The notes under the pieces: model-generated | What the model was told of the DNA's origin: nothing | The model's database searches: none | The model's input: the letters and a program-made list of their open reading frames with translations, nothing else | Shown here: positions 1 through 64,000 of the stretch, piece by piece | Numbering within the stretch: the stretch's first letter is position 1 | How the letters are laid out: the number at the start of each line of letters is the position of its first letter | Assembly (NCBI GenBank): GCA_963815115.1 | Contig: CAWFFN010000005.1 | Location: 1,120,001-1,184,000, forward strand | Length of the DNA stretch: 64,000 bases | DNA from: an uncultured delta proteobacterium | GTDB lineage: Bacteria; Desulfobacterota; Binatia; DP-6 | Reading direction: 5' to 3' | Program-made: the position numbers and the translations under genes

Positions 1-2147
1 GCGCTGCTCGCCGCGCGACGCGACTCCTTGCGCCTCGCGGTGTGCTCGACGCGTTCCTCGACCTGGGTCTCGCGATCCCAGATGCGGGGGCCCTTCGCGG
101 CCGTGACGAAGGCGGCGACGTCGCGGGCCTTGTCGAGCACCACGACTCCGTCGCCAGCCTCGATGCCGGCGCGCTCGAGCAGCGGTGTCGCGCCCGCGAC
201 GTGGCCGATGACCTTCAGGTGCGCGTAGGCGTCGCGCAGCCAGTCGACGGCGCTGGGATGCCAGACGAGCCGCTGTGCCGCCTCACCGGTCACGGCCACG
301 ACGACGGCGTCGAACAGGATCGACGGGCCGGCGGCCAGCGCGTGATCGGCGGTGAGCGGCTTGCCGTCGGCGCCCGCGGCGCCACCGATCCCCGGCGCGA
401 CCACCTCCAGGCGACCGTTCTCCTTCTCCACTGCGCCCCGCAGCCCGTCGATCAGCGCGCGATCGCTGCCGTCGGCGACGAGGACCCCGACCGTACGCCC
501 CGCCAGCGTCCTGGGGGCCTTGGCCACCAGGCTGAGCGCCGGAGACGGCTTCATCTCGATCGGCGGACGCGAGGGCTCGATGCGCTCGACCTGGCCTTCC
601 ATCGCTAGCTTGTGCGCCACCCGTTCGGAGAGCCGGGTGTCGACGACGGCCAGGTGGCCCAGCATGCGACGGCGGATCGCCACCGTCTCGACCTTGCCGA
701 GCTCGAACGCGAACGCGTTCGCGATGTGGCGCTGCTCGGGCTCGGTCATCGACCGCCAGAACAGGCGTGCCTGGCTGTAGTGATCCGCGAAGCTCTCGGC
801 ACGGGTGCGCAACCGAGGGCCGCTCTCCTCCGCGGCGACGCTCGTGAAGCCGCGCTGCGGCTCCTCGCGCGGACCCTCGGGATCGAGGCTGTTGGGCTCA
901 TATGCGACCCGTCCCTTCGCCACCGTCATGCGCATGTGTCCGTCACGCTGGAGGTTCCGCAGCGGGCACTTCGGGCGATTGATCTCGAGCTCGTGGAAGT
1001 TCGGGCCACCCAGCCGGATGAGCTGGGTATCGAGATAGGAGAACAGGCGCCCCTGGAGCAGAGGATCGTTGCTGAAATCGATTCCCGGCACGATGTTGGC
1101 CGGACAGAACGCGACCTGCTCGGTCTCGGCGAAGAAGTTGTCGGGATTCCGATTGAGCACGATCTTGCCGACGACCTCGAGCGGCACGAGCTCCTCCGGA
1201 ATCAGCTTCGTGGCGTCGAGGATGTCGAAGGGCAGCCGATCCGCCTGCGCCTCGTCGACCGTCTGGACGGCGAACTCGAACTCGGGAAAATCTCCCCGAT
1301 CGATCGCGTTCCAAAGGTCGCGGCGGTGGAAGTCCTGATCGGCGCCGTTGATCTTCACGGCCTCGTTCCACAGGACGGAGGTGGCACCGAGGCGGGGCCG
1401 CCAGTGGAACTTGACGAAGGTCGAACGGCCCTGCGCGTTGACGAAGCGGAACGTGTTCACGCCGAAGCCTTCGATCATGCGCAGCGAGCGCGGGATCGCA
1501 CGGTCGGACATCACCCACATGAGCATGTGCATGCTCTCCGGCATCAACGAGACGAAGTCCCAGAAGGTGTCGTGCGCGGAGGCGTTCTGCGGGAAGCCGC
1601 GATCGGGTTCCATCTTCACCGAGTGGACCAGGTCGGGGAACTTGAGGGCATCCTGGATGAAGAACACCGGGATGTTGTTGCCGACCAGATCGAAGTTGCC
1701 TTCCTCGGTGTAGAACTTGACCGCGAAGCCGCGGACGTCGCGTGGGAGATCGACCGACCCGGCGCCGCCGGCGACGGTGGAGAACCGGACGAAGACTGGC
1801 GTCTGCTTCCTCGGATCCTGGAGGAAGGCGGCCTTCGTGAGGCGCGCCTGCGACTTGTAGACCTGGAAGTAGCCGTGCGCGCCCGAGCCACGGGCGTGGA
1901 CGATGCGCTCCGGAATCCGCTCGTGGTCGAAGTGGGTGATCTTCTCGCGAAGGACGAAATCCTCCAGCAGCGACGGTCCGCGGAGACCCACGCGCAGCGA
2001 GTTCTGGTCGTCGGCGACCGGAACCCCCTGGTTGCTGGTCAACGCGTGCGCGGGAGACTGTGCGGTCTGATGGGCTTCACCGCCGTGTCCTGTCTTCTCT
2101 TCCCGATGCGCGCGGTCGTTGCTCCGCGAGTTGCGACGGGTTCTCAT
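1..2147 (-). CDS. katE: Large-subunit monofunctional catalase (HPII); stop codon lies beyond the left window edge
   Basis: Manual translation from ATG 2147 gives ...[46 protein letters not shown]..., the catalase signature. It is missing from the ORF track, consistent with no in-window stop. Confidence 0.95.
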
Positions 2148-2250
2148 GGTGAATCATCTCCTGTGGGGTGAGCGGGCTCGAGGCGGAGCTCGGCCCAGGG
2201 TGTGACGTCGGCCTTCAGCAGCCGTGACCCGCGTGACCTGGCCCTGGCGG

Positions 2251-2266
2251 AGCAATAAGCGCGCCG
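2251..2266 (-). promoter_or_regulatory. Possible sigma-54 (-24/-12) promoter for katE
   Basis: Minus strand reads CGGCGCGCTTATTGCT (GG-N10-GC spacing, TTGCT), about 100 bp upstream of the katE start. Confidence 0.4.
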
Positions 2267-2580
2267 CCGGGTGGCCGCTGGACGGGAGGCCAGGGAGCGG
2301 TCGATCTCGCTGTTGTTGTCAGACGCGCGCCCGAGCAGAGAGAACGTCGATCTTCCACGACAGCTCGAAGACGACGTCCCCTACGAGGCGCGAAGCATTG
2401 AAATTGTAGAAAGGGTCAGCGCCGCGGACTCCGGCGAACGGCGGGCCTCGGGGCTCGGGCGACGTGGCCGCGGTAGGCTCGAACGATCGAAACGTCCCTA
2501 CCGGAGCGCGGCGAACCCTGGTAGAGCGCCGCGGGTCGTGCCCTCCGGGGCGGCCGGGCGCGACACGGATCGGGTTATTC

Positions 2581-3357
2581 ATGACGGACTATCGGCAAGC
2601 CCTCCAAACGCTCTACCAGGCACCGCTCGCGGACTTCGTCGCGGAGCGCAGGCGGCTCGCCGCGGAGCTACGCGCTGCCGGCGACGCAGATGGCGCGAAA
2701 CAGCTCGCACAGCGCCGGCGACCGACGGCGTCCGCGTGGACGGTCAATCAGCTCTACTGGGACGAGCGCCGCTCGTTCGATGCCCTGCTCGCTGCCGCAG
2801 CACCGATCGCGAAGGGCGACCTGAGAGAGATGCGTGCCTATCGCGAGGCGCTCGGCGAGCTGCGGAAGCGCGCGGCTGCGCGGCTTCGGGGTGCTGGCCA
2901 CCCCGCGGCAGCAGGCACGCTGCGTCGCGTGACGGGGACTCTCGCCGCCGTTGCGGCTGCTGGCGGCTTCGACCCGGATCCGCCGGGCGCCCTGGCGACC
3001 GATCGGGATCCGCCCGGCTTCGACGCCGTCGGCCAGACGGTCTCGACGCCCCGTCACGAGCCCCGCGGCGACTCGCAGAGGCAGCGGGCCGCGGCGACCC
3101 GGGACGCAGCACGGGAACGACAGGCTGCGCGCGCGGAGGAGCAGCGGGCGAAGAAGCGGGCCGCGCTGAAAGCCCGGGAGCGTCAACGCATCGAGGCGAC
3201 CGTTCGCGACGCCCACGCCGAGCTGCGTCGGCGCGAGCGTGCGCTGTCGCTTCTGCAGAACGACGTGAAGGCGGCTGCAAAGGCGGTGGAGGAGGCCCGT
3301 GCGTCCCTGGGGGATCTCGAGCGCAAGCTCCGGGCTCTCGACGACGACGCGGACTGA
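2581..3357 (+). CDS. Conserved hypothetical protein with coiled-coil C-terminus
   Basis: ATG 2581; LY..PL..FVAERRRLAAEL...RRPTASAWTVNQL pattern typical of a hypothetical family in high-GC bacteria. Confidence 0.75.
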   Translation: MTDYRQALQTLYQAPLADFVAERRRLAAELRAAGDADGAKQLAQRRRPTASAWTVNQLYWDERRSFDALLAAAAPIAKGDLREMRAYREALGELRKRAAARLRGAGHPAAAGTLRRVTGTLAAVAAAGGFDPDPPGALATDRDPPGFDAVGQTVSTPRHEPRGDSQRQRAAATRDAARERQAARAEEQRAKKRAALKARERQRIEATVRDAHAELRRRERALSLLQNDVKAAAKAVEEARASLGDLERKLRALDDDAD

Positions 3358-3521
3358 TCACGGCAGTCCGCAAGACGCGACGATCGCCTGGCGGCGGCGG
3401 ATCGGTACGTGCGCACTTTCGACACGGTTCGACGATGAATTCCGGGTCCTGCGCCGGCCATCGGCGCGAAGCCATGCCTGGGCCGCCGTGGCGGGTCTGC
3501 CCGGCGTTCAGACGACGGTCG

Positions 3522-6263
3522 CTATGGCCGTGGTCTGCTGCCCACAGTGGCGATCGCGCGCTGGATCGCGGTCGCGCACTCCTGCGTGAGCTTCGGCTTC
3601 CTGCCCTTCGCGGCCCTTCCTGCCGCCTTTCCAGCGAGCGAGAGCAGGTGCTTCGCTTGCTTGAGGGAGCGCTTCGCCTTCTTCGGCGAGTCGCCAGCCG
3701 GGCGGTCGAGGAGGGCGATCGCCCGGTCGAGCTTCTTCCCGATCGGCGGCGGTACGATCTCGTCTCCGCACTCGGGACCTGCGAGCGCAGCGTCGATCGT
3801 GCAGCGAGGAGTCGTGCATGGAAGCGTGGTCGTCGTGGTCGAGACGACACTCGTGGTCGTCGTCGAGACCGAGGGCATGGTCGTCGTCGCGAGCCGGGTG
3901 GTCGTCGAGCTGCTCGAGGTCGTGGTGGTGGACGTCGTCTCCACCTCGAGGACGACGCTGGTCAAGGACGCGAAGTTCTCGAGCCCCGGCGTACTCACGC
4001 TTTCGGCCCGGACGGTCAAGGCATCGGAGGTCCCCGGCGCCGCGTCCGCGGGCGGCTGGAGCACGACCGTCAGGTCGGCCGACCCCGCGGCCGGGATGGA
4101 GGCCTGGGCTGGATCGGCGCTGACGATGAAGCCCTTGTCGTCCGTCGCGGTCAGCTTGAACGTGCCGGTATCCCCGAGGTTCCTCACGGTGAACGCGTAG
4201 GTGGTCGCGACGCCCGCGTGGAGGTCCTGGCGGATCGGCGTCGCGATCGAGACGCTCTGCGGCTGGATCAGGTTCGGCAGCACGCGCTGAAACGCGTTGC
4301 CGCCGGCATCCTGACCCGCGACGTACGCGAGGAACGGCTCGGCCGGCAGGTTCGCCGCGCCCTCGAACTCGCCCGGGAGATCGTCGGCGACGGGCGCGAG
4401 CGCGAGATCCTGGATGTGCTCGCCGTTGGGCCGGCGCAGATCGAACTGGGCGGCCGTGAAACCTCCCGCAAGCACGGCGACCGCGGAGCTGGTCGCTCCG
4501 GCTCCGGGAAGTCCAGGGATGGGGAACAGGCCGTCGTGCCCGTCCCGCCCGCCGGACTGGACGAAATCGAAGCGGCTCATGTCGAGATCGCTCGAGCCGG
4601 ACACTGCGAGGCTGAACGTGGATGCGACGCCGATCGTCACCGTCCAGAGGCCGACCGCCGGGCCGGTGACCTTGACGACCCGTCCACCGTCGAGCTGGAG
4701 CGTCGTCGCATCCGGGTCGCCGGCCTGAACGAGATCGCCGTTCGGCGGCCGCTGAACCTGCATCGACGGGGTGTCTGCCGAGAACGTGACGTCCGTCATG
4801 GTGGAGTCCACCGGGACGGTGTAGCTCTTCGATCCGCTCACGACCGAGTCCCGGACCGAGAGCAGGGTGACCACGTTCGTCCCGACGAGGAGCCCCGGGA
4901 GGTTCGAGGCCAGATCTGCCTGCTGGGGCGTGAGGAAGAACAGCTGACCGCCCGTCTCCCTGGCGATCTGGATGTATCCCGGATCAATCGGCGAGCAGCT
5001 CCCAAACAGGATGAAGTAGACCCGAGTGCGCTTCGATTGCGCCAGTGCACTCACGCTTCCGGACAGCGCCGAGTCCTTCGCGGTGGCATCCGTGAAGACG
5101 AAGAGCTGCCCCCCGGGATCGGCTGGCCCGAGCGCCGCCAGCATCCCCGCCATCGCCAGCTCCGGGCAGTCGACACCCGGCGCGCTGGTCGTCAGCGCGG
5201 CGATGGCGGATTTGAACTCGTCGGGGTTCGCGGTGACGACCGGCGCCGGCGTGGTCGGGTCGTTGATCTGTCCGAGCACGTACTGGGACGGCTCTTCAGC
5301 CGAGCCGAGGACGGCGTTCACCAGCTGGGTCGCGGCGGTGCGGACCGCGGCGATGATCGGTCCCATGCTGTTGGTGGTGTCGATGACGATCCCGAGCGTC
5401 GGCCCCTTTCCGAGCAGGAGGGCGAGCTGCTGCTGGGTGATCTGTCCGGCGATCTCGCGGATGTACTTCTTGGTCGCTTCACCCGCCAGGCTCGCCGCCG
5501 CTCCGTGCTCGAACGACTGGGGCGAAAATTGCGGATCGCTGCTGTCGCGGTTCAGGCCGAACCCGAAATCCAGGAGAGACAGGCTGTCGAAGGGGCCTCC
5601 GTGCCGGTCCTTGTGGCCGTTCGACAGCATCGGCGGCACGCGGTCCTCGCCGTGGTAGTAGCCGCTGGTGAGTGCCGTGGTCAGCACGAAGTTCACCTCG
5701 GCGGGATCGTTGATGCCCAGCGTGTTCTGAAGCTGGTGTCCGTCGACGCCCAGATCGGGGTTCAGGCCGCTGTTGTTGTTCGTCCAGTTGCTGTGCGCGT
5801 AGAAGTCCTGGATCGAGTGGAGGGCCTGGCCGAGCTCTTCTCGCGCGCCCTGGGCGTCGTTCTGCTGGAGCGAGGCGATCACGATCTCCTTGAGCCCCAG
5901 GATCCGCCCCTGGCCGGCGACGAAGTTCTCGCCGTCGAAATGCAACGCCGAATGGATCTGGTCGTCGTCGACGTGGATGTTGCCGTCCACGATCGCCTCG
6001 TTGGCCGCGCGCATCGATCCGCTCGGCGACTGGACGCCGAAGAACTCGGCATCCAGCGCCTCCAGCGCATCCGTGGTGATCCTCTCGTGGCTGTGGCCCA
6101 GGAGGGGCCCCGCCGTGCGCACGTTGGTGGGGAAGAAGGCGTTGGCGTCGGTCGCACTCAGCATCGGCGTCACGGCGACAATCAGGCGAAGAAGTCCGAT
6201 GGCTGCGACCGCTCGGTACGGAGGCAGGCGCGCGGAAGAGAGTCTGCGGTTGCCTGCGATCAT
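3522..6263 (-). CDS. Secreted VWA7/hemicentin-like protein (HET-C-like N-domain, VWA, beta-rich domains, Thr linker, basic helical tail)
   Basis: 913 aa with signal-like N-terminus; motifs HFDGENF, GQALHSIQDFYAHSNW, VIDTTNSM (MIDAS-like), DCPELAM and FVFTDA. Confidence 0.85.
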   Translation of the reverse strand: MIAGNRRLSSARLPPYRAVAAIGLLRLIVAVTPMLSATDANAFFPTNVRTAGPLLGHSHERITTDALEALDAEFFGVQSPSGSMRAANEAIVDGNIHVDDDQIHSALHFDGENFVAGQGRILGLKEIVIASLQQNDAQGAREELGQALHSIQDFYAHSNWTNNNSGLNPDLGVDGHQLQNTLGINDPAEVNFVLTTALTSGYYHGEDRVPPMLSNGHKDRHGGPFDSLSLLDFGFGLNRDSSDPQFSPQSFEHGAAASLAGEATKKYIREIAGQITQQQLALLLGKGPTLGIVIDTTNSMGPIIAAVRTAATQLVNAVLGSAEEPSQYVLGQINDPTTPAPVVTANPDEFKSAIAALTTSAPGVDCPELAMAGMLAALGPADPGGQLFVFTDATAKDSALSGSVSALAQSKRTRVYFILFGSCSPIDPGYIQIARETGGQLFFLTPQQADLASNLPGLLVGTNVVTLLSVRDSVVSGSKSYTVPVDSTMTDVTFSADTPSMQVQRPPNGDLVQAGDPDATTLQLDGGRVVKVTGPAVGLWTVTIGVASTFSLAVSGSSDLDMSRFDFVQSGGRDGHDGLFPIPGLPGAGATSSAVAVLAGGFTAAQFDLRRPNGEHIQDLALAPVADDLPGEFEGAANLPAEPFLAYVAGQDAGGNAFQRVLPNLIQPQSVSIATPIRQDLHAGVATTYAFTVRNLGDTGTFKLTATDDKGFIVSADPAQASIPAAGSADLTVVLQPPADAAPGTSDALTVRAESVSTPGLENFASLTSVVLEVETTSTTTTSSSSTTTRLATTTMPSVSTTTTSVVSTTTTTLPCTTPRCTIDAALAGPECGDEIVPPPIGKKLDRAIALLDRPAGDSPKKAKRSLKQAKHLLSLAGKAAGRAAKGRKPKLTQECATAIQRAIATVGSRPRP

Positions 6264-6430
6264 GAGGGGGGTCCTTCCGGAAGACGGCTAGCAAGCTCAG
6301 TGGCGGGTTGACGGAATGGACATTTTGTCCCTTTCGCCTACCAGTCCGAACTTCCTGCGTAACGACGCAGCGCGTAAGCGTTGACCAGCTCCTTGAGCGA
6401 GCAGACCACTCTCTGCTAGGTTCCCGCGCC

Positions 6431-6739
6431 GTGCGGAGCCCGCGTCCCGTCGTGGCCATCGCCGTCGCGGCCGCGCTCCTCGCGGCGTCCGGCGCATTCG
6501 CCGCGCAGTATCCTGCCTGGGGGGACACGGGCTGGGTGTACGCGAGCAAGCGCGACTGCTGCGACGGCGCGCTGCAGATCGCCCGGGAGTACAGCGCCCA
6601 GGCGTGCTACACCGCCGGTGGAGTGCCGAGGCCGACCACCGGGACGCGCAGGGGAGTGTGCCAGTGGGACACGACCCGGGATCCGTGGGGCCGCCCCCTC
6701 TTCCGCTGCCAGGCCGAAGCAGCGCTGTGGTGCCGGTAG
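6431..6739 (+). CDS. Small secreted Cys-rich protein
   Basis: GTG 6431, signal peptide ending AFA-A, 6 Cys in the mature part; first gene of an operon with the lipoproteins. Confidence 0.65.
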   Translation: MRSPRPVVAIAVAAALLAASGAFAAQYPAWGDTGWVYASKRDCCDGALQIAREYSAQACYTAGGVPRPTTGTRRGVCQWDTTRDPWGRPLFRCQAEAALWCR

Positions 6740-6743
6740 GAGG

Positions 6744-7442
6744 GTGAGGCGAACACGGCTCAGCGGGGCCGTGGCGCTCGGGCTGCTCGTGGTCGCCTGT
6801 GCCGCGCGGCAACCCACGGCCCCGGTGCCCGTCGCGACGGCGCCCGCGGATCTGTCGGGCTTCCTCGACGACTACTCGCGCCTGCGTCCCGGCGGCCCGG
6901 GCGAGGTGCGCTTCGTCTACCGCGATCCGGCGGCACGCTGGGACGCATACGACAAGGTCCTGTTCGAGCCGGTGGCCCTGTGGCGGAGCGGGCGCAAGTC
7001 GCTGGACCCCGTCCCGGAGCGCGACCTGCTCCGTCTCGCCGGCGACCTGCAGCGCGCGGTGCGCCGACGGCTCGGGGAGGACTGGACGCTCGTGAACGCG
7101 CCAGGTCCCGGCGTGATGCGGGTGCGCTTGGCCATCACGCAAGCGCGGGCCACCGACGCCGTGCTCGACATCCTCACCACCGAAGCCCCGTCGGTCCGCC
7201 GGGCCAAGGCGAACGGACCCGTCGATTCCCAGACGCGTGCGTTCATCGAGGCCGCCTCGATCGAGGGCGAGATCACCGATGCGGAGACGGGCCAGCTCCT
7301 CGCCCAGGGCATCGACCGCCGCGTCGACCGCGGGCCGCTCCCCGCCGACCTGACCTGGGCCGACGTCGACCGGTTCTTCGACTTCTGGGCCGAACGGATC
7401 TGCTCACGCCTCGAGCGCGCGCGGCGCGGTGAGCTCCCTTAG
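6744..7442 (+). CDS. DUF3313-family lipoprotein
   Basis: Lipobox LVVAC; SGFLDDYSRL and ASIEGEITDAETGQLLAQGIDRR motifs. Confidence 0.8.
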   Translation: MRRTRLSGAVALGLLVVACAARQPTAPVPVATAPADLSGFLDDYSRLRPGGPGEVRFVYRDPAARWDAYDKVLFEPVALWRSGRKSLDPVPERDLLRLAGDLQRAVRRRLGEDWTLVNAPGPGVMRVRLAITQARATDAVLDILTTEAPSVRRAKANGPVDSQTRAFIEAASIEGEITDAETGQLLAQGIDRRVDRGPLPADLTWADVDRFFDFWAERICSRLERARRGELP

Positions 7443-7451
7443 AGGTATACG

Positions 7452-8006
7452 ATGGTACGATCCCGTCTCCCCCCGCTTCTCCTGCTCGCGATCGGCTTGC
7501 TCGGATGCAGCCAGTTCCGGGTGCGTTCCAGCCATGATCCGAGCACGGACTGGAGCCGTATGCGCACCTACGCCTGGCTACCGCCCGACCAGGCGGCCCC
7601 CGCGGACCAGCGCGTGCAGGACCGCTATTTCGACCGCCGCATCCGCGCGGACGTCGCCAAGGACCTCACCGCCAAGGGCTATCGGCCGGCCGGATCCGGC
7701 GAGCAACCGGACTTCCTGCTCAATTATCGGCTCGCCAGCGAACCCGCCAGCAGCGTGCGGGCGGATCCAGGAGGACACTGGGGCGGCGTCTGGTCGGCGA
7801 ACTGGATGACGGGCGGCGGTGCCTACTACACCGACAACTACGACGAGGGCACGCTCTACATCGCGGCGCTCGAGCCGACGTCGAAGCGGATCGTCTGGGT
7901 CGGACTGGCCCAGGCGCGGCTCGTCCCCACCATGTCGTTCGAGCGCAAGAAGAAGCGGTTCGACGCAGCCGTCGACCAGATTCTCCAACACTTCCCCAAC
8001 GGTTGA
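7452..8006 (+). CDS. DUF4136-family lipoprotein
   Basis: Lipobox LLGC; TYAW, LTAKGY..PDFLLNY, YDEGTLYI..IVWVG motifs. Confidence 0.85.
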   Translation: MVRSRLPPLLLLAIGLLGCSQFRVRSSHDPSTDWSRMRTYAWLPPDQAAPADQRVQDRYFDRRIRADVAKDLTAKGYRPAGSGEQPDFLLNYRLASEPASSVRADPGGHWGGVWSANWMTGGGAYYTDNYDEGTLYIAALEPTSKRIVWVGLAQARLVPTMSFERKKKRFDAAVDQILQHFPNG

Positions 8007-8051
8007 GCCGGCGAACGCCGCGATGTCGTCCGGCCAGCCCGGGAGGGAGTC

Positions 8052-8507
8052 GTGATCTACGAAGTAACCGTCGAGACGCTTGGCCCCCGCACGCTCGCAG
8101 CCGTTCGTCGCCGCGTCGCGATGAACGACGTCGGCAGGGAATTCAGGCCGGCGCTGGACAAAGTGTGGGCGTTCCTCGAGAGGAACCCCGGCCTCCGCAC
8201 CGACGGCCACAACGTTTTCCTCTATCACCATGAGACTCCGGAGATCATGCCGGTCGACTTCGGCGTCGAGGTGGTCCGCACCTTCACCGGCGAGGACGAA
8301 GTCCAGTGCGTCACGACGCCGGCGGGCGAAGCCGCCGTGGTCGTCCACCGCGGGCCCTACGAGAAGATGCGTGCCGCTCACGGTGCCCTGCACGAGTGGT
8401 GCGCCGCCAATCGACGGGCGATCGGCGGATACAGCCTCGAGATCTATGGTGACTGGTCGGATGATCCCTCGAAGCTGGAGACGACGATCCAGTATCTGCT
8501 GCGCTGA
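8052..8507 (+). CDS. GyrI-like small-molecule-binding domain protein
   Basis: PAGEAAVVVHRGPYE..AHGALHEW..EIY motif; GGAG RBS. Confidence 0.85.
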   Translation: MIYEVTVETLGPRTLAAVRRRVAMNDVGREFRPALDKVWAFLERNPGLRTDGHNVFLYHHETPEIMPVDFGVEVVRTFTGEDEVQCVTTPAGEAAVVVHRGPYEKMRAAHGALHEWCAANRRAIGGYSLEIYGDWSDDPSKLETTIQYLLR

Positions 8508-8612
8508 GGACGATCTGATCCGCCGCCCCACGCAGCGCAGGTCGTTCCGCCGCGGCCGGTTGCCTGATATGCGCCGCTCGTCGCGCCGCACCCGCTCGCG
8601 GAGTCCGAAACA

Positions 8613-9923
8613 ATGAAATCAGCCGGGATCGGCGTCGCACTCGTGGCGATGCTCGCGCTTTGCGCCATCTCGGGACAGGCGAGGGCGGCGGAGCAGAAGC
8701 CATCGTCAATCGATTCCGCCGACCGGCTCTTCCGAATCGGGGAATTTGTCCAGGCCGGCGAACAATACGCCAAGATCGCCGCCGACCACCCCGACGACTA
8801 TTCGGCAACCCTCCAGCTGGGTCGGATCGCGCTTCTCTCCAACCGGCTCGACGATGCGGAGCGTTGGCTGAAGAGAGCCGTCGAGCTGCGGCCCGGCGAC
8901 GCCGACCCCAAGGTCATGCTCGCCGAGGCGTACTATCGCCGCGACGATTTCGAAAAGGCGGTGGCTGCGCTGAACGGCGTCGACATGGGCACCAACCCGC
9001 TGGTCGCCGTGCAGTACCCCACGCTGAATGTCGCGAAGCTGCAGAGCTTCAAGGGCCAGACGCCCTACGAGGTGCGCGGCGACGGGCAAATCACGCGCCT
9101 GAAGTTCCTGCGGACGGATCCGCTGCCGCTGATCACCGTGCGCGTCAACGGGGGCGACGAGGTCACGTTCTTCATCGACACCGGGGGCTCGGAGGTCGCG
9201 CTCGACACGGCCTTCGCCAAGGAGCTTGGCATTCCGCTCTTCGGAACGGTGCAAGGCACTTTTTCCGGCGGCCAGCACGCCGACGTTCAGCAAGGGCGGA
9301 TCGAATCCCTCACTGTCGGTGACTGGACGGTGAAGAACCTGCCCGTCGTGATGCTCCCCCTCCGCCAGCTCTCCGAAGGCCTTGGCGCGAAGCAGATCGA
9401 CGGCATCATCGGGACCACGCTCTTCTACCATTTCCTCGCGACCCTCGATTTTCCGCACGGCGAGCTCGTGCTCCGCCGGAAGAACGCGGCAAACCTGGAG
9501 CAGCTCGTGGGAGCCTCTGGCAAGAGCGTCGCGGTTCCTTTCTGGATGGCAAGCGACCATTTCATGGTTGGCTGGGGGCGCGTGGAGACGCTCCCCCCTG
9601 CGCTTCTCTTCGTCGACACGGGGCTGGCTGGCGCAGGAGTCAAGCTGGCAGAGTCGGTGATCAAGGAAGCCGGGATCAAGCTGGAGGAAGACAAGGCGTC
9701 CGTCGGGGCGGGCGGCGGCGGAACCCTGAAGATCGTGCCCTACGTCGTGCATCGCCTTTCGTTCGGGAAGGTGCAGGAAGAGAACGTCGCGGGGCTCTAC
9801 GATGGGCCGTTCCCCTGGGAGAACGTCTTTGGCTTCCACCTCGCGGGCATGGTCGGCCACGATTTCTTCAAGCCCTATGCAGTGACCTTCGATTTCGAGA
9901 ATATGAAGGTCTTGTTGGAGTAG
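8613..9923 (+). CDS. Secreted TPR plus tandem retropepsin-like aspartyl protease
   Basis: Signal peptide, TPR-like helices, FFIDTGG and LFVDTG catalytic motifs, GIIG and GMVG motifs. Confidence 0.85.
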   Translation: MKSAGIGVALVAMLALCAISGQARAAEQKPSSIDSADRLFRIGEFVQAGEQYAKIAADHPDDYSATLQLGRIALLSNRLDDAERWLKRAVELRPGDADPKVMLAEAYYRRDDFEKAVAALNGVDMGTNPLVAVQYPTLNVAKLQSFKGQTPYEVRGDGQITRLKFLRTDPLPLITVRVNGGDEVTFFIDTGGSEVALDTAFAKELGIPLFGTVQGTFSGGQHADVQQGRIESLTVGDWTVKNLPVVMLPLRQLSEGLGAKQIDGIIGTTLFYHFLATLDFPHGELVLRRKNAANLEQLVGASGKSVAVPFWMASDHFMVGWGRVETLPPALLFVDTGLAGAGVKLAESVIKEAGIKLEEDKASVGAGGGGTLKIVPYVVHRLSFGKVQEENVAGLYDGPFPWENVFGFHLAGMVGHDFFKPYAVTFDFENMKVLLE

Positions 9924-9992
9924 GGGCACCGATTCGATGCTCCCTGGGCTGCCCGAGTGAACGTCCGAACCCGCGCCGATGGGCGTCGATGG

Positions 9993-10871
9993 TCAGACGA
10001 GGAGACAGACTTTCGGCTGACCCGGGCTCGGGGCAGTGCAGATCGCCCCCGACCCGCACTGCGCGTTCGTCGTGCACGGCTGGCCGTTGATCGACGGCTG
10101 CTGCGGCGCGCTGCCGCCGGACCCGGAAGATCCCCCGCCGGTGGGCGTCGGATCCTGGGCGCGTCCCCCGACACAGACGCGGGCCTGGAAGGTGCCGTCG
10201 AGAATCAGGGCCTGCGCGACCGCCTGCCCCAGGTCGCGCTCGAGGCGGAAGGCACGCGTGCGGCGGCCGCAACACTTCAGGCGGTCGGTCGAGGCGACGA
10301 TGGTGCCGGCGGGCGCACAATACTCGGCGAAGTCGACGACCCCGTCGTCGTCGACGCGACACTGGTCGACGTGGCGGCGCCAGTTGAGCCCGTGCACGAC
10401 CCGGTGCACCGCCTTGTCCCATACCGCGGTGCAGCTGCCCGACGCGAAGGCATTCTCGATGCCGCAGAAGTGACCCGACGGGTGGTCGAAGCAGCACTCG
10501 TCGTGGTCCCAGCTTCCCGCATTGATGACGCAGGAGCCGTCGGGGGCGCAGCCGCTGTAGGCCGTCTCGAGGACGCTCGCGACGCCGAGCCCGACGGCCT
10601 GCGGCGAGATCGTCCCGGCGGCCAGGACGATCGTCGCCTCGGCCTCGGTGGACAGCACCCCGTCGCAGGCGAGGCCCACCACGCCGTGACAGCGGTGGGG
10701 ATCTGGGAAACACGCGCCGCCGCCGCCGGAGTCCACGGAGGTTCCCGGAGAGGGATCGGGCTGGGCCGGGAGGCGATCCCCGATGTCCATTCGGGCGGGA
10801 GCGGACTGGGCAAGGAACGCGGCGGCCACGGCCAGGGCGCGAAGGACGAATGGCAGGCGTCGGGTCCTCAT
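9993..10871 (-). CDS. Secreted Cys-rich hypothetical protein
   Basis: ATG 10871 with signal peptide; many Cys, a HDECC motif and a C-terminal 4-Cys module. Confidence 0.7.
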   Translation of the reverse strand: MRTRRLPFVLRALAVAAAFLAQSAPARMDIGDRLPAQPDPSPGTSVDSGGGGACFPDPHRCHGVVGLACDGVLSTEAEATIVLAAGTISPQAVGLGVASVLETAYSGCAPDGSCVINAGSWDHDECCFDHPSGHFCGIENAFASGSCTAVWDKAVHRVVHGLNWRRHVDQCRVDDDGVVDFAEYCAPAGTIVASTDRLKCCGRRTRAFRLERDLGQAVAQALILDGTFQARVCVGGRAQDPTPTGGGSSGSGGSAPQQPSINGQPCTTNAQCGSGAICTAPSPGQPKVCLLV

Positions 10872-10960
10872 CGGTGGATCCTCCATCGGGTCGGTGAGTC
10901 GTTGGCGAATCTTCACCTCTCCTTACGCGCGAGGACCTCGAACGGAGGCAGCGGCCCAGG

Positions 10961-11054
10961 GCGGGCGATCCTCGAGGCCGTGGCCGGGCAGCTGTGCGTC
11001 ACGGTTCTCGTCGCCCGGCTCGTCGGCTTGTACGTGCGGCCGGGCGACGCGTGA
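10961..11054 (+). pseudogene. Remnant: C-terminus of a potassium-channel (Ion_trans_2-like) protein
   Basis: RAILEAVAGQLCVTVLVARLVGLY resembles the channel inner helix (LEA..GQLY..VLVARLVG); no upstream body is recognisable. Confidence 0.5.
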
Positions 11055-11363
11055 ACGGTGGGGATGAGCTTTCTCCGACTGTCCGCGTTGGCCGCGGGTC
11101 AGCCTTGACGAAAAAGGGCCTCTGCGGCTATCTGCCGCGACACGAAGCGGGCGCGCGTGGACGTCGCGACCCACCTGGCGGGCAAGATTCCTGCGAGCAC
11201 ATGCGGCGCGACGAGGTGAAGCTGGCGCGGCGGCAGGGGGCGCGGCCTTGGGCCGCGACAGGATTCTTCAATCTCGAGCAGGCCGTCGCCGAGCATCGGG
11301 CGACCGTAGCTGGTGCGCCGCACGACCGCCCGGGGACGCGCGGTGTCGCGCGAGGAGGGCAGC

Positions 11364-12233
11364 ATGAAAGGACGTAGCGGGAGCAGGCACGGCGACCACA
11401 GAAAGGCGAAAGCCTCGCGAAAGCGCGGCGCGGATGCAAACGACGCTGGTGCCGGCAAAGCCGGGAACCTGAAGAGGAAGGACTACGATCGGAAGCTGCG
11501 GAAGCTGCACGTCGAGCTCGTGGGGCTCCAGCAATGGGTGCAGCACAAAGGGCTCAAGATCTGCATCGTGTTCGAGGGACGGGACGGTGCCGGGAAGGGC
11601 GGCACCATCAAGGCGATCACGGAACGGGTCAGCCCGCGCGTGTTCCGGGTGGTCGCGTTGCCGGCTCCGACCGACCGCGAGAAATCGCAGATGTACGCGC
11701 AGCGCTACATCCCGCACCTGCCGGCCGCAGGCGAGATCGTGATCTTCGACCGCAGCTGGTACAACCGCGCCGGCGTCGAGCGCGTGATGGGCTTCTGCAG
11801 CGAGGAGGAGGTCGAGGGCTTTCTCAGAGTCACGCCGATGGTGGAGAAGGTGATGGTCGAGTCCGGGATCATCCTCCTCAAGTACTGGCTGGAAGTGTCG
11901 GAGGCCGAGCAGACGAAACGGCTCGAGGACCGGATCGAGGACGGCCGCAAGATCTGGAAGCTCTCGCCGATGGATCTCAAGTCGTACACCCGGTGGGACG
12001 ACTACTCCCGCGCCCGCGACGCCATGTTCGCGGCCACCGACACCGCGTGGGCACCGTGGTACGTCGCCCACTCGGACGACAAGCGGCGGGCGCGGCTGAA
12101 CATCATCTCGCACCTCCTCGACCACGTCAGGTACAAATCTGCCCCGGGCGAGAAGGTCAAGCTGCCGAAGCGGAAGACCGGCAAGTATCGTTCGCCGGAC
12201 TACCCGTACAAGGTGGTGCCCGAGGCGTCCTGA
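11364..12233 (+). CDS. ppk2: Polyphosphate kinase 2
   Basis: FEGRDGAGKGG Walker A and IFDRSWYNRAGVE motifs; GAGGAGG RBS. Confidence 0.95.
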   Translation: MKGRSGSRHGDHRKAKASRKRGADANDAGAGKAGNLKRKDYDRKLRKLHVELVGLQQWVQHKGLKICIVFEGRDGAGKGGTIKAITERVSPRVFRVVALPAPTDREKSQMYAQRYIPHLPAAGEIVIFDRSWYNRAGVERVMGFCSEEEVEGFLRVTPMVEKVMVESGIILLKYWLEVSEAEQTKRLEDRIEDGRKIWKLSPMDLKSYTRWDDYSRARDAMFAATDTAWAPWYVAHSDDKRRARLNIISHLLDHVRYKSAPGEKVKLPKRKTGKYRSPDYPYKVVPEAS

Positions 12234-12264
12234 GCAGCGGCGGCTCGCGCGACCCTGCCGATGA

Positions 12265-13698
12265 TCACGCCGCCGGCCGAGCCCCCAGGCGGGCCCGTCT
12301 GATGACGGCGAAGCGTGCAACGGTGTTGTCGCGCTCGTCCGTGGGACTGATTCCGCAGAGATCGACCAGCCCCCCGTAGCGGCTGTTGCCGCCGACGAGT
12401 GCGAGGAGCCGGCCACCCTCGAGGACGCGATAGCCGTCGAAATGCGTCCACTGGGGTCGCTGCCCCCAGCCGCGCTCGCGGCCGACACGGAGGTAGACAT
12501 CGGGTGGTATGCAGACCAGCCGGAACTCCCGCGGATCGAGCCCCAGGCGTTCCTCGACCACGCGCGAAGCATGCAGGAGCAGGGCGTTCTCGATGGTAAC
12601 GCGAGCGAGGGCCCGGCGTCCGGGCAAGCCGAGCTCGTGGAGGAGATCACTCGCGGGCTCTTCGCCCTCCGGAAAGCCTTCCACGAGGCACGGTTCGGTG
12701 TCGACGGGGAGCGGTACGTAGCGCAATCCGGCAGAGTTGATGAATATCTGCGTCGCGAACAGCGATACGGTATCGGCCGCGGTCTCCGCGAAATCGGGCG
12801 AGGGCATGTGCTCCTTGGCCAGCGCGCGCAGCTGCGTCACTCCATCCCTGGCCTTTCCGAGCTCGGGCGTCGCGGGTCCCCAGCCGTAGTTGTCGAGAAA
12901 CTCGCGGACGGCCGCCGTCACCTCGGGAACCACGTGGGACTGCACGGCCTCCAGGCCGAGCGCTCCAGCGCGCTCGATGCTGGACTGCGGGAAGGGTTCG
13001 GCGAGCGCCGCGGGGGCCTCGAACCGCTTCCGAGGGGCCGCCGCGTCCCCGGCCGTCGGCTTGGCCGCGGGCGAAGCGGAGAGCATCTTCTCTGCCAGCT
13101 CGCGGAGTTGCTCGGCGTCGCCGTGCTCCGAGGCGAGCCGCAGGCGATGCTCGGCGCTTTCCGTAGCCTTCGTCTCGCTCGCCGCCGCAGCCTTGGACGG
13201 CTGCACCGCCGCGAGCGCGGCTCGGCGCGCTGCATAGAGCTCGGCCTTGGCGGAGTCGGCTGTCTCGAGCTTGCCGAGCGCATCGACGACGTCCGCGTGC
13301 AGGCTTCGGGGATCCTTCCCGCGCGCTGCCAGGCCAGGCGAGAACAGATCCGGCGCGACGGCGGGAGCCTCATAGACCGACTCGGCCAGCGTGAACAGGT
13401 CCTGCGTCGCCTGGAGGCTCTGCTGCAACGCTGCGGCCCGGGTGCTGAGCTCACGCACCTGCTCCCACTCTCGGCGGGTCGCTGCGATGCGTGCTTGCTG
13501 CAGACAGCGCTCGGCTTCCTTACGCCCCGCAACCGCGCCGCGGTACCGCGATTCGGCAAAGACGGGAGCGAGCAGCTCGCGTGCGCGCAGCAGGTACAGA
13601 TCCCGGAACAGCGTGTCACCGTCGGCCGCGCGTGCGAGGAGGCCCACGATCGCAGGGACGTTCGAATCGGTGTCGTCTGTCTCCCGCTTCCGTGCCAT
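12265..13698 (-). CDS. Hypothetical protein
   Basis: Long ORF with protein-like composition; likely start MARKRE at 13698. Confidence 0.7.
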   Translation of the reverse strand: MARKRETDDTDSNVPAIVGLLARAADGDTLFRDLYLLRARELLAPVFAESRYRGAVAGRKEAERCLQQARIAATRREWEQVRELSTRAAALQQSLQATQDLFTLAESVYEAPAVAPDLFSPGLAARGKDPRSLHADVVDALGKLETADSAKAELYAARRAALAAVQPSKAAAASETKATESAEHRLRLASEHGDAEQLRELAEKMLSASPAAKPTAGDAAAPRKRFEAPAALAEPFPQSSIERAGALGLEAVQSHVVPEVTAAVREFLDNYGWGPATPELGKARDGVTQLRALAKEHMPSPDFAETAADTVSLFATQIFINSAGLRYVPLPVDTEPCLVEGFPEGEEPASDLLHELGLPGRRALARVTIENALLLHASRVVEERLGLDPREFRLVCIPPDVYLRVGRERGWGQRPQWTHFDGYRVLEGGRLLALVGGNSRYGGLVDLCGISPTDERDNTVARFAVIRRARLGARPAA

Positions 13699-13788
13699 CG
13701 GGCACCCATATCTGGTGGCGTAGACGACTGGCAAGTATCGGTGTCGTGAGACCCGGGCGCGACCGAGCCGGGTTACGTCGCGTCCACG

Positions 13789-14400
13789 TTAGCGGCTGCG
13801 CGTGTGGTTGGCGATCGCCAGCGCAAGCTCGCCCGACATCCGTGCCAGCGCACGGCTGAGCGCCGCCACGGCGGCGTCACCTTTCCCTTCTCCCGGGGGC
13901 CCCGCGGCCGGCTCCACGATCGCCGTCTGGCCCTCGTACACGACCTTGCGCGAGTGGGGGTCGCGCAGCGTCCAGCCCGCGTTCAGCGTCGCGGTGCCGG
14001 CGGTGGCGACCTCGAAGGCGAGCACGTTGACGGCCACGGCGACGTCGATCGGCGTGCCCGGATACCACGAGTAGTCGATGATCCGCGCGCCGCCGAGCGC
14101 ACGAGAGAGATCCTCGCTCAGCGTGCGGTTGAACTGCTTCCCGAGCGGCTCGGCCCAGCGCTCCCCCTCGGCGTAGCGCACCTGGGTGCCGTCCACCCGA
14201 GTGACCAGGCTGGGACGCGACAGGTAGCCGGGCAGCGTCACCGGCCCGAGCCCGACGGTGAGCCCGCTGGCGGATCGCACCGAGGGCTCGGTGGAGGGCT
14301 CGAGCGTGTAGTAGCGGAACGAGTCGGGGTTGGCCCGGAACATGCAGGCGCTCTGGCTCGCGGCGAGCACCAGCGCGACGGCCACGGCGAATGGCTTCAT
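13789..14400 (-). CDS. PqiC / ABC-transport auxiliary lipoprotein
   Basis: Lipoprotein signal; GPVTLPGYLSRPSLVTR..RWAEPL motif; operon position. Confidence 0.85.
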   Translation of the reverse strand: MKPFAVAVALVLAASQSACMFRANPDSFRYYTLEPSTEPSVRSASGLTVGLGPVTLPGYLSRPSLVTRVDGTQVRYAEGERWAEPLGKQFNRTLSEDLSRALGGARIIDYSWYPGTPIDVAVAVNVLAFEVATAGTATLNAGWTLRDPHSRKVVYEGQTAIVEPAAGPPGEGKGDAAVAALSRALARMSGELALAIANHTRSR

Positions 14401-15341
14401 TGCTTCGGCCTTCCGGTCAGGAGCGCGTTGGGGTGGCGATCCAGGAAATCCGCCAGGTCGCGGATGCTACGCGCCGCCTCGCTCAGATCGGCCAGGGTGC
14501 TCGCCAGCCCGACGGCGAGCGGCGCGTCGGAGTCGAGCAGGGTCTGCACGCTTGCCAGCGTCTGGTCGAGCTGCGGCTCCACCCGGATCAACGTCTGACG
14601 TGCCTGGGCGAGTGTGGCGTCGAAGCCCTTCATCGTGGGCGTGACGCCCGGCTCGAGCGCGGCAGCGACCTGGTGGATCGACACGAGCGCATCGTGCAGC
14701 GCGACGAGCGCATCCTGGACCTTGGGCGAGCGGGCCAGGTTGTCCACGCCGTCGAGGGCACGGTGCGCGGAGGCCACGAGGCCCTCGAGATCGAGGGCCT
14801 CGACCCGCTTCACCAGCCTGTCCAAGGTCTGGATCGCTCTCTCGATGGTGGTGGGCATGACCGGGACCTCGAGCACCTCGGGCTGCCCCGTCAGCTCGAG
14901 TACGACCGGCGCATCGGGAAAGAAGTCCAGCCCCACGAACAGGACGCCGGTGACGAAGCTCTCGGTCTGGAGCTGGGCCCGGAACCCGGCGGCGACGAGC
15001 TCGTCGAGGCGCTTGCGATCGAGCAGGAACCGGCGCCCCTGGTACCCGGAGATGGTGTCGAGATCGACCGTGTACCAGACCGGGATGCGGACGTCGGCCG
15101 CGGACGCCCCCGGCAGCCCCAGGCGGATCTGCGAGACGGACCCGATCGGCACGCCCCGGAACTTGACGGGCGAGCCTACGATGAGCCCGTTCACGGACCC
15201 GCTGAAGTTCGACACCAGCGTGACCTCGTGGCGGAAGAAGTGTCCCGAGCCGAACACCAGGACGGCGGCGATGGCCAGCGCGGCGGCGCCCAGCACGAAG
15301 GCGCCGACCCGCATGGGGCTTCCTCGGCGGCCGCGGCTCAC
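14397..15341 (-). CDS. MlaD/PqiB-family MCE protein
   Basis: GSVNGLIVGSPVKFRGVPIGSV and terminal DFLDRHPNALLTGR; GTG start overlaps the upstream TGA. Confidence 0.9.
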   Translation of the reverse strand: MSRGRRGSPMRVGAFVLGAAALAIAAVLVFGSGHFFRHEVTLVSNFSGSVNGLIVGSPVKFRGVPIGSVSQIRLGLPGASAADVRIPVWYTVDLDTISGYQGRRFLLDRKRLDELVAAGFRAQLQTESFVTGVLFVGLDFFPDAPVVLELTGQPEVLEVPVMPTTIERAIQTLDRLVKRVEALDLEGLVASAHRALDGVDNLARSPKVQDALVALHDALVSIHQVAAALEPGVTPTMKGFDATLAQARQTLIRVEPQLDQTLASVQTLLDSDAPLAVGLASTLADLSEAARSIRDLADFLDRHPNALLTGRPKQ

Positions 15342-16108
15342 GGGTGCGCGTCCTCCCCGCCGCGGGTGAGGAAGCGGTGCACCCGCTCGTTCGGAGGATG
15401 GTCGCGCAGCTCGCGCGGGTTGCCGTGCGCGGTCATGGTTCGCGCTTCGGTGTCGAGGAAGATGCAGTCGTCGCTGATCGCGAAGATGCTCGGCAGCTCG
15501 TGTGACACCATCACGACCGTTGCGCCGAGGCTGTCGCGCAGCGACAGGATCAGGTCGTCGAGCAGCCGCGAGCTGATCGGATCGAGGCCGGCCGAGGGCT
15601 CGTCGAAGAACAGCACCTCGGGGTCGAGCGCGATGGCGCGGGCGAGAGCGGCCCGCTTCTGCATGCCGCCGCTGATCTCGGACGGGTAGTAATCCTCGAA
15701 GCCCCGCAGCCCGACCAGCGCCAGCTTGACCTTGGCGACCTGCCGGATCTCCGCGGGCGAGAGGTCGGTGAACTGCCCGAGCGGCAGGCCGACGTTCTCC
15801 GCCAGCGTCATGGCGCTCCACAGCGCGCTGCCCTGGAACGTGATGCCGAAGTGGCTGCGCAGCGCGTCCCGCTCCTCTTCCCGGGCGGCCGTGAAGTTGA
15901 CGTTCCCGTACCACACCGCGCCCTTCGCCGGCTCGTTCAGGCCGATCAGGTGACGGAAGAGCGTACTCTTCCCGCCCCCGCTGCCGCCCATGATGAAGAA
16001 GATGTCGCCGCGCCGCACGCTGAAGGTCAGGTCGCGCATGACCACGAAGTCGCCGAACGCCATGGTGAGGTCCTTGACGTCGATGTGGGCTTCGCGGGCG
16101 GCAGCCAT
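15338..16108 (-). CDS. MlaF-type ABC ATP-binding protein
   Basis: GGSGGGKS, ISGGMQKRAALARA and DEPSAGLDP motifs. Confidence 0.92.
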   Translation of the reverse strand: MAAAREAHIDVKDLTMAFGDFVVMRDLTFSVRRGDIFFIMGGSGGGKSTLFRHLIGLNEPAKGAVWYGNVNFTAAREEERDALRSHFGITFQGSALWSAMTLAENVGLPLGQFTDLSPAEIRQVAKVKLALVGLRGFEDYYPSEISGGMQKRAALARAIALDPEVLFFDEPSAGLDPISSRLLDDLILSLRDSLGATVVMVSHELPSIFAISDDCIFLDTEARTMTAHGNPRELRDHPPNERVHRFLTRGGEDAHP

Positions 16109-16109
16109 C

Positions 16110-17264
16110 CTAGATGCCCAGCACGTTGGTGACGACGGCCAGGATGCCGTCGAGACCGATGATCCACACGATGCCGAGCACGACCGCCGAGGTGGCCGCC
16201 TGCCCGACCGCCGCGGCGTCGCGGCCGGAGCTCATCCCGCGCATGCACCCGGCAAGTGCGACCAGGATGCCGAAGAGCAGGCCTTTGCCGACGCCGATGC
16301 TGATGTCGACCAGTCCGATCGCCCCCCTGGTCTCCTCCCAGTAGAGCCGGGGTCCCTGGCCCAACATGCCGATTCCGACCACAGCGCCGCCCAGTATGCC
16401 GATCAGGTCGGCGTACAGGCAGAGCAGCGGCATCATGAGCGAGAGCGCCAGCATTCGCGGCAGAACCAGGAAGTCCATCGGTGGCACGGCCATGGTGGAG
16501 AGCGCCTCGATCTCCTGGTTCACCTGCATGGTGCCGAGCTCAGCGGCGAAGCCGGAGCCGGTGCGCCCGGCCATGATGATCCCCGTCATGATCGGCGCCA
16601 GCTCGCGTACGGTGGCGATGGCGACCAGGTCGGCCACGTAGATGCTGGCGCCGAACTTCTCGAGCTGCACGGCGCCCACGAAGGCGATGATCAGGCCGAC
16701 CAGGAAGTTGATCAGGGTGACGATGCCCAGCGCATTCGGTCCGCTCTCTTGCAGCACGAGCAGTACGTCGCGCCATTGAAAGATCGCCGCGCCGCGCAGG
16801 AAGCGCCCGAAGGAGAGGGTGGCCTCACCCAGGAACAGGGTCGCCGCCCGGGTTCCCTCCCAGGCGCCCTGCGCGGCGGTGCCGAGGCGTGCCAGCCACG
16901 GCGGAGCCGCGGCGGCGTGGGCATCGCTCTTATCGGGTACCGCGGTTGCCAGGGCGAGGAGGCGCCGCAATCCCTCGGGCAGGCCCTCGGGCTGGAGCGC
17001 GATCTGCCGCGCCCTGCAGAGCGTCGCGATGTGATCGAGCACCGCCAGGCCGGAGCTGTCCCACGAGGTGAGCCCGGCGGTGTCGAAGGCGACCGTGCGT
17101 GGTTGCGGCGTGGCGGCGAGTGCCTGTTCGACCGGCGCCGTCGACGGGAGTCCGGCGCGCAGGTTCCATTGCCCGCTCAGCTCGACCACCAGGGTGTCGC
17201 CGTCGCGGTGCGTGGCAAGGGTCGCCGTGACCGGCGCCATCGAAGCCGACGTCTGACTGGCCAC
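16110..17264 (-). CDS. MlaE-family permease with N-terminal STAS domain
   Basis: RELAPIMTGIIMAGRTGSGFAAELGTMQVNQEIEAL motif; WDSSG STAS-like segment. Confidence 0.92.
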   Translation of the reverse strand: MASQTSASMAPVTATLATHRDGDTLVVELSGQWNLRAGLPSTAPVEQALAATPQPRTVAFDTAGLTSWDSSGLAVLDHIATLCRARQIALQPEGLPEGLRRLLALATAVPDKSDAHAAAAPPWLARLGTAAQGAWEGTRAATLFLGEATLSFGRFLRGAAIFQWRDVLLVLQESGPNALGIVTLINFLVGLIIAFVGAVQLEKFGASIYVADLVAIATVRELAPIMTGIIMAGRTGSGFAAELGTMQVNQEIEALSTMAVPPMDFLVLPRMLALSLMMPLLCLYADLIGILGGAVVGIGMLGQGPRLYWEETRGAIGLVDISIGVGKGLLFGILVALAGCMRGMSSGRDAAAVGQAATSAVVLGIVWIIGLDGILAVVTNVLGI

Positions 17265-17762
17265 CGCGCACCCTTATACGACCCTACGGGCTTCGCGAAA
17301 CGCTCGCCATGTCATCCAACCTTTGTCGCCGGCCAGTAGCCACACGACTGGGTTCACGGTGACGTTGCGTCGAAATTTGGCGCGACGGTCGCGCCGCACC
17401 CGATGCGACAGACGCTGGTTGCGCTGGTTTGCCGTTGCCGCCGGGTTTCGTTCGCTTCGTCCGCGCGAGCCCGTTTCACTGTCGCTCGTAGGAGAATGGA
17501 AGAGCACCGAAGCCGATGAGAGAGTCGTGGCCGAAGGGAATCCGGTGTCGGGAGTTCGCATCCCAATCACTGGGAGCGCAGAAGTCCGAAGCACGTCGAG
17601 CGCATCGCGGCGCTGAGACCGGGGCAGATCATCGGCACGTCGGTGGCTCTCACGGGCGATCCATCGCCGGTGGCAGTGACCTTTACCGAGGCCGCACGTT
17701 CCATGCGCTGGTCGCTTGCCCGATGGGCCGCCGAGTGCCACTACTCCAGCGCCTTGAACGGC

Positions 17763-18899
17763 GTGACCAGAACCCGTGAGGGGTCGACCGAGCCATGTAC
17801 GCGGGCGATCGTCGCCGCGCGCGTAGCCGCAGCAGCGGCTGTCCTCTGGCTCTCCGGCTGCGGCCGATTTCTGGGCCCCAGGGCGACCCTCGGGCCCGGA
17901 GCGATCGTGCGGGGGCGAGAGCTCTACAACGAAGTCATCAACTACACCAACAACCAGCAGACGCTCGGGCTGATCGTTCGCGCGCGCTACGGCGAGCCGG
18001 GCGGACTCCTCTCCGTCGCGAGCGTGACGGCCAACCTGCGCACCACGGCGACGGCCAACTCCCAGTTCGGCGTCGGCCCCTCGGCGAACTACCAGGGGAA
18101 CCTCGTGCCGCTGTCCCTGGGCCTCGCCTACGAGGAGAACCCGACGATCGCATACACTCCCGTTCAGGGAGAGCGCTACGCCAAGAGCATCCTCTCTCCG
18201 CTCGGGCTCGACGTGCTGGTGCTGCTTCTCAGCATCGAGCACGCGCCGCACCAGCTCATCACGATCCTCGTCAAGCAGCTGAACGACCTGCCGAATCCGG
18301 TGTACGGCCCGCCGCAAGACCGCGCTGCGTTCCAGGACTCGGTCAACCTGCTGGTGCGCCTGGAAGACGCCGGGCAAGCGACCTGGGGGGCGACCTCGAC
18401 GAAGGACGCCACCTTCGCGTTGGTGATCCACGACTACGCGCGCGACAACCGGGTCGTAGTCCGCGAGCTGCTGCGGAAGTGGGGTCTTCCGGCGTCGCTC
18501 GCCCAGGGGGATCGCGACATCGTCCTGCCGTTGAACCTGGCTTACGGAAGGGCCACGGAGCCCGAGCTCAACGTGCAGACGCGCTCGGTCTACGACCTCA
18601 TCGAGATCGCGGCGAGTTCGGTCGAGGTACCGCCCGAGCACGCCGCGCAGGGCCTTGCGAACCAGGGGCTCGACGAACTCTCGCCCGTGCACGGCCTGCT
18701 GAGGATCCGGAGCTCGACCAATGCTCCGTCTACGGACGTGCTCGTCGCGGTCCGCCATCGCGGCTATTGGTTCTACATCTCGGCAGACGACGGAGTGAGC
18801 AAGCTCACGTTCCGGCTCCTGCAAGCGCTCATCGGCATGCGGCTCGTCGAGGGCACCCCGCAGACGATCCCGACCCTCACGATCCCGGTCTCGAGGTGA
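17763..18899 (+). CDS. Hypothetical lipoprotein (start uncertain)
   Basis: Lipobox LSGC; YNEVI..LIVRARYGE and YEENPTIAYTPVQGE. An out-of-frame ATG at 17795 with a RBS hints at a 1-nt indel. Confidence 0.7.
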   Translation: MTRTREGSTEPCTRAIVAARVAAAAAVLWLSGCGRFLGPRATLGPGAIVRGRELYNEVINYTNNQQTLGLIVRARYGEPGGLLSVASVTANLRTTATANSQFGVGPSANYQGNLVPLSLGLAYEENPTIAYTPVQGERYAKSILSPLGLDVLVLLLSIEHAPHQLITILVKQLNDLPNPVYGPPQDRAAFQDSVNLLVRLEDAGQATWGATSTKDATFALVIHDYARDNRVVVRELLRKWGLPASLAQGDRDIVLPLNLAYGRATEPELNVQTRSVYDLIEIAASSVEVPPEHAAQGLANQGLDELSPVHGLLRIRSSTNAPSTDVLVAVRHRGYWFYISADDGVSKLTFRLLQALIGMRLVEGTPQTIPTLTIPVSR

Positions 18900-18959
18900 G
18901 TTGTCTTCGTCGCATGACTGGGACAGGTGTGCAGACTGCGAAGCTCGCTTTGCCGCGTC

Positions 18960-19110
18960 TGCTTGCGTGCCAGGATATCGACGCCATCTCGATACATCGA
19001 GGAGGAGCAGCTTTCCTGCCGAATCGACGAAGTCGACGTCCGCCAATGCCATGCAGATCGCAACCCGTCGCCAGCCTCTCGTGCACACCGAGAACGAGCG
19101 GGACCACCGC
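18960..19110 (-). pseudogene. Possible frameshifted STAS-domain remnant
   Basis: ALADVDFVDSAGKLLL and MYRDGVDILA in two different frames resemble DL..V.F.D.AG..LL..MHR.G. Confidence 0.35.
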
Positions 19111-19120
19111 GTAGAAACGC

Positions 19121-19570
19121 CTAGAATGCGCCAAGTCGGCGCAACTCCTCGTGGCACGCCTGGCTGAAATTCCGAAAGGGGTCGATCGCCTGGTCTTCCA
19201 GCATGTGCCGCACGTCGCGGAATGCCTTGTTTGGCCCCAGGTACGTTTCGACGATGAGCTGCGCGATTTGTTCCGCGTTCGTCACGACCGCGGTCGAGGA
19301 CAGGATGCGCATCCGGCCGATCATCGCATAGAGACCGACGAGGTTCGAGAGCTCGGCCTTGTCGTGCTCGAAGGCATCGGCGTAGAGCCTCGTACTCTCG
19401 ACGAGGAAGACTTTGTAGAGCTCCTGTTTTCTCTCGATGCTCTGCGTGGACTGCTGCGCTTTCACCTGTGTGCGCTGGACCAGCCACGACGTCATCAACG
19501 AGGTCAGCCCTCCGATCACCGATCCGGCCAGGGCGGCGAAAGCAGAGAAATACGCGGGATCCATGATCAA
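19121..19570 (-). CDS. Hypothetical protein with N-terminal membrane anchor
   Basis: 149-aa ORF with hydrophobic AFAALAGSVIGGLTS N-terminus. Confidence 0.7.
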   Translation of the reverse strand: MIMDPAYFSAFAALAGSVIGGLTSLMTSWLVQRTQVKAQQSTQSIERKQELYKVFLVESTRLYADAFEHDKAELSNLVGLYAMIGRMRILSSTAVVTNAEQIAQLIVETYLGPNKAFRDVRHMLEDQAIDPFRNFSQACHEELRRLGAF

Positions 19571-19702
19571 CCGGGACGGTGAGTCCGCCTCCAGATGGCA
19601 CCGGTGGTGCCGTGCTCAGCAGATCGGGTCACCGGCCGGGCACGTCGCGAGCGGCCGGCGCGGACAGGAGTGCTCGCCGCACAGACTGTTCCGCGGTGAG
19701 GG

Positions 19703-19916
19703 TCATGTCGTGGGATACTGAGCTCCATTCTCGCAGCACATCGCGTAGTGCGCCTGGTTGGCGTCGAACGCGTGCGCGCGGGCTGGGTCAATCGTCAGGA
19801 CGCCGGTGGACCCGTCGTAGCGATTGGTTCGCATCAGCAGGCGGAGGCGGGCCGGCAGGGCACCCTGCCGTTCGGGATCTGACGACGACGCCGAGCGTGA
19901 TCCAGAGACGCCGCAT
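19703..19916 (-). pseudogene. Remnant of quinol-dependent nitric oxide reductase (qNor) N-terminus
   Basis: GGGAGG RBS, MRRLWITLGVVV, then after a frame change ERQGALPARLRLLMRTNRYDGSTGVLTIDPARAHAFDANQAHY. Confidence 0.6.
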
Positions 19917-20160
19917 GGGTCCTCCCTTTCGCGTCAGGGGAGCAGTCGGGTCGCCATAGCACGCCAGCCGGCTACCGAACCACCAGCAAGCGACAATGGG
20001 ATTCCACTCAGCCGGTCAGCGTGCTCGGTCTACGCAGCTCATCCACGGTGAATGGGAACGCTGGACAGGTCGCCAGGAGCAAGCTTCCGCCGGTGGCTGA
20101 AAAGACCGAGACACCGCCACGACGGTATGCACCCGTCACCTCTCTGGACTCCTCGAGCAC

Positions 20161-21651
20161 TCAGCGCTCCGCGGCCGGCTCCGGCCGGGCGAGATCGCCG
20201 GTGCTGAACGCCAGCTCCGCCGCCGTCGTGAACACCTTCGCCCGGGCCTCCGTGTCGAGGGTGCGGGCACGTGCCAGGTTGCGCTGGGCCTCCCGCACGT
20301 CCGGGTATGTCGCCAGCCCGTGCTCGTACGACGAGAGGGTAGCGGTCCAGCTCTTCTCGGACGCCGCAAGCAACGCGACGCCCGCCTGTTGCCGGGCGAG
20401 CGCGACCTTCGTGTCGTTGTACGCCTTCCACACGTCACGCACCGCCTTGTCGCGCGCGAGGGTGAGCTCGTCCGCGGCCACCCGCTGCGCCGACTCGGCC
20501 AGGCTCAGCCGGTTGCGCCGCTCGAAGCCCTCGAACAACGTCCACTCGAAGCGCAGCCCCGCGTCCCACTGCTGCGCGTCGACCGTATCGTACGGACCGC
20601 CCAGGATGCTGATCCGTCCGATGTTGCGGCCGGTGGCGGCACGGATCCCGAGCTTGGGAAAGAAGTCCGCGCGCGCGTTACGCACCTCGGCCTCCTTCGC
20701 GCGGAGCGTCGCCAGCCGGGCGAGGAGGTCGGGACGCTGCGCCAGGGCCCGGTCGACCGCGTCGTCCACCGATTCCTCCGCCCCTGGCGGGAGCGGCTGC
20801 TGCGATACGTCGATCACGCGGATCGAAGTCGTCGGAAGCACGCCCATGCTCTCCGCCAGCGCCATCCGGGCATCGATCTCGGCCGCCAGGGCGTCGTCGA
20901 CGTCGTATTGCGCGCGCGCGGCTTCCTCGTGTGCTTGCAGCGCCTCGGGCAGCGTCCCTTCGCCGTGCACCCGTCGCGCCCCCGCCGCCGTTTCCAGCGT
21001 CTGCGCCGACTCGAGCGCCGCACGCGCCGCGGCGACCCGGCCGCGGACCGCGGTGAGCGTGTAGAACGCCCGCGTGACCGCGAACACGACCTGCTGGTGC
21101 TTGGCATTGAATCCGACCGTCGCCTCGAGCTGAAGGGCCTTCGCGGCGTCGACAGTGGCACCGCGGCGCCCGAAGTCGAGCAGCCACCACTCGAGTGACA
21201 CGATCGGGAGCACGAGCTGGGTGTTCGCCGTCAGGTAGCCCTTGGGCAGGCCCCCCGGGATGAGATTCGGCGGGAACGGCAGTGCCAGATGCGCGGCGCC
21301 CCCCGTCGCGCTCGCGGCGAGCAGCGGATAGTACGTGCCTTCAGCGAGCCCCACCGCGATCGCCCCTTGCCGCGCCCGTTCCCACGCGACGCGCGTCTCC
21401 GGATTCGTGCGCTGGGCAATGTCGACGAGCTCGGGCAGCTCGTACGTCTTCTCGGGATCGATGCTGACCGTCGTGCTCGCTTCGCTCGCGCGCTCCCGCT
21501 CCACGAGATCCGCCGACGCGCGCGGAAGCTCCGGGGCAGCCCACGGCCGGCTGGGCGATGGCGGGGTGTTGCGCATGGGACTCCATGCGGCGCAGCCCGT
21601 GCACAGCACCATGCCCCCCGCGCCTGCGATCCACTGCCGCGCGCGGATCAT
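20161..21651 (-). CDS. TolC-family outer-membrane efflux lipoprotein (MdtP-like)
   Basis: Lipobox CTGC; LPELVDIAQRTNPETRVAWERARQ; ATGA overlap with the upstream gene. Confidence 0.9.
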   Translation of the reverse strand: MIRARQWIAGAGGMVLCTGCAAWSPMRNTPPSPSRPWAAPELPRASADLVERERASEASTTVSIDPEKTYELPELVDIAQRTNPETRVAWERARQGAIAVGLAEGTYYPLLAASATGGAAHLALPFPPNLIPGGLPKGYLTANTQLVLPIVSLEWWLLDFGRRGATVDAAKALQLEATVGFNAKHQQVVFAVTRAFYTLTAVRGRVAAARAALESAQTLETAAGARRVHGEGTLPEALQAHEEAARAQYDVDDALAAEIDARMALAESMGVLPTTSIRVIDVSQQPLPPGAEESVDDAVDRALAQRPDLLARLATLRAKEAEVRNARADFFPKLGIRAATGRNIGRISILGGPYDTVDAQQWDAGLRFEWTLFEGFERRNRLSLAESAQRVAADELTLARDKAVRDVWKAYNDTKVALARQQAGVALLAASEKSWTATLSSYEHGLATYPDVREAQRNLARARTLDTEARAKVFTTAAELAFSTGDLARPEPAAER

Positions 21652-23828
21652 CGGCCGGCACCCGGGTGCAGGCGCTCCGTGGAGCTCGCGGCGGACAGTG
21701 CCTCGATCCGTGGGACGAGGACGCGATACAGCTCGAGCCGACCGCGTACCTGCGCTGCGACGTCGGTGCTGGCCACGCGTCCCAGGGACGAGCGTGCGAC
21801 GTCCGCCAGGTCGGCGAGCGGCGCCTGAAGATCCGGGAGCGGAGTCTCCGTCCTTCCCTCGATGCGATTCGCCACGGCATCGAGACTCGCCGCCACGGCG
21901 CTGTTCAGGCGGCGGACGGCGGCGCGGACGGGCGAAGGAAGCACGTCCAGTGCGAAGTCGGGACGATGCCGCGCGATGGCGAGCTGGTTCAGGAAAACGG
22001 CCTGCGCATCGATGGTCACGCGCTGGAGGGCGGCCCGGGTGTCCCACTCTCCCTCACCGGGGACGCCGGGCTCGAACCCGGCCTCCTCGAGCGATTGCTG
22101 AACGGCGCCGAAGCTTCGATCGGCCTCGGCCCGCAGCGCGGCCGTGCTGCGAGCCGTCGCTGCCGCGTCTTCGGTCTCACCCTCGACTGTCGCGAGGCGC
22201 GCGGTCGTCCGCAGCGCCGCAGCGAGGTTGCGCCGCAGCGCCATGAGGGCATCGACCGGCCACACGTAGAGGAACACCAGCGTGATGACGACGTTGCCGA
22301 GCAGGATCCCCACCAGGCGGTCCCGGATGGTGTCGAAGTGCCAGTTCGGCGCGAAGCCCTGGATCACGCATACGAAGAACGCGAAGGCGATCTGCACGCC
22401 GGCGTACGAGATGCGGGCGCTCCCCAGATTGACCCATCCCGCGACGGCGGTCCCGGCGGCAACCAGGAGGACCAGCGACGTGATCGACACCATGCCCGGG
22501 ATGAGCAGCAGGATCGACAGGAAGCCCATCAGCGCGCCGACCAGGGCGCCCGAGAGGCGCAGGGTGGCCTTCTGGATCGTCGCCCCTTCGCTCGTCAGCC
22601 CGACGATCATGCACGTGACGATGCACGTGCGGATGCCGGGCCAGTCGACCGCGCTCTGCAGGAGGTAGCAGATCATCACGGCGAGCGACCCCTTCAAGGC
22701 GTAGCGCAGGTACTCGGGGTTGGTGAGCGCGTCGGGCACGAACAGGCGGCGCGGCTCGGCCAGCGGGGCCACCTCGGCGGGGACGTCTTCGCTCTCGAGC
22801 GTGGAGCGCAGGAGGTTCACCACGTGCTCGAGCTCCACCAGAGCGGGGTGGACGACAGGATCGTCAGCACCGGGCGGTGGCGCGCTGCCGGGCGATGCGT
22901 GCTCCGGGGAACGTCCCGTTGCGAGCGCCTGCCGCACGCGGCCGCACTCGTCGGCAACGCGTTGCAGCCGGACGCGCTCGGCCGCGAGAAGCGGTGCCGT
23001 GCTGGTGAGCTCGAGCGCCGCGGACGCGGTGACGAAGCGATCCGCCAGGGTGATCAGTGCGCGCAGCTGCCCCTGCCGTCGCCTGAGCGACGGGTGCACG
23101 ATCGTGGCGCTCCGGAGCAGCGCGAGCATCCTCGCCATCCCCGCTGTCACCAGGGTGCCGACAGACGGCGTGGTTCCCCTGCCGGACCCCTCCAGCAGAT
23201 GGGTCAGAGCGTCCTCCGTCGCCTGTATCCGCATGTCCAGCTCCTCGTCGAGGAGCTTCGCGGGATCGCTGGGCGCAATCAGCAGGTTGACGGCGACCGA
23301 CGCCGCGATGCCCAGGGCGAAGATCGGCCAGAGCCAGAGACTCGCCCGGACCACCAGCTCAGGAATCGGGATGAAGTCCGGCGCGGTCATGATGAGCGTG
23401 CCCACGAGGCCGACGACGAACCCGAGCGCGCCGATCACGAACGTTCGCCTGAGGAACAGTCCCAGGGCCGCCAGCGCGGCCATCAGGCAGAAGCGCAGCC
23501 ACGCCTGATCCATCGCGATGGTCAGCAGGAGGAGCGACCCGGCCAGGCCGATAGTGAGGGCGATCAGGGCCACGACGCCGAAGAGCAGCGTCTCCCCTGC
23601 CTCCTCGCTCACGACCCGGAGAGCCACCCACACCGAGAGGTGTGCCTCCGGCACCTGGAGCGTCATGCACAGCACGAGCGTCACGACACACGCGATGACG
23701 ATGCGGACCGTGCCGATCGCTCGACCCGGAACCGGCGCCAGCTCGCGACGGAGAAACGCAAGCAGCTGCACGAGCCGGGGCGCCGGGAGCGGCACGGTCT
23801 CAGCGAGGGCCATGCGGCGGAGGGTCAA
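21648..23828 (-). CDS. FUSC-family efflux inner-membrane subunit (MdtO-like)
   Basis: FLRRELAPVPGR, YALKGSLA..DWPGIRTCIVTC and RISYAGVQIAFAF motifs. Confidence 0.88.
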   Translation of the reverse strand: MTLRRMALAETVPLPAPRLVQLLAFLRRELAPVPGRAIGTVRIVIACVVTLVLCMTLQVPEAHLSVWVALRVVSEEAGETLLFGVVALIALTIGLAGSLLLLTIAMDQAWLRFCLMAALAALGLFLRRTFVIGALGFVVGLVGTLIMTAPDFIPIPELVVRASLWLWPIFALGIAASVAVNLLIAPSDPAKLLDEELDMRIQATEDALTHLLEGSGRGTTPSVGTLVTAGMARMLALLRSATIVHPSLRRRQGQLRALITLADRFVTASAALELTSTAPLLAAERVRLQRVADECGRVRQALATGRSPEHASPGSAPPPGADDPVVHPALVELEHVVNLLRSTLESEDVPAEVAPLAEPRRLFVPDALTNPEYLRYALKGSLAVMICYLLQSAVDWPGIRTCIVTCMIVGLTSEGATIQKATLRLSGALVGALMGFLSILLLIPGMVSITSLVLLVAAGTAVAGWVNLGSARISYAGVQIAFAFFVCVIQGFAPNWHFDTIRDRLVGILLGNVVITLVFLYVWPVDALMALRRNLAAALRTTARLATVEGETEDAAATARSTAALRAEADRSFGAVQQSLEEAGFEPGVPGEGEWDTRAALQRVTIDAQAVFLNQLAIARHRPDFALDVLPSPVRAAVRRLNSAVAASLDAVANRIEGRTETPLPDLQAPLADLADVARSSLGRVASTDVAAQVRGRLELYRVLVPRIEALSAASSTERLHPGAGR

Positions 23829-24871
23829 CGCTCAACGGGCGGCTCTGCCTCGTTCCGATTTCCGAGAATGATCGTCACGGCCGATGCGCCGACGCGGAAG
23901 GCGTCGGCCGGGTGCGGGTCGTCGATGTGGATGCGGACGGGGAAGCGCTGCGCGATGTGGACCCAGTTGAGCTCGCGCCGGATGGTGGGGATCCCGGGCA
24001 GGATGGCTCCGTCCTCCGGATTCACCGCCCAGCCGATCCCCTGGACCGTGCCCCGGTACCGCCGGCGCGGATCGGTCATCAGGTAGACCTCTGCCGCCAT
24101 GCCGGGGGCGATGCGATCGAGCTCCGACTCGCGGTAGTTGGCCAGGACATACCAGTTGCGGGTATCGACCAGCGCGAAGACCGGCAGCGGCCCGGGCGTG
24201 ACGAATGCGCCGACAGCCGTGTGGAGATTGACCACCAGCGCGTCGAACGGCGCCTCGACCCGCGTGTGGCCGAGATCCAGCTCCGCCTTCCCGAGCGCAG
24301 CGGCCGCGGCGTCCCGCTTCGCTCGCAGCGAATTCAGGTCGCCGACGTCCTTCTCGGCCTGCATCATCTTCCGACGGGCCTCGTCGAGGCTGGCCTCCAT
24401 CGACAGCTTCGCCGCCCGCGCCTGGTCCAGCCGTTCCGCGGTGACGAACTGCTGCTGCGCCAGGGGCACCAGGCGGTTGTACGTGTCGGCGGCGTTCCGG
24501 GCCTGCGCCTCGGCGCGCTGGACAGCCGCCCGGGCCGCGGCGGTCGCGTACTCCTGGCCCTGGATGCGCCGCTGCGTGAGGTCGATCTCCGCGTCGAGCG
24601 CCTGGACGTCCGCCCGGCTATGTGCGACCGCGTACTGGTAGGCCCGCGGGTCGATGAGGAACAGGGGATCGCCCTGCTTGACGGCCTGGTTGTCGACCAC
24701 GTGGAGCTCGACGATCCGGCCCGCGACCTCGGGGACGACGTTGATGACGTCGGCCATCACCGTCGCATCGTCGGTCTGTGGATGTCGCACGACGCGCCGG
24801 ACGACCACGACGGCCAGCACGAGTGCCCCCGCGATGATGGCGATGCTGAGCAGCCTTCCCAGCGCACGCAT
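23825..24871 (-). CDS. HlyD-family membrane fusion protein (MdtN-like)
   Basis: PQTDDA, VVDNQAVKQGDPLFLIDP and NWVHIAQRFPVRI motifs. Confidence 0.92.
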   Translation of the reverse strand: MRALGRLLSIAIIAGALVLAVVVVRRVVRHPQTDDATVMADVINVVPEVAGRIVELHVVDNQAVKQGDPLFLIDPRAYQYAVAHSRADVQALDAEIDLTQRRIQGQEYATAAARAAVQRAEAQARNAADTYNRLVPLAQQQFVTAERLDQARAAKLSMEASLDEARRKMMQAEKDVGDLNSLRAKRDAAAAALGKAELDLGHTRVEAPFDALVVNLHTAVGAFVTPGPLPVFALVDTRNWYVLANYRESELDRIAPGMAAEVYLMTDPRRRYRGTVQGIGWAVNPEDGAILPGIPTIRRELNWVHIAQRFPVRIHIDDPHPADAFRVGASAVTIILGNRNEAEPPVER

Positions 24872-24877
24872 CTCGCG

Positions 24878-25162
24878 TCACCCGCCGAACAGGACCAGCC
24901 AGCTGGCGAAGATCAGGAGCGCCGCCAGGCAGGGGTAGACCAGACCTGCAGGCGTGACGTACGGCGCGATGCCGGTGGCTGTCAGCACCCGCCAGGCGAT
25001 CAGCGCGAGCACCAGCCCGGCGACGATGGAGATCAGCCACGCCGGGAAGAACGAGCCCAGGATGTTCACGGACGGCGAGAGGGCGCAGCCAGCGGTAGGG
25101 AACGCGGCGATCCACGCGAATCGTGAGACCGCAGCGCACTTCGTGGAGCGCCGGGTTCGCAA
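24878..25162 (-). CDS. YtcA-family lipoprotein
   Basis: GC..SPSVNILGSFFPAWL motif upstream of mdtNOP-like genes. Confidence 0.8.
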   Translation of the reverse strand: MRTRRSTKCAAVSRFAWIAAFPTAGCALSPSVNILGSFFPAWLISIVAGLVLALIAWRVLTATGIAPYVTPAGLVYPCLAALLIFASWLVLFGG

Positions 25163-25376
25163 CCCCTTCCCCTTCCACCGCCCGTCGCGGCGCCCATCCC
25201 CTGCCTCGTACCATCGGCGATGTCAAGACACGCATGATGGCGACCGAGCCTTTGACGCGGCGGCACCGTTGGAGGGAGGATTCGGCACACCTCAGGCGAG
25301 ACATCGTCGAGGAGGGCAGGGCGTCCGACCCTGACATTTCGAGGCGCCCGGCGCCCACGGCGAGGAGAGCACGAGC

Positions 25377-26240
25377 ATGATCGATTTGAGCGGAAAGGTC
25401 GCAATCGTCACCGGCGGCTGCAGCGGCATCGGGCGCGGCACGGTGAAGGTGCTGCACCGCGCCGGCGCACGGGTCGCATGTGTCGACGTCCAGGACGAGA
25501 AGGGGCATGCGCTGGCCCAGGAGATCGGCGACGGTCTGCTCTACGTCCACGCCGACGTCACGTCGGAGGACGAGATCGGGGCGGCCTTCCGGCGCGTGGC
25601 GGAGCGCTTCGGCGGGATCGACACGCTCTTCAACAACGCCGGCGCCGCCGAGCCGCTTGGATCCGATCCCTTCGACCTCACGATCTTCGAAGGCGTCCAG
25701 AAGCTCCTGGTGCACAGCGTCGTCCTCGGCATCAAGTACGCGCTGCCCTCGATGGTCGCGCGCGGTGGCGGATCGATCGTGAACACGGCGAGCATTGCCG
25801 GTCTCCAGGCTGGGTACGGCCCCTTCGCCTACTCGGTGGCCAAGGGCGCGGTCGTCCACCTCTCGCGGGTCGCCGCGGCGGCGCTCGCCAAGGACGGGAT
25901 CCGGGTGAACGCGATCTGTCCCGGCATCATCCCGACGTCGATCTTCGGGCGCGCGCTGGGCGAGTCCATCGCCGATGCGGACCGCCGTGCCCGCGACATC
26001 AGCGAGCGGGCGCACGGCTGGCAGCCCATCCGCATCGCCGGCTCGCCGGAGGACATCGGCTACGCGGTGGCGTACTTCGCGAGCGACCTGAGCCGCTTCG
26101 TCACCGGTCAGTTTCTGGCGGTCGACGGCGGGATCACCGTCGGCCCGCGCTCGGCGTGGGAGGAGTCCGCGGCCATCGAGAGCTGGTCCCGCATCGGGAT
26201 GAGCGAGGAGCAGGTGAAGAGGATGCTCGGGACGGCCTAG
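25377..26240 (+). CDS. SDR-family oxidoreductase
   Basis: TGGCSGIG, NNAG, YSVAK and IRVNAICPG motifs. Confidence 0.93.
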   Translation: MIDLSGKVAIVTGGCSGIGRGTVKVLHRAGARVACVDVQDEKGHALAQEIGDGLLYVHADVTSEDEIGAAFRRVAERFGGIDTLFNNAGAAEPLGSDPFDLTIFEGVQKLLVHSVVLGIKYALPSMVARGGGSIVNTASIAGLQAGYGPFAYSVAKGAVVHLSRVAAAALAKDGIRVNAICPGIIPTSIFGRALGESIADADRRARDISERAHGWQPIRIAGSPEDIGYAVAYFASDLSRFVTGQFLAVDGGITVGPRSAWEESAAIESWSRIGMSEEQVKRMLGTA

Positions 26241-27714
26241 GAGCCTGACCCAAGACTCCGCCGCATTATGTTGCTAGAAGGGCGACATGGCGGAGGCGGG
26301 GCGGTGGAAGCCGTATGTGCAGCGGCAGGGGCAGCTGCTGCCGACGTTCGTTGAAGACACGCTCGACCCGAGCGATCCGGTCTTTTTCATCGACGACGCC
26401 GTCGAGAGTCTCGACCTGACGCCGTTCGAGCAGCGCTACGCCGAGACGGGCGAGCATGCCTACGCGCCGCGGCTGTTGCTCAAGCTGTGGCTGTACGCGG
26501 CGACGCAGGGCGTATTCAGCGGCCGGGAGATCGCGCGGCGGCTCCGGCGCGACCTAGCTTTCCGGTACCTGGCGGGGGACGGGCCGGTGCCAGATTTCCG
26601 GACGATCAATCGCTTCCGGGTGCGGCATCGGGAGGACTTCGCCTGGGTGCTGCGGGCGACCGTCCGGCTGGCGCGCGGGGCCGGGCTGGTGAAGCTCGGG
26701 CTCGTGACGGTGGACGGCACGAAGTTGCGGGCGAACACGTCGCGGCACAAAGCGATGAGCCACGCGCGGCTCCAGCAGGAGGAGGCGCGGCTCGAGGCCG
26801 AGCTCGCCGCGTTGGTGACCAAGCTGGATGACGTGCAGGCCGCGGAGGACCGCGAACACGGCGAGGACGACGACGGCAGTGGGGGGTTACCCGCCGAGCT
26901 GCGGACGCGGGAGCAGCGGCTGGCCAAGCTGCGGGCGGTGCGGGCGCAGTTGGAGGCCGAGAAGGGTGCGACGTTGAAGCCGCGGCACCAGAAGAGCTTT
27001 GCCGACCCCGACGCGCAGATGATGCGCGCGGGGGACGGGGCCTTGGTCTACGCCTACAACGCCCAGGCAGCCGTGAGTGCGGACGGGCTGATCGTGGCGA
27101 CCGGGGTGACGACGGCGGTGCGGGACATTGGGCAGTTGGTCCCCATGATCGAGGCGGTGACCGCGACGACCGGAGAGTCGCCTGGCTGCACGGTGGCCGA
27201 CAATGGGTATCTCACGGAGGCGAATCTCGCGACCCTCGCGGAGCGGGGCGTGCGGTGTCTCGTGGCGGTGGGCCGCGAGGGCAAGGCCGTGCGGTGGCCG
27301 CAGGGACCGCACACCCAGCGCATGCATCGCCTGCTCCATCTGCCGTGGGCGCAGCGCTGGTATGCCTGGCGAAAGACGCAGGCGGAGCGTCCTTACGCGG
27401 AGATCAAGCACGCGATGGGCTTTCGCCGGGTCGCGCTGCGGGGCGTGGCGAAGGTCGGCGGCGAGTGGGACCTCGTGTGCGCGGCCTTCAACCTGCGGCG
27501 GCTGCGGGCGCTGGGCCTCGTCCCGGCGTAGACTCTGCCGCACACGCGGCGTGCGTCGGGGGCGTGGGGTCGCCGTCGGAGCGAATCCGCAGCCCCTTGC
27601 ACGCGCTCGCGGCCCATCGATGCGGCGCTGCACACTCGTCGGCGCGCATGGGGCGAGGACGCTGAGCGGAGACGGTGACCCCACGCCCCCGCACCGGCGT
27701 CTCGGGTCACGCTC
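26241..27714 (+). mobile_element. IS1182-family insertion sequence, 1474 bp, flanked by CTAG
   Basis: IRL GAGCCTGACCCAAGAC (26241-26256) and IRR GTCTCGGGTCACGCTC (27699-27714) match at 14/16; CTAG at 26237-26240 and 27715-27718. Confidence 0.9.
26287..27531 (+). CDS. IS1182-family DDE transposase
   Basis: PDFRTINRFR, VDGTKLRAN, DPDAQMM, YNAQ, ADNGY and E..YAEIKH.MGFRR..LRG..KV..EW motifs. Confidence 0.95.
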   Translation: MAEAGRWKPYVQRQGQLLPTFVEDTLDPSDPVFFIDDAVESLDLTPFEQRYAETGEHAYAPRLLLKLWLYAATQGVFSGREIARRLRRDLAFRYLAGDGPVPDFRTINRFRVRHREDFAWVLRATVRLARGAGLVKLGLVTVDGTKLRANTSRHKAMSHARLQQEEARLEAELAALVTKLDDVQAAEDREHGEDDDGSGGLPAELRTREQRLAKLRAVRAQLEAEKGATLKPRHQKSFADPDAQMMRAGDGALVYAYNAQAAVSADGLIVATGVTTAVRDIGQLVPMIEAVTATTGESPGCTVADNGYLTEANLATLAERGVRCLVAVGREGKAVRWPQGPHTQRMHRLLHLPWAQRWYAWRKTQAERPYAEIKHAMGFRRVALRGVAKVGGEWDLVCAAFNLRRLRALGLVPA

Positions 27715-27745
27715 CTAGTTCGGATGGGACACGCCTGGAAGACCT

Positions 27746-29581
27746 CTACGCTGCGCGGGCGCCGGTCGTCGGCAGGCTCGTGAACAGCCGCGACAGGAAG
27801 CGGGCGGTCCGGCGGAACGGCGACCCCAGCGCTTCGTCGCGCACCAGGCGTGCTCCTTCCTGGTGGTGCTCGAGGACCAGCTTCCGGTTGTGAAACGCTT
27901 CCAGCTCCGCGCGATGCCCCACGCTCACCACCGTCGCCGTCGGCAGCCGTTCGAAGAGCAGCTTCATGAGCTGGTCCTGGCTCGACGGATCGAGCGCCGC
28001 CGTCGCCTCGTCCATCACCACGATGTCCGGTTGCTGCATCAGCACCCGGGCGAACGCGAGCCGCTGCTTCTCGCCACCCGACAGGATGCTCTCCCAGCGC
28101 GCGTCCTCGTCGAGGCGGTCGAGGAACTGATCGAGGCCGACGTCCCCCAGCGTCTTGCGGATCACCGCCTCGTCGACCTCGTCGGGCGATTGCGGATAGG
28201 TGGCGGCCCGCCGCAGCGTGCCGAGCGGCACGTAGGGCTGCTGCGGCATGAGGAAGAGGCGGGCGTTCGGCTGGATCAGTATCTCGCCCTGTCCCCACGG
28301 CCACAGGCCGGAGATCGCCCGCACCAGGGTGCTCTTCCCGGTACCCGATTCCCCGACCACCAGCACCCTCTCGCCGCGTGCGATGTCGACGTCGGCTTCG
28401 TTCACCACGGCGCTGCCGTCGTCCAGCATGACGGACACGTTGCGCAGGTGGAGCGCCGCGCCCTCCGACTCGCCGTACTGGATGCGCCCCGTGCTCTCCT
28501 CGCGGTCGGCCCGCTCGAGGCGATCGAGCGACACCAGCAGCGAGCCGAGCCTGCGCGCCGAGGCCGTCCAGTCCGCCAGGCGAGGGTAGTTGTCGACCAG
28601 CCAGTTGAACGCCACCTGCACGATGACGAACGCGGACGACGCCTGCATGACCTCGCCCAGCGTCATCTCGTTGGCGACGTACTTCGGCGCGCAGAGGAGG
28701 ATCGGCAGGACCGGCACGAACGCGGAGCTCGTCTGCGACACGACCGTCGTCTGCATCCATTGCGTCACCAGCGCCCGCCAGCGTCGCAGGACGCCGCGAA
28801 AGGCCTCGTCGAGGCTCCAGCGCTCCTCGCCTTCGCCACCGAGTAACGCGATGCTCTCGCCATACTCACGCACCCGGGTGAGCCCGTAGCGGTACTCGGC
28901 CTCGGCCTGGTTCTTGTTCTCGGACGCGGCGACGAAGCGCCGGCCGATGATCGCCATGGCGCCGCTGGCCAGCACCGCATAGAGGACCGCCGCGATCACG
29001 AGGAAGCCGGGAATGGAAAGCGTGGTCTCTCCGAATTGCATCGTCAGCGCGCCGCCGATGAACCACAACACGCCGATGAAGGTGACCGCCGAGAGCACCG
29101 CCGAGAAGATGCCCACTGCGAAGTCGATCGGCGCCTCACAGGCCAGCCGCAGGTCCTCGGCCACGCGGTATTCGGGGTTCTGGTGATCGCCGGGAATCAG
29201 GCTGAGCTGATAGTAGCGGCCGCTGCTGATCTAGCGATCGAGCACGTGACCGTTCAACCAGGCGCGCCAGCGCCGCTGCGTGGTCATGCGGCCGAACACG
29301 CTGGCCGCGGCGATGCTGACGCTGGCCAGCGTGAGCGGCAGGAAGATGATCGACTGCCGCAGGACGCCGCCGGCGTCCTTGTGGTCGAGCGCGTCGAACA
29401 TGGCCCGGTTCCAGACGTTCAGCCGGTATTGTACCGCCAGGTTCACGAGGGCCAGAACCACGAGGAGGGCCGTCAGCAACCAGGCCGCTGGACCCGCCCC
29501 GCGCCGCCAGAAGCCGAGCGCCGCCTCCCAGAAGTTCGCGAGGAGATACTGCTTGGTCTCGCGATCGTCCTGCTCTGCCAT
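27746..29581 (-). pseudogene. YddA/BacA-like fused ABC transporter with internal TAG at 29231-29233
   Basis: One frame reads HVLDR*ISSGRYYQL..NPEYRVAEDLR; Walker A GESGTGKS and LSGGEKQR follow. The stop falls where Trp is expected. Confidence 0.85.
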
Positions 29582-29694
29582 CCGCCTGCTCCCCGACTCG
29601 CCGCCAGCGGCGACCCCTGCCGCGCGGCAGCTTACAACGAGTCCATCCTCGCGGGCGAACGCGGCGCGCCGACCCATGCGATCGGGGCGGCCTC

Positions 29695-30891
29695 CTACAC
29701 CTCACAGACGGCGATCGCCGGGGCGTCGCGGCGGGCCTTGTCGGTCGTGGTGGCCAGGTCGGCCAGGCGCCTGTAGGTGACGCGGTCGGGGTCGAGTCCG
29801 AGATCGGCAGCATCGGCCGGACCGAGGCGTTCCACCAGCGCCTTGGAGGCGAGAGCGCGCCCGCCGGTCGCACAGGCCTCGATGCGGGCGGTCTCGTTGA
29901 CCTCGTCGCCGAGGGCGGTGACCTCGGTGCGTCCGCTGGTCGCGACCTGCCCGACGTAGAGGGTCGACCCCCAGTGCAGCCCGAAGCGCAGAACGACCTC
30001 CTCGGTGGCGAGGTTGCTTCGCAGTGCGACGTCGGTGATCGCGTTCCTGAGTGCGCGCGCGGCGGCGATGCAGGCCCGGGCGGCGGCGGACTCCGAGCCG
30101 GCGGTCTCGGCGAGGAAGAAGGCCACCATGCCGTCGCCGATGTGCCGGCCCACGAGGCCGCCGGCGTCGATGATGCACTGATCGGCGGCGCGCGCGAGGC
30201 GGCGCCCGAGCGCAAAGTAGCTGGCCGTAGACAGGCGACGTGCGAGCGGCGACGAAGCTTCGAGGTCTGCGAACAGGATCGCCGCCGGGCGCCGGGCCGC
30301 CTTCGCGACCAGCTGCATGCGCTCGAAGTGCCGTAGATCGACTCCGACCGCGACCGTCGCGAGGATTGCCATGCCGGCTCCGGGCTTCGAGATCAGCGCG
30401 GTTCCCGCGCGCCGTCCCGCGGCATCGTGGACGCGCACCGCGGTGGTGAGGGCGTCGACCGGCGTGCCGAGGTGCATTCCCCGCCATGCGAACGAACGCG
30501 CCGGCGAGTCGTCGACGGGTGACATCCGATCGACCAGGTCGCGAAGCGCGGGGTGGACGAGCTGGCGCAGCTCGTCGCGGCCGCCCGCGGTATCGGCGAG
30601 GATCAGTCCGCCGAACGCGCCGAACAGGTCGCGCACCAGTTCCAGGGTGTTCGGACCGCTGCGCCACCGCAAGCGGATGCTCATCGCCTCGGATCCGAAG
30701 TAGTGCACCCCGAGGGCGACGGGTGCGAGATCGGTCAGGCCGCCGTAGATTCGACGCAGATCCTCGGTGCTGTAGACCAGCCGCCAGTCCCGGTCGACGA
30801 TCTCGGCCCAGTGACCCACGTCGCGCAGCGCTGCCGCCATGGCGGCGAGCGCCGGGTCCTCGGGCAGCGGGAGCGATCCCGGACCTTCCAT
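29695..30891 (-). CDS. Class III adenylate/guanylate cyclase domain protein
   Basis: AILFADLEASS, GRHIGDG, RFGLHWG and ALGDEVNETARIE motifs. Confidence 0.88.
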   Translation of the reverse strand: MEGPGSLPLPEDPALAAMAAALRDVGHWAEIVDRDWRLVYSTEDLRRIYGGLTDLAPVALGVHYFGSEAMSIRLRWRSGPNTLELVRDLFGAFGGLILADTAGGRDELRQLVHPALRDLVDRMSPVDDSPARSFAWRGMHLGTPVDALTTAVRVHDAAGRRAGTALISKPGAGMAILATVAVGVDLRHFERMQLVAKAARRPAAILFADLEASSPLARRLSTASYFALGRRLARAADQCIIDAGGLVGRHIGDGMVAFFLAETAGSESAAARACIAAARALRNAITDVALRSNLATEEVVLRFGLHWGSTLYVGQVATSGRTEVTALGDEVNETARIEACATGGRALASKALVERLGPADAADLGLDPDRVTYRRLADLATTTDKARRDAPAIAVCEV

Positions 30892-31016
30892 GGAGCGACT
30901 CTATAACCCAACCCATTTCCTTCGCTACGCGAGCAGGTCCGCAGTTCTGCCCGCTCATGGCCTACGATCGCGCGACCTTCTCGCTGCGGGCTTGACCCGC
31001 GGCCCGGAGCCGGCCC

Positions 31017-32189
31017 ATGACGCATGGGCAGGAGGCGCTTCGCATGGGATACGAGGTCTTGCGGTTCCCCTACGGCGGCACGATCGACGCGGACGGACAC
31101 GTCCTCGAGCCGGCGTGGCTCTGGGAGGAATACCTCGAGGAGCGCTTCCGGCCGCGCGCCATGCGGGTGCGCGCCGACGAGCGCGGGCTCGAGTACCTCG
31201 AGCTCGACGGGCGTCCCTCGGAGCGGACGAAGAACGGCGTGCTCGGGCTCATGGGAGCGATGGGTGATCCGGATGCCAAGCCGGGACCCGAGCGGCGTTA
31301 CATGGACCACGTGCCCTACGGCGCCGGCGACGCGGCCGAGCGCGTCGAGCTGCTCGCTCGCGAGAACCTGGAGAAGAGCGTCCTCTATCCCACGATCGGC
31401 CTGCTCTGGGAGTGCGAGGTGACGGATCCCGAGATCTCGATCGCGTACATGCGCGCCTACAACCGCTGGATCGCCGATTTCTGTCGCCCGACCGGTGGCC
31501 GCCTGGTGCCGATCGCGCACCTCACGCTGCTCGATCCCGGGGCGGCGGCCGCGGAGCTCGAGCGTGCGGTCGAGGACGGCTGCCGGGGCGCATTCCTCGC
31601 GCCGTTCACGCACAGCAGGAAGCCACACGGACATCCCGACCACGACGTGCTGTTCGCGAAGGCGTGCGCGCTCGACGTCCCCCTCGGCATTCACCCGACG
31701 TACGAGCCGGCCTGGGCGATGCCGGTGCGGTTCAAGGGGCTGGGGCGCTCGGGGGAGTTCTTCTACAACGTCATGCTGCGCCAGGGCGTGCAGCAGGCAT
31801 TCCTCTCCTTTTTCGCGCTCGGCACACTCGACCGCTTCCCGACCTTGCGCCTCGGCGTGCTCGAGGCCGGGTCGGGCTGGGTCGGCGCGTTCCTCGATCG
31901 CATGGACGCGATCCACGACACGATCTCGGCCAGCGGCGTGGCGCTGGCGATGAAGCCGTCGGATTACTTCCGCCGTCAGTGCTTCATCTCGGGCGATCCG
32001 GACGAGACCGCCGCACCGCTGACGATCGAGCACGTCGGCGCGGATTGCTTCCTCTGGGCCACCGACTACCCGCACCCCGACCATCCCAGCACGTGGGTGC
32101 GCGCCCTCGAGCGCTTCGTGGAGCCGCTCGCCCCCGCTGCCCGCGCCAAGGTGCTGGGCGAGAACGTGGCGCGAATATACCGGCTCTAG
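31017..32189 (+). CDS. Amidohydrolase_2-family protein
   Basis: IDADGHVLEP, AYNRWIADFC, LEAGSGW and WATDYPHPD motifs. Confidence 0.92.
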   Translation: MTHGQEALRMGYEVLRFPYGGTIDADGHVLEPAWLWEEYLEERFRPRAMRVRADERGLEYLELDGRPSERTKNGVLGLMGAMGDPDAKPGPERRYMDHVPYGAGDAAERVELLARENLEKSVLYPTIGLLWECEVTDPEISIAYMRAYNRWIADFCRPTGGRLVPIAHLTLLDPGAAAAELERAVEDGCRGAFLAPFTHSRKPHGHPDHDVLFAKACALDVPLGIHPTYEPAWAMPVRFKGLGRSGEFFYNVMLRQGVQQAFLSFFALGTLDRFPTLRLGVLEAGSGWVGAFLDRMDAIHDTISASGVALAMKPSDYFRRQCFISGDPDETAAPLTIEHVGADCFLWATDYPHPDHPSTWVRALERFVEPLAPAARAKVLGENVARIYRL

Positions 32190-32218
32190 TAGTTGCCTCT
32201 GGTCGGCCCCGAGAGCGA

Positions 32219-32488
32219 TCAGTCCCAGTCACCATCGTGGTGATGGTGATGCTTGTGGTGCTTGTCCCAGTGTTCCCAGTGCTTCCAGTAGTGCTTGTGC
32301 GGCGGAGGGCCGTAGTAGACCGGCGGCGAGTAGACCACCGCGGGTGGGGGAGTAACGACGACCGGCGGCCCGACTGGAGGGCCCGCATGTAAGGAGAATC
32401 CGGGCGTGTGGATGGATACCCGAGCGCTCGCGGGTGCGATCAGCGCGCTGCAGGCCAGCAGCGTGGCAGCAAGTATCGTGGTTCGCAT
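32219..32488 (-). CDS. Small secreted Pro-rich protein with His/Trp-rich tail
   Basis: AGGAGG RBS, signal peptide ending ASA-R, C-terminus HKHYWKHWEHWDKHHKHHHHHDGDWD. Confidence 0.75.
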   Translation of the reverse strand: MRTTILAATLLACSALIAPASARVSIHTPGFSLHAGPPVGPPVVVTPPPAVVYSPPVYYGPPPHKHYWKHWEHWDKHHKHHHHHDGDWD

Positions 32489-32799
32489 CTGACGGACCTC
32501 CTGCGTGTCGGTGAACCGTCCTCCCGCATGAAGGTTATGCGGGATACGCAACCGCACAAGACGCGATGTGCGACCGTTTTCGCGCGGGTACTGCGCCTTG
32601 TCATCACGCAGACGCAGCGAGCGGGCGGTGCGCTCGGCGCCATCGAGTACTCAAGCGCCGTGTCCACCGTGGCTCCGCCGGTTGCGAAACGATCAGCATC
32701 ACGGACTGACACGAAGCCACGGGCGCGATCACGCCGCGCCCGCGTCCGCTATTCCGCTCGCGGAAGCCGTCGTCGCGGCGGTTCGACTCCGGCCCGTTG

Positions 32800-32991
32800 C
32801 TACTGGCCGGTGACGCCCTGCTTGGTGGGGTGATGGGGTGGCCGCTGCTTGGTGGGATGATGGGGCGGCCGCTGCTGCTTGGTCGGGTGATGGGGTGGCT
32901 TGCGGGGATGGGTCGTCGCCAGCACGGGCGCGGCGAGCATGCCCGACAGCGCGAGCGCGGACAGAGCGGTGCGCAGCTTGAGGGTGACCAT
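32800..32991 (-). CDS. Small secreted peptide with three PPHHPTKQ repeats
   Basis: GGGAGA RBS, signal peptide, three tandem repeats. Confidence 0.65.
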   Translation of the reverse strand: MVTLKLRTALSALALSGMLAAPVLATTHPRKPPHHPTKQQRPPHHPTKQRPPHHPTKQGVTGQ

Positions 32992-33099
32992 ATCGCCGAT
33001 TCTCCCTTCCATCCAGGAACACGCCGGAGGCGCCGGAGAGCGAGGAGCGGTCCGTTCGGTGGTTTCAGGACGGTCTGCGAGGTACGTCATGGCGTCGGG

Positions 33100-33342
33100 T
33101 CATTTGCAATGCCTGGTGGCACGCCGTGACCCCGAACAGGTGCCACTGGTGCACTGGCTGTTCCGTGTGCACGGTGCGCCGGAGGGGTGCGTGCGCGTCC
33201 GACCGCTTCGGCAGATTGCACCCTGGCAGTAGCGGGAGGCGCATTGCCGGTCGAACCGACAATGCGAGCCGTCTGGCATCCTCGCGAAGCTCGACGTCGC
33301 CAGCAACATCACCAGGCCTCCTGCCAGAACGAGACGATGCAT
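33100..33342 (-). CDS. Small secreted protein with two 4-Cys modules
   Basis: AAGGAGG RBS, signal peptide ending SFA-R, G..C-x5-C-x4-C-xn-C twice. Confidence 0.75.
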   Translation of the reverse strand: MHRLVLAGGLVMLLATSSFARMPDGSHCRFDRQCASRYCQGAICRSGRTRTHPSGAPCTRNSQCTSGTCSGSRRATRHCK

Positions 33343-33454
33343 CGTGATTTCCTCCTTGTGGATGTTGTCGCAACGAGAGGAGCGGTGCCAAGAGGGCCCG
33401 AGTAGTCCGTTGGCACAGGCGCCGCGGCGTCGGAAGAGCCGTCCCGTCCACCGA

Positions 33455-34255
33455 TCATTTCGAGCTCCGTATCGGGCGGCGGCGCCGGAGCATGCGGAGA
33501 TAGGCCCAGCCGGCGAGTCCGGCGAAGAGGTGCTTGAGCGTGTGGCCGCTGACGAGGTGGCCCAGGCGGTAGACCGGCTCGTCCAGAACTTCGAAGACCT
33601 TGGCGAGGCCGTAGAGCGCGACGGCGAGGAGAAGCTCCCGGCCGCCGGTGTAGCGCGGCGGAAAGAGAACGACCATGAGCGGGATCGCGAGCACCGCCAT
33701 TGCCTGGATGAGGAAGTAGAACCGGAGATCGCCGCGCGCGACCCAGTAGACCACGCTTCCAGCTCCGGCGGCGACCAGCGGGAAGAACAGGACTGCGCCC
33801 CACCGGAGGCTCACCCGCTCGATGATCGTGATGCCCAGGAGCGCGCTGAAGAGCAGTCCCAGCGGCAAGCGGTCCCAGAACAGGCTGCGGTCGTTCGGAT
33901 CCCAGTGGTAGTAGGCGGACCCGAACGCCGTGAGGAAGAGGGCGAGCATGAGGACGGCCGAGGGCGCGCGCTCCCAGCTCTCGCGGAACGAGGGGGAGGG
34001 CCGCGCCACGAACCGGAGACCGAGCGCGCCCACGACGAGGAAGGGTAGGTTCGAAAGAACGTTCAGCGCGTTGGGAAGATTCCGGAATCCACGCGTGTCG
34101 GCGAACTCATGGTAGCTCGTCCACTGGTGGAGGGCCGGAAGCGCGAGCGTGACGCCGAGGGCCGCCAGGCCCAGTCCGGCAAGGAGGAGCGCGCGAGGGT
34201 CGTATCGGTCGGGGATCACGTCACGCATGATGATGAGGGCGGGCCGCCCGTGCAT
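33455..34255 (-). CDS. Alkaline phytoceramidase-like membrane protein
   Basis: YHEFAD.R..NVLSNLPF, GSAYYHW.P..LFWDRLP and SGHTLKHL motifs. Confidence 0.88.
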   Translation of the reverse strand: MHGRPALIIMRDVIPDRYDPRALLLAGLGLAALGVTLALPALHQWTSYHEFADTRGFRNLPNALNVLSNLPFLVVGALGLRFVARPSPSFRESWERAPSAVLMLALFLTAFGSAYYHWDPNDRSLFWDRLPLGLLFSALLGITIIERVSLRWGAVLFFPLVAAGAGSVVYWVARGDLRFYFLIQAMAVLAIPLMVVLFPPRYTGGRELLLAVALYGLAKVFEVLDEPVYRLGHLVSGHTLKHLFAGLAGWAYLRMLRRRRPIRSSK

Positions 34256-34282
34256 TGCCGTCCTTGCCCCCCCGACAGGCGG

Positions 34283-35845
34283 CTATTTGCCGGAGGCGAC
34301 TCGCAGCGACTCGGCCAGATGCCATGCGTGGTAGAGGGAGCCATCGGCCCACGCGAGCGTCTCGAGAACGGTGCGGGCCGTCGCCGCGGGTACGCGTTGC
34401 AGGGCGACATCCTCCAAGGTCTTCTCGCGGCCGGCCCTGCATTCGGCGCTGAGCCGTTTCGAGGCATCTTCGAGCGCCGCGAAGATGGCCGGGTCGGGTG
34501 CCGATTCGGGGTCCTTCGTCGCGCCGAGCCACGCGGCGAGTGCCTGGGCGCCCGCAGCGAAGGCCCCGGGGGGCTTCCCGCCGCCGACGGCAGATGGGAT
34601 GCGCGTCAGGTCGTCGTGCAGCTGGGTGAGATGATCCAGCGCGTGTGTGAGGCGGACGAGGCGGGGCCCGATCGTCCCCAGATCGGTGGTTTCCAGCGAG
34701 AGCGATTCGAGGAAATGCTCGATCTGCTGGACCGAGTCGACCGGAGGGTCCTGGGTTGCGGATGCGCCGGCGAGCGTGCTGCGGACCGCATCGACGGCAG
34801 GGTGCGCGACCTCCAGGATCGCACGCCATGCCGCCTCGAGCGCGATGGGCGCTCCCGCGTCGGCCAGGGCGGGCTCGAGGCGGCCGACGGCCGACTCGCT
34901 TCCGCTTCCGGAGATCCGGACGATGAGCTGGGCGAAGCGATCGATCCAGGGCAAGAAGGCCGCGATTCCCGCAAACTTGAAGATGCTGCTGAACGCCGCG
35001 AGCGCCAGCACGCCGTCGGGATCGTAGAGCCGACCACCCACCCAGTCCGCGGCTGCCGCCAGCGGCCGGAGAAACAGCATCCCCAGGATGCCGACGATCG
35101 AGCTGAAGAGGATGTGCGCCAGCGCCGCGCGGCGCACCGCGAGGCCGCCGCCGATCATCACCAGCGCGCTCGTCGCCGTCGTTCCGATGCTCTGCCCGAC
35201 GATCATGGCGCAGCCCTGCTCGAAGGTCACCGAGCCCGCATTCAGCGCGACGAGCGTCACCGCAGCGGCCGCGGTCGAGCTCTGCATGACGATCGTCATG
35301 ACGATCCCGATGCCGGCGAGAATCCATTGCGAGCCGGGACCCGTGAACGCCTCGAAGTTCCACGAGACGCCCTTCATCCCCGTCTGCATGTACTCGATCG
35401 CGGTGAAGAGCAGTCCGAACCCCGCGAGGATCGCGCCGAGCGAGCGTGTCTTCCCCTTGGCGACTATCCACATCAGGGCGCCGACGCCGAGGATGGGAAG
35501 CGCCGCGGTCGCGATCCGCACCCGAAAGCCGAAGATCGCCAGCAGCCACGGCGTCGAGGTGGTGCCGAGCGTCGCACCCATGATGACCCCGATCGCCTGG
35601 GAGAAGGTGACCAGTCCCACGCTGACGAAGCCGATGACGGTGAGGATGGCCGCGGTGGACGACTGGATCAGCGCCGTGAAGACCGCGCCGGACGCGACGG
35701 CGCTGAATCGCCCGGACACGAGCCTCTGGAGTCCGCGGCGGAGCGAATCGCCCGCAAGCCCCTTCAGGCCTTCGGTGAGGTGGTGGATGCCGAGCAGGAA
35801 CAGGCCGAGCCCACCCAGGAGGGTCACGGCGGAGTAGGTGTTCAT
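34283..35845 (-). CDS. Na+/Pi cotransporter-family protein
   Basis: GGLGLFLLG, two QSS motifs, GATLGTT. Confidence 0.9.
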   Translation of the reverse strand: MNTYSAVTLLGGLGLFLLGIHHLTEGLKGLAGDSLRRGLQRLVSGRFSAVASGAVFTALIQSSTAAILTVIGFVSVGLVTFSQAIGVIMGATLGTTSTPWLLAIFGFRVRIATAALPILGVGALMWIVAKGKTRSLGAILAGFGLLFTAIEYMQTGMKGVSWNFEAFTGPGSQWILAGIGIVMTIVMQSSTAAAAVTLVALNAGSVTFEQGCAMIVGQSIGTTATSALVMIGGGLAVRRAALAHILFSSIVGILGMLFLRPLAAAADWVGGRLYDPDGVLALAAFSSIFKFAGIAAFLPWIDRFAQLIVRISGSGSESAVGRLEPALADAGAPIALEAAWRAILEVAHPAVDAVRSTLAGASATQDPPVDSVQQIEHFLESLSLETTDLGTIGPRLVRLTHALDHLTQLHDDLTRIPSAVGGGKPPGAFAAGAQALAAWLGATKDPESAPDPAIFAALEDASKRLSAECRAGREKTLEDVALQRVPAATARTVLETLAWADGSLYHAWHLAESLRVASGK

Positions 35846-35908
35846 GGGCTACTCGTGCCGGCGTTCACGACGCCGGCCGTGTCGTCCCGAAGCGATCCGT
35901 CATCGCGG

Positions 35909-36051
35909 GATGCCGCTGTCCACCACATACCTCTCGAATTCGGCGCAGACCTCGTGAAGAGCGCCGGCGGGCGCCTTCGAGAAGAATCCCATCACGGATT
36001 CGACCGTGGCGGCTTGTACCAGCTGCGGTCGAAGATTGCGATCTCCCCGCA
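35909..36051 (-). pseudogene. Degenerate internal fragment of a third ppk2
   Basis: GEIAIFDRSWYK / VESVMGF / EVCAEFERYVVDSGI across frames, colinear with ppk2 at 39587-40381. Confidence 0.75.
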
Positions 36052-36177
36052 GTCACCTCGATCGTCGCCAACCGCCGCGCTCGTCGAGGCAATCGCGCGT
36101 CATGGGCAGATCGGCGCCTCCCGAGCGAACGCCCATTGACGCCCTGGCCCCATCGGAGGTACGGGGCGGGCGATTCA

Positions 36178-36270
36178 ATCAGCAATGCGCTGAACGACGT
36201 GCTCGAGCTCCGGAGCGTCGCCTTCGTGATGGATGGCGGACTGGTCGTCGAGGATGCGCTGACGCACTGA
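36178..36270 (+). pseudogene. Possible remnant of an amidohydrolase C-terminus
   Basis: NALNDVLELRSVAFVMDGGLVV* resembles the DPL.DI..L..V.FVMKGG.V ending. Confidence 0.4.
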
Positions 36271-36306
36271 GCAGGCCCTCGACACCTGTCCTGAAGGAGG
36301 ATCGCG

Positions 36307-36708
36307 ATGCAGACAGCGTTGGCCAAGCGGATGGACGAGCTGGTCGAGTGCGGCTGGGAACCCGTCACGACCACGGAGACCAGCGCATCCCTCATCGGGA
36401 GGCGGCCCTTCAACTGGTGGATGTTCCTGTTCGTCGTGATCTTCTTTCCGTTCTTCGGCGGCATTCTGTATCTGATCTTCTGGCTCGCGACCTCCCGGGC
36501 GACGGTCTTCCTTCATCAGGACGGGGAGCAGGTCCACGAAGCTGGCGACCTGTGGCTCGTCCGGCTGCAGGAGGCGCGCCGCGAGGCCCTGATCGCGGAG
36601 CAGCGGCAAATCAAGGAACGGGGCTTCCTGGCCGTGATGTGGCCGCAGCTCCTCGTCTATCTCGTGCTGCTGTTCCTGTGGATCACGATCCTGCGCCGGT
36701 ACTGGTAG
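36307..36708 (+). CDS. Hypothetical membrane protein
   Basis: AAGGAGG RBS; several hydrophobic segments. Confidence 0.75.
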   Translation: MQTALAKRMDELVECGWEPVTTTETSASLIGRRPFNWWMFLFVVIFFPFFGGILYLIFWLATSRATVFLHQDGEQVHEAGDLWLVRLQEARREALIAEQRQIKERGFLAVMWPQLLVYLVLLFLWITILRRYW

Positions 36709-36755
36709 TCGAGCGTGTCTCCCCGCGGAGGCGGGTGGCGGAAGGGAGCCTGCGG

Positions 36756-39506
36756 ATGAATGGTGCGGCCAACGCTGGACCCGCGAGCGAAGCCACGGCG
36801 TGGCATGCGATCGCCGCCGACGAGGTCGTGCGGCGGCTCGACAGCCGAACCGACTCGGGCCTCGATGCAGCCGAGGCCAAGCGCCGCCTGGAGAAATACG
36901 GCCCCAACAGCTTGCCGGAAGCCGCCAAGCAGGGTCCGTTCATGCGACTCCTGCTCCAGTTCAACAACGTGCTGGTCTACGTTCTGCTGGGCGCCGGATT
37001 CATCAAGGCGATGATGGGTCTGTGGCTCGACGCGTCGGTCATCCTCGGCGTCGTCATCCTGAACGCGCTGCTCGGGTTCGTTCAGGAGGGCAGGGCGGAG
37101 AAGGCGCTGGATTCCATCCGCGGCATGCTGTCGGCGGAAGCCCGGACGGTGCGCGGCGGGGAGCCCCGCATGGTGCCGGCAGAGGCGCTGGTGCCGGGCG
37201 ACGTCGTGCTTCTCGAATCGGGCGACCGGATTCCGGCGGACCTGCGCCTCGCCGACGTCAAGAACCTGCGAACGGAGGAAGCGGCGCTCACCGGCGAGTC
37301 GGTTCCCGCGGACAAGTCGACCGCCGCCGTGGCCGCGAACGCCACCGTCGGGGATCGCGCGGGCATGGCGTTCTCCGGTACGCTGGTGGTGTCCGGCCGC
37401 GCGACGGGGGTCGTCGTCGGGACGGGCAGCGACACGGAGCTGGGCCGCATCAACCAGATGCTCGCCGGGGTCAGTGCCCTCGAGACTCCGCTCCTGCGTC
37501 AGATCAAGAAGTTCGGATCCGCCATCACCGCCGTCATCCTCGTGGTGAGCGCGCTGATATTCGCCTTCGGCCATTGGGTGCGGGAGATGCCCTTCGTGGA
37601 GCTCTTCCAGGCGGTCACCGGCATCGCGGTGTCGGCCATTCCGGAGGGGCTGCCCGCGCTCATCACGATCACGCTCGCGATCGGCGTGCAGCGAATGGCC
37701 CGGCGCAATGCCATCATCCGGCGCCTGCCGGCCGTGGAGACCCTGGGATCGGTGTCCCGCATCTGCTCGGACAAGACCGGCACGCTCACGCTCATGGAGA
37801 TGATGGTGGTATCGGCCGTCACCGCCGAATCGGCTTACCAGGTCACCGGCGACGGCTATGCGAACGAGGGGCAGGTCCTGCTGGACGGACGGCCCGCGGG
37901 CGATGATCGCGTCCTCGAGCTCATCGGGCGCGTCTCCATGCTGTGCAACGATTCGGAGCTCCGTCAGGAGGAAGGGACCTGGAAGGTGGAGGGCGATCCG
38001 ACCGAGGGAGCCCTCTACCCCTTCGCGTCCAAGCTCGGGCTGGAACGGCGCGCCGAGCAAGCCGCCGCTCCGCGCGTCGACGCCATCCCGTTCGAATCGG
38101 AGCACCGGTTCATGGCGACCTTGCATGGCTCGTCCGGCGGCGCTCAGGTCCTGTTCGTCAAGGGTGCACCGGAAGTCATCCTCGATCATTGCGACCGGCA
38201 GGAGACCAAGCGCGGAGAGCACGCGCCGATCGATCGCGATCATTGGATGAAGGCGTCGGACAGGCTCGCGGGGAACGGTGAGCGTGTGCTGGCCCTGGCG
38301 TGGCTCGACGACCCGGGGGTCACGGCGGGGAGTCTCGGTCCGGAAGATCTGCCGAAGCACCTGGTCCTGCTCGGTCTGATCGGGCTGCTCGATCCGCCGC
38401 GCAAGGAGGCCATCGAGGCCATCAAGGAATGTCATGGCGGCGGCATCCGCGTGACGATGATCACGGGGGATCACAAGATCACCGCCGCGGCCATCGCCAA
38501 GATGCTGGGCATCGGCGACGGGACGACGGCGCTCACCGGGGCGGAGATCGAGGGAACGGACAACGCGACGCTGCAGGAGCGGGTCCGCGACTGCGATGTC
38601 TTCGCGCGCGCCAGCCCCGAGCACAAGCTCCGACTGGTGAAGGCGATCAAGGCGAACAAGCAGATCGTGGCGATGACCGGCGACGGGGTGAACGACGCCC
38701 CGGCCCTCAAGAAGGCCGACATCGGCGTCGCCATGGGCATCAAGGGCACCGAGGTCACGAAGGAGGCTGCCGCGATGGTGCTCGCCGACGACAATTTCGC
38801 CTCGATCGCGGCGGCCGTACGGGAAGGCCGTACGGTCTACAACAACATCGAGAAGGCCATGCTGTTCATGCTGCCGACCAACATCGCCCAGGCGCTGGTC
38901 ATCATGGCGGCCATCTTCGTCGGCTTCACCTCACCGATCACGGCGCCGCAGATCCTCTGGGTCAACATGGTGACGTCCGTGGCGCTCGGGCTGGTCATTT
39001 CCTTCGAGCCGCACGAGCTGGACGTGATGCAGCGCCCGCCCCGGGCGGTCGACCGCCCGATCGTCGACGCGTTCGGTATCTGGCGCATCGTCTTCGTCGG
39101 TGCGTTGCTGCTCGCGCTCACCCTGGGGGCGTTCTTCTGGGCCAAGTCCCAGGATGCATCCGACGATCTCGCCCGGACGCTCGCCGTGAACGCCCTGGTC
39201 ATCGGCCAGGTCTTCTACCTGCTCAACAGCCGCTACAAGCTCGACTCGTCGCTGTCCCTGCGGGCGCACCTCGGCAACTCGTACCTTCCGCTCGGTATCG
39301 GCGCGGTCGTCGTCCTGCAGCTCCTCTTCACCTACGCGCCGCCGCTCCAGGCGCTGTTCCACACCGAATCCATGCCGCTCCGCTACTGGCCGCCCCTCTT
39401 TGTCGGGGGCTTCCTCTTCTTCCTCGTCGTGGAAGCCGAGAAATTCATCCTCCGTACCCGGTCTTCGTCACGAGGAGTTCCCGCGCCGGCGCTATCGAGG
39501 GTGTGA
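36756..39506 (+). CDS. Cation-transporting P-type ATPase (P2A, PacL/CtpF-like)
   Basis: TGES, IPEGL, DKTGTLT, KGAPE, TGD and GDGVND motifs; start moved to ATG 36756 behind GGGAG. Confidence 0.95.
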   Translation: MNGAANAGPASEATAWHAIAADEVVRRLDSRTDSGLDAAEAKRRLEKYGPNSLPEAAKQGPFMRLLLQFNNVLVYVLLGAGFIKAMMGLWLDASVILGVVILNALLGFVQEGRAEKALDSIRGMLSAEARTVRGGEPRMVPAEALVPGDVVLLESGDRIPADLRLADVKNLRTEEAALTGESVPADKSTAAVAANATVGDRAGMAFSGTLVVSGRATGVVVGTGSDTELGRINQMLAGVSALETPLLRQIKKFGSAITAVILVVSALIFAFGHWVREMPFVELFQAVTGIAVSAIPEGLPALITITLAIGVQRMARRNAIIRRLPAVETLGSVSRICSDKTGTLTLMEMMVVSAVTAESAYQVTGDGYANEGQVLLDGRPAGDDRVLELIGRVSMLCNDSELRQEEGTWKVEGDPTEGALYPFASKLGLERRAEQAAAPRVDAIPFESEHRFMATLHGSSGGAQVLFVKGAPEVILDHCDRQETKRGEHAPIDRDHWMKASDRLAGNGERVLALAWLDDPGVTAGSLGPEDLPKHLVLLGLIGLLDPPRKEAIEAIKECHGGGIRVTMITGDHKITAAAIAKMLGIGDGTTALTGAEIEGTDNATLQERVRDCDVFARASPEHKLRLVKAIKANKQIVAMTGDGVNDAPALKKADIGVAMGIKGTEVTKEAAAMVLADDNFASIAAAVREGRTVYNNIEKAMLFMLPTNIAQALVIMAAIFVGFTSPITAPQILWVNMVTSVALGLVISFEPHELDVMQRPPRAVDRPIVDAFGIWRIVFVGALLLALTLGAFFWAKSQDASDDLARTLAVNALVIGQVFYLLNSRYKLDSSLSLRAHLGNSYLPLGIGAVVVLQLLFTYAPPLQALFHTESMPLRYWPPLFVGGFLFFLVVEAEKFILRTRSSSRGVPAPALSRV

Positions 39507-39586
39507 ACGTTCTGCCGCGCCGGCTCCGCCGGCCGCGGCACGCCGTTGATCTCCGGCCGCGGTCGTCCCGAGCTCGGATCGAACTC

Positions 39587-40381
39587 TCAATACCGGTCCC
39601 GCACGAACCGTTTGCCCTTGAGCGTCGCCTGATCGTCGTAGGCGCGCTTCGTCGAGCGCTTCGGGACTTTTATCTTCTTCCGCGGCACCTTCTTGTAGGG
39701 GATCAGGCCGAGCAGGTGGCTGATGCAGTTCAGCCGCGCGCGCCGCTTGTCGTCCGATCGAACGACGTGCCAGGGCGCAAACTCCGTGTCCGTGGCCTCG
39801 AGCATCATGTCGCGCGCTCGCGAGTACTCGAACCATCTGCTGCGCGAGCACAGGTCCGTCGGGCTCAGCTTCCACTGTCGCAGCGGATCCGTGATGCGCG
39901 CCTCGAAGCGCCGCTTCTGCTCCACGTCGCTCACTTCCAGCCAGTACTTGACGAGCATGATGCCGTCGTCGACGACGTAGCGCTCGAACTCGGGGCACAC
40001 CACGAGAAACCGCCGGTGCTGGGCCTCGGAGCAGAACCCCATCACGTACTCGACGCCGGCCCGGTTGTACCAGCTGCGGTCGAAGATCACGATTTCGCCG
40101 GCCGCCGGCAAGTGCCGGACGAAGCGCTGCATGTACAGCTGTGACCGTTCGCGGTCGGATGGCGCGGGGAGCGCCACCACGCGGAACACTCTCGGGCTGA
40201 CGCGTTCGGTGATGGCCTTGATCGTGCCGCCCTTGCCGGCCGCGTCGCGTCCTTCGAAGACCACGACCACGCGCAGACCCTTCTCCTTGACCCAGTCCTG
40301 CAGCATGCACAGCTCGACCTGGAGCGAGCGCAGGTGCGCTTCGTATTCCTTGCGCTTCATCGGGTCGCGGGCGGTCGCCAT
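39587..40381 (-). CDS. ppk2: Polyphosphate kinase 2 (second copy)
   Basis: FEGRDAAGKGG and IFDRSWYNRAGVE motifs. Confidence 0.95.
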   Translation of the reverse strand: MATARDPMKRKEYEAHLRSLQVELCMLQDWVKEKGLRVVVVFEGRDAAGKGGTIKAITERVSPRVFRVVALPAPSDRERSQLYMQRFVRHLPAAGEIVIFDRSWYNRAGVEYVMGFCSEAQHRRFLVVCPEFERYVVDDGIMLVKYWLEVSDVEQKRRFEARITDPLRQWKLSPTDLCSRSRWFEYSRARDMMLEATDTEFAPWHVVRSDDKRRARLNCISHLLGLIPYKKVPRKKIKVPKRSTKRAYDDQATLKGKRFVRDRY

Positions 40382-40633
40382 CAGTCCAGTCCCCCTTCGT
40401 CGCGTGTCGTGCCAGGTTCGTCAGCGGGTCGCCTCGAGAGCGTCGCGCTGGTCCGGCATCGGTAGTGGACTTCTTAGTCTCGTCGCCCTGATCTTGTCGA
40501 CTCGCCGCCGGGCTGCGACGAACCGTACCGGCCGTGGACACGGATCGAACCGCACCCGGCGCAGCGTAGACGGCACGGGCGCCGTGAGCGGACGGCAAGA
40601 GCTTCGCTTCGTCGACGAGCCGGACGCGGCCCG

Positions 40634-41623
40634 TCACGATGCGAGCCGCTCGGGCGCCGCCTCCTCGCGTGCGCGAGCCAGGAAGACGGTGAAACACGCC
40701 CCGGCTTCCGGTTCGTTCTTCACGGTGACCCGGCCGCCGTGCTCCTGTACGATCGCCTGCACCACGGCGAGCCCGAGGCCGGTGCCCTCGCCGACCGGCT
40801 TCGTCGTGTAGAAGGGCTCGAAGACGTGCGGCAGGTGTTCGGCCGCGATGCCGGATCCCTCGTCGGTCACGCGGAGCCATATCCAGTCGGCGGCAGCGCG
40901 CCCGTGCGGTCCGGGAGCCTCGCCGATCTCCACCCGGAGCCGGCCGCCTTCCGTCATGGCCTGGATCCCGTTCATCACCACGTTGGTCACGACCTGCTGG
41001 AGCTGCGTCTTGTCGCCACGGACGAGGACCGGCTGCTCGGGCAGCGCGAGATCGACCCGGACCTGGTGCTTCTCGGCCAGCGGCTCGACCATGGCGAGCG
41101 AGCTGGATACCACCTGGCGAACGTCGATGAGCGCCATCGACGATGCCTGACGCCGCGCATAGTCCAGGAGCTGGCGCACGATCGCCGTCATCCGAGCCGA
41201 CTGGTCGAGAATCGCTGCGGCACTCGCCTGCGCTTCGCGGCCGGTGGCCTCACCCGATGCGATCAGCCGCGCTCGCACCCCGATGACGCTCAACGGTGTG
41301 CCCAGCTCGTGGGCGACACCGGAAGCCAGGTGACCGATGGTCTGCAGGCGATCGGCATGCTGAAGTCGCTCGCGCGCCACGATCCGCTCGCTCGCGGCAT
41401 TCGGCTCCTTCGCCGGCCCGCCGCGCTCGTCGTGGCGATCGAGCGCGATCGGTCGCAGCGCCCTGCCACGACCGAGTGCCCGCACCGACTGCCGGATCAG
41501 GGCGACGGGACGCTTGACCAACCACGCACCCAGGGCCGCCGCGAGCCGGTCGCTCGATGAGAAGTACGACCAAGGAGCGACCACCGAATGAGGCATGTGC
41601 AAACCAGGACGATCCGGCCGCAA
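40634..41623 (-). CDS. Sensor histidine kinase (degenerate HAMP, probably N-terminally truncated)
   Basis: GVAHELGTPL H-box, NVVMNGIQAM, DEGSGI, FEPFYTTK and GTGLGL boxes. Confidence 0.85.
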   Translation of the reverse strand: MRPDRPGLHMPHSVVAPWSYFSSSDRLAAALGAWLVKRPVALIRQSVRALGRGRALRPIALDRHDERGGPAKEPNAASERIVARERLQHADRLQTIGHLASGVAHELGTPLSVIGVRARLIASGEATGREAQASAAAILDQSARMTAIVRQLLDYARRQASSMALIDVRQVVSSSLAMVEPLAEKHQVRVDLALPEQPVLVRGDKTQLQQVVTNVVMNGIQAMTEGGRLRVEIGEAPGPHGRAAADWIWLRVTDEGSGIAAEHLPHVFEPFYTTKPVGEGTGLGLAVVQAIVQEHGGRVTVKNEPEAGACFTVFLARAREEAAPERLAS

Positions 41624-41740
41624 AGGATGTGTCGATCCCGGCAGCCCTTGCCCTCCGAGACACGGCCAGGCGGCTCTTCATCACCGAGGAGGGACGGCTC
41701 GGCCGAAACTCCATCCATGCCTTTGACACACACCGAGCTG

Positions 41741-42289
41741 TCAGCGGCGCCGCAGCACGAGCGTGGAGCCCTGTCGATTCATGTCGAAGCGGTCGAGGAA
41801 GGTCATGCCGAGCAGCCCAAATGGCAGCGTGTCGGCGTCGGTCACGAACCCGTCAATGTGGCGCACGGTCGTGTCGCCGACAGTCACCGAGTCGAGCGAA
41901 ACCCGCCATCGACTCGCTACCCCGTTCGCGGTCATCGTTTTCACGGGCGTGCCGGTACGATAGTCCAGGCCAACACGCTCCGCATCCGCCCGAGAGAGCG
42001 TGGTCAAGGTCGCGCCCGTATCAACCAGGAAGCGCATGGCCTGTCCGTTTACGGCGCCGCTCGTGAAGAAGTGTCCGTGCGCATCGGCCGACAGCGTCAC
42101 GGTGCCGCTCTCGGTGGCACCCGCGTTCAACGATCCCTCCGCCGTGGGTGGCAGCATCGAGTAGAAGCGCGCGTATGCCGAGGATGGGAGTCCGCCGAGA
42201 CACACGAGGACAACGGAAGCGAGCCACTTGGAATTCGGGCGGAGACGGGCAGCAAGCAGAAGTCGCACGCTTCCACGAGCAAGGCTCAT
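41741..42289 (-). CDS. Clan AA (TIGR02281-like) aspartic protease
   Basis: GHF...VNG..FLVDTGAT, TANG and LLGMTFL motifs. Confidence 0.85.
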   Translation of the reverse strand: MSLARGSVRLLLAARLRPNSKWLASVVLVCLGGLPSSAYARFYSMLPPTAEGSLNAGATESGTVTLSADAHGHFFTSGAVNGQAMRFLVDTGATLTTLSRADAERVGLDYRTGTPVKTMTANGVASRWRVSLDSVTVGDTTVRHIDGFVTDADTLPFGLLGMTFLDRFDMNRQGSTLVLRRR

Positions 42290-42461
42290 GCCGCGTGCTG
42301 TCCGTGCCGTTTGAAACCACTCTCGCTGGAGCCGACGTGCGCACTTTCGCACGAGTCGGAAACCGTTTCCTGCGGCTGCGCGGCCTGCCCCCGGCCATCG
42401 CAGGAGATCGTCGGCGGGTTCCTCCACCTCGACTGGGAAGGCACCTGAGCCGGGGATCGGG

Positions 42462-44063
42462 TCAGAGCGTCCGCAGGAGGGTCTTCATGTCGGTGCGGAT
42501 CGACGTGCCCTGAAACTCGAGCGCCTGGCGCGTGGCCGCGGGCACGAGGTGACGCGCGACCAGCGACCGGACCCGGAAGCCGAACGAGGTCATCTTCCGG
42601 ATCGCCGCCTTCAGGCGGTGCGTCGCCTGCTTCTTCTTCGTCGCGGGGAGGCCTTCCGCCGAAACCTTCCGGTCGCGCGCCTTCGTCAGCGACGCCAGCA
42701 TCGAGTGCTGCGTGCGGCCGAGGTCGGTCGCCGCCTGCACCTGCGCGATGAGCGCGTCGAGGCGGCAGTCGATCGAGACGAACGTGGGCGCACGCGGCAC
42801 GTCGCACGATCCGGGGACGGTCGTCGTGGTGGTCGTCGTCGTGGGGGTGGTCGACGTCGTGGTTCTCATCGTGCCGGTCGTCGTGGTGGTCGTGACGATC
42901 GTCGTCGTCGTCGGCAGCGCCGCGCCGCCCTCGAAGGCGCCGACGTCACACTGTCCGGCGGGGCGGGAGACCCCGCGCTGGTCGACGCCGTCGACGGGTG
43001 CGCCGGCGCACGCGTCGGGGTCCCCGTGGTCGATCGCCGGGCTGCCCGCCAGCAGCGCGATCGTCTGCGTCGGGCCGCCGTTGTTCGCCGGTCCCGCGGG
43101 GTCGAGCACGGGGTTCGTGTCGCAGAACGAGGTGCCGCTGGTATCGGCGCATCCGGAGCCCGTGAAGCGGCAGGTGGCGCCGTCGTCGATGTTGTGGCCG
43201 CCGTCGTTGGGTGGAGAGCCGATGTTGCAATTCGCGTCCGGGGTGCCGGCGACGATCGTGTTCGTGAACGTCGCGTCGCCGCTCAGGAAGACGTTGGCGC
43301 CGTCGATGCCGGCGCTGTTGCCGCTGATCGTGCAGTTGACGACGGTCCCGTCGTCGCTGTCGTGATAGAGGCCGCCGCCGTCGCCGGTCGGCGCGCCGTT
43401 GCCGGCGATGGTGCTGTTCGCGATGGTGAGGGTGCCCATGTTGTAGATGCCGCCGCCGTTGCCGCCGCCCGCGGCGGTGTTGCCGCGGACCGTGCAGCGG
43501 CTGACCGTGAGGGTGCCGTTGCTGTAGATCGCACCGCCGTTGCCGCCGGCCGTGGTGCCGTTGCCGGTGAGCGTGCTGTCGGTGAGGGTGAGCGTTCCGG
43601 TGTTGTAGAGAGCGCCCCCGTTGCCGCCGGCCGTGGTGCTGTTGCCGCTGAACGTGCAGTGCGTCGCGGTCGTCGTCCCGTCGTTCGCGATGCCGCCGCC
43701 CGAGCCGGCGTCGCGGCCGTCGGCGATCGTCAGGTTCTGCAGCGTGAAGGCGATGCCCGAGTCCACCGTGAACACCTGCACGCTGTTGCCGCCGCTGATC
43801 GTGACCACGCCGCCGCCGTCGATGGTCGTGGGGGCGCTGATGTCCTTCGTGCCGGTGACGGTGATCGAGGCGCTGCCGCCGCAGGAGAACGTGACGCTGC
43901 CGTCGAAGCCGCCGCCGGCGGGTAGGCAGGCGTCCAGTGCCGCCTCGGTGCAGCTCGGGGCGGTGCCGGTGCCGACGAGGCAGGCCCGGGCGGCCGCGGG
44001 GAGGAGGAGCAGTGCGACGGCGAAAGCGAGACCCGAGATGCGGCGTGCGCGAGCGGTCAGCAT
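42462..44063 (-). CDS. Secreted beta-helix protein (GG[AG][IL]Y repeats, choice-of-anchor-Q-like domain, Thr linker, basic tail)
   Basis: Repeated GNGGALYN/GNGGAIYS/GNGGGIYN; NNGGPTQTIALLAGSPAIDHG..DQRG..CDVGAFE. Confidence 0.88.
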   Translation of the reverse strand: MLTARARRISGLAFAVALLLLPAAARACLVGTGTAPSCTEAALDACLPAGGGFDGSVTFSCGGSASITVTGTKDISAPTTIDGGGVVTISGGNSVQVFTVDSGIAFTLQNLTIADGRDAGSGGGIANDGTTTATHCTFSGNSTTAGGNGGALYNTGTLTLTDSTLTGNGTTAGGNGGAIYSNGTLTVSRCTVRGNTAAGGGNGGGIYNMGTLTIANSTIAGNGAPTGDGGGLYHDSDDGTVVNCTISGNSAGIDGANVFLSGDATFTNTIVAGTPDANCNIGSPPNDGGHNIDDGATCRFTGSGCADTSGTSFCDTNPVLDPAGPANNGGPTQTIALLAGSPAIDHGDPDACAGAPVDGVDQRGVSRPAGQCDVGAFEGGAALPTTTTIVTTTTTTGTMRTTTSTTPTTTTTTTTVPGSCDVPRAPTFVSIDCRLDALIAQVQAATDLGRTQHSMLASLTKARDRKVSAEGLPATKKKQATHRLKAAIRKMTSFGFRVRSLVARHLVPAATRQALEFQGTSIRTDMKTLLRTL

Positions 44064-44336
44064 CAGCGGCCATTCTGTATGGAGGATCGGCTGCGCGGGC
44101 AAGCCGCCCTTCCACCCGCCGCATACCGGCGATCAAAAGCGTCTTTCGCGGACGGTGGAAGCGGTGCTTGGTAGGATCGCGCGGACCATCCTCGACGGGT
44201 AGGCGGGCGCGCCACCCCGCGTGTGCTCGGGCCCCTGCAATAGAGCGCGCGTCCCGCTCGTCTCATGGGGCCAGACGTCGCGGTGGCGGGCGCCTGCCGC
44301 CCGCGAACCGTGACGCAATCTCTCCGAGGAGGTCCA

Positions 44337-44738
44337 ATGAAGCTTCGCACCACCCTCACCGCGCTGGCGTGTCTGACGGCCGGCGCAGGCATGGCGCACG
44401 CGGCGCAGACGATCGCCAGCGCGCCGCTGTGGACCGGCTTGAGCCACGCGGGCGCCTGCTACGTCCGGAACGTGGGAACGCGTCCGGTCTCGCTGACGGT
44501 GTCGCCGCTGATCAACTTCACGCCCGACTTCAGAACGTTTAGCTTCGAGAACTGCAACGAGGCGCCGCTGGCGCCCGGGCGCACCTGCGTGGGCCTGTTG
44601 AACGCTCTCGACGACGACGTGACCTTCGCCTGCTCCGCGGTCGTGAACGGAAGCGCGAAGAACGTACGCGGCAACGTCGAGATCCGCGAATCCGTCACGG
44701 GCGGGCTGCGGGTCATCGCCGCCGACGAGATGCGCTAG
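44337..44738 (+). CDS. Secreted hypothetical protein
   Basis: GAGGAGG RBS, signal peptide ending AHA-A, 4 Cys in the mature part. Confidence 0.75.
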   Translation: MKLRTTLTALACLTAGAGMAHAAQTIASAPLWTGLSHAGACYVRNVGTRPVSLTVSPLINFTPDFRTFSFENCNEAPLAPGRTCVGLLNALDDDVTFACSAVVNGSAKNVRGNVEIRESVTGGLRVIAADEMR

Positions 44739-44762
44739 GGCGCAGCGAGAAAGGAGATCGTC

Positions 44763-45155
44763 ATGAGAACGTCCGTCGTCTCGACCGCCATCGCGTGCCT
44801 GCTGGCGCTCACCGGCAGTGCCCGCGCGTCTCAGCTCCTCGCCACCCCCGCGATCTTCGGGGCCTCCAGCCAGCGAAGCGCCCAGTGCAACCTGGGCAAC
44901 TTCGGTACCCGCGACATCCCGGTCACCGGCTTCGACATCGTCGACGAGTCCGGCAATGCCTTCCCGGTGAACCGGGGGTGCGGCAGCGCGATCCCGGCCG
45001 GCTTCATCTGCCAGATCTTCGCGCCCAGCATCCCTTCCGGCCAGGCCGTGGCCTGCACCGCGACCGTGTCGAACGGCGACAAGGTGCGGGGCACCTTGCT
45101 CCTGTTCGACAGCACCGGCACCGGCGTCCCGGTGCGGGCGCAGGCCCTTCGCTAG
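44763..45155 (+). CDS. Secreted hypothetical protein, probable paralog of the upstream gene
   Basis: AAGGAG RBS, signal peptide, similar Cys spacing and C.A.V....VRG ending. Confidence 0.75.
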   Translation: MRTSVVSTAIACLLALTGSARASQLLATPAIFGASSQRSAQCNLGNFGTRDIPVTGFDIVDESGNAFPVNRGCGSAIPAGFICQIFAPSIPSGQAVACTATVSNGDKVRGTLLLFDSTGTGVPVRAQALR

Positions 45156-45189
45156 GCCGATCGTCGCGGCCGATCGGCCGCGGCCGGGA

Positions 45190-45226
45190 GAGCTCCTCGA
45201 GGATGCGCGCGCTCCTCGAGGAGCTC
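45190..45226. repeat. 14-bp perfect inverted repeat, possible terminator
   Basis: GAGCTCCTCGAGGA-N9-TCCTCGAGGAGCTC, next to the 18-bp palindrome CGCGGCCGATCGGCCGCG (45165-45182). Confidence 0.55.
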
Positions 45227-45246
45227 CCCGCGTACCGTGCCGAGCG

Positions 45247-45354
45247 GAGCCTGAAGGAGAAGGTGCTCCGGCCTCCCGCGTTGCGCGCGCCGCTCAGGCT
45301 GCCGTGATGGGCTTCGATGATCGAGCGGCGCATCGAGAGCCCCATGCCCTCGCC
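45247..45354 (-). pseudogene. Remnant of a histidine kinase HATPase C-terminus
   Basis: GEGMGLSMRRSIIEAHHGSL..RNAGGRSTFSFRL (G2 box and end). Confidence 0.65.
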
Positions 45355-45449
45355 CGCCCTTCAGATGGGACGCCGAGAGGCGATCGAGCAGCGAAAGACC
45401 GAGATCGCGAGTGCGAAGAAGCGGCGACGGGGTGGGAAGTACGTGGTCG

Positions 45450-45700
45450 AGGAGGCGGACGTGGACGGCGTGCCGCGCCTCTCCACGAAGTACGTCCGCA
45501 ACATCATCGTCGGCAGCTTCCGTGCGATCCTGCGTGACGCACTCGAGATCGACAGGATTCCGGTCCCGTTGAGACTCTCCGAGCTGTGCGTCGGCCTGAA
45601 GGGCGGCTGGGCGCACGAGGACGAGCATGAGCCCGATCCCGATCCGTTCACGCCGGCGGAACGCGACGCGATCCTCGAGTGGTTCCGAACGAAGATTCCG
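45450..45700 (+). pseudogene. Tyrosine integrase fragment (core-binding/linker region)
   Basis: LSTKYVRNIIVGSFRAILRDA...PDPFTPAERDAILEWF; no catalytic domain follows. Confidence 0.6.
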
Positions 45701-45704
45701 CCCG

Positions 45705-45845
45705 CTGGACGTGAAGGCGATCCGCCGCCAGCTTGGCGTGTCGCAGACCGCTTTCGCCGCGCTCATCAGTGTGCCGGTGGGAACGCTGCCCAACTGGGAG
45801 CAGGGGCGCCGGGTCCCTGACGGGTCAGGACGAGCGAGGGCCGCT
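45705..45845 (+). pseudogene. HigA/Xre-type HTH antitoxin fragment
   Basis: DVKAIRRQLGVSQTAFAALISVPVGTLPNWEQGRRVPDG with no own start. Confidence 0.7.
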
Positions 45846-45951
45846 TGTCGCCTTGACCAGGGGCTCGTCCCGCTCAGCTGCGATGCGCCCCCCAAATGGC
45901 CGTCGGTCCCGTTGGATATGCAGGTCGGGTTGGAGTGCCCCGAATCGCTCA

Positions 45952-45979
45952 TTGACTTAGTAAGCCAATGGCATAGAAT
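45952..45979 (+). promoter_or_regulatory. Sigma-70-type promoter, probably leaderless, with palindromic operator
   Basis: TTGACT-16-TAGAAT ending 6 bp before GTG 45986; GCCA-A-TGGC palindrome in the spacer. Confidence 0.6.
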
Positions 45980-45985
45980 GCGGCG

Positions 45986-46277
45986 GTGCGAGTAGAGTGG
46001 GACCCGGAGAAGGACCGCACGAACCGCGTCGAACACGGTCTCGCCCTCGATGAGGTCCGGATTCTCTTCGAGCGCGATATCGACCACCTGGTGATCCATG
46101 ACCAAGAGCACGGCGACGACGAGGACCGGGTCCTTGCCATCGGGCCAGTTGCGAGGGGAGTGGCACGGTGGCGTATGCGGACCGAAAGACGATGTCGTCC
46201 GCGTCATCAGCGCTCGCATGGCGACGCGGATCGAGGAAGAGGCGTTTTACAGGCGAGCGGGAGGCCGAAAGCGATGA
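45986..46277 (+). pseudogene. BrnT-family toxin, frameshifted
   Basis: VEWDPEK..N..HGL..EDR..AIG, then VVRVISARMAT..E..Y in another frame. Confidence 0.75.
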
Positions 46278-46604
46278 AGGACGAGATCAGGGAACTGACC
46301 GCCGCTGACTTCGAGCGTCCCTCGACGACTCCGCGATCGTTTGGTGCGCGGTGAGTTCAAGAGCGGTGAAGACGTAGCGGCTCTGCGTCGCTTCATCGGG
46401 CTGTCGCAAGAGACGTTCGCTCTGGCTCTGGGTATCAGCGCTTACACACTCCGTAACCGGGAGCAGGGTAGGCGCATGCCGGAAGGACCCGCCCTTGCGC
46501 TGCTGCGCATCGCCGCCCGGCACCCGAGAGTGTTCGTGAGAACCTCGCGCTGGCAGGGTGAGGGATGTCGGCCGATGAAGTCGACTGGATCTTGCGCTCG
46601 CTGA
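46274..46604 (+). pseudogene. Xre/HigA-type HTH antitoxin, frameshifted
   Basis: ATGA overlap; MKDEIRELTAADFER, then shifted DVAALRRFIGLSQETFA..EQGRRMPEGPALALLRIAARHP. Confidence 0.7.
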
Positions 46605-46665
46605 CGGGACTGAGCTGCCTCGCCTCGGCGTGTCGGAAGCTATTGACCCGCCGCGGAAGTCGAAA

Positions 46666-46780
46666 TGCGAGGAGGGGGACTTGACCCCCCTGGCAATCCC
46701 TGTGACTTCGAGGTTTTTCGGGAGCTTGTCGTGACGCTGCATGACGGGCCATGACGAGATCGGGTCCCTCGGCCCCGATC
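46666..46780. repeat. att-like repeat copy C: tRNA-Leu 3' end plus conserved arm
   Basis: TGCGAGGAGGGGGACTTGA identical to the tRNA 3' end; the next ~90 bp closely match 47634-47723. Confidence 0.9.
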
Positions 46781-46871
46781 TCACCGCGCCGCACCCACCT
46801 GCATGTGGCCCCGGCTGCTCGACGATCTATCTCGGGCCGTGTAGGTACGAAGTCGCCTCGGAGGACTAGCC

Positions 46872-47087
46872 ATGTTCGATCGCATCAGCTTCGACCCCCA
46901 CATCCTGCGGGGACGGGCGTGCATCCGCGGGATGCGCATCCCGGTGTCTGTCATCGTGGGGCAGATCGCGCACGGGGCTACCTTCGAGGAGATCCTGGAG
47001 GGGTATCCCGACCTCGAACGCGAGGACATTCAGCAGGCCATCGAGTATGCGGCTTGGCTGACCCAGGAGCAGGTGCAACTCTCGTAG
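46872..47087 (+). CDS. DUF433-family antitoxin
   Basis: RISFDPHIL.G.ACIRGMRIPV..EEIL..YPDLE.EDI..A..YAA; GGAGG RBS. Confidence 0.9.
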   Translation: MFDRISFDPHILRGRACIRGMRIPVSVIVGQIAHGATFEEILEGYPDLEREDIQQAIEYAAWLTQEQVQLS

Positions 47088-47096
47088 CCGGCCGTC

Positions 47097-47469
47097 GTGC
47101 GCTTCCTCGCCGACATGGGCGTCGATCAACGGGTCGTCGCCTGGCTGCGCGCGGCTGGCCACGATGCCGTCCACCTGCGCGACGAGGGACTGCACCGCCT
47201 TTCCGACGAAGCGATCTTCGACAAGGCGATCGCGGAAGGCCGAGTAGTCCTGACGTTCGACCTGGACTTCGGTGAGATCGCTGCCCTTGCGAGGGGACGG
47301 GTGGCGAGCGTCGTCTCCGACTGCCCGATACAAGATACTCTCGGTCATCGAGCGCCTTCAGGCAGTTCTCCCTGCATCGGCGGAGGCCCTGGCCAGCGGC
47401 GCGGTCGTCATCGTCGAGCCGGCGAGGCACCGGACACGCGCGCTGCCGAACGTGCGACCGGATCCCTGA
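47097..47469 (+). pseudogene. DUF5615 PIN-like toxin, frameshifted near 47310-47340
   Basis: MRFLADM..GHDAVH..D..I...EGRVVLTFDLDFG; the expected C-terminus (GAVVIVEP..R.R.LP) lies in another frame. Confidence 0.8.
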
Positions 47470-47607
47470 GCGCGCACGCTCCAACCGGCCAGCGAAGTTT
47501 GTTTCCGCACCGGTGATGAGCATTCGGAGAGCTGGATCGGCTCGAAACACAGGAGGGGGACAACCGCGTCCGAGGGCTGGAGACCCCGCCAAATCAGTAG
47601 CTTGACG

Positions 47608-47723
47608 AGTGCGAGGAGGGGGACTTGAACCCCTGAGAATCCCCGTGACTTCGAGGTCTTTCGGGAGCTTGTCGTGACGCTGCATGACGGCCTATGACGA
47701 GATCGGGTCCGTCGGACCCGATC
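47608..47723. repeat. att-like repeat copy B: tRNA-Leu 3' end plus conserved arm
   Basis: 26 bp identical to 48380-48405; the arm ends in the hairpin GATCGGGTCC-GTC-GGACCCGATC. Confidence 0.92.
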
Positions 47724-47754
47724 CGTGGTCGGCCTTGCTGGGTCGCGGACAGCG

Positions 47755-47988
47755 TCAGCCGGCACGCCGCATCGCGCGTGCGAGAATGTCATTGATCAGG
47801 GATTGGTACGGCATGCGGCGCTTAGCGGCCGTCGCTTTCAGGCGACTCAGCACCTCCGGGTCGACCCGGACCGAGATCGCGGTCCGCGCGACGCGCCCAA
47901 GGGGTGGCCGCCCGACCCGGCGCATGCTCGCGAGCTGCTCGTTGGACAACTCGGAGATGTCGCTGAAGTCGATCTTACGCTTCGGCAT
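47755..47988 (-). CDS. BrnA-family antitoxin
   Basis: IDFSDI.EL, GRPP, ISVRVDPEVL and PYQSLINDIL motifs. Confidence 0.88.
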   Translation of the reverse strand: MPKRKIDFSDISELSNEQLASMRRVGRPPLGRVARTAISVRVDPEVLSRLKATAAKRRMPYQSLINDILARAMRRAG

Positions 47989-48244
47989 ATTGGTTGCGCT
48001 CTTTCCGGCTGGCGAGGCGTGCACTGATGATCCGTACCATTGTGCCCCGCAGCGTGTAGGCGACTACGACGATGCGTCCCATGGTGCTGCGTGCAAGACG
48101 CAGCCTCCGGGCCTCGCGAGTAGAGTGGCGCAGATCAGTGCCGTCAAGACCGACGGGGTCGTCGAAAGCACTCGCAGCCTCTTCGAACGAGACACCATGT
48201 TTCGCGTAGTTGCTCCGCGCCTTCCCCTCATCCCACTCGAACAC
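47975..48244 (-). CDS. BrnT-family ribonuclease toxin
   Basis: FEWDEGKA.SN..KHGVSFEEA..F.DP...VRIISARLASRKER..Y. Confidence 0.92.
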   Translation of the reverse strand: MFEWDEGKARSNYAKHGVSFEEAASAFDDPVGLDGTDLRHSTREARRLRLARSTMGRIVVVAYTLRGTMVRIISARLASRKERNQYAEA

Positions 48245-48250
48245 ACCGAG

Positions 48251-48266
48251 TTTCGTATATACGAAA
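48251..48266. promoter_or_regulatory. Perfect 16-bp palindrome, putative BrnA operator
   Basis: TTTCGTATATACGAAA directly upstream of brnT. Confidence 0.65.
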
Positions 48267-48381
48267 GGTCGGACGGCTGCAAGTGCTCGCGAGCCGACGA
48301 TTCGGACAGGTCTTCACTCTGGTGGCCAGCGTCGGAGAGCTCGTTGACCGAGGTGCGCCAATGCGTGTGGTCGGTCAGAAG

Positions 48382-48464
48382 TGCGAGGAGGGGGACTTGA
48401 ACCCCCACGGGTGTTACCCCACTAGCCCCTCAAACTAGCGCGTCTGCCATTCCGCCATCCTCGC
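48382..48464 (-). tRNA. tRNA-Leu(GAG), CCA not encoded
   Basis: GCGAGGATGGCGGAATGGCAGACGCGCTAGTTTGAGGGGCTAGTGGGGTAACACCCGTGGGGGTTCAAGTCCCCCTCCTCGCA; cloverleaf with long variable arm. Confidence 0.96.
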
Positions 48465-48527
48465 ACGGCAGGGACTCGGGCAGCGTCGGGTCCTAACAGA
48501 GCCCTCAAACGCTGTCGAGTCGGGGAG

Positions 48528-49028
48528 TTATTTCTTCGCTGGCGCCGGCGCGGGCGTGGGTGCGGAACCGCCCGCGGCAGGAGCGTTGCCTTCCGCCGGT
48601 GCGGTGCCGCCGGCCGGCGGAGTCGGGGAGGGCGCTTGCGCGGCGGGCGGTACGGCCTCGGGTGCGGCCGCGAAGGGCGGCTGAGGCGCGGGTGTGCCGC
48701 CCTCGGCGGCCGGGACCTCCGGCGCGACCGGCGGCGTCGGGAGCTGGGCAGCGGGCGGCGGCAGCCGCTCGATCAGCCGGGACGAGCCGGGCGTCTGGCC
48801 GTACGTCAGGACGAGCGATGTCACCATGAAGATGATCGCCGTCGCCGTGGTGAGGTGGGTGAGGAAGTTGCCCGCGCCGCTCGAGCCGAAGAGCGTCTGG
48901 CTGCCGCCTCCGAAGACGGCGCCCATGTCGGCACCCTTGCCGGTCTGGAGCAGGACCACCACGATCAGGAAGATGCACGAGACGACGTGGACGGTCGGAA
49001 CGACGTAGTGAAAGAGCACGGTTCCCAT
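48528..49028 (-). CDS. secG: Preprotein translocase subunit SecG with Pro/Ala-rich tail
   Basis: VVLLQTGKGADMGAVFGGGSQTLFGSSGAGNFLT; tpiA-secG-tRNA-Leu order. Confidence 0.93.
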   Translation of the reverse strand: MGTVLFHYVVPTVHVVSCIFLIVVVLLQTGKGADMGAVFGGGSQTLFGSSGAGNFLTHLTTATAIIFMVTSLVLTYGQTPGSSRLIERLPPPAAQLPTPPVAPEVPAAEGGTPAPQPPFAAAPEAVPPAAQAPSPTPPAGGTAPAEGNAPAAGGSAPTPAPAPAKK

Positions 49029-49792
49029 CAGCGAGACTCCTGATACTGCACGATCCGCGTGAAGCTGGCCGCGTCGAGGCTGGCGCCGCCAACGAGCGCA
49101 CCGTCTATGTCGGCCTCGGCCATCAGCGCGTCGATGTTGTCGGGTTTGACGCTGCCCCCGTACAGGATCCGCACGCCGTCTGCCACCGCGGCGCCGGCCA
49201 GATCGGCGAGCAGCCCGCGGATCGCCCGATGCACCTCCTGCGCCTGGGCCGGCGTGGCGGTGCGCCCGGTTCCGATGGCCCACACGGGCTCGTAGGCCAG
49301 CACGCAGCGTCCGACCGCCGCGGCGTCGAGGCCGGCGAGGCCGCCGCGTACCTGGCGCTCGACGACCGTCCCGGTCGTCCCGGCTTCGCGCTCGGCGAGC
49401 GTCTCGCCCACGCAGACGATAGGCACCAGGCCTGCGCCCAGCGCGCCACGGGTACGCGCGTTCACGCCCGCGTCGGTCTCGCCGAAGTACTGACGCCTCT
49501 CCGAGTGCCCGACGATGACGTGCGTGCACCCGGCCTCGACGAGCATGGCCGCACAGATCTCGCCGGTGAAGGCGCCCCTGGGATCGCCGTGGACGTTCTG
49601 CGCCGCGAGCAGGATGCGCGTCCCCGCGATCGCCTGGCGCGCGGCCTCCAGCGCGGTGAACGGCGGGGCGATCAGCGACTCGCGCCCGGTGACGGCGCCC
49701 ACGCTCTTCGCCAGCGCCCCGGCGAGCGCGCCCGTCTCGGCGCGCGTGCCGTGCATCTTCCAGTTGCCGGCGAGCAGGGGGATCCGGGCCAT
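49028..49792 (-). CDS. tpiA: Triosephosphate isomerase
   Basis: AGNWKM, GHSERR, AYEPVWAIGTG and YGGSV motifs. Confidence 0.98.
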   Translation of the reverse strand: MARIPLLAGNWKMHGTRAETGALAGALAKSVGAVTGRESLIAPPFTALEAARQAIAGTRILLAAQNVHGDPRGAFTGEICAAMLVEAGCTHVIVGHSERRQYFGETDAGVNARTRGALGAGLVPIVCVGETLAEREAGTTGTVVERQVRGGLAGLDAAAVGRCVLAYEPVWAIGTGRTATPAQAQEVHRAIRGLLADLAGAAVADGVRILYGGSVKPDNIDALMAEADIDGALVGGASLDAASFTRIVQYQESR

Positions 49793-49797
49793 GAGCG

Positions 49798-50973
49798 CTA
49801 GCCCTCCAGGGCCTTCACGCCGGGCAGCTCGCGTCCCTCGAGGAACTCGAGCGACGCGCCACCGCCGGTGGAGACATGGGTGACGGCAGCGGTCTTTCCG
49901 GCGCGGGCCAGCGCGGCGACCGAGTCGCCGCCGCCGACGACCGTGACGCCGTCACAGCTCGCCAGCGCCGCCGCCACCGCCATCGTGCCGTGGCTGAACG
50001 CGTCGATCTCGAAGATGCCCATCGGTCCGTTCCAGAGCACGGTCCGGGCCGCGGCGATCTCCGCGGCATAGCGCCGTGCCGTCTCGGGGCCGATGTCGAC
50101 GCCGAGCAGGTCGGCGGGAAACTCGTCGGCCCCTACCACGCGAGTGGACGCGCCGGCCTCGGGCTTGTCTGCCGCGACGTGGTCCATCGGGAGCAGCACG
50201 CCGACGCCCGCTTGCGCGGCGCGCTCCAGGGTCTCGCGCGCCAGCTCGATCTTGTCGTCCTCGACGCGCGAGCGACCCACGGGCTTTCCCTGTGCGCGCA
50301 GGAACGTGTAGGCCATCGCTCCGCCGATCAGGAACGACGTCACGCGCGACAGCAGGTGCTCGATGACGCCGATCTTGTCCGACACCTTCGCGCCGCCGAG
50401 CACCGCCACGAAGGGCTTCTCGGGCGCGCGCATGAGACGCGAGAGCATCTCGACCTCGCGCGCCAGCAGCAGTCCGGCCGCGCTTTCGCGCACCAGCGGC
50501 ACCATGCCGGCCGTGGACGCGTGCGCCCGATGTGCGGCACCGAAGGCATCGTCGACGTAGACGTCCGCCAGGCGGGCGAGCTGGGCGGCGAAGGCGGGAT
50601 CGTTGCGCTCTTCCTCGGCGTGGAAGCGCAGGTTCTCGAGCAGCACGACGTCGCCGCGCTCCATCTTCCCGACCAGCTGCTCCGTCTCGCTGCCGACGCA
50701 GTCGGGTGCGAGCGTGACCGGACGGCCGAGACGCGACGCCAGCACGTCTGCCACGGGCCGGAGCGACAGCTCGGCGCTGCGCTTTCCCTTCGGACGTCCG
50801 AGGTGCGAGGCGAGCACGAGCTTGGCGTCGCGCTCGAGCAGCCAGCGCAGGGTCGGCAGCGTGGCGTCGATGCGGGTGGCGTCGCCGACGCCGCCGTTCG
50901 CGAGCGGCACGTTGAAGTCGGCGCGCACGAACACGCGCTTGCCGGCGACGTCGAGATCGTGCAGAGAGCGCAT
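49798..50973 (-). CDS. pgk: Phosphoglycerate kinase
   Basis: RADFNVP, LLENLRF, WNGPMG and STGGGASLE motifs. Confidence 0.98.
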   Translation of the reverse strand: MRSLHDLDVAGKRVFVRADFNVPLANGGVGDATRIDATLPTLRWLLERDAKLVLASHLGRPKGKRSAELSLRPVADVLASRLGRPVTLAPDCVGSETEQLVGKMERGDVVLLENLRFHAEEERNDPAFAAQLARLADVYVDDAFGAAHRAHASTAGMVPLVRESAAGLLLAREVEMLSRLMRAPEKPFVAVLGGAKVSDKIGVIEHLLSRVTSFLIGGAMAYTFLRAQGKPVGRSRVEDDKIELARETLERAAQAGVGVLLPMDHVAADKPEAGASTRVVGADEFPADLLGVDIGPETARRYAAEIAAARTVLWNGPMGIFEIDAFSHGTMAVAAALASCDGVTVVGGGDSVAALARAGKTAAVTHVSTGGGASLEFLEGRELPGVKALEG

Positions 50974-50982
50974 GTCCCGCGC

Positions 50983-51987
50983 CTAGAGCTTCTTGCCGAT
51001 CAGCAGGGACACGTCCCGCATGCGGTTCGAGAAGCCCCACTCGTTGTCGTACCACGACAGCACCTTGGCGAAGTTGCCGTCGATCACGGTGGTGAGCAGG
51101 CTGTCGAAGATCGACGAGTAGGGGCTGTGGTTGAAATCGGCCGAGACGAGCGGCTCGTCGCTGTAGCAGAGAATGCCCTTCAGCGGTCCGCTCGCCGCCG
51201 CGCGCATCGCAGCGTTGATGGCGTCCTTGGTGGTGGGCTTTCCCAGCTCGCAGGAGAGATCGACGAGCGATACGTTCGGCGTCGGCACGCGCACGGCCAT
51301 GCCGTCGAGCTTGCCGGCCAGCTCGGGGATGACGAGTCCGATGGCCTTCGCGGCCCCCGTGCTGGTGGGAATCATCGAGAGGGCGGCGGCGCGGGCGCGG
51401 CGCAGGTCCTCGTGCGGCAGGTCCAGGATGCGCTGGTCGTTGGTGTACGCGTGCACGGTCGTCATCAGACCTCGGGTGATGCCGAAGCTCTCGTGCAGCA
51501 CCTTGGCGATCGGCGCCAGGCAGTTGGTGGTGCACGACGCGTTCGACACGACGTGATGCTTCCCCGGGTCGTAGGCGGCGTGGTTCACCCCGTACGCGAT
51601 CGTGAAGTCGGCGCCCTTCGCGGGGGCCGAGATGATCACCTTCCTGGCGCCGGCCTCCAGGTGCTTGGCGGCCTTGTCCCGATCGGTGAAGAGGCCGCTG
51701 CACTCGAGCACCAGGTCCACGCCGAGGGCCTTCCAGGGCAGCCTGGCGGGGTCGCGCTCGGCGAGCACCTTGACGCTGCGCTGGCCGACCACGAGTGCGC
51801 CGCCCTCCGCCTTCACCTCGTGGGCGAGCGTTCCGTGTATCGAATCGTACTTCAGGAGGTGGGCGAGGGTCTCGGCGCTGGTGATGTCGTTCACCGCCAC
51901 GAAGTCGAGCTGATCCTCGTCGAGACAGGCCCGGAACACGTTGCGGCCGATTCGTCCGAAGCCGTTGATGCCCACACGGATCGCCAT
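50983..51987 (-). CDS. gap: Glyceraldehyde-3-phosphate dehydrogenase type I
   Basis: [17 protein letters not shown] and WYDNEWG motifs. Confidence 0.98.
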
Positions 51988-52161
51988 GCCCAGAACCTCT
52001 TTCTCCCGGAAAATGCCCGCGCCGACGGGCGCTTGGCGTATACCCAGCGTGCGCCGGCAGGGTCAAGGCGAGTGGCCGGCGGGTTTGACGCTCACCGACC
52101 CCTGCGATACACGCAGCGCAGTGGTGTGGAGAGGCGGCCGCGGCCCGGCCCTCATCGGCGC

Positions 52162-52932
52162 ATGGTTCTTCAGGTCCTGGGTCTTCTGATCGGTCTCGGG
52201 ACGGCCGCCGCGCAGACGAACGGGCTCGCGGTGGAGCCCTTGCCCGTCCCGCAGCGCGAGGTCTGGGAGCTGCTCATCGGCTCGGGCTGGATGGTTCGCC
52301 TCGTACTGGTGGTGCTGCTCGCGACGTCGATCGGCTCCTGGGGAATCGCGTTCGCCAAGGGACGTGAGATGCGCCGCGCCCGGCGCCAGTCCGGTCGCTT
52401 CATCGACGTCTTCTGGGAAGCGAAGAACCTGAGCGCCATCCAGGCAGCGAGCAGCGAGATGAAGGAGAGCCCGGTTGCCCAGGTCTTCCGGGCCGGTTAC
52501 CAGGAGCTGCAGCGGCTGACGCGGGCGAAGCGCGGGGCGGGCGAGGACGCCGACTCCGAGTTCGGGGGGATCGAGACCGTGCAGCGCGCCATGCAGCGGG
52601 CCCGGACGCAGGAGGTGACGCGGCTCGAGCGCGGGCTCACGTTTCTCGCCACCACCGCGAGCACGGCCCCCTTCATCGGGCTCTTCGGCACGGTCTGGGG
52701 GATCATGACCGCGTTCATGGGACTCTCCACCACGACGTCGTCGAGCATCCAGGCCGTCGCTCCGGGAATCGCCGAGGCGCTCATCGCGACGGCCGTCGGG
52801 CTCGCGGCGGCCATTCCCGCGGTCGTCATGTACAACCGTTTCGCGCGCCAGGTTCGCGTGTTGACTGCCGAGATGGACACCTTCGGCGCAGAATTCCTGA
52901 ACATCGCCGAGCGGCATTTTCTGAAGAAGTGA
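52162..52932 (+). CDS. tolQ: Tol-Pal subunit TolQ
   Basis: APFIGLFGTVWGIM and VAPGIAEALIATA motifs; ATG 52162. Confidence 0.95.
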   Translation: MVLQVLGLLIGLGTAAAQTNGLAVEPLPVPQREVWELLIGSGWMVRLVLVVLLATSIGSWGIAFAKGREMRRARRQSGRFIDVFWEAKNLSAIQAASSEMKESPVAQVFRAGYQELQRLTRAKRGAGEDADSEFGGIETVQRAMQRARTQEVTRLERGLTFLATTASTAPFIGLFGTVWGIMTAFMGLSTTTSSSIQAVAPGIAEALIATAVGLAAAIPAVVMYNRFARQVRVLTAEMDTFGAEFLNIAERHFLKK

Positions 52933-53351
52933 GCATGGCCTTCGGGGGACCGGGCAGCGGCGACTCCATCGCCGACATCAACGTGACGCCGCTGGTGGAC
53001 GTCATGCTGGTGTTGCTCATCATCTTCATGGTGACGGCGCCCATCCTGCAGCAGGGCGTCGCCATAGACCTGCCGAAGACCACGGCCGGGGCTCTCGCCG
53101 GCGCGGAGGAGCAGCTCGTCGTCAACATCGCGAAGACCGGTCAGGTCTACCTGAACGACACGCCGTGCACGCTCTCCCAGCTCACGGAGAAGCTGCGCGC
53201 GATCGGCTCGGCGCATCGCGACCGCCCGATCTACGTCCGTGCCGACCAGGCGGTGCCCTATGGACAGGTCATGCGGGCGATGGCCGCGGTACGCGAGGCC
53301 GGCCTCGTGCGGGTCGGGCTGGTGACGGAACCGCCGCCCGAGCCACGATAG
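52929..53351 (+). CDS. tolR: Tol-Pal subunit TolR
   Basis: INVTPLVDVMLVLLIIFMVTAP motif. Confidence 0.95.
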   Translation: MSMAFGGPGSGDSIADINVTPLVDVMLVLLIIFMVTAPILQQGVAIDLPKTTAGALAGAEEQLVVNIAKTGQVYLNDTPCTLSQLTEKLRAIGSAHRDRPIYVRADQAVPYGQVMRAMAAVREAGLVRVGLVTEPPPEPR

Positions 53352-53364
53352 GAAGCGATAGGGA

Positions 53365-54640
53365 ATGTCGCGCACCCTGCCTCTCGGGATCGCCCCCGAG
53401 TGGGACCGGGACTTCACCGTCATGGTGGGCGTCTCGGCGCTGCTGCACGCGGCGCTGGGGGCGCTCGTCGTGTTCCTGATCACGCTCGCGCCCGTACCGC
53501 TCCCTCCGCTGCAGTCGTACACCGTCGAGCTGACCGATCCGAGCGCACTGGGCGGCCGGCTGGCCTTCGGCCCGCTCGATCGCCCGCTCGGCCGGCCGGC
53601 ACGGATCGCCCCCGCCAGCGGCGGGGCAGCCGAGGGGCCGGCCCGGACGGGCGAGCCGGCGCCGGTGGCCCCGCCGGAGGCGCCCAAGCCGGTGAAGGTG
53701 GCGGAGGCGCCGCCGCCGACGGCTCCTCCGGCGACGACGCCCCCGGCGACCCTGCCGCCGAAACCGGCGCCGCCTGCGGACGCCGTGGCGGTGCCGAAGG
53801 TCACCACCGAGCCACCCAGGCAGGTCGAGAAGCCCAGGCCGGTGGAGACCGCCAAGCCGACGCCCGTCGAGCCCGCGAAGCCGAGGCCGGCCGAGGCCGC
53901 CAAGCCGAAGCCCGTGGAGGCGGCGAAGCCGCCGCCGGCTGCCACACCGCTCGAAGCGGCGAAGGTCAAGGCGAAGACCCCACAGCCGACGCCGCCCGAG
54001 CCGAAGCCGGCGCCGGCGAAGGCCCAGGCCCATGCCGCCGTCCAAGCCAACCGAAGTGGCGGAGGTCCCGAGCGCGGCCCCCATGAAAGCGGGCGAGAGC
54101 AGGCCGGCGACCGTGAGACCGGGCGAGGCGAAGACGCCGCCGCCTGCGGCGCCCGCGACCGGTACCGAAGGAACGGGGAGCGGCGGATCGGCAGAGGAGA
54201 AGGTGGACGAGAAATTCGCCGCCGCCGCCGAGCATTGGCGGAGCCGCATGGCGAGCGGCGGCGGCGGGCTCGACGGCGCCGCCGCCGAGCACGGTCCCAT
54301 CGGCGAAGGCACGCCGGGGGAAGGCGGTGGAGGCACGGTCGTCGGGACCGAGTTCCTGGCCTACCGACAGCGCATCTTCGGCATCATCAAGACCAACTGG
54401 GTGCAGGCCGACCGCAAGTCCAAGCTCGTCGCCCTGGTGCGCTTCGAGATCACGCCCGAGGGTGAGATCGGCAACGTGCGGCTGGAGCGCAGCTCGGGCG
54501 ACAAGGCCTACGATCTGTCGGTCATGCGCGCCGTCGAGCGCTCCAGCCCGCTCCCGCCGCCGCCCGAGCAGCACCGCGACGCCTTCCACGAGGTGGTGAT
54601 CGAGTTCCATTCCGAGGAGGGAGGACGCGGAACGGGATGA
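53365..54640 (+). CDS. tolA: TolA/TonB-family protein, frameshift near 54021
   Basis: TM SALLH, Pro/Lys-rich linker; the TonB_C-like domain (SSGDKAYD.S..RAV..PLP.PP) is in another frame. Confidence 0.8.
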
Positions 54641-55947
54641 GACGCATGGCCCTCATCGGCGCGGCGCTGCTCGCGCTGTTCGCCACCGCGCCGGCGTACG
54701 CCGTGGTCACGGGGAGCATCTTCGGTCCCGGCAGCGAGTCGTTCGCGATCGCCGTCGTGCCGCCCAGGAGCACCGGCGGCGGCACCGCCGCGTCGCTGGC
54801 GCAGCAGTTCGCGCGCGTGCTGTCCCGTGACCTGGAGCTCTCCGGGTACTTCCGGGTGCTCGACCCGCGCACCTTCGTCGAGGATCAGCAGACCGCCGGC
54901 GTGACCGCCGACGCCATCGACTTCGTCAGCTGGGCTTCCATCGGCGCGCAGCAGCTCGTGAAGGGCACGATCGACGGCGACGGCGATTCCGTCACCATCG
55001 AGGTGAGACTGTTCGACGTCGCGGAGCGGCGGGACCTGGCGGACTCCGGACGGCGGCTCCAGGGATCACGCGCGGACGTCCCTCGGCTGGCTCACCGCTA
55101 CGCCGATCAGCTGCTCGCGGTGGTCACCGGAGAGCGCGGTCCCTTCGACTCGAAGATCGCGCTCACCAGCACCCGCGGCGGTCGCCTGAAGGACGTCTAC
55201 GTCTACACCTTCGACATGACGGTGCCGGCACGGCTCACCAACGAGCGTTCCATCACCGTCGCGCCGGCGTGGCGTCCCGACCAGCGCAGCGTCCTCTTCG
55301 CATCCTATCGCGAGCACCAGCCCCGGCTCTTCGAGGTGGACCTGACGAGCCGGGCCGTCGCCCAGTTCTCGACCGATGCGCGGGTCTACATCGGCGGCGC
55401 CTGGTCGCCCGACGGCACGCAGGTCCTCGCCACGCGTGAGGACGACGGCAACACGGACATCGAGCTGCTCGATCGCTGGGGCGCGGTCGTGCGGCGCCTC
55501 ACCGATCACTGGGGCATCGACGTCTCGCCCGCCTGGGCGCCCGACGGGCGGCGGTTCGCGTTCTGCTCCAGCCGCTCCGGCTCGCCGCAGATCTACACCA
55601 TGGCGATCGACGAGAAGGAGCCCACCCGCGTCTCGCGGACCGGCGCCTACAACACCTCGCCGGCGTGGTCCCCGAAGGGCGACCTGGTCGCCTGGGCCAC
55701 GCGGACCGGCGACACGTTCCAGATCGTGGTCGCCCGCGCCAACGGCGCGGACGCGAAGACCATCACGGGCGCCGGCAGCAACGAGGATCCGTCGTGGGCG
55801 CCGGACGGGCGCTACCTGGTGTTCTCGTCGTCGCGCAGCGGACGGCGCACGCTGTGGCTCGCCGACCGCGACGGCCGGACTCAGAAAGAATTGACCACCG
55901 GGGGTGGCGATGATACGTCGCCGGCGTGGTCGTCGCGGTCCGAGTGA
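54637..55947 (+). CDS. tolB: Tol-Pal beta-propeller protein TolB
   Basis: Repeated SPAW(S/A)PDG-type motifs; operon position. Confidence 0.95.
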   Translation: MRRMALIGAALLALFATAPAYAVVTGSIFGPGSESFAIAVVPPRSTGGGTAASLAQQFARVLSRDLELSGYFRVLDPRTFVEDQQTAGVTADAIDFVSWASIGAQQLVKGTIDGDGDSVTIEVRLFDVAERRDLADSGRRLQGSRADVPRLAHRYADQLLAVVTGERGPFDSKIALTSTRGGRLKDVYVYTFDMTVPARLTNERSITVAPAWRPDQRSVLFASYREHQPRLFEVDLTSRAVAQFSTDARVYIGGAWSPDGTQVLATREDDGNTDIELLDRWGAVVRRLTDHWGIDVSPAWAPDGRRFAFCSSRSGSPQIYTMAIDEKEPTRVSRTGAYNTSPAWSPKGDLVAWATRTGDTFQIVVARANGADAKTITGAGSNEDPSWAPDGRYLVFSSSRSGRRTLWLADRDGRTQKELTTGGGDDTSPAWSSRSE

Positions 55948-55963
55948 GGCCACGAGCGTGCGC

Positions 55964-56497
55964 ATGACGAGGGCGAGGAGGACGCGGGGCTGGGTGCTGG
56001 CGCTCTGTGCCCTGGTCGCTCTCGGCGGGTCCGCCTGCAAGAAGAAGGGCCCATCCCCGAACGAGAACGCCGAGGCGCCCGAGAGCGGCATCGGCGAGGA
56101 AGGCCTCGGTGGGGGAGGTAGCCTCGACCGGGCCCGGGAAGGGCTCGGGGCCGCCGAGGGGGGTCCCCTGCAGGACGTGCACTTCGACTACGACAGCGAC
56201 GATCTCGACGAGACGGCACGCGGAACCCTCGACCAGAACCTCCAGTGGCTGCGTGACAATCCGAAGGCGAGGGCCGAGCTCGAAGGCCATTGCGACACCC
56301 GGGGGACCATCGAGTACAATCTGGCCCTCGGTGCCAGGCGCGCGAAGGCGGTGAAGGACTACCTCACCGGCCAGGGACTCGCCGGCGAGCGCCTGTCCAC
56401 GATCAGCTACGGGAAGGAGCTGCCCCTGTGTCAGGAGGAGACCGAGGAATGCTGGGCGCGCAACCGTCGCGTGCATTCCGTCGTGGCCGGCCAGTGA
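55964..56497 (+). CDS. pal: Peptidoglycan-associated lipoprotein
   Basis: Lipobox GSAC; EGHCDTRGTIEYNLALGARRA, SYGKE and NRR motifs. Confidence 0.95.
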   Translation: MTRARRTRGWVLALCALVALGGSACKKKGPSPNENAEAPESGIGEEGLGGGGSLDRAREGLGAAEGGPLQDVHFDYDSDDLDETARGTLDQNLQWLRDNPKARAELEGHCDTRGTIEYNLALGARRAKAVKDYLTGQGLAGERLSTISYGKELPLCQEETEECWARNRRVHSVVAGQ

Positions 56498-57392
56498 AGC
56501 GTCTGGTTTTGCGTGCGGCTGCGGTCGCGCTCGCCATCGGGCTCGCCGGGTGCGCGACGCGCGCGGACCTTCTCGACCAGGATCGCCGGCTCCGCGGCAT
56601 GATGCGCGAGCAGGGACGCTCGATCGCGCAGGTGAAGCGCGAGGTCGAGCGCCTCCGCGCCGACGTCGAGGAGGGTGGCCACCGCACCAGCAGGGCGCCC
56701 GAGCCCGTGCCCGAGCACGAGCGCCTCGGCGACCTCGAACGCAAGGTGCAGCAGCTCGAGTCCGGCTCGAAGCAGATCGGCATGACCCTGTCGCCCGAGG
56801 GCATGTCGACCGAGGAGCCGGCAGCCGACACCGGCAGCACCGGCGAGACGCCGCCCGCTGCCGGCGAGACGCCGACCACCACCCTCCCTCCGCAGCAAAC
56901 GGCGGCGCTCGCGCCGCCCCCTCCACCGCCGCCTCCCCCCCGCCGCCCGCGGCCGTCGACGAGGAATGGAAGCGCGAGGTCGCCCAGGACCAGGCCGTCG
57001 CGGGCACCATGGGCGTGCCCGAGCGCGCGGACTACCTGAACGCGCTCGAGGGGCTATCGCGGGGCGACTGCTCGAAGGCGGTGCCGAAGCTGACCGCGAT
57101 CTCGTCGGGCTCCAAGGGCTCGCCGCTGGCCGACAACGCGCTCTACTGGCAGGCGCGCTGCGCCGAGACGCGGGGTGACCAGAACGGCGCGGTGAGCAGG
57201 TTCTACGACGTCGTTCAGCGCTACCCGAAGAGCGACAAGGCACCGGCGGCGCTCTGGCAGCAGGGCAAGCTCTTCCTGCGCATGGGCGACGCCCCCGACG
57301 CACGGCTGTCGATGTCGAAGCTCATCAAGGACTATCCGGCGTCGAGCGAGGCCGCACTGGCACGCCAGAAGCTGGCCGAGCTCGACCAGTAA
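56494..57392 (+). CDS. cpoB: CpoB/YbgF, frameshift in the C7 run at 56935-56941
   Basis: Lipobox LAGC and coiled coil; the TPR part (LADNALYW, YPKSDKAPAAL) is in another frame. Confidence 0.85.
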
Positions 57393-57432
57393 CTTCAAAG
57401 GCGTCCGGGCCTGGGCTATACGGGCCGCAGCG

Positions 57433-58407
57433 ATGCGCGTGATCCGCCACCTGGCGCACGTATTCCCGCCCCTCCGGCGCGTCGTGCTCACGCTCGGCAA
57501 CTTCGACGGCGTCCATCTCGGGCACCAGGCGATCGTGCAGCGCGCGGTCAGCGAGGCGCGCGCGCTCGGCGGTCAGGTCGTCGTGCTCACGTTCCACCCG
57601 CACCCGGTGGCGGTCCTCGCGCCCGAGCGCGCGTCGCCGCTCATCCAGTCGCTGCGCGATCGCCTCGTGCTGCTTCGTGACCTCGGCGCCGACGTGACCG
57701 TGGTGCAGCGGTTCACGCAACGCTTCGCCGCCCTCGAGCCGGAGGCGTTCGTGCGCGAGTTCCTGGGCAACCATCTGGAGCTCCTGCACGTCGTCGTGGG
57801 GAACAACGTCAGCTTCGGACACGGGCGCGCGGGGACGGTGGACACCCTGCGCGCTCTCGGCCCGCGCCTGGGATTCGCGGTCGACGCCGTCGGCCCCGTG
57901 ACCGTCGGGGAGGAGCAGGTGAGCAGCACGGCGCTCCGCCGCATGGTCGCCGCGGGTGACGTGCGCCGCGCGCGGCTACTGCTCGGGCGACCGGTGACGC
58001 TGCGTGGCCGCGTGGTGCGCGGCGAGCAGCGCGGCCGGACCCTCGGCTTCCCGACGGCCAACCTGCATCAGCCGAGCGGCCTCCTGCTGCCGGCCGACGG
58101 CGTGTACGCCGTGTGCGCACGGCTCGACGGGCGGCCCCATCCCGCCGTGCTGAACATCGGCGTGCGCCCCACCTTCGGGGTGCTCCGGCGCACCGTCGAG
58201 GCACACCTGCTCGACTTCGACGGCTCGCTCTACGGGCGCTGGCTCGTGCTCGAGCTGGTCGACCGCCTGCGCGGCGAGCAGCGCTTCACGGGTCCCGAGG
58301 CGCTGCGCCAGGCCATCGCCGCCGACGTGACCCGCGCCCGCGAGGTCCTGGCCGCTCCTGCCGCGACCCGAGACTTCGTCTCGGGTCGGGATGGAGAGCG
58401 AGAATGA
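57433..58407 (+). CDS. ribF: Bifunctional riboflavin kinase/FAD synthetase
   Basis: GNFDGVHLGHQ, GRTLGFPTAN and NIGVRPTF motifs. Confidence 0.97.
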   Translation: MRVIRHLAHVFPPLRRVVLTLGNFDGVHLGHQAIVQRAVSEARALGGQVVVLTFHPHPVAVLAPERASPLIQSLRDRLVLLRDLGADVTVVQRFTQRFAALEPEAFVREFLGNHLELLHVVVGNNVSFGHGRAGTVDTLRALGPRLGFAVDAVGPVTVGEEQVSSTALRRMVAAGDVRRARLLLGRPVTLRGRVVRGEQRGRTLGFPTANLHQPSGLLLPADGVYAVCARLDGRPHPAVLNIGVRPTFGVLRRTVEAHLLDFDGSLYGRWLVLELVDRLRGEQRFTGPEALRQAIAADVTRAREVLAAPAATRDFVSGRDGERE

Positions 58408-58654
58408 GACGTGATGATCAGTGCGGCCGTCGTGCCGCGGCCGGCGAAGCCGGCGCGGCAGACGTTCCGGAGCGCGAGGGGGTCGTTGGGTCGGCACGCT
58501 TGCAGATGCCGCAGGACTGGCTGAGTCAGAGCTTCGGGCGAGCTACGTTTTGCCGCGCCGGCTTTGCCGGCCGCGGCACGGCATCCGCCCGATCCACCGA
58601 ACGCCACACGTTCGCCTCCGCTCTCGACCCGAGACGGAGTCTCGGGTCGCGCTC
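58362..58654. mobile_element. Fold-back MITE with IS1182-type ends
   Basis: 27-bp terminal IR (26/27), 30-bp inner IR (29/30); right end matches the IS right end plus CTAG at 19/20. Confidence 0.8.
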
Positions 58655-58657
58655 CTA

Positions 58658-59629
58658 GTGGCGCGCGCGAGCCGGCTCGTGGTGCGCGTGCCGGTGGCGG
58701 CGGCCGGCATGCGGCTCGACCGCTTCCTGGCCACCCTGCCGGAGCTCGGGACGCGCTCGCGTGCGAAGGGCCTGATCGACGACGGTCGGGTCGCGGTCGA
58801 CGGATTGCCGCGCAAATCGGCCCACGCGGTCAAGGCGGGAGAGCGGATCGCCGTCACGGTGCCGCCGCCGGAGCCAACGGGCGTCGAGCCCGAGGCCCTG
58901 CCACTCGTCGTCCTCTTCGAGGACGCCCATCTCCTCGCCATCGACAAGCCGCCGGGCATGGTGGTTCATCCTGCTCCGGGCGTGCGGCGGGGCACGGTGG
59001 TCAACGCCGTCCTGCACCGCCTCGGCGCGCTGGAGACGGGCGGGGATCCGGAGCGCCCGGGAATCGTGCACCGCCTCGACCGCGACACCTCGGGCGTGCT
59101 GCTGGTCGCGCGCACCCCGCAGGCGCTCGAAGGACTGGCACGGCAGTTCCGGGAACGCACCCTCTCGAAGCGCTACCTTGCGGTGGTGCACGGCGTGGTA
59201 CGACCCGGCACCGGCGTGATCGACCAGGCGGTCGGTCGTCACCCGCTGGAGCGCCAGCGGATGAGCGTCGGCACGAGGCGCGGCCGGGCCGCCGTCACGC
59301 GCTTCGAGGTGGTCGAGCGCTTCCGGGGCGCCACGTTGATGCGCCTGACCCCCGAGACCGGCCGCACACATCAGATACGCGTGCACCTCGCGGCGCTCGG
59401 CCATCCCATCGTCGCGGACCGGGTCTATGGCGGCATCCGGGGGCGCCGCAGCCCGTCGATTCCCCCGGCGGTCGCGGCCGCGCTCGAGGCCTGTCCCCGC
59501 CAGGCGCTGCATGCCGAGGCCATCACGTTCACGCACCCGGTCTCCGGAGTGCGGCTGGAGGTCCGAGCGGCACTGCCGCCGGATCTCGTACGGCTGCTCG
59601 ATTCCCTGCGGAGCACTTTGCTGGCTTGA
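58658..59629 (+). CDS. rluD: RluA-family pseudouridine synthase (RluD-like); start uncertain
   Basis: S4 RLDRFLA, DKPPGMVVHP, RPGIVHRLDRDTSG and TGRTHQIRVH motifs. Confidence 0.92.
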   Translation: MARASRLVVRVPVAAAGMRLDRFLATLPELGTRSRAKGLIDDGRVAVDGLPRKSAHAVKAGERIAVTVPPPEPTGVEPEALPLVVLFEDAHLLAIDKPPGMVVHPAPGVRRGTVVNAVLHRLGALETGGDPERPGIVHRLDRDTSGVLLVARTPQALEGLARQFRERTLSKRYLAVVHGVVRPGTGVIDQAVGRHPLERQRMSVGTRRGRAAVTRFEVVERFRGATLMRLTPETGRTHQIRVHLAALGHPIVADRVYGGIRGRRSPSIPPAVAAALEACPRQALHAEAITFTHPVSGVRLEVRAALPPDLVRLLDSLRSTLLA

Positions 59630-59791
59630 CAGCCCCGGGCGGTTTCCCTACCTTCCGCCTCGGCCGGTCGAGGCCGGCTCCCATCTGCAGCGAGATTCAC
59701 GTCACTTCCGACCCGATATCCCGCCACTCCCGGCGCTCGGGCGTCCATCTCTGATCGTCATGTCCCTCGCGTACCTTCGAAGGCACCGCAC

Positions 59792-61228
59792 GTGAGCCCC
59801 CGAGAACGCTCGTCCACCGAGACCACCACCCGCCCGCGGTCGAAGATCGTCCGGGCGGTCGTGGCGGAGGCGGAGGCGATCGCGGCCGCCGTCCCGGCAA
59901 CCGCGCCCGGGGTCTCGAATGGCGAGCCCGCGCCGGTGGAGGAGCCCGCCGCGCCGTCTCCGGCGTCCAACGTCCCGGCGCTGAACCTGCAGGAGCTGAA
60001 GGAGAAGAAGATCGGCGAGCTCGCCACCCTGGCGAAGGAGATGCGCATCGAAGGGGCTGCGGCGCTCCGTCGTCAGGAGCTCATCTTCGCCATCCTCCAG
60101 GCCCAGGCCGAGCTCGACGGGGCGGTGAGCGGGGAGGGCGTCCTCGAGATCCTGCCCGACGGCTTCGGGTTCCTTCGCTGTCCGGACTACAACTATCTGC
60201 CCGGTCCCGACGACATCTACGTCTCTCCGAGCCAGATCCGGCGCTTCAACCTGCGCACCGGCGACGTCGTGTCGGGACAGATCCGCCCTCCCAAGGAGGG
60301 CGAACGGTACTTCGCGCTCCTGAAGGTCGAGACCATCAACTTCGAGGAGCCCGAGCGCGCGCGGGAGAAGATCCTGTTCGACAACCTGACGCCGCTCTAT
60401 CCGCAGGAGCAGCTGCGCCTGGAGTTCGAGCAGCAGGAGTTCACGACCCGGATCATCGATCTGCTCACCCCGGTCGGCAAGGGACAGCGCGGCCTCATCG
60501 TGGCGGCGCCCCGCACCGGCAAGACGATGATGCTGCAGAACATCGCGCACGGCATCACCGCCAACCATCCCGCCGTCGTCCTGATCGTGCTCCTCATCGA
60601 CGAGCGTCCCGAGGAGGTCACCGACATGCAGCGGTCGGTGCGCGGCGAGGTCGTCAGCTCGACGTTCGACGAGCCGCCGACCCGCCACGTTCAGGTCGCC
60701 GAGATGGTCATCGAGAAGGCGAAACGCCTGGTCGAGCACGGCCGTGACGTGGTCGTCCTCCTCGACTCGATCACGCGCCTGGCGCGCGCCTACAACTCCG
60801 TGGTGCCGCCGAGCGGGAAGATCCTCTCCGGCGGCGTCGACTCGAACGCGCTGCGCGGGCCGAAGAAGTTCTTCGGCGCCGCCCGCAACATCGAGGAGGG
60901 CGGCAGCCTCACCATCCTCGGCACGGCGCTGGTCGACACCGGGAGCCGGATGGACGAGGTCATCTTCGAGGAGTTCAAGGGCACCGGCAACATGGATATC
61001 CACCTCGACCGGCGCCTCATGGACCGGCGCATGTTCCCCGCCATGGACGTCACCCGCTCGGGCACCCGCAAGGAGGAGCTGCTCCTTCCCCGCGAGGTGC
61101 TCAACCGGGTCTGGATTCTCCGCAAGCTCCTGACCCAGCTGAACACGGTGGAGGCCATGGAGTTCCTGCACGACAAGATCAGGGGAACGAAGGAGAATCA
61201 GGAGTTCCTGGATTCGATGAGCCAGTGA
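59792..61228 (+). CDS. rho: Transcription termination factor Rho
   Basis: [24 protein letters not shown] and [12 protein letters not shown] motifs. Confidence 0.98.
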
Positions 61229-61328
61229 GGCCTCGGGGACTTAGATTGCCTCGGCGCCTCGGTTTCTGGTACAGGAACCCGTTTCGACGGAGATCGCGAA
61301 GGGAGGGTGGAGCGCCCAGCGCCTGGTT

Positions 61329-62113
61329 ATGACCGACGTCACCATGAAGAATCTACTCGAGGCCGGCGTGCACTTCGGCCACCAGACCAGCCGCTGGAAC
61401 CCGAAGATGAAGCCGTACATCTTCGGCGCCCGCAACGGCATCTACATCATCGACCTCCAGCAGACGGTGAAGATGTTCCGCGACGCGTACAACTTCGTGC
61501 GCGAGCGAACGGCGCAGGGCGGCCAGATGCTGTTCGTGGGCACCAAGCCCCAGGCACAGGACGCCATCCGCGAGGAGGCCGAGCGCTGCGGCGCGTTCTA
61601 CGTGAACACGCGGTGGCTCGGCGGGATGCTCACCAACTTCCAGACCATCAAGCAGTCGATCGACCGCCTGAAGAAGCTCGACGAAATGCTCGAGGACACG
61701 CAGGTCGCCGACGCGCTCACCAAGAAGGAAGTCCAGGGTCTCCGGCGCGAGCGGGAGAAGCTGCTGTCGTCGCTCGGCGGCATCAAGGGGCTGCGCAAGC
61801 TCCCGGACGCTCTTTTCGTGATCGACCCGAAGAAGGAAGAGATCGCGGTCAAGGAGGCGAACAAGCTCGGCATCCCGGTCGTCGCCGTGGTCGACACCAA
61901 CTGCGACCCCGACATGATCGACTACAAGATCCCCGGCAACGACGACGCCATCCGGGCCATCCGCCTGTTCTGCGCCGCCGTCGCCGAGGCGGTGATCGAG
62001 GGACGGAACCTCTACGAGGAGCGCCAGCGCGGAGCCGGAGCCTCGACCGTCGCCGGCGGCAACGGTGCCGAGCCAGAGGTCGGAGAGGTGCAGGAGCTCG
62101 AGGCGCAGCCCTC

Positions 62114-62117
<4 letters not shown>
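61329..62117 (+). CDS. rpsB: 30S ribosomal protein S2
   Basis: [17 protein letters not shown] and [10 protein letters not shown] motifs. Confidence 0.98.

Positions 62118-64000
<1,883 letters not shown>

Follow-up and report, generated by a model that had tools for sequence, protein, structure and literature searches.

Small toxin-antitoxin units between attachment-site repeats at a tRNA-Leu gene in an uncultured delta proteobacterium

A tRNA-Leu(GAG) gene in the genome of an uncultured delta proteobacterium is accompanied by further copies of its own 3' end with toxin-antitoxin (TA) genes between them, which raises the question of how such small units came to be stacked at a tRNA gene and whether they are able to move. 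The gene is intact (48381-48464, minus strand; ARAGORN, Rfam tRNA 51.6 bits) and lies in the window, the whole 64-kb stretch of DNA that was analysed, which is part of a 6.9-Mb genome referred to as G000; other G-numbers denote the genomes of relatives. The last 26 nucleotides of the tRNA form core copy 1 (48380-48405, plus strand), which represents the regenerated attachment site. Core copy 2 (47608-47633, plus strand) is an exact 26-nucleotide repeat of this 3' end, made up of the T arm and the 3' strand of the acceptor, and core copy 3 (46664-46689, plus strand) has 2 mismatches in 26, of which one falls within 46666-46689. All three cores are in direct order and in the orientation of the tRNA, with start spacings of 772 and 944 bp, and the 26-mer has three matches in the window versus none in 100 shuffles. 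The repeat begins exactly at the T-stem of the tRNA, and synteny with two genomes of the same genus, G001 and G003, extends from secG/tpiA/pgk up to exactly 48382 and ends there. The GC content is 0.62-0.66 over 45.4-48.4 kb as compared to 0.70-0.76 in the flanking core genes, and DNA homology to same-genus genomes is scattered and ends near 41.6 kb. A scan of the whole window allowing up to 8 mismatches finds no fourth core left of 45317. The first-pass annotation had described three direct copies of the tRNA 3' end and interpreted them as attachment-site copies of a tRNA-targeting tyrosine integrase; the copies are confirmed at 48380, 47608 and 46664, and the interpretation is supported.

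Unit 1 (47634-48379) adjoins the tRNA and consists of an arm, brnA, brnT and a 135-nucleotide spacer up to core 1. The gene for the BrnT-type RNase toxin (47975-48244, minus strand; 89 aa, full length) covers the entire Pfam profile PF04365 (1-77 of 77, E 1.6e-23, 83.2 bits versus a cut-off of 34.5), and the gene for the BrnA-type antitoxin (47755-48024, minus strand), an 89-aa ORF overlapping brnT, covers the entire PF14384 profile (1-68 of 68, E 6.6e-11, 42.9 bits versus 26.1). With both profiles above their curated cut-offs, the pair is predicted to be a BrnT/BrnA type II toxin-antitoxin system. Unit 2 (46690-47607) is composed of an arm, a DUF433 gene, a truncated DUF5615 gene and a spacer. 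The DUF433 gene (46872-47087, plus strand; 71 aa) is full length and encodes the putative antitoxin partner (PF04255, E 1.1e-24). The DUF5615 or PIN-like gene (47097-47516, plus strand) encodes the putative toxin, which matches positions 1-72 of the 110 in PF18480 (E 2.3e-20) and is recognisable only to 47315, the remaining ORF being unlike the family. Because the profile match is partial and tblastn with two full-length relatives stops at 47315 (at residue 73 in the case of the G036 protein), the putative toxin is considered truncated or degraded. A frameshift was rejected as the cause of its altered C-terminus, as no frame has significant similarity. The DUF433/DUF5615 pairs found at the tRNA in G000, G036 and G245 share 41-49% and 26-38% identity as against 62% for TpiA between G000 and G245, values that fit neither plain vertical inheritance nor a cassette that was shared recently.

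Neither an integrase nor a transfer gene is present inside the units by Pfam in the 12 ORFs of the region, tblastn with four integrases of the family described below likewise shows no integrase gene there, and PF00589 has no match anywhere in the window. The same tblastn search across the window retrieves a fragment in the third segment and residues encoded by the cores, and in unit 1 there is no integrase similarity beyond such core-encoded residues. The earlier claim of one TA pair per unit without a recombinase thus stands for BrnT/BrnA and DUF433/DUF5615 and for the missing integrase, but has to be qualified in that DUF5615 is partial.

Each unit carries an arm directly after its core, at 47634-47723 (plus strand) in unit 1 and at 46690-46782 (plus strand) in unit 2. 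As had been proposed, the two units share one arm of about 90 bp; 46687-46780 and 47630-47723 align over 94 nucleotides with 91% identity, and the two are of the same design. In unit 1 the order is GTGACT, TTTCGGG, three hexamers in 10-bp phase (GTGACG-4 nt-ATGACG-4 nt-ATGACG) and a GC-rich, 23-nucleotide hairpin, GATCGGGTCCGTCGGACCCGATC, which was found both as a palindrome and as a self-match. Self-similarity at period 10 amounts to 12/16 in the arm of unit 1 versus 6-8 at other periods, and among 31 arms that follow non-tRNA cores in 13 genomes of the class, 28.5 score highest at this period, a count from which the G076 arm was filtered out, its design being read by eye. The arm is present at only these two sites in the entire 6.9-Mb genome, and when a 118-nucleotide core-plus-arm query was compared with 100 relatives, its arm part matched only G000, apart from a weak 74% match in G093. 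Pattern searches gave no further sites: the triple hexamer occurs in 111 stretches of genome contigs, all rejected as chance matches since no core lies at the expected place, a looser hexamer pattern occurs in at least 119 stretches, none of which among the matches listed adjoins a core, and a core-gap-hexamer pattern has no match in metagenome contigs. Judging by its design and its link to integrase-bearing islands, the arm can be identified as an attachment-site arm, and its three phased repeats are probably arm-type integrase sites.

The third segment (45317-46663, plus strand) is decayed. It contains an internal integrase fragment (45452-45733 by tblastn, aligned over 45479-45733) without a Pfam match, a 39-aa HTH fragment (45708-45824) with 51% identity to the HTH at 46341-46604, a promoter-like site (45952-45979), a BrnT-like start (45986-46140) and the HTH/MqsA-like ORF (46341-46604) itself. 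The contents first assigned to this segment, BrnT/HTH, a further HTH fragment and an integrase fragment, are thereby recovered, with the BrnT-like start remaining below threshold (E 1.7e-7, 31.9 bits versus the 34.5-bit cut-off, profile 1-51 of 77). In BLASTP comparisons with integrases located beside tRNA-Leu(gag) in relatives, the integrase fragment is 43% identical to that of G005 over 72 aa (E 3e-11) and 35% to that of G076 (E 3e-8). Relative to a 445-residue integrase it covers roughly residues 153-215, so that the catalytic domain is missing. Both its orientation and the side of core 3 on which it is found agree with those of the integrases of the relatives.

These integrases form a family of about 445-475 aa with Arm-DNA-bind_2, SAM_3 and Phage_integrase domains. 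In G005, G065, G076, G081 and G012 their genes abut the tRNA-Leu(gag) core, with transcription running toward it, and in G076, G012 and G081 the open frame runs on through the core. The G005 integrase is intact (445 aa) and is followed by genes for an HTH protein, AAA_25 and a Toprim primase; those of G065 and G076 are 459 and 475 aa in length, and the one in G012 is disrupted by a transposase-like ORF. In relatives, islands of 12-19 kb have the integrase at the tRNA-near end and an arm of the window design at the far end, the far junctions being those of the G076, G012, G068 and G147 islands. A TA pair beside the arm, the presumed parent arrangement, is absent from the annotated far ends of four large islands (G076, G081, G012 and G068). 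Integrase C-terminal remnants of about 60-115 aa, which represent intermediates of decay, lie against cores in G241, G105 and two units of G135. Similar candidates near the tRNA in G093 and G245 were rejected, as their matches consist almost wholly of core-encoded residues. It had been foreseen that the units might turn out to be deletion products of large integrase-bearing islands with these arms. This is half borne out: relatives have such islands with the same arm design, and several larger units keep integrase ends, as deletion products would.

The reading that these observations make fairly probable is that of tandem accretion, followed by decay to remnants flanked by attachment sites that resemble cis-mobilizable elements (CIMEs). 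The 3' 26 nucleotides of tRNA-Leu(GAG) would serve as the chromosomal attachment site of a class-wide tyrosine integrase family, whose elements, once integrated, have the integrase gene reading into the core nearest the tRNA, while their far end brings in the arm of about 100 nucleotides with three 10-bp-phased repeats and a hairpin. Since each integration regenerates the tRNA, the next arrival would again find its target there and displace older elements outward. Three integration events would be visible in this genome, of which the two younger units may have been cut down to arm, TA operon and core, while the oldest element would survive as a wreck in which an internal piece of the integrase is left. 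The TA pairs presumably survived because they resist loss. The units are CIME-like because both junction sites are kept, and their excision or co-transport would require the arrival of a cognate element. Decay of this kind requires random deletion to have trimmed each TA-only unit cleanly while both cores were kept.

A possible though doubtful alternative is that the units are integron-like cassettes, in which an arm plus tRNA-tail module of about 125 nucleotides takes the part of attC and a cognate integrase acting in trans excises circles and inserts them at the tRNA. In its favour, the design of core, arm of about 100 nucleotides and small cargo recurs at tRNA-Leu with other TA pairs as cargo in further families of the class. 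The integrase-less units of relatives contain HigBA, MazEF and ParE/RHH pairs. G036 has units of 911 bp (with DUF433/DUF5615) and 981 bp, G093 one of 1010 bp (HigB/HTH), G245 one of 2.0 kb (RHH/MazF, then DUF433/DUF5615) and G160 two of 1.4 kb and 3.3 kb, while G135 has 16 cores when up to 2 mismatches are allowed; 15 of these lie on three contigs, where they delimit 12 units of 1-3 genes, only two of which show integrase traces. To account for the G135 array by decay, many independent clean decays are required. An integrase scar is absent from all six TA-only mini-units (units 1 and 2 and four units of 0.9-1.0 kb, two in G036 and one each in G093 and G135), and the arms within one genome are alike while the cargo differs. 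The ParE/RHH pairs of G135 and G160, which belong to two families, share 76.7% DNA identity and are thus more alike than the housekeeping genes, since tpiA-secG reaches about 65% when G160 is compared with G093, which is of the same genus as G135. In addition, G245, G135 and G036 encode full-length integrases of the family at other places in their genomes.

On the other hand, G000 itself has no intact cognate integrase and only three remnants of the family, and none was found in G093 or G160 with the query used. The tRNA-near side of the three G000 cores has no convincing conserved sequence, whereas the integrase has an arm-binding domain. Unlike that of integron cassettes, the cargo lies in both orientations with its own promoter-like regions, the exact G000 arm is absent from the other species' genomes and metagenome contigs searched, and the integrase remnants against several cores indicate that decay of autonomous elements does occur in these arrays. 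Joints expected of circles, unit borders or empty sites number zero in Logan contigs, which are short (150-400 nucleotides) and of only 2-6-fold depth, with a best run of 0.30 of sampled words, a cover too thin for this absence to weigh for or against mobility. The idea of non-autonomous cassettes in the first-pass annotation holds in so far as the units lack integrases and their design recurs with other TA cargo, but mobilisation in trans finds no support. A broader version of the cassette view is slightly more doubtful still. It proposes class-wide, tRNA-anchored gene capture that is integron-like but made of different parts: the module of about 125 nucleotides, with its three phased integrase sites and hairpin, would tag cassettes of 1-3 genes, a dedicated arm-binding integrase provided in trans from an element with a primase would insert them at the tRNA and excise them, and TA cassettes would stabilise the stack. 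The window would then be a small array that is orphaned at present, and G135, with its 16 cores, a large one.

Two further observations speak for the accretion reading. Two contigs at the sister site tRNA-Leu(cag), C6 and C7, share 99.0% identity over 13.7 kb and part precisely where the core ends, one carrying on into the tRNA body and the other into an arm with cargo, which marks a recent gain or loss of a unit. A 254-nucleotide metagenome contig of depth 2.8 matches 48225-48405 exactly and continues with 73 nucleotides unlike the tRNA body, and so hints weakly at another insertion in a co-occurring strain. In a different contig of low depth, 47231 is joined to 48058 through 5 additional letters, and this junction does not coincide with the attachment-site borders. 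A role as a defence module, which had also been considered, is not supported: no PADLOC defence-system model matches the cargo except for a weak HTH match, and NCBIfam provides no useful names.

That core and arm are no attachment site but a regulatory, terminator or small-RNA repeat or a local duplication, with slippage or homologous recombination as the means of spread, is very improbable and largely refuted, for although the hairpin lies about 30 nucleotides past the brnA stop and could terminate unit 1, that of unit 2 is upstream and not downstream of its cargo, the arm has no Rfam family and no terminator-like site in a consensus scan, the cargo between the repeats is unrelated and hence no tandem duplication, the repeat starts at the T-stem where synteny breaks, and islands with an integrase bear the same arm design at their far end.

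If the units are only decayed remnants, they provide a clean, well-dated example of how islands build up at tRNA integration hotspots and show why TA pairs end as orphan "islets" beside tRNA genes. Islander-type tools need an integrase in every member of an array and so miss such units, which makes the case useful for annotation. If, instead, the units were mobilised as cassettes, they would constitute a second, independently evolved integron-like capture system whose parts are defined and testable, namely the 26-nucleotide core, the RTGACG arm repeats and the cognate integrase family in relatives. In the open-access literature searched, which yielded papers on CIMEs, accretion, tycheposons, pdif and Islander, no description of tRNA-anchored TA-only units was found.

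Among the closest known systems are CIMEs and the tandem accretion of integrative elements, with ICESt1 and ICESt3 of Streptococcus thermophilus as examples (PMC5704250). As in that account, integration and transfer genes are absent while attL- and attR-type sites are kept at a tRNA 3' end, stacking would proceed by repeated site-specific integration at a regenerated target, and a member with a decayed integrase is present. In comparison with the CIMEs outlined there, the units described here are far smaller (0.77-0.94 kb) and contain nothing but a TA operon; conjugation genes are missing, and the autonomous relative in G005 has a primase/helicase module instead. The tycheposons and tRNA-flanked islands of Prochlorococcus (bioRxiv 10.1101/2020.12.28.424599) are likewise tyrosine-recombinase elements at tRNA genes. 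There, too, each new integration moves the older elements further out, and earlier events can be recognised by broken integrase genes and additional partial tRNAs; G005 similarly couples its recombinase with a primase and a helicase-type ATPase. The phylum differs, and probably the integrase lineage as well; the far arm here is conserved with three phased repeats, and the cargo consists mostly of TA pairs.

Integrons and CALINs resemble the present array in that small units follow one another, each closed by a conserved recombination module of some 100-125 nucleotides, and in that the array contains no recombinase. CALINs are clusters of attC sites without an integrase, and TA cassettes are common in large chromosomal integrons. 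Here, however, the module is a tRNA tail with a direct-repeat arm and a 23-nucleotide hairpin and not the imperfect palindrome of attC. Instead of IntI, the cognate enzyme belongs to the phage-type integrases that bind arm sites, with no integrase in the window, and the cargo is bidirectional with its own promoter-like regions. The pdif modules of Acinetobacter plasmids, which are bounded by XerC/XerD sites, are also small, in some cases with brnT/brnA or higB/higA-type pairs, have short bounding sites and are shuffled among replicons. The pdif sites are 28 bp long and alternate in orientation. They are plasmid-borne and served by the host Xer proteins, in contrast to direct 26-nucleotide tRNA T-arm/acceptor repeats on a chromosome. 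Finally, in the IntP/attP system of the myxophage Mx8 the integrase frame reportedly runs into the attachment core so that integration alters the C-terminus; Mx8 is said to be a complete phage that uses a different tRNA gene, and the integrase frames of G076, G012 and G081 continue through their cores in the same manner.

The tRNA-Leu(gag) gene (48381-48464, minus strand) is the sole tRNA that ARAGORN predicts in the window and scores 51.6 bits against Rfam. Its T arm and acceptor 3' strand make up a 26-nt core on the plus strand (core 1, 48380-48405), which recurs on the same strand as an exact copy at 47608-47633 (core 2) and with two mismatches at 46664-46689 (core 3); these three matches compare with none in 100 shuffles, and a scan of the window allowing up to 8 mismatches gave no fourth core. 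Both extra cores carry on their tRNA side an arm of ~94 nt, 91% identical between the copies, and a search for this arm that the first-pass annotation had proposed finds it at just the two array sites in the whole 6.9-Mb assembly of the window's own genome (G000). The 772-bp unit between cores 1 and 2 encodes BrnT and BrnA, both full length by Pfam, and the 944-bp unit between cores 2 and 3 pairs a DUF433 gene with a DUF5615/PIN-like gene (Pfam) of which only the first two-thirds are recognisable. The third segment, left of core 3, holds four remnants: a BrnT-like start scoring under the Pfam cut-off, an HTH/MqsA-like ORF, a paralogous HTH fragment of 39 aa and an internal integrase fragment which has no Pfam match and was identified by BLASTP. 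PF00589 has no match across the 64-kb window. The repeats, arms, toxin-antitoxin (TA) cargo and third segment described in the first-pass annotation are thus all borne out by ARAGORN, Rfam, Pfam, BLASTP and the shuffles, with the corrections that the single mismatch given for core 3 becomes two over 26 nt and that one toxin gene is damaged.

The GC content is 0.62-0.66 over the units versus 0.70-0.76 in the housekeeping flank, where the same-genus genomes G001 and G003 stay syntenic across gap, pgk, tpiA and secG up to 48382 and lose synteny precisely there. Leftward homology to the genus is spread over several contigs and is last seen near 41.6 kb. Between the array and this last genus-shared DNA lie a minus-strand gene (42462-44102), whose 546-aa beta-helix product has a choice-of-anchor Q domain and a tail rich in Thr and Pro, and genes for two small proteins without family match (44265-44738 and 44763-45155); beta-helix proteins are also found among the cargo of units in two other genomes (G135 and G160). 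In G003 the end of contig C14 (locus L059) falls exactly on the tRNA-Leu(gag) core, a break that is expected of an assembly if repeated att copies come next.

In window orientation the arm consists of the core, ~20 nt, TTTCGGG, the phased repeats GTGACG-4 nt-ATGACG-4 nt-ATGACG and the hairpin GATCGGGTCCGTCGGACCCGATC; it has no family match in Rfam, and a consensus scan detected no terminator in it. When core copies at tRNA-Leu(gag) were gathered from other genomes of the class and their flanks compared, two kinds emerged. In the first, the repeat reaches deeper into the tRNA body and at times into the downstream flank (G107, G181, G029 and G190), and these long-repeat copies belong to different kinds of element. 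Copies of the second kind have behind the core an arm of the window's design, with a sequence that varies by lineage; a period of 10 scored best in 28.5 of the 31 arms of this kind, drawn from 13 genomes (three windows, fixed spacing), and the arm of G076, which is not in this set, was judged by eye. The same phased-repeat arm is located at the far ends of islands in G076 (19 kb), G012 (11.8 kb), G068 and G147, which identifies it as the far attachment-site arm of the elements of one integrase family. A Phage_integrase search of five genomes with long core spacings returned weak matches abutting the tRNA-Leu(gag) core in G012, G076 and G081, where open frames of 430-627 aa point toward the tRNA and extend into the core. 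Intact members of the family, composed of Arm-DNA-bind_2, SAM_3 and catalytic domains, adjoin the tRNA in two genomes: a 459-aa enzyme beside the tRNA-Leu(gag) core of G065, and a 445-aa enzyme overlapping the tRNA-Leu(gag) 3' end in G005, which belongs to the window's own family. Behind this integrase G005 carries an HTH gene, an AAA_25 ATPase and a DUF7146-Toprim primase, and this locus (L062, contig C45, 5887-10273) is an intact autonomous element at tRNA-Leu(gag). The integrase fragment of the window aligns with residues 153-215 of the G005 enzyme (43% identity, E 3e-11) and matches the integrases of relatives in its orientation and in the side of core 3 on which it lies; the catalytic domain is absent.

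Of 401 genomes of the class, 249 contain the 23-nt core at no more than 1 mismatch; this tally includes five unpublished genomes which enter no other result, and about 28 genomes, as read from the tally table, have two or more copies on the same strand. Small integrase-less units at the secG-tRNA-Leu(gag) site occur in other families. Those of G036 measure 911 bp, with an intact DUF433/DUF5615 pair, and 981 bp; G093 has a 1010-bp unit with HigB/HTH and next to it BrnA with a BrnT fragment, and G245 a 2.0-kb unit with RHH/MazF followed by DUF5615/DUF433. The units of G160 are 11.7, 1.4 and 3.3 kb long, and in the last a ParE/RHH pair adjoins the expected arm position in a copy without canonical phased repeats. 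On contig C49 of this genome (L046) an 802-nt repeat (1597-2398 and 14708-15509, 93% identity) begins directly at the core, on the side of two units that faces the tRNA; it has neither a Pfam match nor similarity to integrases and may represent a shared backbone. G135 has a large array with 16 core copies (up to 2 mismatches), 15 of which lie on contigs C449, C220 and C149 (L043, L044 and L045), are of a variant type (GAGCGGG), mostly have near-identical arms and bound 12 units of 0.9-7.6 kb. Their cargo is unrelated among units and comprises RHH, PIN/FitA and Phd genes, cyclases, GST, P450 and hydrolases. About 9 of the 15 cores have a stem-loop no more than ~25 nt away on the side facing the tRNA. 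At 27 further, unselected loci the gene adjoining the tRNA is mostly ordinary and variable, with an intact integrase at one and a TA pair at none of the 27, so the mini-units are the less common condition of a general hotspot.

Units of this element family have been gained or lost in the population very recently, as follows from the sister site at tRNA-Leu(cag), where G000 contigs C6 (794-21266) and C7 (1187-14982) share 99.0% identity for 13.7 kb and separate precisely where the core ends. From there C7 enters the tRNA body, whereas C6 enters an arm of three 10-bp repeats plus a hairpin, behind which lie 6.7 kb of cargo (cyclase, GDSL lipase, RidA fragment and cupin). C-terminal integrase remnants with internal stops abut the core, and the two contigs are the unoccupied and occupied forms of one attachment site within a single assembly. 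This pair is stronger evidence than two metagenome contigs, each single and of low depth: one of 254 nt matches 48225-48405 perfectly before 73 nt unlike the tRNA body, and the other, which comes from another study, has a 91% identical arm and a dissimilar cargo side. Orphan tRNA-Leu(gag) cores also occur in G000 at a distance from any tRNA-Leu gene (C7:896397-900075 and C8:78060-78085). The exact core at C7:900050 is followed by an arm with GGGCGAGAAC repeats and a hairpin, and a beta-lactamase-family gene and two Lcl_C-domain genes separate it from a degenerate second core 3.65 kb away.

A defined integrase family integrated repeatedly at tRNA-Leu(GAG), and the window locus is the compact outcome, which is orphaned at present. 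The best supported mechanism is accretion of elements which then probably decayed to att-flanked TA remnants. Tblastn with four family integrases uncovered C-terminal remnants of ~60-115 aa against cores in G241, G135 and G105, and Pfam adds one more in G135; the third segment of the window is a wreck of this kind and is counted for decay. The first-pass annotation had proposed non-autonomous TA cassettes mobilised in trans; its att repeats derived from the tRNA end and its integrase-less units stand, and the cassette reading ranks below decay in view of the integrase remnants and the orphaned array. A genuine cassette-capture system, which would be of high interest, seems unlikely, although tblastn detected no integrase scar in any of six TA-only units of 0.77-1.0 kb, just 2 of the 12 bounded units of G135 retain integrase traces, and full-length family integrases are encoded elsewhere in the genomes of G245, G135 and G036. 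The ParE/RHH pairs of G135 and G160 are moreover 76.7% identical in DNA, compared with ~65% for tpiA-secG between G160 and G093, a genus-mate of G135. However, G000 holds three remnants of the integrase family and no intact member, its three cores share no sequence on their tRNA-near side, and three DUF433/DUF5615 pairs are just 41-49% and 26-38% identical, compared with 62% for TpiA of G000 and G245, which counts against a recently shared cassette.

Accretion followed by decay has counterparts among known elements. PMC5704250 describes tandem accretion and CIMEs, which have lost their integration genes and kept attL and attR, and the preprint on tycheposons (bioRxiv 10.1101/2020.12.28.424599) describes how later arrivals shift older elements outward, with fragmented integrases and partial tRNAs remaining. 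TA-only units at a tRNA were not found described in the open-access literature searched. Islander, according to PMC4383910, counts tandem arrays only if every member bears its own integrase, so it overlooks arrays like that of the window. The array is unlike integrons in site type, enzyme type and cargo orientation, and whereas pdif modules use Xer sites, the window array uses direct repeats of a tRNA tail.
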